Under the pieces are notes generated by a model. The model was not told where the DNA came from. It did no database searches and saw only the letters and a list, made by a program, of their open reading frames with translations. Below, in pieces: positions 1 through 50,065 of a stretch of 50,065 nucleotides of DNA. How positions within the stretch are numbered: the first letter of the stretch is position 1; each line of letters opens with the position of its first letter. A program made the translations under genes and the position numbers. Origin of the DNA: Flavobacteriales bacterium (GTDB taxonomy: Bacteria; Bacteroidota; Bacteroidia; Flavobacteriales_D; UBA2798); assembly GCA_046289975.1 (NCBI GenBank), contig JBKBUQ010000003.1, forward strand, positions 1,252 through 51,316. Reading direction: 5' to 3'.

Positions 1-9627: not shown

Positions 9628-10131
9628 TCAAAACCCCTCCGACCTAAATTCAGGGAGGATGTTCTTTCTTTTTATCCTGTCCCCCAAACTAGTATAGTAC
9701 AAATAAAACGCTGCAAGCTGGTTATGGATATTAAGGTGTAATTTTAATTCGACAAACTTTGCCAAGGGCGACCGCACCTTTAGGCTATAGCGCAAAACCT
9801 TAATTTTTCCATTGTCCTTCACCTGAAAAAGACTGTAGGAGATTACTTGTTCGAGCAGTGTATTAATAGCATCATAACTTTCGGCATACATGCCTCTGTT
9901 AGAAACAATACTTCCGTGTACCCTCGGAGTAAGGTAATACTTATCCAAAAGATAATCCGCCCCCTCTTCCTTTGTAAACGAAACGGTAATATCCCGTGCT
10001 ATTTGCGACCCGGTTGCACGAACACGCTCAGGTACTTTATCTAATGGAACCTCTCTAAATTCTCTTGTGCTGCAAGAAATCAAACAAGCAATTACAATTA
10101 CTATAAAACGAAAGCTAAGAATTCTATTCAT
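9628..10131 (-). CDS. Putative lipoprotein, unknown function
   Basis: The internal ATG at 10131 gives MNRILSFRFIVIVIACLISCSTRE, a lipoprotein-type signal with Cys. The longer ORF-track start would overlap the upstream gene. Confidence 0.65.
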   Translation of the reverse strand: MNRILSFRFIVIVIACLISCSTREFREVPLDKVPERVRATGSQIARDITVSFTKEEGADYLLDKYYLTPRVHGSIVSNRGMYAESYDAINTLLEQVISYSLFQVKDNGKIKVLRYSLKVRSPLAKFVELKLHLNIHNQLAAFYLYYTSLGDRIKRKNILPEFRSEGF

Positions 10132-10147
10132 AAAATCGCAGTGATGT

Positions 10148-10486
10148 TTAATCTTCTCTGAAATCCTTCGGAATGTTTTTCTTACGGGTATTTTCACCTG
10201 CTTGTATCTCTAACCAAAACGAAGCAGCCAATAAAATAATTCCGAGAACCAATTGTCCCCAAACCAAAATGGCATTTATTCCATCAGCCAGCCCCAAAGT
10301 TAAAGCAAACGTGACAATGCAAAAAAGTCCTAATCGCATTAAAACAACCCCTAAGTGAATTGATTTGGAATTCCACCTCAAATGACTAAACAAAAAAGGT
10401 TTCTTTTGATTAGGATCATCTTCCCTCAAAACTTTTCGCTGCTCATAACTTCCCAATGAGCCTTGTTTAAATTTCGAATTTCTCAT
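10148..10486 (-). CDS. Small membrane protein with two predicted TM helices, unknown function
   Basis: Two hydrophobic helices, GVVLMRLGLFCIVTFALTLGLA and ILVWGQLVLGIILLAASFWL, flanked by charged N- and C-termini. Confidence 0.6.
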   Translation of the reverse strand: MRNSKFKQGSLGSYEQRKVLREDDPNQKKPFLFSHLRWNSKSIHLGVVLMRLGLFCIVTFALTLGLADGINAILVWGQLVLGIILLAASFWLEIQAGENTRKKNIPKDFRED

Positions 10487-10566
10487 GAGCCAAATATTGG
10501 CTGATTATTCGAATTAATACATTCATTTCTGCTTAAAATTCGGCGGAAATTAAAATTCTAAGTCGT

Positions 10567-10710
10567 CAAAAACCAGCACCGAACTGTTCAGTACACATAA
10601 AACTTGGTAGTATTTTACTTGATTATTTCGCTTCCCCAAAAGAACTTCGCCACCCCGGCCATCGCGAGCTGCCAGACCTCCGGGATTTTTAAAATCCCGG
10701 AGGTCTACGG
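10567..10710 (+). repeat. Copy 1 of a ~130-140-nt intergenic element ending in a perfect 33-nt palindrome/hairpin (10674-10706)
   Basis: Shares CCGAACTGTTCAGT, TATTTnACTTGATTATnTCnCTTCCC..AAGAACTTnGC and AGACCTCCGGGATTTT/AAAATCCCGGAGGTCT with the element at 21958-22083, in the same orientation. Confidence 0.8.
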
Positions 10711-10766
10711 GAATAAGGGTTGGCGAATTGTCTGTTTTTTACAAGTAGCTTAGATTGCTTAATTCG

Positions 10767-10774
10767 TATCTTTG
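10767..10774 (+). promoter_or_regulatory. Bacteroidota -7 promoter box TATCTTTG for the LRR gene
   Basis: Matches the TAnnTTTG consensus and ends 22 nt upstream of ATG 10797. Confidence 0.45.
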
Positions 10775-10796
10775 GTTTATCACCAATTATAAAAAC

Positions 10797-12428
10797 ATGA
10801 AAAAATCTCTATTCTTCACTGTGTTTACCCTCTCATTCATGGGTTTAGTAAATGCACAAAATGTAAACATCCCCGATCCTGCTTTTAAAGCTTACTTGCT
10901 GGGTGAGGCAGCAATTAACACCAATTCCGATGGAGAAATTCAGGTATCCGAGGCTGCTGCTTTCACAGGTGCGCTTTACGTTCCCAATAGCCCTAGCGTA
11001 GCTTCCCTTGCCGGGGTCGAAGCATTTACTGCAATAACAGGTTTAAATTGCTCCAATAACCCGATCACAAGTCTCGATCTTAGTCAGAATACTGCTCTTA
11101 CCTTTTTAGGTTGTGCAGGTACGCAGATCAGCAGCCTGGATCTAACCGCTAACCTGGCGCTTTTCAATGTCAACTTTTCGGATATTCCTACTTTAACTTC
11201 GATCAATATTGCCAATGGAAACAACACCATTTTTACCTCTTTCTTTGCGATTAATGTTCCCAACTTAACCTGCATTCAGGTAGACGACGCTGCCTATAGC
11301 ACGACCAACTGGGTCGGTATGAATTTTCAATTCGATGCGCAGATTAGCTTCAGCGAAGCTTGCAACGCTTGTTTTGTAAATATACCGGATGTAGTATTCA
11401 AAAATTATCTGATTTCAAATACAAGCATCAATACCAATAACAACAGCGAAATTGAGTGTTCAGAAGCAAGTGCCTACACCGGCTCCATCTCCTGCGGAAA
11501 CCTCTCCATTGCCGACCTTACCGGGATAGAAGCTTTTACCGCGCTTACAGCACTGTATTGCCAGAACAGCCAGCTTTCCACCCTTGATTTAAGCGCCAAC
11601 ACGGCATTGGAGGAATTGAATTGCGCCTATAACCAGCTCAGTTCATTAAATCTCAGCACAAACACCGCCCTGACTTACCTCGCATGTGTAAACAACCAGA
11701 TCACCGCGCTGGACCTGAGTCAAAATACAGCGTTGATTTACCTGGAGTGCGATAACAATGATTTGACCACTCTAAACCTAAGCGCCAATACTGCCCTTGA
11801 GGAAATTACTTGTTCTGAAAACACATTGACTTCTTTGAATGTAAACAATATAAGTGGCCTGACTTACATCGATTGCAGCAGAAACAACCTGACATCCCTA
11901 AATCTGAACGACAATCCCCTACTGACTGAAATCATTTGCGAATTCAATGCCATAACCGAGTTGCACCTGAGCATCCACACTCAACTGGAATATTTAATTG
12001 CACGCGACAATCAGTTAATGATCCTGGACATTACCAATGGAAACAACACCGCCATCATCGATTTCGATACACGAAACAACCCCAATCTCGGATGTATACA
12101 GGTTGACGATGCGGCATACAGTACGGCCAACTGGACCGATATCGATCCGGTTTCCGTGTTCAGTGAAAATTGCCAGATAGGGCTTGATGAGAATCAGGGA
12201 ACTTCTGATTTAATCAATACATCCATTTTCCCCAACCCCACCAATGGTCTTTTGCATTTAACAGCTTCGAGCAACATTGCGCTGACCACCATAACCGGAC
12301 AGGTAGTTGCAGATGCTAAAAACGTCCTCTCACTGGATATAAGTGGAGTAGCGCCGGGAGTTTACATCGCTACTCTTACTGACGAAAACGGCAAGGTTAA
12401 GAGCAGGATTAAAATCATCAAAGAATAA
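10797..12428 (+). CDS. Leucine-rich-repeat (BspA-like) surface protein with type A T9SS C-terminal sorting domain
   Basis: Signal peptide MKKSLFFTVFTLSFMGLVNAQ. About 22-residue LRRs are present (LDLSxNTALxxLxCxxNQLTxL). An internal duplication repeats NIPDxxFKxYL...CIQVDDAAYSTxNW. The C-terminus is SIFPNPTNGLLHLTAS...GVYIATLTDENGKVKSRIKIIKE. Confidence 0.85.
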   Translation: MKKSLFFTVFTLSFMGLVNAQNVNIPDPAFKAYLLGEAAINTNSDGEIQVSEAAAFTGALYVPNSPSVASLAGVEAFTAITGLNCSNNPITSLDLSQNTALTFLGCAGTQISSLDLTANLALFNVNFSDIPTLTSINIANGNNTIFTSFFAINVPNLTCIQVDDAAYSTTNWVGMNFQFDAQISFSEACNACFVNIPDVVFKNYLISNTSINTNNNSEIECSEASAYTGSISCGNLSIADLTGIEAFTALTALYCQNSQLSTLDLSANTALEELNCAYNQLSSLNLSTNTALTYLACVNNQITALDLSQNTALIYLECDNNDLTTLNLSANTALEEITCSENTLTSLNVNNISGLTYIDCSRNNLTSLNLNDNPLLTEIICEFNAITELHLSIHTQLEYLIARDNQLMILDITNGNNTAIIDFDTRNNPNLGCIQVDDAAYSTANWTDIDPVSVFSENCQIGLDENQGTSDLINTSIFPNPTNGLLHLTASSNIALTTITGQVVADAKNVLSLDISGVAPGVYIATLTDENGKVKSRIKIIKE

Positions 12429-12450
12429 GTCATACCATCCTATTATAAGA

Positions 12451-12486
12451 AAACCCTCCCGGAGATTCAGGAGGGTTTTCTATTTT
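12451..12486. terminator. Hairpin terminator between convergent genes (possibly bidirectional)
   Basis: AAACCCTCC (12451-12459) pairs perfectly with GGAGGGTTT (12470-12478) across a 10-nt loop. It is followed by TTCTATTTT and preceded by an A-rich tract. Confidence 0.6.
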
Positions 12487-12584
12487 AGGTTATGTGGTTT
12501 TACATACTGCTTTACATCCTAAGGGTAGGGAAGATCCAAATTGAAAGCAGCAGCGGTGAGTTGCGTGCGTACTGAAACTTCGGA

Positions 12585-13667
12585 TTACAGTCTGCGTAAC
12601 AGAACAGAGGGAATATCTAGGCGGTGTTCGGCGGTATTGTAATAATCCTTAAAACGGATAGAGATCACCATGTTACTGCCCTCGAATACCTGATGTTGAC
12701 TACTCTTTTCCCAGTTCCTCACGATCACCTTTTTGGAGGCCAGATCAAAAACCATTAGCTCACTCAGCTTCCTTCTGTCGCCTTGCTGGATAAAAGTGCC
12801 TATAGCTCTGTTGTTGGTATAATCAACGCTCGTTATCTCGAGATTCTTTTGGGTATGGACAAGCGCCCAGTTGCTTTTACTATAAAAATAGGAACCGGAA
12901 TGACCGGAAAGAACAAGAAGATTGTTCCACTCATAAAAGCGAGCGGGTTGATCGTTCATTGGAATCCGCTTGATCAACTTGCCTGTTTCCAGGTTGTACA
13001 CATCCAGTCCGCCACCGTAACTGGAGCTACCGTAGCCTACAAACAGGGTTTTAGAGTCAGAAGAAAAAGAACATTCCAAAGGAATCAATGCTCCTTTACC
13101 CACGAATAGTTTGTGCTGAATTTTTTGTTCAGTCAGCGAATAATTCACCGCTGTGTAATCGAAGGAAGTGTTATCCATGAGAATGGCCGCCACACGATTC
13201 GAATCCGGGGAATTGAAGTAGAATTTCTGCAGTCTGTACTCCTTTGACGGGTCAACGACATGATGCCATTTATCCCTTTCGATATCGTAAAAAATAAATA
13301 CGGTATTGATTTCATTTCGGAGATTATCTACTTCCTCAAATCCTGAACCGGAAAAACCGATCAGTGTACGGGAAGCATTCAAACATGGGAAACCCACACT
13401 AGCATTGTTTCCTCTAAACTTTTTGCCGGCGTACTCAAAACCATCGCGATATATCTCACCAAATTTTCTCTCCTTCAGGATCTTTGAAGATTTTACATCC
13501 CAAACGATAACGTGGCTTCCGTTGATTCCAATAATAGTTGTGGAATCCTTCCCGAAGGAAATAAATCCGGGGGCGTCCTTAAATCCGAAATAATCCGACG
13601 ACTGAGCGTTCGCCTTGCCTGTAAGGGCGGCAAAAACCAGTACGCAAAATAATAATGACTTATTCAT
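12585..13667 (-). CDS. Secreted beta-propeller/WD40-like repeat protein, unknown function
   Basis: ATG 13667 gives MNKSLLFCVLVFAALTGKANAQ. Repeated strand-rich blocks are present, for example GINGSHVIVWDVKSSKIL. The start lies 1 nt after the stop of the upstream gene. Confidence 0.65.
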   Translation of the reverse strand: MNKSLLFCVLVFAALTGKANAQSSDYFGFKDAPGFISFGKDSTTIIGINGSHVIVWDVKSSKILKERKFGEIYRDGFEYAGKKFRGNNASVGFPCLNASRTLIGFSGSGFEEVDNLRNEINTVFIFYDIERDKWHHVVDPSKEYRLQKFYFNSPDSNRVAAILMDNTSFDYTAVNYSLTEQKIQHKLFVGKGALIPLECSFSSDSKTLFVGYGSSSYGGGLDVYNLETGKLIKRIPMNDQPARFYEWNNLLVLSGHSGSYFYSKSNWALVHTQKNLEITSVDYTNNRAIGTFIQQGDRRKLSELMVFDLASKKVIVRNWEKSSQHQVFEGSNMVISIRFKDYYNTAEHRLDIPSVLLRRL

Positions 13668-13668
13668 T

Positions 13669-14292
13669 TTATCTCTTTCTGTCCTTTTCAATATCAAAGT
13701 GAATCATTCCTGAAATGAGGAAAATGATGTCCTCATTGGTCAGTTCATCCATGCTCACAAACTGCAATCCGTATTTATCTCCTCCACCCTTAAACATGTT
13801 TCTGAATCCGTCGCTAAGTGAATTTTCATTAACAGAAAGAGCAATACGCATTCCATTGCGAGCAAAAGTAAAGTCCTTTTTCATATAGGTTTCCCGTTCT
13901 TCATAACCTACCTCGTACAATTTCTCTTTATTCATATTCTCGATATCGAACATCCCATTCGTTCCAAATTTCCAACGAATACGGCCCAGCGGATTGCCAT
14001 TGGCATCACTGATCAGACTGCCCTTCATGGCAATTTCATCCAACGCCGATTGAACGCCAAAATAAAAGCGCACCATACCGTTTCTGTCGGTAGCCGTAAG
14101 CTTGATTCGCCCCAAACTTTTTCCACCCCCAATAATCCGAAGAATATTCTTCATGACACTTTTTTTCTCCTCAATGGTTAAGATTGGATGCTCATCTCCC
14201 TCTAAAAATACCTGATAGGATCGATTTTGACTTAAGCCACGCGTTGCTTCGGTGATCAAAATTCTTTCTTTGCCTTGCAATAAGTTTTTCAT
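13669..14292 (-). CDS. Cytoplasmic protein, tentatively scramblase/LURP-one-like (tubby C-terminal-like fold)
   Basis: 207 aa with no signal peptide. The pattern of short beta-strands ending in a hydrophobic C-terminal helix (IIFLISGMIHF) resembles the DUF567/scramblase family. This is recognition by eye only. Confidence 0.5.
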   Translation of the reverse strand: MKNLLQGKERILITEATRGLSQNRSYQVFLEGDEHPILTIEEKKSVMKNILRIIGGGKSLGRIKLTATDRNGMVRFYFGVQSALDEIAMKGSLISDANGNPLGRIRWKFGTNGMFDIENMNKEKLYEVGYEERETYMKKDFTFARNGMRIALSVNENSLSDGFRNMFKGGGDKYGLQFVSMDELTNEDIIFLISGMIHFDIEKDRKR

Positions 14293-14441
14293 AGGTTGGG
14301 ATCTTTAATTTCTTGTTTATTATAGAGATTGAGTGAATTGGGAACAGCATTTCAGCAAACATTTTAGACGAAATAACTGCATCAGAAATCCACGCCTAAA
14401 CCTATCCTTTACCGTACTTGCTTTAAATGGTCGTTTTGATT

Positions 14442-16400
14442 TTACTTCAGCTTAACATTTTGCAATTTTCCACCTGCCGCTTTTTTATTGGGATTTGGAT
14501 CCTCCTTGAGTTTTGCAGCGCCTACAGTACCGGTCTTGTTCTCTTCATACAATCTTACCTTACACCTCCCATCGGCTTCCACATCTTCAATTATCCCTTT
14601 ATCCCATATAGAGCCACTGGTGTTAACAAGAACATAATCGCCTTTCTTATACTTTACATCCTTCGCCTCCGGTGCTACTTCGATCTTTGCAGTAGATACC
14701 AAGCCATTCATGAACTCATCATTCGCCGACGACCAATCGATCCCGCTGATCACGAGTTCATACAATACCTTGCCTTGCATCACAGACCTGTACCAGGTAG
14801 GTTTAGCTGCAACATTGGACCCGCTGGGCTTGGCATTAAAGCGTGCTTCTGCCCCTTCAATCCCGTTGAGTGTCCAGGTGGATAATTCTTCGTTGTAGGT
14901 GGCGTAATTTAACATCCAGCTTTTGCGGTTTTGCTCGGCAGTTGCTTTCATCTGACCGGCACTCAAATTCCCTTTCACTGATTTATAGTTGTAAGCAATC
15001 AATACATACTCTGCCCCATTTACCGTAACAGAATACATAATCTTACGATCGCCCGTTGATATATCCCAGTCTTTGGTTGAAGAACCCTTGGGCATCAATG
15101 CAGTGAATCCAAACTCATCGTTTTTGATCGTTTCAAGGCTAAGGGCATCCGGACATTCTACACTTTCAAATTTATCAGCCGATGGAAGATTTACAGAAAA
15201 CTGCGACAATCTCCAAACTCCGCCATCGTTTGTCCACTCAATAGTTGTAGTATGAAGGCCATTCTTGCTTTTAAACGTATAGCGATTTTTATCAGGAACA
15301 GCCTCTACCAATGTAGTACAGTAAACAGTTCGGAAATTATTTCTTTCATTGCCAAAAACCGATTCGATGATCTTATCTACAAACTCCTGACCGGTATGCG
15401 TAAGGAGATATTGACTGTTGTCGAAAAAATACTTTTTGTCCATGTTGTTTAAAACAAAAGATTTAAGTTGATCTTTTGAGGCAGTAAAGGCCAGGTCTCG
15501 TACGAAAAAGACAAATTCTTTTGGCGCATTAAATTTTGGAACGTTAACCTTCGGCAACTGATCCCATTCTTCTTTTGCCTTTTTTTCTGCCAATTCGCGT
15601 CCAATGGAATTTCTTCTGAACTCCTTTATTTCATCGCTTTTGTATTGTTTTTCGTCAATTTTTATGGTCTTCCATTCAATTGGAGCACTACCTTGTTTTT
15701 TAGCTGTTGGGACGTAATAGAATGGTTTGGTACAATCGTCTCTCTTGAAATTAAAAGAGGCGATCTCATATCCTGTTCCCATTGTCAGGTTTCCAAAGAT
15801 CTTTTTCACCTTAACATATACAGGAATGTGAAGATGGTTTTCTGAATACACCTCCGCGTTTTCAAAATTGTGAAACAATGTTCCAACTCCGTAAGCCGTG
15901 GTTCCTGCTGTAACCGATTGTTCCCATTCTTTATCGGTAGGTTTCAGCACTCCAACTTCGAGAACCTCAATAATATCATTTAGGCGAGATGAAGAAAACT
16001 CTTCCAAAAGATTAAACTTCCCTTCCTTATACGCATTACTAATCGCATTGCTCAGCTGAGCCCAGTCCGGATCCTTGATCGAGGTAAAATAATGCCCCCA
16101 TGAAATCGGACTGAATTTTACATCTCCATTCGACCAAATATCCACGGCAAAAAAAACCTGCAGTTTGGCTCCTGTATTACACTTAAAATTTAGCGGAAAG
16201 CTATTCTCACCTATATAATAATAGGAGGTATACGATCTTAACCCCTCGTACCTCAAAAGTTTTGTATCGAACCTGAAGTTTTTATACTTACTTCCAAAAC
16301 TCTTTTCTATTTCTGACTTTGCTTTTGCCTCGTGCTGAGCCTGGAGTTCAGGCACAAAAAAGAAAAACAGAATTGACGCTAACATGGAAAACCTTTTCAT
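14442..16400 (-). CDS. Secreted protein of unknown function with a C-terminal SH3/Tudor-like module
   Basis: ATG 16400 gives MKRFSMLASILFFFFVPELQAQ. The C-terminus is KKGDYVLVNTSGSIWDKGIIEDVEADGRCKVRLYEENKTGTVGAAKL, followed by a Lys-rich tail. Confidence 0.7.
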   Translation of the reverse strand: MKRFSMLASILFFFFVPELQAQHEAKAKSEIEKSFGSKYKNFRFDTKLLRYEGLRSYTSYYYIGENSFPLNFKCNTGAKLQVFFAVDIWSNGDVKFSPISWGHYFTSIKDPDWAQLSNAISNAYKEGKFNLLEEFSSSRLNDIIEVLEVGVLKPTDKEWEQSVTAGTTAYGVGTLFHNFENAEVYSENHLHIPVYVKVKKIFGNLTMGTGYEIASFNFKRDDCTKPFYYVPTAKKQGSAPIEWKTIKIDEKQYKSDEIKEFRRNSIGRELAEKKAKEEWDQLPKVNVPKFNAPKEFVFFVRDLAFTASKDQLKSFVLNNMDKKYFFDNSQYLLTHTGQEFVDKIIESVFGNERNNFRTVYCTTLVEAVPDKNRYTFKSKNGLHTTTIEWTNDGGVWRLSQFSVNLPSADKFESVECPDALSLETIKNDEFGFTALMPKGSSTKDWDISTGDRKIMYSVTVNGAEYVLIAYNYKSVKGNLSAGQMKATAEQNRKSWMLNYATYNEELSTWTLNGIEGAEARFNAKPSGSNVAAKPTWYRSVMQGKVLYELVISGIDWSSANDEFMNGLVSTAKIEVAPEAKDVKYKKGDYVLVNTSGSIWDKGIIEDVEADGRCKVRLYEENKTGTVGAAKLKEDPNPNKKAAGGKLQNVKLK

Positions 16401-16564
16401 ACCTATGCTTTTTGTTCTATTCAAAAATAGAATAAGGAGAATACCTAAAAACTCAAATCAGGTGAACGCCAGAAATAGCGGGGTAAACGACATAAAAACA
16501 CTTAACACGCTGATTAAATACTGATTTTAAAGGATTTGCAGCCATCAAATCAGAATTCCGATAT

Positions 16565-18352
16565 TCAGCTGACCGGGAACGAAAGCGTAATTAATAAGCC
16601 TTGAGTCGTGTTCTCATATACGATTTCTCCGCCCAGTTTATTGGTCATAAGCTCGATCAGCTCCATGCCGAAATTTCGTAAATCGCCATTCAAAACCCCG
16701 GGACCTTTGTCTTTAAATCTTAATCTGTAAAAATTACCCTGAATCTGGAATTCTCCTTCTACAGAAAGTTCCAGTACTTCGTCTTTTAATCCGTATTTAC
16801 AGGCATTCGAAACGATTTCGTTTGTAATAAGCCCAAGGGTTAAAAGCTTATCGATCGCCAATTGCTGCGGATTGATTTCAATCTTAATGTATTCTTCGGT
16901 TTGGGGATGTCCGAATGATTTTACCACAGAAATAATGATCTCCCTTAAGTACTCATCAATGGAAATATCCAACATCTCCTTTTGCTGGTAAAGGTTCTCA
17001 TGAACAAATGTCATTGAGTGAAGTCGGTTCACAATATCCTGAATAACCTGCCGAATATTTTCGTCGTTCGTTCGTCGCTGATGAAGCCCAAGTAAGCTTT
17101 TTATGGATTGTATGTTGTTCTTAACCCGGTGATGGATCTCGCGTATGAGCAATTCCCTTTCACGAAATGCTTTCTCAATAATTTCGTTTTTTGATTTAAT
17201 GATCCGGTTCGACCTCCGAATATATAAATACAGGAACAAAAGTATCGCAATTACCAAAGTCAGAAAAATTATTCCGAAATATAACATCTGGAATTTCGAT
17301 TTATTCCTAATCAGAATTGACTCCTGCTCCAGCAATTGTGCCCGACTTTTGGCCACTTCGTATTTCGTCTCCAGTTCGTTGATCTGGTTGTTTAGTTTTT
17401 CGTTATAAATACTATCTCTGATGGCTGACATAGAATCTTTATAATCCAAAGCATTCTGAATGTTACCATAGATCAATTCATACTCATAAAAACCCTCAAA
17501 TATTTTCAACTGTGCATCAATGAATCTTCCTCTTCGCGCTATCTCACCTGCTTCAACAAGCAAAAGTTTAGCTTTGCCAAGTTCATTCTGATACATGGCA
17601 ATTTTTGCACGATTATCAAGACTAATAGCTAATGCGCGCCGATTGTCGATTTCGCGATTAACGCGAATAGCCTTGTCGAAATAATACCTGGCAGTGTCGA
17701 GCGATTTGGACTCAAAATACAAAGACCCCAAATTGGCGTTGATATAGGCGTCCTGATGTGGGTTTCGATTGATTTGATTGATCCCTTCAGCCTTGTTCAA
17801 AAAATAGATGGCGCTGTCTTTACGATTTAAATTTTTATAAATAACCGCTATGTCAATATAACTGCCCACCATTCCCTCGTAATTCGAAGTTCTTTGTTCT
17901 ATGTCAAGTGAGCGGTTAAAATAGGCGAGCGATTTTCCATACATTCCCTGTGAATAAAAAAGAGCTCCGATGTTGGTGTATGTACTTGCAATTCCGGCGC
18001 TGTCTTTTAGTTGTATCTTTAATTCGAGTGAGCGTTGATAATAAAACAATGCTTTTGACCGATTACCTTTAATATCATTAATGATCCCATGCATACCCAA
18101 ATTAAATGCGAGTAACGGCTTATGCATTTCTAAGTCATTTTTGATCAAATCAAATGCCTTGTTCGTAAAATATTCGGCGCTATCGAGGTTAGAGTAACAG
18201 TATTCCCAGGCCAATTCGTGCAAAACCGCAATTTTTCGATCGGTATCGGTACTAGAGTGAAGTGCGCGAAATAAAGAGTCCACTCCCGGGCTTGAATTTA
18301 CCAATAGGGTGGCATGCATAAAATAGGTTGCTATGAAAAATCTCTTAAGCAT
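16565..18352 (-). CDS. Sensor histidine kinase: N-terminal TPR repeats, one TM helix, HisKA_2-type H-box, HATPase domain
   Basis: TPR-like repeats with (A/S)xxYxxxG..Y...G.Y..(A/S)L.Y. TM helix FQMLYFGIIFLTLVIAILLFLYLYI. H-box REIHHRVKNNIQSIKSLLGL. C-terminal ATPase motifs. The start lies 8 nt after the response regulator stop. Confidence 0.85.
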   Translation of the reverse strand: MLKRFFIATYFMHATLLVNSSPGVDSLFRALHSSTDTDRKIAVLHELAWEYCYSNLDSAEYFTNKAFDLIKNDLEMHKPLLAFNLGMHGIINDIKGNRSKALFYYQRSLELKIQLKDSAGIASTYTNIGALFYSQGMYGKSLAYFNRSLDIEQRTSNYEGMVGSYIDIAVIYKNLNRKDSAIYFLNKAEGINQINRNPHQDAYINANLGSLYFESKSLDTARYYFDKAIRVNREIDNRRALAISLDNRAKIAMYQNELGKAKLLLVEAGEIARRGRFIDAQLKIFEGFYEYELIYGNIQNALDYKDSMSAIRDSIYNEKLNNQINELETKYEVAKSRAQLLEQESILIRNKSKFQMLYFGIIFLTLVIAILLFLYLYIRRSNRIIKSKNEIIEKAFRERELLIREIHHRVKNNIQSIKSLLGLHQRRTNDENIRQVIQDIVNRLHSMTFVHENLYQQKEMLDISIDEYLREIIISVVKSFGHPQTEEYIKIEINPQQLAIDKLLTLGLITNEIVSNACKYGLKDEVLELSVEGEFQIQGNFYRLRFKDKGPGVLNGDLRNFGMELIELMTNKLGGEIVYENTTQGLLITLSFPVS

Positions 18353-18360
18353 AGCCTACC

Positions 18361-19071
18361 TCAATGGATTCGTAAAGCATCAAAAAAGGATTTCCGGTAA
18401 GCTCTTCCAATGGGAATGGCAAATTCTTTTATCCTTACTTCATTGTCTTTTATCAAGTCGATACAATCCATATTTACAATAAATGATTTATGCAGTCTAA
18501 TAAACGAAGAAGAAGGCAATTGCTCCTCTAATTGTTTTAATGAATGCGACGTTGTGATGCGCTCATTGGTTAGAAAAACCTTTGAATAAACATCAATAGC
18601 CTCAATGTACAAAACATTGGAAAGATCTACACTTTTAAGCCCTAGTGAGGTCTTTAAAAAAACGGAATTGGATCTCAATTGATTCTGAAATTGAATCTTC
18701 TGCACTGCTAGCTGAACATTGGCGAGAATTTCATTCGCATTATAGGGCTTAAGCAGATAAGACAATGCCATGGACCGACCGGCCTTTTCGATAGTATTTT
18801 GGTCAAAATAGGAGGTAATAAAAATATGATTCGCTTTGTACTTCTCCTTAATAAAATAAGCAATATCAATTCCTGATTCATTGGCGTTAAGGTTAATATC
18901 CAAAATCGCAAGGTCAAATCCTTCCAGACTACTATTACGAAATGCTTCGGGCGAATTAAATACACCAACCACTTTGTATTGAACAAAGGTTAAGATCTCT
19001 TTAATATCTTGAGCAATCAAAGGATCATCTTCTACAATGACAATTCTAAAATCAGATTCTGAAAGGGCCAT
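18361..19071 (-). CDS. LytTR-family response regulator (REC + LytTR DNA-binding domain)
   Basis: REC motifs IVIVEDDP...DLAILDINL...FITSY. The C-terminus, VLYIEAIDVYSKVFL...FIRLHKSFIVNMDCI, is typical of LytTR domains. Confidence 0.88.
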   Translation of the reverse strand: MALSESDFRIVIVEDDPLIAQDIKEILTFVQYKVVGVFNSPEAFRNSSLEGFDLAILDINLNANESGIDIAYFIKEKYKANHIFITSYFDQNTIEKAGRSMALSYLLKPYNANEILANVQLAVQKIQFQNQLRSNSVFLKTSLGLKSVDLSNVLYIEAIDVYSKVFLTNERITTSHSLKQLEEQLPSSSFIRLHKSFIVNMDCIDLIKDNEVRIKEFAIPIGRAYRKSFFDALRIH

Positions 19072-19282
19072 CAGACTGGAATATTATCATTTTACATTTC
19101 ATTTTAACACCGGGAAATTAAACGACTTTTCAGCATCCTTAAATATATACTATTAAAGAAAATGAATCAGAGGTTTTCGAAAAAAAATAATGTTCTGCTA
19201 CCGGAAAACGAATCTACTCGTTGAGTAGAGTAATTTAACTTGTGTTATAAAGGTATTGCGGTAGCAAATCCTACAATTCATT

Positions 19283-19508
19283 TACGCAGACATTTTTATG
19301 TGTACAGTAAGCGGTAAAAGATAAACGGAAAACCCATCCTTTACCCGTCTTCTTTCCTCGTCTTCGTCTTGTCAGATTCGCACTCCGATCACGCAAACAT
19401 TTTTTTGGTGAACAGTGAACAGTAAAAGGTGAACGGAAAATAGATCCATCACCCGTCTTCTTTCCTCGTCTTCGTCTTGTCAGATTCGCACTCCGATCAC
19501 GCAAACAT
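19283..19508. repeat. Tandem direct repeat, period 108 nt, about 2.1 copies, including the last 27 nt and stop codon of the SpoIIE gene
   Basis: A 58-nt core, ACCCGTCTTCTTTCCTCGTCTTCGTCTTGTCAGATTCGCACTCCGATCACGCAAACAT, is identical at 19343-19400 and 19451-19508. The 50-nt spacers are diverged copies of each other. A partial ACGCAGACAT sits at 19283-19292. Confidence 0.9.
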
Positions 19509-21762
19509 CATCAACTTGTTCCAACTCGCCTTTCCAGGATTGGAAGTTTTGCTGAATGATGCTTTGCAGGGTTTCCATCGGTTCGTTGCAAATGGAAAGG
19601 AGAAGCTTTTTCAAATTAGAGGCTTTGAATTTTTTGCCTTTGCTTCCCCCAAACTGATCCTTGTAGCCGTCAGTGAAAAGATAAATGATATCACCTTTGC
19701 TGATATTCAATTGATGCGATGTGAAGGGTTTCCCATCCTCCGTTTTGGCAATCGTTTGCTTGTCGGCTTTTATTTCTTCTATTTCCCCGCTTTCCTTTCT
19801 GAATATCCAAAGCGGATTATTGGCTCCTGCCCATTGGAGCGTCATGGTATCTCTTGAAAGGGAACAAAGCGAGACATCCATTCCGTCTTTTACTTCATCG
19901 TCGGATTTATCAAACTCTGAAATTACAATCTCCCGGGTTTTGTCCAGAATTTTTGCAGGATCCGTTAAGCCATTTTCGCGTACTGCACGATTAAGTCCAT
20001 TTACACAAATCACCGACACCATTGCTCCCGGAACGCCATGCCCGGTACAATCGCAGGCCGCAAACATCAACTGACCATCGCGTTCTTCAATCCAGTAAAA
20101 ATCTCCGGCCACAATATCCTTGGGCTGGAAAAGAATAAAAGCATCCTTCAAACTCTCCTGTACACGCTTTTTCGAAGGTAAAATAGCGTGCTGAATCCGT
20201 TTCGCATAGGTGATGGAGTCCGTGATCTCCCGGTTTTTCACCTCCAGAATTCCATAGGCGTGATCGACTGCACTCTTTTGTTGTTCAATGATCGCTTTTT
20301 GCTGGTTCGTTACCCGGAACCGGTGATAAAGTATTCCTCCGAACGCAAGTGATAGGACAAGTATTCCAAGTAGAATATAATTCTGCATTTTGCGCTGACG
20401 GCTTTCTATGTTTTTCGCATGAAGTTCTGCATCCTTCAATTTATCGGCCTCAGCCGCCATGATACTGTCGGCTGCCATTTGCTTTTCGTATTCGTATTCA
20501 AATTCACTGCGGATAATTTCCATACGGTTGGCCTGGTTTTCCAGACTGTCGCGCATTAAAATAAACAGCTCGTGCATTTCCAGTGCCTTGCCCGTTTGTC
20601 CGGCAGATTTATAAATTTTCCAAAGTGATTCGGCTGCTGCTTTTTTATGCTGAACCGAATTGATTTCCTCTGCCATCATCATCGATGTTTCAGCATACTT
20701 TTTCGCTTCGTTTATGTTTCCTCTGGCAATGAATACCGTAGCAAGGTGATTGTTAGTTTCTGCGATCCCTTTACCATCTCCGATCAACTCGCGCAGTTGA
20801 AGACTTTTCACAAAATAGGAAGCGGCACTATCCAACTGACCGGAAGATTTAAAGACCAGTCCTAACCCGTTGTAAGCATCAGAAATTCCCTTTTTATCTT
20901 TTTCTGCCACACTCATTTCATAACACATCCGATACATCTCCCTGGCTTTCTCGACCATTCCTTGCTCCAGGTATATGCCTGCCAGATTGGACGAGGTAAC
21001 TACGCTTCCATTGGCATGATCGATGTCACTGTAAATCGTAAGGCTTCGCTTATAATATTCAATGGCTGTTGCAAGATCATTTTGTGCTTTATGAATGTTC
21101 CCAATGTTGTTTAGCGTATTTGCCATGCCCAATTTATCCCCGCTTTTATCTTTCATTTTCAGACTTTGTGTCCAAAAGTTTATGGCCGGTTTGTAATCCC
21201 CCTGGTAATAATGAATGTTTCCAAGATTGTTGTAAATGCTGGCCATTCCATCTTCATCATCCAACTCCCTGTAAATCTCCAACGTTTTCATCATCCACTC
21301 CTCACAGGTTTTGTAATCTGCCTGCATTCCGTAAACTATTCCAATGCTATTGTAGGTGCCTGCCAGCCCCTTTTTATCTCCGGCCTTCTTTGAAAGTGTA
21401 ACTGATTCATTGTACCATTCAAGAGCATGGAAATAGTCGCTTCGGTCGCGATGAAAATCACCTTTGAATCCCAGAATTTTTGCTTTCCGTTTCAGAAAAT
21501 CCATTTTTTCTTCGCCCGATAAACGCACATTCAGGTTACGGTCACAAATACTATCGGCACGATCAAGAAGTTTAAAATAAAAATCGCCATCGGCACGACG
21601 AATCGTTTTACCCCATTCCAAAAGCGCATTTACCTTGAGTGTATCGTTCAACGATTGCTGTACAACATTTCTCAGCGAATCTGCCTTCTTTTCCTGTTCA
21701 GCAGAAAGTTGTGCCGCACTGGTAAAAGGAATAGCAAAAAATAAAATCCACGCCCACTTCAT
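19480..21762 (-). CDS. TPR-repeat, membrane-anchored PP2C/SpoIIE-family serine phosphatase (RsbU-like)
   Basis: ATG 21762 gives MKWAWILFFAIPFTSAAQ. Many TPRs of the form YNxxGxxYxxxGDYxxAxxY. TM helix YILLGILVLSLAFGGILY. Phosphatase motifs IVAGDFYW, MFAACDCTGHGVPGAMVS, LFTDGYKDQFGG and DDVCVIGVRI. Confidence 0.88.
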   Translation of the reverse strand: MKWAWILFFAIPFTSAAQLSAEQEKKADSLRNVVQQSLNDTLKVNALLEWGKTIRRADGDFYFKLLDRADSICDRNLNVRLSGEEKMDFLKRKAKILGFKGDFHRDRSDYFHALEWYNESVTLSKKAGDKKGLAGTYNSIGIVYGMQADYKTCEEWMMKTLEIYRELDDEDGMASIYNNLGNIHYYQGDYKPAINFWTQSLKMKDKSGDKLGMANTLNNIGNIHKAQNDLATAIEYYKRSLTIYSDIDHANGSVVTSSNLAGIYLEQGMVEKAREMYRMCYEMSVAEKDKKGISDAYNGLGLVFKSSGQLDSAASYFVKSLQLRELIGDGKGIAETNNHLATVFIARGNINEAKKYAETSMMMAEEINSVQHKKAAAESLWKIYKSAGQTGKALEMHELFILMRDSLENQANRMEIIRSEFEYEYEKQMAADSIMAAEADKLKDAELHAKNIESRQRKMQNYILLGILVLSLAFGGILYHRFRVTNQQKAIIEQQKSAVDHAYGILEVKNREITDSITYAKRIQHAILPSKKRVQESLKDAFILFQPKDIVAGDFYWIEERDGQLMFAACDCTGHGVPGAMVSVICVNGLNRAVRENGLTDPAKILDKTREIVISEFDKSDDEVKDGMDVSLCSLSRDTMTLQWAGANNPLWIFRKESGEIEEIKADKQTIAKTEDGKPFTSHQLNISKGDIIYLFTDGYKDQFGGSKGKKFKASNLKKLLLSICNEPMETLQSIIQQNFQSWKGELEQVDDVCVIGVRI

Positions 21763-21957
21763 TCTACCTCGGTTTATATGATCTGAACAATTGCAGATGA
21801 CAAATAGTACTGCGAATTCAACATACCGATTGTGGTAATTGATTTTATTATAATTCGGGTAGGTAGTAATTCCATCATTCGGTGTGTGTGACATCCCTGA
21901 ACTACTAAAAATCCAACGTAATGATCTTCCCGCTATTCATCTTTCAGCAAAAAGCCT

Positions 21958-22083
21958 CGCCGAACTGTTCAGTTAACCTATAAATATGTGCTATTTCACT
22001 TGATTATCTCACTTCCCACAAAGAACTTTGCAACACCCGCAGGCGGTAGACCTCCGGGATTTTAAAAATCCCGGGGGTCTTCG
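21958..22083 (+). repeat. Copy 2 of the intergenic hairpin element (hairpin 22048-22080)
   Basis: Shares the same conserved blocks as 10567-10710. The hairpin carries one substitution that keeps a U-G wobble in a plus-strand RNA and would give A-C on the minus strand. Confidence 0.8.
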
Positions 22084-22284
22084 TCAAGGCTACCGGATTT
22101 GTATGAATATTTACTTTAAACATCCCCGGTAAAAATACAGCCCCCTGTATATTTCATATTACCCGGCTCAAATGCCATTAGATCGTCCCATGCCATTTAC
22201 ATTCAAGTAAGTTTTGTCTAAAATTTGACGAAAACAACAGGCGGGTTGTTTCTAAATAATAACCGGTGCACTATCTTTCGGCAC

Positions 22285-23487
22285 ATGAACAAAGGCTGGA
22301 TACTAATTACGCTATGTGGTTTTGGGTTTTCATTGCAGGCGCAAAATTTAGTGAGCAATCCGTCATTTGAAATCAAAAGTGAATGCCCTGTTGAAAACGG
22401 GAAACTTGAAAAGGCGGTTGGATGGATCAATCCCAGTAAAGCTACTCCCGATCTGTTTTGTCATTGCGCTCAAAACAAACTAGCTCCTGTAAGTACGCCC
22501 CAAAACGGAATGGGCTATCAGGATCCATACAGCGGATCTTGTTATGCGGGTTTGTTTGTGTACACTGTTAATGATACGCTATACGGAGAATATATTCAAA
22601 CCAAACTCGATCATCCCTTGGTGAAAGGACAAACCTACCATGTGTCGTGTTGGTATTCGCTGGCCGATCACAGCATGTACAAAGCAGTTTCCATTGGTAT
22701 TGTGCTTACACAGGAAAAACTGAAGAAAAAAGGCAACGAGCGCTTTCATGAATTGCCTTCGATCGTTAACGATGAGCCGATGAGCAACGATACTTTGCAA
22801 TGGCAGTTATTTCACTCGAGTTATATTGCAAAAGGTGGAGAAGAATGGCTGACAATCGGTCCTTTTGGTGAATACAGGTACGACGAAAAAATGCGTAAAA
22901 AAATTAAAGTCCCTGCAAGATATAAATACATGATTCCTGGTGAAGCGGCTTATTTCTACATCGATGAAGTATATGTAAGCGACAACCCTTGTCCGTTCGA
23001 TTCTACGCGTGCCGCAGTAAAAACAAAACAGACCCACCAACACCCGCATAAGGAAATCGTAAAAAAAGACACACTACGCAAGAATGAAAAGAAAAATGAA
23101 ATCGTTTCTTCCAATGTGATTTCCGAAACTAAAACGGAAGTCAAAAAAGAAGAGTCGGTAATTTTTAAAGAACTTGTTTTCGAAAGCGGGAAATCCGTTA
23201 TTCTTCCTGCATCCTATGCCGAACTCGATCGCATGGTCTCGCTAATGAAAACGAAACCTGAAATGAAAATTCTGATAAGCGGACACACCGATAATACCGG
23301 AAATGAAAAATCCAATCTGGAACTTTCACGACAAAGAGCAAAAGCTGTTGCCGATTATTTAATTTCAAAAGGAATCGATTCAAAACGAATTAACCACGAA
23401 GGCAAGGGCAGTGCAGAGCCTCGAGCTGAAAATTCCAGCGAAGAAGGAAAAGCCAAAAATCGTCGTGTCGAGTTTATACTGAAGTAA
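22285..23487 (+). CDS. OmpA-family peptidoglycan-associated protein with an uncharacterised N-terminal domain
   Basis: Signal peptide MNKGWILITLCGFGFSLQAQ. C-terminal OmpA_C motif: FESGKSVI...ISGHTDNTGNEKSNLELSRQRAKAVADYL...GKGSAEP...NRRVEFIL. Confidence 0.85.
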   Translation: MNKGWILITLCGFGFSLQAQNLVSNPSFEIKSECPVENGKLEKAVGWINPSKATPDLFCHCAQNKLAPVSTPQNGMGYQDPYSGSCYAGLFVYTVNDTLYGEYIQTKLDHPLVKGQTYHVSCWYSLADHSMYKAVSIGIVLTQEKLKKKGNERFHELPSIVNDEPMSNDTLQWQLFHSSYIAKGGEEWLTIGPFGEYRYDEKMRKKIKVPARYKYMIPGEAAYFYIDEVYVSDNPCPFDSTRAAVKTKQTHQHPHKEIVKKDTLRKNEKKNEIVSSNVISETKTEVKKEESVIFKELVFESGKSVILPASYAELDRMVSLMKTKPEMKILISGHTDNTGNEKSNLELSRQRAKAVADYLISKGIDSKRINHEGKGSAEPRAENSSEEGKAKNRRVEFILK

Positions 23488-23493
23488 GAAGAA

Positions 23494-23730
23494 CTACCTC
23501 GTAGTTGTAATCAATGGCTTCAGTAAATCTTCCAGTCCGTTCAATTTGATGACATACATCAATTGCAACAAATCGCCCAGCTTCCCTTTTGGAAATCCTT
23601 TGCGCTCAAACCACTCCAAATAACTAACAGGCAGCCGATACAAATACCAATCCTTGTACTTGCCATAAGGCATGCGCGTACTCACCAAGGCCAGCAGCTG
23701 CTTATTGTCCGGGATTCCGGGATCTTCCAT
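23494..23730 (-). CDS. DUF3820-family small protein
   Basis: MPYGKYKDWYLYRLPVSYLEWFERKGFPKGKLGDLLQLMYVIKLNGLEDLL matches the conserved DUF3820 pattern (MPFGKYKG...LP..YL.WF...GFP.G.LG). Confidence 0.8.
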   Translation of the reverse strand: MEDPGIPDNKQLLALVSTRMPYGKYKDWYLYRLPVSYLEWFERKGFPKGKLGDLLQLMYVIKLNGLEDLLKPLITTTR

Positions 23731-23844
23731 GGCCTAAAGATAAAATGTTCTTTTTTCGTCACCTTAAGATTCAGTCTCACCTTTAATACCGGGGGTTTCA
23801 GCAAAATTTAACCCCTGTTTAACCTTTGCTGAACGCATTTAGGG

Positions 23845-23852
23845 TATTTTTG
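23845..23852 (+). promoter_or_regulatory. Candidate -7 box TATTTTTG upstream of the SprB-repeat gene
   Basis: Matches the TAnnTTTG consensus, about 78 nt upstream of ATG 23930. Confidence 0.35.
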
Positions 23853-23929
23853 TACTGCCGCAGTGAACACCCTTGAGGTTTTCTCCCTTACCCGAGATCA
23901 GCCGAAGCCGCGCGGAACGATGTGTTCGC

Positions 23930-26900
23930 ATGAGGGTATTCTTTCAACGTTTGTCAATTCTGTTGCTCTTGGTTTTTGCCATTGGCCCAACTCTTATTGC
24001 CCAAACACTCATCATCAATGAAGTTTCCAACGGCCCATCCGGCAACAAGGAATATGTTGAACTGGTGGTTATCGACACAACTATTGTCTACGATTGCAAT
24101 GCCACAACACCTCCGTGTATCGACATCCGAGGTTGGATTTTCGACGATAACAGCGGCTACCATGGTGCAGGTGGAGTAGCATCTGGTGCCATCCGCTTTG
24201 CCAATCATCCTTTGTGGGCTTGTGTGCCGGTGGGGACAATCATTCTAATTTACAACAACGGCGATCCCAACACAAACGTTCCTGCCAATGATCTCTCTAC
24301 TACCGACGGAAATTGCGTTATCATCGCGCCTGTTGCAAGTATCTATTTTGATCGCAATGCTACTACACCGGGTGCAGCAGCCTGCAGTTATCCGGCAGCA
24401 GGATGGATCAACGGTGGCGACTGGACAATGACAGCGCTGGCCAATTCGGGCGACTGTGCACGTATTGTCGATTTAAGCGGATGCGAAGTTTTTTCTTTGT
24501 GCTATGGCGCAACAAATTCCAATACACTGATCTATTTTAATTCCGGCGGCTCAGGCGCACAAAATGTCTGGTGGTTCAATTCAGGTAACCCCTATTCTAC
24601 CGGTAGCTGGAGTGAGGGTTGTGCTTCCATCGCAATATGCGGAAGTGATGAACAAACTCCGGGAGCGCCCAACAATGCAGCCAATGCGGCGTATATCGCT
24701 CAATTCAATAACAACTGTTTACCAATTCCTCCCCTTACAACTAACCTCAGCAACTCAAGCAATGCTGTTTGTGGATGCACAGGTTCAGCCACTGTTGCTG
24801 TAAGCGGTTCCATCGCGCCATATACAGTAATCTGGACAACCTCTTCCTTTGCGCCTATCGGACAAACTGGTCTGATTGCCACTAACCTCTGCGCGGGAAC
24901 CTATCATGCAATTATTAATTCTTCCATCAATTGCGCCGACACTATTACAGTAACTATTGCCGCTTCATCGGCGATCAATCCACAACTTAATTTCAGTCCT
25001 GTAACCTGTGCAGGAAGCGCAAACGGACAAGCATCGGTTAATCCCATTGGGGGAACTGGTCCATACACCATTCTTTGGTCGCCGGCACCGGGTTCCGGAC
25101 AGGGAACGAATACTGCAACAGGATTAACTCCCGGAAATTACAGCGTGCAAATAACCGACAACAATGGCTGTACACAATCTGCTTCATTTACCATAACACA
25201 ACCCAATGCACTTAATGCTGTAGTGAGCCCGGTCAACCCAAGTTGCAATGGTGCTTGCGACGGAAGTTTTGCTTCAACCGTTTCGGGTGGTACAGGCAGT
25301 ATTAATTTACTCTGGTCGAATGGTGCGAATGGTGCCTCCATTAACGGATTGTGTGCAGGAAATTATTCCGTAACGCTAAGCGATCAAAACAACTGTACTG
25401 CAACATTTTCCTCACAGCTAACCGATCCTGCTGCCATCGATGTAATCATGTCGCATACCGACGCAGGGTGTGGCGGTGTTCCCGGTACTGCAACTGCGAT
25501 TGCTAATGGTGGAACAGGAGCTTTTTCCTATATCTGGTTCGATTCACAATTCAATGTTTATCCTTCAACTCCTACAATAAGCAACTTACTCCCGGATGAT
25601 TACACTGTTGTTGTTTCCGATGCCAACGGTTGCTCCGTTGCAGGAATGGTTACAGTAACTCAAGGTTTTCCTCCCTCACTTTCTGAAACGCACACTGATC
25701 TTTTGTGTAACGGTAATCTGTCAGGAACAATTGATCTGAGTATTTCAGGAATCGCTCCTTTTCAAATTGCGTGGACCGGGCCATTAGGATTTACTTCTTC
25801 GCAAGAAGATATCAGCAACCTTTCTGCTGGTGTGTATACTGCAACTGTTAACGATGCAAGCGGATGCAATGCTATACTTTCGATCACGCTCACTGAACCG
25901 AATGCTCTTGTAGTAAGCCTCAACAATCCGGGAACAGTTTGTTCTTCTACTTCAACCACCATTACCACAAACGTAAGCGGTGGAACTTCTCCTTATTCCT
26001 ACAATTGGGGCGGTTCACATACTTCCTCGTCGCTTACTTTTCAGCCTGCTTCAGATACACTTGTTTGTGTTACTGTTTCAGATGCAAATAATTGTCCGGT
26101 AGTAAATGAATGCCGCTCTGTTTCTGTTTTCCCATCACTGGTTTATTATGGTCCCGCAGATGTTACAATCTGTGAAGGATCAAGCACCAACCTTTCGCTT
26201 TCCGTATCGGGAGGTACGGGCGCTCCGTATGGAATTACCTGGAGTGATGGCGCAAGTATTATTTCTACAACAAATGCTCTTTCCGTAAATCCTACCGGTA
26301 CCGTTTCCTATTTTATTTCCGTTCAGGATGCGTGTGCCGCTAATGCTGTATTTGATACAGTAGAGGTTCAGGTTCTGTCGGTGCCTGTTCCGGCAATTGC
26401 TGCAATAAACAGTTCCGGATGCGCGCCCTTGACGGTGCAGTTTTCAGAAAGCAATGCTGTTGCAGGATTAAATTGCGTGTGGACATTCGGCACAGCAAGT
26501 TCGAACGATGACTGTGGTGCAACGTCATTTACGTTTACACAAGCGGGTTGTTACGATATTTCTTATTCGCTAATTACTCCTTCAGGTTGTACCTCATCGG
26601 TAACTGCACAACAATTGGTGTGTGTCTTTCCGGATCCCGTTGCATCATTCACTCCCTCCAGTCAACAGGTATCGTCGTATAACAACGTGGTTACAATGAA
26701 TAACACTTCATTTGGAGCGAGTGATTATTTGTGGACACTTAACGGACTTCCCATCGGCAATGATCTTGATCCTCAAATCACTTTCCCAAGCGAAGAAGCT
26801 GCCGTTTTTGAAGTTTGTCTGAATGCAACAAGTAATCTTGGTTGTGTGGATAGCACCTGCAGGTTCATTGAATCCATTCCTGATCTTGCGGTTTATGTTC

Positions 26901-27163
26901 CAAACGCGTTTACGCCGAACCACGATCCGGTAAACAATTCCTTCTCTCCTGTTATATCAGGTTATCCCAACGAATACCTGTTTCGCATCTTCAACCGTTG
27001 GGGTGAACTTATTTTCGAAAGTAAAACTCCGGGGGAAAGCTGGGATGGAAATTATTTGGGCGTGCCTTGTCAGGTTGATACCTACGTATGGTGCCTGATG
27101 GTTTATGTAGAAAATCCGGGGAAAGAATACCGATACCGCGGACACGTTACCCTTTTCCGATAA
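23930..27163 (+). CDS. Giant cell-surface protein: lamin-tail-like N-terminal domain, SprB repeats, PKD-like region, type B T9SS (gliding-motility CHU_C) C-terminal domain
   Basis: ATG 23930 gives MRVFFQRLSILLLLVFAIGPTLIAQ. LIINEVSNGPSGNKEYVELVV is LTD-like. CxGxxxGxxxxxxxGGTxPYxxxW modules recur. The C-terminus, VPNAFTPNHDPVNNSFSP...FRIFNRWGELIFES...WDGNY...VDTYVW, is typical of type B sorting domains. Confidence 0.88.
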   Translation: MRVFFQRLSILLLLVFAIGPTLIAQTLIINEVSNGPSGNKEYVELVVIDTTIVYDCNATTPPCIDIRGWIFDDNSGYHGAGGVASGAIRFANHPLWACVPVGTIILIYNNGDPNTNVPANDLSTTDGNCVIIAPVASIYFDRNATTPGAAACSYPAAGWINGGDWTMTALANSGDCARIVDLSGCEVFSLCYGATNSNTLIYFNSGGSGAQNVWWFNSGNPYSTGSWSEGCASIAICGSDEQTPGAPNNAANAAYIAQFNNNCLPIPPLTTNLSNSSNAVCGCTGSATVAVSGSIAPYTVIWTTSSFAPIGQTGLIATNLCAGTYHAIINSSINCADTITVTIAASSAINPQLNFSPVTCAGSANGQASVNPIGGTGPYTILWSPAPGSGQGTNTATGLTPGNYSVQITDNNGCTQSASFTITQPNALNAVVSPVNPSCNGACDGSFASTVSGGTGSINLLWSNGANGASINGLCAGNYSVTLSDQNNCTATFSSQLTDPAAIDVIMSHTDAGCGGVPGTATAIANGGTGAFSYIWFDSQFNVYPSTPTISNLLPDDYTVVVSDANGCSVAGMVTVTQGFPPSLSETHTDLLCNGNLSGTIDLSISGIAPFQIAWTGPLGFTSSQEDISNLSAGVYTATVNDASGCNAILSITLTEPNALVVSLNNPGTVCSSTSTTITTNVSGGTSPYSYNWGGSHTSSSLTFQPASDTLVCVTVSDANNCPVVNECRSVSVFPSLVYYGPADVTICEGSSTNLSLSVSGGTGAPYGITWSDGASIISTTNALSVNPTGTVSYFISVQDACAANAVFDTVEVQVLSVPVPAIAAINSSGCAPLTVQFSESNAVAGLNCVWTFGTASSNDDCGATSFTFTQAGCYDISYSLITPSGCTSSVTAQQLVCVFPDPVASFTPSSQQVSSYNNVVTMNNTSFGASDYLWTLNGLPIGNDLDPQITFPSEEAAVFEVCLNATSNLGCVDSTCRFIESIPDLAVYVPNAFTPNHDPVNNSFSPVISGYPNEYLFRIFNRWGELIFESKTPGESWDGNYLGVPCQVDTYVWCLMVYVENPGKEYRYRGHVTLFR

Positions 27164-27198
27164 CAAAACTTCACCTGATTTTTAGTCGGGAGAAATAA

Positions 27199-27804
27199 TT
27201 ACGGACGATCAAGCAATTGAATAATGCTTTTAGCCATATTGCTGCCTTTCTCCATCAAATCCTTTTGCACTGCATCATCCGTTTCGCCAAGGTTTTTGAA
27301 ACCCTCCAAATCAATCACCGACATATTCAAAATCAGGATTTCGTTTTCGTGACGAACGATTAATTGTCCGCCTCCAAGCTTACTGAAAATAGCTTTGGTT
27401 CCGACTCCTTCCAATGCCACGGGCTTATCCTTTTCCTGCGTATATCCGTTTGTGAGCTGCTCATACATTTTTGTACAGCGATCATCATCCATCTCTCCAG
27501 GAAAATAAAACTGAAAATCGACATGGTAATTTTTGTTGTCTTTGCTCCAATCGTAGCTGCATTTTCCATCACTGTCCATTCGCTCTATTTGATCAGCCTC
27601 AGCAAGAGAAAAGGTACTGCGCAATAATTTCAGCGTTAAAAAGGTGGATGGTTTTAGCATATCTGCATTCTCTTCTTCATCAACCACCGGTAATTGATTC
27701 TCCGCAGTTTCTATGCTTTCTTCCGTTACAGTTGAAGAATCATTGCATGAAAAAAGTACTGTTGCTCCTATTAAAAGAAGAACTGAAAAAATTTGAGCCT
27801 TCAT
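27199..27804 (-). CDS. Putative lipoprotein, unknown function
   Basis: ATG 27804 gives MKAQIFSVLLLIGATVLFSCNDSS, followed by an acidic linker and then a globular domain. Confidence 0.65.
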   Translation of the reverse strand: MKAQIFSVLLLIGATVLFSCNDSSTVTEESIETAENQLPVVDEEENADMLKPSTFLTLKLLRSTFSLAEADQIERMDSDGKCSYDWSKDNKNYHVDFQFYFPGEMDDDRCTKMYEQLTNGYTQEKDKPVALEGVGTKAIFSKLGGGQLIVRHENEILILNMSVIDLEGFKNLGETDDAVQKDLMEKGSNMAKSIIQLLDRP

Positions 27805-27817
27805 TGGTAAAATGTTT

Positions 27818-28402
27818 TTATTTGGGTTGACCTTCATGTTTCTTTCTCAACTCCGCCATGATGGTATTGGCATCAATGAAAAGTGGAAACCAGGAAGATT
27901 GTCCGGTCTGAAATTGAGCCATGCTTTCTGATCCTGCATATTTCCCTTTGTTGGTGAGGATATAAAACTTCACGGTTTGCGGATCGGGCGGAGGAAATGC
28001 ATTTACCTTACTGCAAAGCGGAATCACTTTTGCTGCATTCATCACATATTGCGGAGCAAGCTCCTTCACGGCCGGAATTCCAATGCCCCCAATCATGGTG
28101 GTTCCTCCACTGAAATACAAACTTGCATCGCCGGTAGAAAAACAAGCTAACGTTGCAACGCCATTGCCAACATACCAATCCATTACCACCCCAAACGGAC
28201 GCTCTTCATCAAAGCCAATCTGAATACCCAGTGTCTTGTGATCCATATTCAAAGCCTGATTTCTCAGATTCTCATAAGGGTTTACATTGACTTTAGCTTC
28301 CGGCTCCTTTTTGCGTTTATCTCCACTGTCTCCGCTGCCAAGGATAATCCAGGCAAAAACAACAGCAATTATCACTAACAGAACGATCCAAACGACTTGC
28401 AT
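27818..28402 (-). CDS. N-terminally membrane-anchored protein, unknown function
   Basis: MQVVWIVLLVIIAVVFAWIILG is a TM anchor and is followed by a ~170-aa soluble domain. The gene sits immediately upstream of the lipoprotein gene on the same strand. Confidence 0.65.
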   Translation of the reverse strand: MQVVWIVLLVIIAVVFAWIILGSGDSGDKRKKEPEAKVNVNPYENLRNQALNMDHKTLGIQIGFDEERPFGVVMDWYVGNGVATLACFSTGDASLYFSGGTTMIGGIGIPAVKELAPQYVMNAAKVIPLCSKVNAFPPPDPQTVKFYILTNKGKYAGSESMAQFQTGQSSWFPLFIDANTIMAELRKKHEGQPK

Positions 28403-28707
28403 ATACTCAGGATTTTCCCCGAATATCCAGCTTTTTCGCGCTCATGAAGGATCTGCTCCGGCAGGTTATGAACAGCACTCGGGAATCCAACTGTTAATCG
28501 GTTTAACTATTCACATCCTGTTCATTTCGTCGAATACCCATAAATTTCTAGCGAACTTATTTGTTAGTATGATAAAAGTTGCTAGGTTTGTTAACAAAGG
28601 AGTCCTGAACGATTGTTGATAACCCAAGGCTTAATGCGGATTAAGGCTTTTGGGGGTGAAAGAAGGCCCGGGCTTGGATTCCCGAACCAAACTGTTAATA
28701 ACCGGAT

Positions 28708-29832
28708 ATGCAGTCACCCTTTGTCTACGGACGAATTGCCGAAGGATCGGCTTTCGCCAACCGCAAACAAGAACTCCAGCGTCTGAGCGGAAACCTTCGC
28801 AATAAGATCAACACCATTGTGCTTGGCCCGCGCAGAATTGGCAAAACATCACTGGTACGAAAAATCACCGCTGAATACTCCGGACTCTCCTACTATCGTT
28901 TTTGCTATATCGATGCCTACAAGGTGAACGATGAAGAAAGCTTCTACGGCTATTTTGCCTCCGAAGTGATCAAAGCTTGTTCATCCAACGTGGAAGAAGC
29001 CATTGAATACTCACGCCAGCTGATGGCAAAATCCTCTTCACGTTTAGCTGTTTCTTTAACGCAATCGCGCGACTACAATCTTGCAGTAGTTACCGAAGAT
29101 GAAATAGGTGATGATGCTATGGATTTCGGTAATGAAATTGCACGAAAAAAGAATTTCACATTAATTATCTGCATCGACAATTTTCAGAATATCGAGCGCT
29201 TCGAGCAAAGCCTGTTGTTTCAGAAAAAATTCAAAACCGCAATCGAAAAACACGATAAAACCGTGTATTGCATTGCGGGCACACGCACTTCCTTTCTCAA
29301 TGATGCTTTCCTGAATCCGGATCAACCACTATACCAAATGGGTGATCTTATCCAATTGGACCGTATCGCTCTTGATGAGTTGGCACCGCTGATCATGAAT
29401 CGCTTTTCTGAAAGCGGAAAATCATGTGCTATGATGTTTGCCGAACGTATCTGCAAGGAAATGGTTTGTCACCCTTATTTCACCCAGCAACTGGCGCATA
29501 TTGTTTATATGAATGCCAATGGTAAAGTGGACGACGCCGTAATTTCACGCTCAGTAGAAGAAATGATCGAGCGCAATCTGGTTTCCTTCCAGCGCGAATA
29601 CGAAAACCTCAGTATTCTCCAGGCTAACTTTCTGCGAATGCTGCTTGATGGTGTGGAAGACGGGTTTACCACTAAACCAATGATCGAAAAATACAAACTC
29701 AGCTCTTCGGCTGCCGTCATTCGTGTGATTGACAGTCTGCTGAAGAAAGAGGTAATTGAACGCAGACAGGGCAAGTTTTGCTTTGTCGATCCCACCTTTC
29801 ATTACTGGATGCAGCGCGTTGTAAAAGGCTGA
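28708..29832 (+). CDS. AAA-type ATPase of the Arch_ATPase/DUF234 type (ATP-binding protein)
   Basis: N-terminal FVYGR..E...F.NR..EL..L. Walker A is GPRRIGKTSL and Walker B-like is LIICIDNFQ. The C-terminal region is winged-helix-like. Confidence 0.75.
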   Translation: MQSPFVYGRIAEGSAFANRKQELQRLSGNLRNKINTIVLGPRRIGKTSLVRKITAEYSGLSYYRFCYIDAYKVNDEESFYGYFASEVIKACSSNVEEAIEYSRQLMAKSSSRLAVSLTQSRDYNLAVVTEDEIGDDAMDFGNEIARKKNFTLIICIDNFQNIERFEQSLLFQKKFKTAIEKHDKTVYCIAGTRTSFLNDAFLNPDQPLYQMGDLIQLDRIALDELAPLIMNRFSESGKSCAMMFAERICKEMVCHPYFTQQLAHIVYMNANGKVDDAVISRSVEEMIERNLVSFQREYENLSILQANFLRMLLDGVEDGFTTKPMIEKYKLSSSAAVIRVIDSLLKKEVIERRQGKFCFVDPTFHYWMQRVVKG

Positions 29833-29861
29833 TTATCTCCCTCTCATTATTCGATTTTCCT

Positions 29862-29869
29862 TAGCTTTG
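29862..29869 (+). promoter_or_regulatory. Candidate -7 box TAGCTTTG for ileS
   Basis: Matches TAnnTTTG and ends 19 nt upstream of ATG 29889. Confidence 0.45.
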
Positions 29870-29888
29870 CGCCTCTATTCCAAAAGGC

Positions 29889-32800
29889 ATGTCAGCGCAA
29901 TACCGTACCTACGAATCACTTAACTTACCTTCTGTTGCCCGGGAGATCCTGGAACAATGGGAAAAGGGGAAGGTTTTTGAACGCTCAGTGAGCACCCGCG
30001 AAGGGAAAACCCCTTATGTGTTTTACGAAGGCCCTCCTTCCGCCAATGGAATGCCGGGGATTCACCACGTTATGGCTCGAACCATTAAGGATATTTTCTG
30101 CCGCTATAAAACGCTCAAAGGATTTCAGGTAAAACGTAAAGCCGGATGGGATACCCACGGACTCCCTATCGAGCTTGGCGTGGAAAAGGAATTGGGCATT
30201 ACCAAAGAAGATATTGGTAAAAGCATCAGCATTGCCGAATACAACGAAGCCTGCCGAAAAGCGGTAATGAAATACACCGATGTGTGGAACGATCTTACCC
30301 GTAAAATGGGGTATTGGGTAGACATGGATCACCCGTATGTCACCTACGAAAACAAATACATCGAATCCGTCTGGTGGCTGCTGCGTAATCTCTACGACAA
30401 GGGATTGCTTTACAAAGGCTACACTATTCAACCCTATTCACCTGCCGCGGGAACCGGACTCTCCTCGCACGAACTTAACCAGCCCGGCTGTTACCGCAAC
30501 GTAAAAGACAATTCGGCGGTAGCGATGTTTGAGGTGAAAACAGAAAGTTTTTCAGCCTTACTTAAAGCATTCAAGGCTGAAAACAGCGGAATTGAAAGCG
30601 CTTCCATCCTGGCATGGACCACCACTCCCTGGACACTCCCCTCCAATACCGCTCTTGCTGTTGGGCCGAATATTGAGTATGTATTGGTTCAATCGTTCAA
30701 TACGTATTCGCATCAACCCATTGTTGTTGTTCTTGCAAAAGATCTTGCTACCAAGCATTTCAATGAAAAAGCAACTGAACTTTCCCTCGGAGAATACAAA
30801 GCAGGCGACAAACTCATTCCCTGGAAAATCATCGCCACCTGCAAAGGTTCCGATCTGGTGGGTATACGTTACCATCAACTTCTTCCCTACGCTTTACCGC
30901 ATGAAAATGCAAAGCAGGCTTTCCGCGTCATTTCCGGTGATTTTGTAACCACTTCCGACGGAACAGGAATCGTGCACATTGCTCCCACATTCGGTGCCGA
31001 CGATATGCGCGTTGCTCGTGAAGCCGGCGTTCCTCCAATGCTGGTTTTGGATGAAAAAGGAAAGGCTGTTCCACTCGTAGATTTACGCGGACGTTTTCGT
31101 CAGGAACTGAATGATCCGATTTTTGGTTTAGGCGGAGAACATGTCAAGGAAGATTACCTCAACGCCGAAGAAAAAGCGGCTGAACTTCAAAAACAAAAAG
31201 AACTTCTCAAAAGCATCATTGCCGATACCTCCAAACTCAATTACCTGAGTGTGGATGAACGCATCATCCTGAAATTACAGAACGAAGGAAAGTTGTTCAA
31301 AAAGGAAAAGTACGAACACAATTACCCACACTGCTGGAGAACCGATAAACCCATTCTGTATTATCCACTCGATAGCTGGTTTATCAAAGCCACTGCTGCA
31401 AAAGAGCGCATGATTGCACTGAACAAAACCATCAACTGGAAACCGGAACACACCGGAACCGGACGATTTGGTGAATGGCTTAACAACCTCAACGACTGGA
31501 ATCTTTCCCGTTCACGCTATTGGGGAATTCCACTTCCCATCTGGAAAAATGAAGAAGGCGAAGAAAAATGCATTGGATCAGCAGAGGAACTAAAGGCCGA
31601 ATGCGATAAAGCCATTGCTGCAGGTTTCATGAAAGAGAATCCTCTGAAAAATTTTAATCCCGGCAATTTTTCGGAAGAAAATTACAACTCCTTTGATCTT
31701 CATCGTCCGTATGCCGATGATATTGTACTTATATCTGCAAACGGCAAACCCATGAAACGAGAAACGGATCTTATTGACGTATGGTTCGATTCCGGAGCTA
31801 TGCCCTATGCGCAATTGCATTATCCTTTCGAAAACAAAGAATTAATCGATAACAAAACGAATTATCCCGCCGATTTCATTGCCGAGGGAGTTGACCAAAC
31901 GCGTGGATGGTTTTACACCCTACATGCAATTGCTTCGCTTTGTTTTGATTCGATTGCTTACAAAAATGTGGTTTCTAACGGACTCGTTCTCGACAAGAAC
32001 GGGCAGAAAATGTCGAAACGTTTGGGCAATGCCATTGATCCGTTTTCAACGCTGGAGAAGTTTGGTCCGGATGCAACGCGCTGGTACATGATCACCAATG
32101 CTGCCCCTTGGGAAAACCTGAAATTTGACCTCGACGGCATTACAGAAACGCAGCGAAAGTTTTTCCGGGCATTGTATAATACCTATGCTTTTTTTGCATT
32201 GTACTCGAATGTCGACGGTTTCAGCTACAAAGAAACTGAGATTCCTCTAGAGAAACGCCCGGAGATCGATCGCTGGATTCTTTCAAGACTCAACTCCCTT
32301 GTTAAGTCTGTTGACCAGAGTTACGCCGAATACGAGCCGACGCGCGCAGGAAGGGAAATCGAAGAATTTGTGCTTGATCATCTGAGCAACTGGTATGTTC
32401 GTTTATGTCGCCGCCGCTTTTGGAAGGGAGAATACAGTGAAGATAAAATTGCTGCCTACCAGACATTGTACACTTGTTTGGAAACCATCGCTATTTTGGC
32501 CGCCCCAATTGCGCCCTTTTATTCCGATCAACTCTTTCAGGACCTCAACCGTGTGAGCAAAAAACATACGGCCGATTCGGTGCATCTGGCAGATTTCCCA
32601 ACAGCGAACGAAAAGGCTATAGATCTTTATCTCGAAGAAAAAATGGGATTGGCCCAGCGAATCACATCAATGGTTCTTGCGCTGAGAAAAAAACAAGACA
32701 TCAAAGTTCGTCAACCCCTTGCACGTATTATGGTGCCTGTGCTCAACGCCACTTTCCGTGAACAACTGCAATCTGTTGAAGAACTGGTATTGAGTGAGGT

Positions 32801-33377
32801 CAATGTGAAAGCGTTGGAATACCTTGATCAGAACAATGTGATTCTGGTAAAACGCATCAAACCAAATTTTAAAACGCTGGGTAAAAAATACGGTAAGCAC
32901 ATGAAATCCATTTCTGCAAAAGTTGCGGAATTTGGTCAAGAAGAAATTGCCGGAATTGAGCGTGAAGGAAGATTCAGCTTTGTTGAAGAGGGAGATACTA
33001 TCATTTTGGAATTGGAAGATGTTGAAATTCAGTCACAAGACATTCCTGGCTGGTTGGTAGCTTCAGAAGGTGCCTTAACCGTTGCGCTCGACATCAATAT
33101 CAGTACCGAGCTGCACCAGGAAGGGCTGGCCAGGGAGGTGGTTAACCGTATTCAGAACCTCCGCAAAGAATCCGGATTGGAGCTTACCGACAAAATCAGC
33201 GTTAAAATTCAGCGTCACAACACCCTAAACGATGCGATTACGAACAATTTGAATTATATTTGCTCGGAAACATTGGCCAACACGCTGGAACTGGTTGATT
33301 CTGTTAATGGTAACGGCGTGGAAGTTGAGGTTGACGAGACTATCAAAACCAGTATTTTAATAGAGAAAGAACGCTAA
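29889..33377 (+). CDS. ileS: Isoleucine--tRNA ligase (long, type 2 form)
   Basis: HIGH region PPSANGMPGIHHVMAR. KMSKS region GQKMSKRLGNAIDP. Also WTTTPWTLPSN, CWRTDKPILYY and DQTRGWFYTL. Length 1162 aa. Confidence 0.97.
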   Translation: MSAQYRTYESLNLPSVAREILEQWEKGKVFERSVSTREGKTPYVFYEGPPSANGMPGIHHVMARTIKDIFCRYKTLKGFQVKRKAGWDTHGLPIELGVEKELGITKEDIGKSISIAEYNEACRKAVMKYTDVWNDLTRKMGYWVDMDHPYVTYENKYIESVWWLLRNLYDKGLLYKGYTIQPYSPAAGTGLSSHELNQPGCYRNVKDNSAVAMFEVKTESFSALLKAFKAENSGIESASILAWTTTPWTLPSNTALAVGPNIEYVLVQSFNTYSHQPIVVVLAKDLATKHFNEKATELSLGEYKAGDKLIPWKIIATCKGSDLVGIRYHQLLPYALPHENAKQAFRVISGDFVTTSDGTGIVHIAPTFGADDMRVAREAGVPPMLVLDEKGKAVPLVDLRGRFRQELNDPIFGLGGEHVKEDYLNAEEKAAELQKQKELLKSIIADTSKLNYLSVDERIILKLQNEGKLFKKEKYEHNYPHCWRTDKPILYYPLDSWFIKATAAKERMIALNKTINWKPEHTGTGRFGEWLNNLNDWNLSRSRYWGIPLPIWKNEEGEEKCIGSAEELKAECDKAIAAGFMKENPLKNFNPGNFSEENYNSFDLHRPYADDIVLISANGKPMKRETDLIDVWFDSGAMPYAQLHYPFENKELIDNKTNYPADFIAEGVDQTRGWFYTLHAIASLCFDSIAYKNVVSNGLVLDKNGQKMSKRLGNAIDPFSTLEKFGPDATRWYMITNAAPWENLKFDLDGITETQRKFFRALYNTYAFFALYSNVDGFSYKETEIPLEKRPEIDRWILSRLNSLVKSVDQSYAEYEPTRAGREIEEFVLDHLSNWYVRLCRRRFWKGEYSEDKIAAYQTLYTCLETIAILAAPIAPFYSDQLFQDLNRVSKKHTADSVHLADFPTANEKAIDLYLEEKMGLAQRITSMVLALRKKQDIKVRQPLARIMVPVLNATFREQLQSVEELVLSEVNVKALEYLDQNNVILVKRIKPNFKTLGKKYGKHMKSISAKVAEFGQEEIAGIEREGRFSFVEEGDTIILELEDVEIQSQDIPGWLVASEGALTVALDINISTELHQEGLAREVVNRIQNLRKESGLELTDKISVKIQRHNTLNDAITNNLNYICSETLANTLELVDSVNGNGVEVEVDETIKTSILIEKER

Positions 33378-33388
33378 ATCAATTAGTT

Positions 33389-34483
33389 ATGGCGGCAAAG
33401 AAAAAACCGGCAAAAGCAGCAGCAAAGAAACCTGTTAAGAAAGCGGCACCAGCCAAGAAGGCGGCGAAGCCCGTTAAGAAAGCAGCTCCTGCCAAAAAAG
33501 CCCCCGCAAAAAAAGCTCCAGTGGCCAAAAAACCTACATCCAAGCCCGCGAAAAAAGCGGCTCCTGCTAAAAAAGCGCCGGTCAAGAAGGCCGCGGCCAA
33601 ACCCGCAAAAAAAGCAGCTCCTGCAAAGAAATTAGCTGCAAAACCAGTGAAGAAAGCGGCTCCGGCTAAGCCTGTTAAGAAGGCGGCTCCGGCTGCAAAA
33701 GCACCTGCAAAGGCTGTAAAAAAGGCGGCCCCTGTAGCAAAAGTTCCTTCAAAAGCTGCTCCTGCTCCCAAAAAACAGGAAGCAAAAAAACCCGAGCCTC
33801 AAAAAGCAACACCCGCTGCTAAACCGGCTCCTGCTGCCAAAGCACCTGTGGCTAAACCGGCCGAGCCTACTAAACCGGTAGCTAAACAAGAGGCGCCTGC
33901 TAAACCTGTTGCTCCTGCTCCAAAAGCTGCTTCAAAGCCTGCTCCACCGGCAAAACCTCTTCCCAAAAAACATAATCCCACTTCTAAAGAGATTCGCATT
34001 ACTCCAACCGGAGATACGGTAATGACCGTTAACGGTGGAATATCCATACCTCTGTATACCAAGCCGCAAAAACCTGCAGTTGTGGTAAATAAAAAACCGG
34101 CTGAAGTAGATACCCGTACCCGCTTCTCTGATGCTGAACTCCAGGAGTTCCGCGAGATCATCCTCAAAAAACTTGATGAAGCACGTCGCGACCTTGAACT
34201 GTTGCGCGGATCATTGAGCCATACAGATGACCACGGTACCGACGACACCTCTCCTACGTTTAAAATGATGGAAGATGGTTCGGAGACACTCTCCCGTGAA
34301 GAAACAGCACAACTTGCCGGACGTCAGGAGAAATTCATTTCTGCTCTTGAAAGTGCTTTGGTACGTATCGAGAACAAAACCTACGGAATTTGCCGCATTA
34401 CAGGTAAGCTGATCTCTAAAGATCGTCTTCGCCTGGTGCCTCATACTACCCTGAGCATCGAAGCTAAGAACCTGCAGAATTAA
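33389..34483 (+). CDS. DksA/TraR-family protein with a ~200-aa Lys/Ala/Pro-rich histone-H1-like N-terminal extension
   Basis: The C-terminal ~125 aa (TRFSDAELQEFREIILKKLDEARRDLE...DDTSPTFKMMEDGSETLSREE...VRIENKTYGICRITGKLISKDRLRLVPHTTLSIEAK) match the Bacteroidota TraR/DksA protein normally found between ileS and lspA. The N-terminus is (K)KAAPAKKA / KPVKKAAPA repeats. Confidence 0.85.
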   Translation: MAAKKKPAKAAAKKPVKKAAPAKKAAKPVKKAAPAKKAPAKKAPVAKKPTSKPAKKAAPAKKAPVKKAAAKPAKKAAPAKKLAAKPVKKAAPAKPVKKAAPAAKAPAKAVKKAAPVAKVPSKAAPAPKKQEAKKPEPQKATPAAKPAPAAKAPVAKPAEPTKPVAKQEAPAKPVAPAPKAASKPAPPAKPLPKKHNPTSKEIRITPTGDTVMTVNGGISIPLYTKPQKPAVVVNKKPAEVDTRTRFSDAELQEFREIILKKLDEARRDLELLRGSLSHTDDHGTDDTSPTFKMMEDGSETLSREETAQLAGRQEKFISALESALVRIENKTYGICRITGKLISKDRLRLVPHTTLSIEAKNLQN

Positions 34484-34490
34484 TAGCGCT

Positions 34491-35192
34491 TTGTTACGGT
34501 CGCGGACATCACTTGCTGTCCTTACTATTCTTGTGGTTCTTTTGTTGGACCAATCGCTGAAGATCTGGGTAAAGACCCACATGATCCTTGGTGAATCCAT
34601 CCATATTACGGATTGGTTCCAAATTCTCTTTACCGAGAATCCCGGGATGGCATTTGGGATGCAACCCGGAGGTGAAGGAAGCTATTGGGGCAAACTCTTC
34701 CTCTCTGTTTTCCGATTGATTGCCTGCTTCTTTATTGGTTGGTACATCCTCACCCTTATCCGGAAAAATGAAAGAAAACTGCTCATCTTCAGTATGGCAC
34801 TCATTTGGGCCGGTGCATTCGGAAACATTATCGATTCCATGTTCTACGGCATCCTGTTTTCCGACAGCTTTCTCTTTCCTGCCGAATTTCTTCCCGCTGA
34901 TGGTGGTTATGCCGGTTTACTGCATGGTTATGTGGTAGATATGTTCTATTTCCCGCTCTTCACCGGACATTTTCCGGAATGGTTTCCGTTTTGGGGCGGA
35001 CAGGAATTTCTCTTCTTTCGACCAATCTTTAACCTCGCTGATGCATCAATCAGTATTGGTGTGGTGATTCTGATTATCCGGCAGAAAACATTCTTCGGAC
35101 AGCATGCCAAAAAGAAGCACAAAGAAGAAACAGAAGAAAATCCGAAAACGGTAAATGATGCTCCTGATCAGGATGCATCTATCAGCGCCTGA
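34491..35192 (+). CDS. lspA: Lipoprotein signal peptidase (signal peptidase II)
   Basis: Motifs LLLDQSLKIWV, FTENPGMAFG, GAFGNIIDSMFYG, VVDMFYF and FNLADASISIGVVIL. The start is uncertain; TTG 34491 is the only in-frame start before the first TM helix. Confidence 0.88.
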   Translation: MLRSRTSLAVLTILVVLLLDQSLKIWVKTHMILGESIHITDWFQILFTENPGMAFGMQPGGEGSYWGKLFLSVFRLIACFFIGWYILTLIRKNERKLLIFSMALIWAGAFGNIIDSMFYGILFSDSFLFPAEFLPADGGYAGLLHGYVVDMFYFPLFTGHFPEWFPFWGGQEFLFFRPIFNLADASISIGVVILIIRQKTFFGQHAKKKHKEETEENPKTVNDAPDQDASISA

Positions 35193-35865
35193 TAGAAACA
35201 GGAATGTTCTTGTCCTTCGCCATTAATTCAAGATGGTGAAAAAAAGATTCACGCTCTTTCTCCTCTGTTAAATAGCGAAATACCGATCGGATATTATTTT
35301 CGTTGTACACAAAATACAACTCGTCGTACTTACTGTCTATTGAGCGTAGGCCGCCAAAGGAAAAAATCTGCAAACCGCCATTATGAATAACTAAAGCATT
35401 AGGTGTTAATGCCGCGCGGAAAAGTTTTCTTCCACGACAAACAATAAAATATATCAGCTTCTCTAGAGCAGAAACCACAACAACAACTCCTGCAAGAAAA
35501 CTATGCGTATCGGCGATCATTAAAAATCCGCCACATAATAATGCCAGTGGAATTCCGATTCCAAAAGTCATTCCGCTCCAACGCAAGGCCTGCGAACCGA
35601 GGACTGCATTGTGAAGGATCTTTTCATTTTTTCCGGCACGCAGGAAAAACAACAATCCGGAATACCGATCCACAACATTTACTAAATAAGCTCCGAGCAC
35701 AAGACCGAAAATCACCTTAAAAAAGATATCGGTCCAGCGGTTCGGATCACCGGTATACACAAACTCCCCGCTTCCAATAGGCTGACCCGAAAACCATAAA
35801 TACAGGGCATACACCACACCGATTAATAATGCAGGGTAAAAAATAAGATTGGAGAGTCGTTTCAT
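35182..35865 (-). CDS. Multi-pass membrane protein, unknown function
   Basis: ATG 35865 gives MKRLSNLIFYPALLIGVVYALYLWF. There are about four hydrophobic helices and then a soluble C-terminal domain. The gene converges on lspA with an 11-nt overlap. Confidence 0.6.
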   Translation of the reverse strand: MKRLSNLIFYPALLIGVVYALYLWFSGQPIGSGEFVYTGDPNRWTDIFFKVIFGLVLGAYLVNVVDRYSGLLFFLRAGKNEKILHNAVLGSQALRWSGMTFGIGIPLALLCGGFLMIADTHSFLAGVVVVVSALEKLIYFIVCRGRKLFRAALTPNALVIHNGGLQIFSFGGLRSIDSKYDELYFVYNENNIRSVFRYLTEEKERESFFHHLELMAKDKNIPVSIRR

Positions 35866-35997
35866 GCGGTAAAAGTAAGACTGTGCGCGCAATATTTGCG
35901 AAATTGAATAAATTCATCCGTCCAACTGGAAAATTCAATTCCGTCCAGCCCTCAAAATAATGTAATCTTGAAGCGTAATACCCAAATCGTAAGTACA

Positions 35998-38424
35998 ATG
36001 ATTCGTTTTTATTCTGTATTGATGTTTTTCACACTACTCAGTCTTAATGGACTGGCACAACCCGTGCAAACCATTCGGGGCAAGGTGGTTGACAAGGAAA
36101 CCCAAATGCCATTACCGGGAGCGAATGTGCGCATATTGGGCGATAGCACAGGAAAGAACGGGGCATCAACCGATGCTGATGGCAAATTCAGAATAGAAGG
36201 TGTACCGGTCGGAAAAAGGTCTGTCAAGATCAGCTTCATCGGGTATATGGATAAAGTGTTGGACGTTGAAGTAAGCTCCGCTAAAGAAATTGTACTTTCC
36301 ATTGAACTGGAAGAATCGGCAACAACCATTGCAGAAGTGGAAGTGGTAGCGAGACAACGTGGAGAGGTAAACAACGACATGGCACTCACCAGCACACGAT
36401 CGTTTGATGTTGCAGAGACCGAACGATACGCCGGCTCACGTGGCGACCCTGCACGAATGGCTTCTAACTTTGCCGGTGTACAAGGTGCCGATGACTCACG
36501 GAATGATATTGTGGTGAGAGGAAACTCACCATTGGGTGTGCTCTACAAATTCGAAGGTTTTGATCTTCCCAATCCCAATCACTTTGCAATTGCAGGTTCG
36601 GCAGGCGGACCGGTGAGCGTGCTCAACAATAAAGTACTGGCAAATTCTGATTTTTTTACCTCTGCATTTCCTGCTGAATATGGCAATTCAACTTCGGCCG
36701 TTTTCGATTTGCGTATGCGTCCGGGCAACAACCAAAAACACGAATTCTCCGGTCAGCTCGGATTTCTCGGAACTGAACTAGCTGCAGAAGGGCCCATCAA
36801 TAAAAAAACAGGTTCCTCGTATATGCTGGTCTACCGCTATTCCACATTGAGTCTTTTTCAATCCTTGGGAATTAGTCTGGGCACCGATGCTGTTCCGCGC
36901 TACCAGGACCTCTCCTTCAAGTTCAATTTCCCCACAAAAAAAGGGGGCAACCTCTCCTTTTTCGGTATTGGAGGTAAATCGCTGATCGATATCCTTATTT
37001 CCAACCAGACAGCGCCGAAAGCAGATTTTTACGGTGAAGACGATCGCGACCAGTATTTCCGGACACAAATGGGGATGACGGGAATTACCTACACGAAAAC
37101 CATCAACGAAAAAACATTCATGCGTGTGGGAATTGCACAGGCACACGAACAAAACCGTGCCGAACATTTTTACATTCTTCGTCACGTAGATGCTGCAACC
37201 AATCTTTTTGTGGTTGATTCCATCTACCAGATCCTGAATTACCGCTTCAGGGTGAACCGCACAACCGGTATGGTAAGTTTTAATACCAAACTCAACAAGC
37301 AGCATGTTTTACGCTACGGAATCAACCTCAACATGATCCGTTTTAACATGTGGGATTCTGCCGTAAGTTTTATCGACGATCAGTGGAAACACCGTTGGCA
37401 AAACGATGAATACGGATTGCTCGGACAAGCCTACCTCCAATGGAAATGGCGCCCCAACGAAAAACTGGCAATGACAGCAGGATTACATAGTCAGTTCTTT
37501 AGCATCTCACAAAGTATTTCACCCATTGAGCCGCGAATCGGAATGCGTTATACCATCAACAACAAAAGCGCAGTATTCTTCGGCACAGGACTCCATTCGC
37601 AAACACAACCCTATTACACGTATTTCTATCGGTACCAAAATCCGGATGGAAGTCTGAAAGAACCCCACAACAAAGGCATGGGCTTTACCAAAAGTTTTCA
37701 TTCTGTTTTGGGATACGATTATGCATTTAACCCCACTATGCGCTTGAAAGCAGAAACCTATTATCAATACCTGTACGAAATACCTGTTGAGCAAAATCCA
37801 AGTTCGTTTTCACTCACCAATATGGGTTCCGGATTTTCCCGGTTCTTTCCGGATACATTGGTAAACAAAGGCACCGCGCGCAACTACGGGGTGGAAGTTA
37901 CACTTGAAAAATTCTTTAATAAAAGTTTCTTCTTTTTGGTTACCGGTTCTGTATTCGATGCAAAATACCGCGGCAGCGACGACACCTTGCGTAATACCGA
38001 TTACAATACAAAATATGCAGCTAATTTCCTTTTTGGAAAAGAATTCAGCATCAATAAAAAATCAACGATTGGACTTGGCGCAAAATTCACCACTGTAGGC
38101 GGACGCTGGCACGGCTATGTAGATTCGCTGGCCTCTGCAACAAACAACGAGCTTATCTTTCGTAAAGACGGCAACAACTCCATGCAGTTTCGTCCCTATT
38201 ACCGTTTCGATTTAAAGATCAATTACAAGATCAACGCAAAAAAGATCACACATGAAATTGCGCTTGACCTGGTGAATGTACTTGGAGTACAAAACATTCT
38301 CAACCTCACTTTTAATCCCGGTAACACTGCAATACCCTCCGGAAAAAACGATCCACCACGTTATTCGAGTTTCAATTACCAGCTCGGATTCCTGCCGTTG
38401 TTTTATTATAGAATCGATTTTTAG
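35998..38424 (+). CDS. TonB-dependent outer-membrane receptor with N-terminal carboxypeptidase-regulatory-like domain
   Basis: Signal peptide MIRFYSVLMFFTLLSLNGLAQ. IRGKVVDKETQMPLPGANVRI...GKFRIEGVPVGKRSVKISFIGY is CarboxypepD_reg-like. The plug shows RGDPARM..F.GVQG...ND.VVRGNSP. The barrel ends in an aromatic residue (YYRIDF). Confidence 0.88.
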   Translation: MIRFYSVLMFFTLLSLNGLAQPVQTIRGKVVDKETQMPLPGANVRILGDSTGKNGASTDADGKFRIEGVPVGKRSVKISFIGYMDKVLDVEVSSAKEIVLSIELEESATTIAEVEVVARQRGEVNNDMALTSTRSFDVAETERYAGSRGDPARMASNFAGVQGADDSRNDIVVRGNSPLGVLYKFEGFDLPNPNHFAIAGSAGGPVSVLNNKVLANSDFFTSAFPAEYGNSTSAVFDLRMRPGNNQKHEFSGQLGFLGTELAAEGPINKKTGSSYMLVYRYSTLSLFQSLGISLGTDAVPRYQDLSFKFNFPTKKGGNLSFFGIGGKSLIDILISNQTAPKADFYGEDDRDQYFRTQMGMTGITYTKTINEKTFMRVGIAQAHEQNRAEHFYILRHVDAATNLFVVDSIYQILNYRFRVNRTTGMVSFNTKLNKQHVLRYGINLNMIRFNMWDSAVSFIDDQWKHRWQNDEYGLLGQAYLQWKWRPNEKLAMTAGLHSQFFSISQSISPIEPRIGMRYTINNKSAVFFGTGLHSQTQPYYTYFYRYQNPDGSLKEPHNKGMGFTKSFHSVLGYDYAFNPTMRLKAETYYQYLYEIPVEQNPSSFSLTNMGSGFSRFFPDTLVNKGTARNYGVEVTLEKFFNKSFFFLVTGSVFDAKYRGSDDTLRNTDYNTKYAANFLFGKEFSINKKSTIGLGAKFTTVGGRWHGYVDSLASATNNELIFRKDGNNSMQFRPYYRFDLKINYKINAKKITHEIALDLVNVLGVQNILNLTFNPGNTAIPSGKNDPPRYSSFNYQLGFLPLFYYRIDF

Positions 38425-38446
38425 GGTTAGAGATGATAATATTTAA

Positions 38447-38604
38447 AGTGTTGAGGGTAAATTTCTGAAGGTCTTTAACCCCAATATTTGCGGCAACGAA
38501 AGTCTTTCTATTGATCTCGACCTGAGTAAAATGGCGTCTATTTAATTCATACGGTGAATGCGAATGGAAATCAGGTAGTGAAGAAAATGGTAGTCAATAA
38601 CTGA
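38447..38604 (+). pseudogene. Relic 3' end of a T9SS type A sorting domain (frameshifted, no gene body)
   Basis: It translates as SVEGKFLKVFNPNICGNESLSIDLDLS, then a 2-nt indel, then VYLIHTVNANGNQVVKKMVVNN-stop. This parallels SVEIYTLSGACIHQQNAFGNESLTIDLDLSNGVYFIHAINAKGNPIVKRVVVAK-stop at 41315-41479. The core 38491-38529 matches 41368-41406 at 38 of 39 nt. Confidence 0.8.
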
Positions 38605-38619
38605 GCTTTTTTAATCGAT

Positions 38620-38895
38620 TTATTTTTTCTTTTGATTTTCAACAAAAGAAAAAAGTTCCGCCGGTGAAATTTTTAACGCTCGTGAAATTGCAAATAATGT
38701 TGAGGCAGTAGGATTAATTTGCCCCTTTTCAATCCTAAAAATTTGCGATAAGGCTAGCCCAGATTCAAACGCCAATTCTTCTTGAGTAAATCCTTTTAGC
38801 TTTCGGATTTGCCGCAATTTCTGCCCCAATAAATCAAGCCCTTCCTGATCGCGAATTAATACTCTTTTTGCGGATTTTTTTCGGGTTCCTGACAT
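38620..38895 (-). CDS. XRE-family helix-turn-helix transcriptional regulator
   Basis: LRQIRKLKGFTQEELAFESGLALSQIFRIEKGQINPTASTLFAISRALKISPAELF is a canonical Cro/C1-type HTH. Length 91 aa. Confidence 0.9.
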   Translation of the reverse strand: MSGTRKKSAKRVLIRDQEGLDLLGQKLRQIRKLKGFTQEELAFESGLALSQIFRIEKGQINPTASTLFAISRALKISPAELFSFVENQKKK

Positions 38896-38929
38896 CCTTC
38901 AAATAGAATCAGGAAAAAAATCTCACACC

Positions 38930-38977
38930 ACAGCACTTGTGCTGTAATTTTTATCATAATTAAGCACTTGTGCTTAA
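38930..38977. promoter_or_regulatory. Twin palindromic operator candidates sharing the core AGCACTTGTGCT
   Basis: ACAGCACTTGTGCTGT (38930-38945) and TTAAGCACTTGTGCTTAA (38960-38977) are perfect palindromes. Their centres are 31 bp apart. They lie in the divergent intergenic region between the XRE gene and the downstream plus-strand genes. Confidence 0.6.
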
Positions 38978-38994
38978 TTTATAAATCAAATTTT

Positions 38995-39066
38995 ATGAGA
39001 CAAAAACTATTCGTTTTGACCCTTGTTCTAATATCGGCACAATTGGTTGCAGGAAACAAGAGGTAG
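38995..39066 (+). CDS. 23-codon signal-peptide-like mini-ORF (probable detached N-terminus of the next gene)
   Basis: MRQKLFVLTLVLISAQLVAGNKR-stop. It is in a different frame from ATG 39072, and that frame is open back to 38985. A single-nt indel near 39054-39066 would fuse the two. Confidence 0.35.
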   Translation: MRQKLFVLTLVLISAQLVAGNKR

Positions 39067-39071
39067 ATAAC

Positions 39072-40025
39072 ATGCAACAAAATTTTGTGGTGCCAACAGA
39101 TCCTTCAAAAATCGATCAGATTCTTAGTAAATTCGAAGAACAAATCCGTAATGGGAATCGTTCAAATGAAGTGTTCAACCTCGAAAGTGCCATTTGGCAT
39201 TTAGAAGGGCTTCTTAATAAAGAGTATAGCCGTTTAGATATTGTGCCAGATTCAACATTTTATCTTACCAACCAATTCAGTCTTAATAACCGCAACGAGT
39301 TTACTGTATCTGATTTAAATACGATTTATACCGATTTATCTTCTTACCTTGAGGGCAATATAGGGGCAAATCGTTTTTGCCGTGTTATTGATCTAGGTGC
39401 AGCTGTGAACCCCGGGGACATTACAATTTCTTTTGAAGTTAACGCAACCAATGAAAACATTCCTGAAGACAGGTCAGGAAGGTCATTTACTGATTTTAGC
39501 CCGGGAAACAGTTTTGTAGCATACTCATTTCAATCTGCTACTGGTTGCCATCAATATACACCAGACATCAACAATGCAGCTAAAAAAATTAATGATAAAT
39601 TGGATTGGCGCTTCAACATTGCCGCAATGGAATTCGATTGTTACTTTACAAACGTAACCGCTTGGACTCCTGATCCCAATGGCTTCACATTTGGAACATC
39701 AACTAATGTTTCATGCAACCCAGGCTGCTTATATACAGCAGGACATCTTGACTTAATTTGGAAGGGTATTACACCTTCTATTATGTTAGGATATACACCT
39801 CTTCAAAACTACCTTAATCTGGCACATAGTCAGATTTCCTTTTTAATTCCGCCTTATCCCTATCAAGTTTGTGATATTGATTATGGGGCCAGATGGATGT
39901 CTGATGACACACCTAATTGCCATCCATATATTGTAAACAACTATTGTTGCTCACAAACTTATTCTGTGAAGTTTTATCACTATTATAGATGGAAATATGG
40001 TATTCAAATATGCAGAAGACAGTAA
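39072..40025 (+). CDS. Cys-rich protein of unknown function (no signal peptide in the current frame)
   Basis: 317-aa ORF with about 12 Cys concentrated in the C-terminal half. It overlaps the next gene by 16 nt. No family was recognised. Confidence 0.6.
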   Translation: MQQNFVVPTDPSKIDQILSKFEEQIRNGNRSNEVFNLESAIWHLEGLLNKEYSRLDIVPDSTFYLTNQFSLNNRNEFTVSDLNTIYTDLSSYLEGNIGANRFCRVIDLGAAVNPGDITISFEVNATNENIPEDRSGRSFTDFSPGNSFVAYSFQSATGCHQYTPDINNAAKKINDKLDWRFNIAAMEFDCYFTNVTAWTPDPNGFTFGTSTNVSCNPGCLYTAGHLDLIWKGITPSIMLGYTPLQNYLNLAHSQISFLIPPYPYQVCDIDYGARWMSDDTPNCHPYIVNNYCCSQTYSVKFYHYYRWKYGIQICRRQ

Positions 40026-41479
40026 TCTTAATTATATTCTGTATGCATGCTGTTTTGACTCAGGGTCAAAACAGCATGCTCTATTTTCCACAATTTGAGA
40101 ATAACGTCAACCCTAAGTCAAATGGAACAACTTCTACATGGCTTTATTTTCTCTCATCCAATTCTGATAATTTATACTCTGAGTTTTTCATAACATCTTT
40201 TAATCTACAAAATATTGTTTTTCAAAGCATTTCACTTGGCTCATCAATTGCATTAACTGACATTGTAACACACAAACATTCTTCTTCATTATTCTTTGCC
40301 AATAATCACCCGCATATCGACAATCAACATTTCACTTCAAGTATCATCAAATTAAACAGCGGAATAATAACTGACAGCGTCTTCATCTCCTCTTCTCCTC
40401 ACAATAGCAAAATAATTGATTTAGCTGCAACTGACACAAATACAATAGTTGTTGTTTCATACGATCAATTTTTAACGCAACAAGCGCTTTATATTACACT
40501 TTGGGACACCAGCCTAAACTTCATTGATACCATTGCGGCAAACATTAATACCGGAAACACAATCGTACCCAGCAGACTCCGCATTGCGTTTAAAGATGGT
40601 AATATTGTATTGGCAGGTTTCGGAACTAATACCGGTGCATTTTTTAACGAATGCTATAAAATTGTGATTGACGCCAATGGCAACTACACCAACACCATTT
40701 CAATGGATTTTGTTCCCTATGTACAAAGTCAATTCAGTCAATCAGAAGCTGTAACAGCCAGTGTATTTAACCTTTTGGGGCCTGGAAACGACAGTATTTT
40801 TCCATTTAACAGCGAATATTCCACCGGAATACCTTGGGGTTGTTATTTTGGTTTACTCAAAGTCAATGATCAAAATATTCCTGTTGACCATGTCTTTTAC
40901 ACATTACCTACTCCTGAACAAATATCCTATTCGGACATGTGTTTTGGTAGCGACTCTTCTCTTATGGTTCTTGCTGTAGTTGATCGGTGTTGGGGAAGTA
41001 ATTTTGGAGGAGAGTCTATCAAACTATTAAAATTTGATCGCGAATTAAATCTGCTTTGGGAGCGCCATTATCCAAGAGATCCTGATATTATTTCTTATTT
41101 CTCTTCCAGTTTTACAGCAATTCCGGTAGGATATTGCGTTGCAGGTATAGCATATGAAGACATAACGTATACTCCTAAAGGGTTCCTCTTGTTTGTAGAT
41201 GAAAACGGTTCGCCGTTGGAAGTAAAAGAACAAATTAACACAACTAGTCTTTCAATTTTCCCCAACCCCAACAACGGAAGCTTTCATCTAACCTGGCCTC
41301 AGGAAAAAATTCTTAGTGTAGAAATTTACACCCTCAGCGGCGCATGCATACACCAGCAAAACGCATTCGGCAACGAAAGTCTTACTATTGATCTCGACCT
41401 GAGTAACGGAGTCTATTTCATTCATGCGATCAACGCCAAAGGAAACCCTATTGTGAAAAGGGTGGTGGTTGCGAAGTGA
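40010..41479 (+). CDS. Secreted protein of unknown function with type A T9SS C-terminal sorting domain
   Basis: ATG 40010 gives MQKTVILIIFCMHAVLTQGQ. The C-terminus is SLSIFPNPNNGSFHLTWPQEKILSVEIYTLSG...GVYFIHAINAKGNPIVKRVVVAK. Confidence 0.8.
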   Translation: MQKTVILIIFCMHAVLTQGQNSMLYFPQFENNVNPKSNGTTSTWLYFLSSNSDNLYSEFFITSFNLQNIVFQSISLGSSIALTDIVTHKHSSSLFFANNHPHIDNQHFTSSIIKLNSGIITDSVFISSSPHNSKIIDLAATDTNTIVVVSYDQFLTQQALYITLWDTSLNFIDTIAANINTGNTIVPSRLRIAFKDGNIVLAGFGTNTGAFFNECYKIVIDANGNYTNTISMDFVPYVQSQFSQSEAVTASVFNLLGPGNDSIFPFNSEYSTGIPWGCYFGLLKVNDQNIPVDHVFYTLPTPEQISYSDMCFGSDSSLMVLAVVDRCWGSNFGGESIKLLKFDRELNLLWERHYPRDPDIISYFSSSFTAIPVGYCVAGIAYEDITYTPKGFLLFVDENGSPLEVKEQINTTSLSIFPNPNNGSFHLTWPQEKILSVEIYTLSGACIHQQNAFGNESLTIDLDLSNGVYFIHAINAKGNPIVKRVVVAK

Positions 41480-41583
41480 AGTAACACCCTGTCTGGATGG
41501 TTATTAATACCTAAACACCCAGTTTTGCACTTTCTAAAGTGCTAAATCACCAATTCCGCAATAAAATTCTGAATTAAAGCCCC

Positions 41584-43116
41584 TTACAAGCTTCCCGTTT
41601 CCAGAAAACGCTTCCATTCCTCAAACTGGGAATTTCGGATAACGCGGGGAAATTTATTTTGTCCGCCTGCTTTGCCTTTGAGTTCCATATAAAGGTAAAA
41701 ACGCTCAATAGGAATCACTTCCAGAATAGGATCCTTGAGCGCGTGTTTGCGTTCGGTGGTGTAATCGTCGTTGAGTTCACAAAGTGCTTCGTCCAGCTTG
41801 CGCTTAAATGCTTCCCCGTCCACATCTTTATCTACACCAATGTACCAGTGGTGACGGAAACTGCCCTCGAAAGGTTCGCCGGCTACGGTGTATTCGTTTG
41901 CGTTAACGCCAAAAGCATCCATGGCCTTACGCATCCCCATGTTCATATTATCGACCGACAAATGTTCGCCGCAAAGCGAAAGGAAATGTTTGGTTCGGCC
42001 GCTAATAATCATTTCAAAATTCTTCTTATCGCGAAAACGTACAGTATCACCAATTAGATAACGCCATGCACCGGAACAAGTGGAAATAAGGATGGCATAA
42101 TCTACATCTTCCTCCACTTTTTCAATCGTCAATACCTCCGGGTTTTCACGGATGTTGCCATCAGCATCGAAATTGGAATCATTAAATGGAACAAACTCAA
42201 AAAAGACCCAGTTATCCAAAATGAGTTGCATTCCCTTTTGGTGTTCCGCCAACTGTAAAGCAAGGAATCCCTCTGAAGCAAGATAAGTATCAAGGTAATG
42301 AATATCGCGGCCCAGGTAGCTGCGGAACGATTCGCGGTAAGGTGTAAATGAAACCCCGCCGTGAACATAAATACTGAGGTTAGGCCAGATTTCGTGTATA
42401 TGTTTTACGTTGTGAAACTTCTTGATGCGATCAAACAACATCTGAATCCAGGCAGGAACTCCGCAAATAATACCGATGTCCCATTTAGGAGCTTCCATCG
42501 CCATCGCATCCAGTTTGTCGTTCCAATCAAGAATCTGCGCCATCTTCTTTCCGGGTTTGTAAAAACGATCAAACCAGCGGGGAATATTGTTCTGCAAAAT
42601 TCCACTGAGATCGCCTTCGTAACCGGCATCTATTTTTCGCAATGTGGTGGTACCTCCAACCATCAAAACGCCTTTCTCGTAAAACTCCGCAGGTAAATTG
42701 AAATCAGTAATGGAAAGCATCTGACGAACACTGGCCTTGCGGACTGCTTTGATCTGTCGCAAGCTTACCGGTACACGCTTGGAAGGAGATCCGGATGTGC
42801 CTGAGGTAAGTGCAAAATACTTGATCTTACCGGGCCAGGTGATGTTCCGTTTTCCCTTGAGTGTATGCACCCAAAACTCGCGGTGCAATTTATCATAATC
42901 GTAAATGGGTACGCGTCGGCTGAATTCCCCATACACATCTTCAACCAGCAACATTTCCTTAAACCCGTAACGCTTACCCATACGGGTGCTGCGCGCTTTC
43001 GATAAAAGTTTTCGAAGCGTTTTCTCCTGTAAACCCGCATCGTACTTCGTCAGGCGTTTACGAATGCGCTTGTTGATCTTGAGCAGTTCGGATAATATGG
43101 TTCCAACGTAGGCCAT
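41584..43116 (-). CDS. GH3 auxin-responsive-promoter family protein (adenylate-forming acyl acid amido synthetase-like)
   Basis: FALTSGTSGSPSKRVPVS (AMP-binding P-loop-like). Size and overall layout are typical of the bacterial GH3 family. The ATG at 43116 is preferred over the TTG at 43125. Confidence 0.75.
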   Translation of the reverse strand: MAYVGTILSELLKINKRIRKRLTKYDAGLQEKTLRKLLSKARSTRMGKRYGFKEMLLVEDVYGEFSRRVPIYDYDKLHREFWVHTLKGKRNITWPGKIKYFALTSGTSGSPSKRVPVSLRQIKAVRKASVRQMLSITDFNLPAEFYEKGVLMVGGTTTLRKIDAGYEGDLSGILQNNIPRWFDRFYKPGKKMAQILDWNDKLDAMAMEAPKWDIGIICGVPAWIQMLFDRIKKFHNVKHIHEIWPNLSIYVHGGVSFTPYRESFRSYLGRDIHYLDTYLASEGFLALQLAEHQKGMQLILDNWVFFEFVPFNDSNFDADGNIRENPEVLTIEKVEEDVDYAILISTCSGAWRYLIGDTVRFRDKKNFEMIISGRTKHFLSLCGEHLSVDNMNMGMRKAMDAFGVNANEYTVAGEPFEGSFRHHWYIGVDKDVDGEAFKRKLDEALCELNDDYTTERKHALKDPILEVIPIERFYLYMELKGKAGGQNKFPRVIRNSQFEEWKRFLETGSL

Positions 43117-43200
43117 TGCTCGCAAAATTAAAAGAATATGAACTCAGACCTTAAACCGAGGAATAGTCAATACGAGAATTTGTAAACAATAGCCTGAATT

Positions 43201-50065: not shown

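Follow-up and report, generated by a model that had tools for sequence, protein, structure and literature searches.

The window analysed here, a 50,065-nucleotide stretch from a Flavobacteriales bacterium, carries between a gene for a TonB-type receptor and a GH3-family gene the remnant of a T9SS C-terminal sorting domain (CTD), an XRE regulator, an ORFan and a T9SS cargo gene, named cargoB. The cargo gene found at the same position in related genomes is named cargoA. The features are the following, those without a strand being given by position alone:

35968-38424, plus strand: left conserved flank, a TonB-dependent-receptor-like outer-membrane protein with an N-terminal CarboxypepD_reg domain (Pfam PF13715/PF13620)
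38442-41599: probable strain-variable replacement island (W-type allele), 37% GC, placed by the break and resumption of homology to sister loci
38442-38490: junction filler, without significant local similarity to the tested sequences
38491-38604, plus strand: relic, comprising ~37 codons from the end of a T9SS CTD of cargoA type (BLASTN, segment identities, Pfam/TIGRFAM fragment matches)
38491-38529, plus strand: left copy of a 39-nt core repeat, with exact blocks of 16 and 22 nt (direct-repeat comparison)
38620-38895, minus strand: XRE-family HTH regulator of 91 aa (HTH_3, E 4.5e-17)
38930-38977: palindromes ACAGCACTTGTGCTGT (38930-38945) and TTAAGCACTTGTGCTTAA (38960-38977), between divergent genes
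38995-39066, plus strand: detached putative signal-peptide ORF, MRQKLFVLTLVLISAQLVAGNKR and stop, from sequence reading
39072-40025, plus strand: ORFan of 317 aa with 10 Cys, an open reading frame without known homologue
40010-41479, plus strand: cargoB, a T9SS cargo with a predicted signal peptide, an all-beta body (probably a beta-propeller) and a type A CTD (Por_Secre_tail, TIGR04183)
41258-41406, plus strand: cargoA-type patch in the cargoB CTD, consisting of the 5' segment and the right core copy (41368-41406), by identity to cargoA
41407-41468, plus strand: divergent 3' segment of the cargoB CTD, 69-73% identical to cargoA
41526-41542: palindrome TGCACTTTCTAAAGTGC, conserved within an otherwise diverged spacer
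41584-43125, minus strand: right conserved flank, a GH3-family (auxin-responsive-promoter-type) adenylating enzyme (Pfam GH3, GH3_M, GH3_C)

The flanks of the window match seven sister loci (L001, L081, L161, L162, L163, L164 and L166) at 93-100%, while the interval differs; L164 stops within GH3, short of the interval, and L163 contains GH3 and a partial ORF at the position of an ATPase gene. The receptor is 98.2% identical in protein to that of L001, and its last 1.5 kb have 98-100% nucleotide identity to L161, right to the island edge. Homology to L001, L081, L161, L162 and L166 ends at 38441 and returns at ~41600, within the last GH3 codons, the last four of which belong to the diverged zone in the junction alignment. 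The identity along the flanks is mosaic, with 98-100% to L161 up to the sharp edges; differences private to the window at 41800-42200 are not contiguous with the right island edge, and no private stretch adjoins the left one. The palindrome TGCACTTTCTAAAGTGC occurs once in the window and, in the sister loci with cargoA, twice ahead of the ATPase gene.

Two alleles occupy this interval. As seen in L001, L081, L161 and L162 (gene tables of L161 and L162), the A-type allele, the common one, has an intact cargoA, encoding a T9SS cargo of ~480 aa, right after the receptor, followed by a convergent AAA_14/DUF4143 ATPase gene; the cargoA cluster has eight members, one of them on 10 contigs. The comparison of related genomes proposed in a preliminary description of this DNA has thus revealed an alternative-cargo state. 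The W-type allele is reproduced at 100% over 36930-41126 in a Logan contig (L165), which spans the left junction, the relic, the XRE gene, the ORFan and most of cargoB. These last three genes are singletons, absent from the sister assemblies, where no trace of cargoB was found. Close relatives thus have unrelated content between syntenic flanks of 93.5-100% identity, as in replacement islands, and the low GC3, the singleton and ORFan proteins and the mobile-element-like context of the nearest XRE homologue point to import.

Regarding base composition, the island has 37.1% GC, compared to a window mean of 42.0% (sd 3.0) and 44.6-45.6% in the flanking genes; around 5% of equal-sized windows are equally low, e.g. 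at 1.7-5.7 kb. The spot counts given earlier for single lines (28.3% in the module and 50.0% outside) are correct but exaggerate this contrast. The module genes have a GC3 of 0.28-0.35, lower than both the flanks (0.47-0.49) and the A-type genes (0.42-0.43). Within cargoB, the body has 36.3% GC and the CTD region (41258-41479) 45.9%, so the CTD is not AT-rich.

The content between the two CTD copies agrees with the preliminary description. The regulator belongs to the XRE/Cro-C1 type (HTH_3, 62.3 bits, cutoff 23), having palindromes upstream that both carry the core GCACTTGTGC. Its gene is a singleton at 90% identity, and the nearest homologue, 55% identical, is found in L167, in a mobile-element-like context with 31% GC and with the same core 48 nt upstream. 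The palindromes are probably XRE operators, judging from their position and sequence. The detached signal-peptide ORF is out of frame (+2) with the next ORF, and its sequence is identical in L165. The 317-aa product of that next ORF has nine of its 10 Cys in the C-terminal half. Searches of Pfam, NCBIfam, PHROG and PADLOC gave no match, a set of 5.8 billion proteins yielded no homologue, and the AF2 model has a pLDDT of 32; the ORF probably derives from a secreted-protein or lipoprotein gene severed from its signal peptide by a frameshift. The module encodes only the XRE regulator, the ORFan and the cargo, and no integrase or recombinase was matched in Pfam, NCBIfam or PHROGs. A site-specific integrative element with att duplication was considered and rejected, as there is no recombinase gene and the repeats are not reciprocal hybrids of resident and incoming sequence.

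cargoB is recognized as a CTD cargo by Por_Secre_tail (PF18962, 42.8 bits, cutoff 27, residues 416-487 of 489) and TIGR04183 (48 bits, cutoff 23), and its N-terminus, MQKTVILIIFCMHAVLTQG followed by QNS, resembles a signal peptide when judged by eye. Two further CTD proteins in the window, with genes ending at 2907 and 12428, imply a T9SS organism. Among 1.84 billion representatives, the only full-length homologue of cargoB is cargoA (E 5e-58), and in an exhaustive HMMER search all CTDs except that of cargoA are at most 46% identical. The two proteins are 25.4% identical in the body and 82% in the CTD. The AF2 model of cargoB (pLDDT 53) has beta-propellers as its top Foldseek matches, in line with an all-beta body that is probably of the beta-propeller kind.

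In nucleotides, the CTD of cargoB is not uniform. Compared to cargoA of L001, L161 and L162, its 5' segment is 92.7-95.5% and the core 92-95% identical. These 149 nt together contain 8-10 mismatches, whereas the 62 nt that follow contain 17-19 (Fisher p 3e-6 to 1e-4). In the 3' segment, 13 of 23 codons differ from cargoA, seven synonymously and six with an amino-acid change. The identity breaks sharply at 41257/41258, the 5' edge of the domain, and at 41406/41407, just past the core, and cargoB reads in frame over 41258 and 41407 into a complete CTD. By this sequence comparison, the CTD is a chimera of a cargoA-type first 149 nt and a divergent 62-nt tail. Consequently, CTD-coding DNA served as a recombination substrate, with recombination junctions at the CTD boundaries; the right-hand junctions (41258, 41407 and ~41600) are known from one assembly only.

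The second CTD sequence lies right after the receptor, where the preliminary description had reported a frameshifted 3' end lacking a body, and this is confirmed. No cargo body is present upstream, the receptor stop being 66 nt before the relic, and a +2-nt frameshift at 38528-38531, in the A-run 38528-31, leaves it readable in two frames: SVEGKFLKVFNPNICGNESLSIDLDLSK, closed by a premature TAA at 38543-38545, and NGVYLIHTVNANGNQVVKKMVVNN, which reaches the original-frame stop at 38602-38604. The repaired peptide matches positions 30-75 of the 75 in Por_Secre_tail (E 6e-4; its 20.4 bits are below the cutoff of 27, as expected for a fragment) and positions 41-72 of TIGR04183. With a partial profile, a frameshift, a premature stop and no body, it does not make up a complete sorting domain and is, by its sequence, a pseudogene fragment. 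Its length had been given as 158 nt (38447-38604), but demonstrable homology begins only at ~38491; the first 44 of those nt lie in the junction filler, as 38442-38490 (including the residues 'SVE') matches nothing significantly, with the CTD 5' segment, the TonB-cargoA spacer and cargoA among the sequences compared.

As previously described, the relic shares 38 of 39 nt with the end of cargoB, as a direct repeat (38491-38529 and 41368-41406) with a spacing of 2877 nt, and the similarity runs to both stop codons with one +2-nt indel (local nucleotide alignment score of 58, against 9.0 +/- 1.4 in shuffles). It was also correct that the other two window CTDs show no similarity to the relic above chance, and a six-frame CTD HMM scan detected no other orphan CTD within the window. 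However, the relic is closer still to cargoA. The relic aligns with L001 by BLASTN at 89% over 102 nt (E 8e-30), and after the core it is 85.5% identical to the sister cargoA against 69% to cargoB. Informative sites group it with the A-type at 13 positions and with cargoB at four, and its peptide matches cargoA at 30 of 42 residues versus 26 of 41 for cargoB. The relic is therefore the stub of a cargoA-type gene and not a copy of its neighbour. It differs from the nearest A-type sequence at 11 of 99 nt and by one indel, far more than the 1-2% that separates the adjoining flanks from L161; thus, either it is much older than the flanks suggest, recombination having since homogenised the latter, or it arrived with the imported allele and would then not descend from a cargoA of this strain itself.

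Considered together, these features are probably best explained by a strain-variable replacement island in which an older cargo was replaced and CTD DNA recombined. The W-type allele would be a low-GC imported block comprising the XRE gene with its operators, cargoB as a distant cargoA homologue, and the Cys-rich ORFan with its frameshift. The relic would be the final third of a sorting domain of cargoA type, in decayed form, remaining after deletion of the body. cargoB would lack a complete sorting domain of its own: the cargoA-type 149 nt would have been grafted in frame between a foreign body and the divergent 62-nt tail, so that recombination between CTD-coding sequences, by crossover or as a gene-conversion patch, would have joined the incoming body to a resident-type tag. 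This could have taken place through at least three steps at the locus, namely import beside cargoA, the CTD patch and deletion of the cargoA body and the ATPase gene, or the allele may have been rearranged in an unsampled relative and imported whole. While the two alleles, the affinity of the relic and the chimeric CTD with its breakpoints are observed, the role of CTD homology in guiding the joints is something we infer, and so are the order and number of steps, with only two alleles sampled and neither an intermediate nor a donor locus found. The high identity of the 149-nt patch could also come from repeated conversion between strains rather than from the original joining. The outcome would be the strain-specific exchange of a beta-propeller-like protein, secreted or at the surface, that is now under a predicted XRE repressor.

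The insertion or replacement through the CTD suggested in the preliminary description therefore stands as regards the replaced cargo and the recombined CTD DNA but not as regards a single crossover at the shared tag. In that scheme, the 2.9-kb module enters in one step by a crossover inside the shared CTD, as a Campbell-type insertion or a tag-anchored cassette exchange, and the CTD copies are the reciprocal junction products. The 39-nt repeat bracketing the module, the membership of both copies in one CTD lineage that is otherwise unique among 1.84 billion representative proteins and the alternative cargo in sister genomes would all fit. With an A-type resident, however, the left copy should join a resident 5' part to an incoming 3' part and the right copy the reverse, and the opposite is observed. 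On the left, no 5' part can be recognised and the 3' part is resident-like (85.5%); on the right, the 5' part is resident-like (92.7-95.5%) and the 3' part is not (69-73%). The variant escaping this conflict needs a pre-existing bodiless chromosomal CTD with an intact, in-frame and well-conserved end. Moreover, the module lacks an integrase or recombinase, the ATPase gene was removed, and the change reaches the last four GH3 codons; such a one-step entry is thus very improbable. Even less credible is an in-situ tandem duplication of cargoA and cargoB without import, where the upstream copy decayed to the relic here and the downstream one was lost elsewhere. In its favour, the CTDs are closely related, and neither gene has a full-length homologue other than its counterpart. 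Against it, the CTD 5' parts are 92.7-95.5% identical in DNA but the bodies 25% in protein, neither the XRE gene nor the ORFan occurs in any sister assembly or in databases (apart from the 55% XRE homologue), the module GC3 is 12-19 points below the flanks, sister genomes have no trace of cargoB, and a relative with the two intact genes side by side and evenly diverged CTDs is absent.

Another possibility is an old balanced polymorphism whose ancient alleles move whole through homologous recombination in the flanks, the CTD similarity reflecting islets of inter-allelic conversion with no role in assembling the W-type. It agrees with flanks 98-100% identical to L161 around a wholly different island, with their mosaic identity, with a spacer and last GH3 codons that diverged yet keep a palindrome, and with a relic divergence far above that of the flanks; furthermore, P. 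gingivalis provides a documented case of such allelic exchange among T9SS surface proteins (PMC5266723). However, a foreign-looking low-GC body abutting resident-type CTD DNA exactly at the domain boundary is left unexplained, as is the origin of the relic, the events being merely shifted to an unsampled lineage; the lack of a window-private stretch at the left edge and the discontinuity between the 41800-42200 differences and the right edge also argue against it, making it unlikely. As for a metagenomic chimera joined via the repeated CTD sequence, the case for it is that the window derives from one 51.3-kb contig, that the repeat exceeds common k-mer sizes and that the related contig L166 ends in Illumina adapter sequence inside the same CTD. 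Nevertheless, the exact reproduction of 36930-41126 in L165, the in-frame passage of cargoB over 41258 and 41407 into a complete CTD, and the synteny of both flanks with sister genomes reduce the chance of an artefact to almost nothing.

The replacement reading has parallels in other systems. Replacement islands and homology-facilitated illegitimate recombination in naturally transformable bacteria place non-homologous gene sets between conserved flanks, with sharp edges, shifted composition and short internal homologies as anchors. This locus shares the alternative gene sets, the edges, the composition and the short anchors, differing from ordinary islands in that the internal anchor is a sorting domain common to the outgoing and incoming genes, therefore leading to a predicted in-frame functional chimera and not to a simple insertion. 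In Rhs/CDI polymorphic toxin loci, a conserved segment anchors the recombination that swaps a variable part, and displaced fragments persist as scars beside the active gene; there, the conserved part is N-terminal, and the displaced orphan is the variable toxin tip with its immunity gene, located downstream. Here, the conserved part is a C-terminal tag, and the orphan is the tag alone, upstream. Consequently, the analogy drawn earlier with C-terminal displacement does not apply, and a Rhs/CDI-like displacement locus was rejected, as the variable part is the N-terminal body, the orphan keeps the conserved tag and there are no matches to toxin or immunity families (for the Rhs architecture, see bioRxiv 10.1101/2025.05.08.652813).

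In Porphyromonas gingivalis, Dashper et al. (2017, PMC5266723) describe how T9SS surface proteins (Kgp, RgpA, HagA and others) undergo allelic exchange and domain rearrangement. Their CTD-bearing alleles vary between strains as a mosaic that does not follow the core phylogeny, with natural transformation, homologous recombination and gene conversion named as the causes. Both cases have strain-variable CTD-bearing cargo alleles, with conserved modules flanking variable ones. However, the units exchanged in P. gingivalis are variants of adhesin or catalytic domains in clearly orthologous genes, with no CTD relic or CTD-internal breakpoint described, whereas here a whole body (25% identity) and neighbouring genes were swapped, with junctions at the CTD boundaries and a bodiless stub left. 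The KLIKK proteases of Tannerella forsythia, in turn, have different bodies and a nearly identical C-terminal extension and CTD, and the authors suggest gene fusion to sequences coding for the shared end, with a small ORF upstream of each cargo gene (Ksiazek et al. 2015, PMC4404884). The differing bodies on a shared CTD and the small upstream ORF resemble this locus. Those proteases, though, are six paralogues with unrelated catalytic domains in one genome, for which the fusion mechanism was untraced and no breakpoints, alternative alleles or relics were reported (PMC4404884), while the two bodies compared here are distant homologues that share one locus across strains.

The preliminary description had gone further, to a general cassette-exchange mechanism for T9SS cargo, which one locus is insufficient to establish. 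That CTD-coding DNA, being shared by outgoing and incoming cargo genes, acts as a portable homology cassette in Bacteroidota, by which foreign cargo bodies are grafted in frame onto a resident-type tag and bodiless stubs stay as scars, is a tentative and rather doubtful extension. The locus is an instructive but fairly ordinary strain-level gene replacement, one well-documented example and not a demonstrated mechanism. T9SS cargo repertoires vary widely among strains, and the route by which new cargo becomes competent for secretion is seldom traced; this locus offers breakpoints at base-pair level, with a foreign body in frame with a resident-type sorting domain and the stub of an older gene alongside. 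Should the pattern recur, it would account for the way in which Bacteroidota acquire new secreted proteins, and an orphan CTD fragment would be a simple annotation marker for such events; if the cassette reading were general, these fragments would point to hotspots of cargo turnover throughout the phylum.

The interval between the TonB-type receptor gene (35968-38424, + strand) and the GH3 gene (41584-43125, - strand) holds an alternative cargo in related genomes, in line with the replacement of an older cargo gene considered in the preliminary description. A scan with the GH3 protein led to the Flavobacteriales MAG UBA2798 (L001) and its metagenomic twin (L081), and exact-protein look-ups added L161, L162, L163 and L166; in the genome and metagenome GH3 scans, L001 and L081 form the one close lineage, all others being at most 65% identical. 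In these sister loci, the interval carries an intact 480-aa T9SS cargo gene (cargoA), which starts 88 nt past the receptor stop, and after it an AAA_14/DUF4143 ATPase gene in convergent orientation; together they form the A-type allele. The ATPase (L001, 11659-12858), missing from the window, has a match (E 6e-28) to PDC-S01, a candidate defence family of PADLOC, so the swap also removes a possible defence gene. The flanks are 93.5% identical to the window in L001 and 94-96% overall in L161; relative to the latter, approximately 1% of the sites differ in the left 1.5 kb, with the final 250 nt before the island being identical, and approximately 2% in the right 1.9 kb. L001 and L161 differ by 6% through the A-type interval, indicating that this allele is old and widespread, and the cargoA cluster has eight members, one of them on 10 contigs.

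A second, base-identical instance of the window's arrangement (W-type allele) is the Logan contig L165, spanning 36930-41126; the XRE regulator, ORFan and cargo gene (cargoB) of this allele are absent from the sister loci and singletons in the protein collection. In the distant relative L002 (GH3 65% identical), lspA, a 223-aa membrane ORF and the GH3 gene are adjacent (11530-12366), with no TonB-type receptor and no cargo; consequently, this outgroup cannot polarise the alleles, and 35.9-41.6 kb of the window is a clade-specific gene-gain spot. A cargoA protein ending in 'SVESFR*' inside the CTD (P0012) was rejected as a third junction, being an artefact of a contig (L166) that ends in Illumina adapter (11289-11348, AGATCGGAAGAGC...) directly past the CTD codons 'SVE'; this adapter run-on has placed a false truncated protein in public collections. 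The features of the W-type island are the following.

Features of the island (window coordinates)
38491-38604: orphan 3' end of a T9SS sorting domain (the relic)
38620-38895 (-): XRE/HTH_3 regulator (profile match)
38930-45 and 38960-77: two palindromes with the core GCACTTGTGC, upstream of the XRE gene
38995-39066: signal-peptide ORF of 23 codons, ending in TAG, out of frame with the next ORF (317 aa)
39072-40025: Cys-rich ORFan of 317 aa with 10 Cys
40010-41479 (+): cargoB, T9SS cargo with a type A CTD (profile matches)

The ORFan has no family match and no homologue among 5.8 billion proteins, neither it nor cargoB matches anything from PHROGs or PADLOC, and its structure model is uninformative (pLDDT 32). 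Its reading frame, together with the preceding signal-peptide ORF, probably represents a frameshifted gene for a secreted protein or lipoprotein; the sequence across the frame break (38995-39075) is identical in L165. The cargoB model (pLDDT 53) is all-beta and most like beta-propellers, with low confidence and used for fold class only. The stretch of cargoB that encodes its signal peptide contains a perfect inverted repeat of 15 bp (40045-40079), whose loop is 5 nt long and whose tail is T-rich; it lies 20 nt past the stop of the Cys-rich ORF and looks like a terminator or attenuator inside the coding region. Regarding the regulator, its nearest homologue (55% identical, contig L167) sits beside a resolvase gene and a VapE-like gene in DNA of 31% GC, and the same GCACTTGTGC motif occurs 48 nt upstream of its start (5953-5962), in support of a putative operator role of the motif and of mobile elements as the gene pool of the regulator.

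On the left of the island, the A-type homology stops at 38441, 17 nt past the receptor stop, and on the right it returns only near 41600, within the final four codons of GH3 (..ETGSL* vs ..EKGEL*). Within the otherwise diverged right spacer, a 17-nt palindrome, TGCACTTTCTAAAGTGC (41526-42), is conserved between the alleles and is present in two copies upstream of the ATPase in A-type loci (L001, 11584-11600 and 11616-11632), being probably a protein-binding site. No imported donor flank was found beside the island on the left, and on the right, window-private differences form no more than a weak, non-contiguous cluster (41800-42200). Further out, short blocks of clustered differences occur in the otherwise near-identical flanks of the window and L161 (45100-45300 and 36400-36700), such as 31 window-private sites in 200 nt of a beta-lactamase-family gene, and these clusters suggest frequent small recombination imports in the population.

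The preliminary observation is confirmed. As seen with a repeat finder over 38300-41600, there is one outstanding direct repeat (38491-38529 and 41368-41406, 2877 nt apart), with 38 of its 39 nt identical and the single mismatch leaving exact blocks of 16 and 22 nt. The pairwise alignment of the relic and cargoB extends as far as the stop codon of each, the relic having two extra nucleotides in the A-run 38528-31, and the local alignment score is 58, compared to 9.0 +/- 1.4 for shuffles. The relic translates as ..GNESLSIDLDLSK, continuing with NGVYLIHTVNANGNQVVKKMVVNN* after a frame shift of two bases; the intact end of cargoB is ..GNESLTIDLDLSNGVYFIHAINAKGNPIVKRVVVAK*. The repaired peptide matches positions 30-75 of 75 of Por_Secre_tail (E 6e-4) and positions 41-72 of TIGR04183. 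A six-frame CTD profile scan of the 50-kb window found three intact CTDs and this one orphan, whose similarity to the two other sorting domains is no higher than that of shuffled sequence. Among 1.84 billion representatives searched exhaustively with HMMER, cargoB has a single full-length homologue, cargoA (E 5e-58), and all CTDs other than that of cargoA are at most 46% identical; thus the relic and both cargo CTDs belong to one specific lineage, and the earlier claim that the relic is closer to the cargoB end than to unrelated CTDs was borne out. The relic is shorter than first described, as its supposed first 44 nt (38447-38490) have no demonstrable homology to anything tested, and no comparison of 38442-38490 with the 5' part of the CTD, the TonB-cargoA spacer or cargoA scored above shuffles.

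For the comparison of the three CTDs, segments were defined by cargoB coordinates.

Identity between CTD segments (cargoB vs cargoA; relic vs cargoA; relic vs cargoB)
Segment a (41258-41367, from FPNPNNG): 92.7-95.5%; not alignable; not alignable
Core (39 nt): 92-95%; 95-97%; 38/39
Segment b1 (41407-41468, 62 nt): 69-73%; 85.5%; 69%
Segment b2 (last 11 nt): 10/11; 5/11; 6/11

Of the informative sites across the core and b1 (2 and 62 aligned columns, the indel excluded), 13 group the relic with the A-type and four with cargoB; these sites, with the segment identities, identify the relic as what is left of a cargoA-type gene rather than a duplicate of the neighbouring cargoB. Its private changes are eight, three of them G/C to A (38544, 38551 and 38587) and five in the diverged last 11 nt, and it differs from the A-type at 11 of 99 nt plus an indel, a divergence far beyond that of the flanks next to it (p about 5e-6 against 2%). 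The similarity to cargoA ends 11 nt before the stop codon of the relic, placing the joint on the XRE side within the final codons of the older gene. Within the relic, the core is not significantly better conserved than the tail (Fisher p 0.09-0.20), and hence no att-like site is claimed for the core.

The CTD of cargoB is itself a chimera, with 8-10 mismatches to cargoA in the 149 nt of segment a and core and 17-19 in the 62 nt of b1 (Fisher p 3e-6 to 1e-4). The protein identity between both cargoes is 25.4% upstream of 41258 and 82% in the CTD, and the GC content of cargoB rises from 36% in the body to 46% over the CTD (41258-41479). These comparisons show what appears to be a cargoA-type graft in cargoB, with its edges at the CTD start and at the end of the core. 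Past the core (41408-41476), 13 of the 23 codons differ from cargoA, seven synonymously and six with an amino-acid change, so this tail is an old, functional and divergent CTD end, not a product of decay. In the 5' segment of the CTD, cargoB and the cargoA alleles differ mainly within a short stretch at ~41338-41352 and the homologous positions of L001, L161 and L162, encoding ..GACIHQQ / GACVYKQ / GARVHQQ and accounting for most mismatches of an otherwise ~99%-identical patch.

It was first proposed that the module was inserted, or an older cargo gene replaced, by recombination through the shared sorting-domain DNA. A single crossover inside the tag predicts a left copy with resident 5' and incoming 3' parts and a right copy with incoming 5' and resident 3' parts; the copies show the reverse. 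Given these reverse hybrids, the absence of a recombinase in the module and the loss of the ATPase gene, the one-step model was rejected. The initial interpretation is partly supported, namely for the replacement of the cargo and the involvement of the CTD in recombination, but not for a single tag-anchored insertion. Two other routes match the data and are not separable from each other. In place, a low-GC block would have been imported beside cargoA, replacing the ATPase, followed by a gene-conversion patch from the CTD of cargoA into that of cargoB and by deletion of the cargoA body, which would also remove a 149-nt direct repeat otherwise destabilising the block. Alternatively, an unsampled relative would already have assembled the allele, which would then have arrived as a unit by flank recombination; the divergence of the relic, far above that of the flanks, favours this whole-allele import or a later homogenisation of the flanks. 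The 31%-GC, resolvase/VapE-like surroundings of the XRE homologue in L167 may hint at the source of the block.

The AT-richness attributed to the module holds in part: the spot counts were accurate (28.3% and 50.0%), but the contrast was overstated, as the island has 37.1% GC against a window mean of 42.0% (sd 3.0), and ~5% of equal-sized windows are as low. The region 1-10000, which includes another CTD-bearing cargo (67-2907), is as GC-poor, with 3-kb windows down to 36% and large ORFs with GC3 of 0.32-0.33; therefore, low GC is not unique to the module.

In P. gingivalis, T9SS surface proteins have mosaic alleles and domain rearrangements via transformation and gene conversion (PMC5266723), and among the KLIKK proteases different bodies end in identical C-terminal extensions, the suggested origin being fusion to end-coding sequences that they share (PMC4404884). 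The literature search yielded no description of CTD-internal breakpoints or of a scar in the form of a CTD stub, and no paper on T9SS cargo and gene conversion. The analogy with displacement in polymorphic toxin loci fails on the defining features of that system, and the generality of a cassette-exchange mechanism is not supported. The event is an allelic replacement at strain level that involves a surface-protein gene of mosaic structure, and the locus is chiefly a testable lead on how a foreign cargo gets a compatible T9SS tag.
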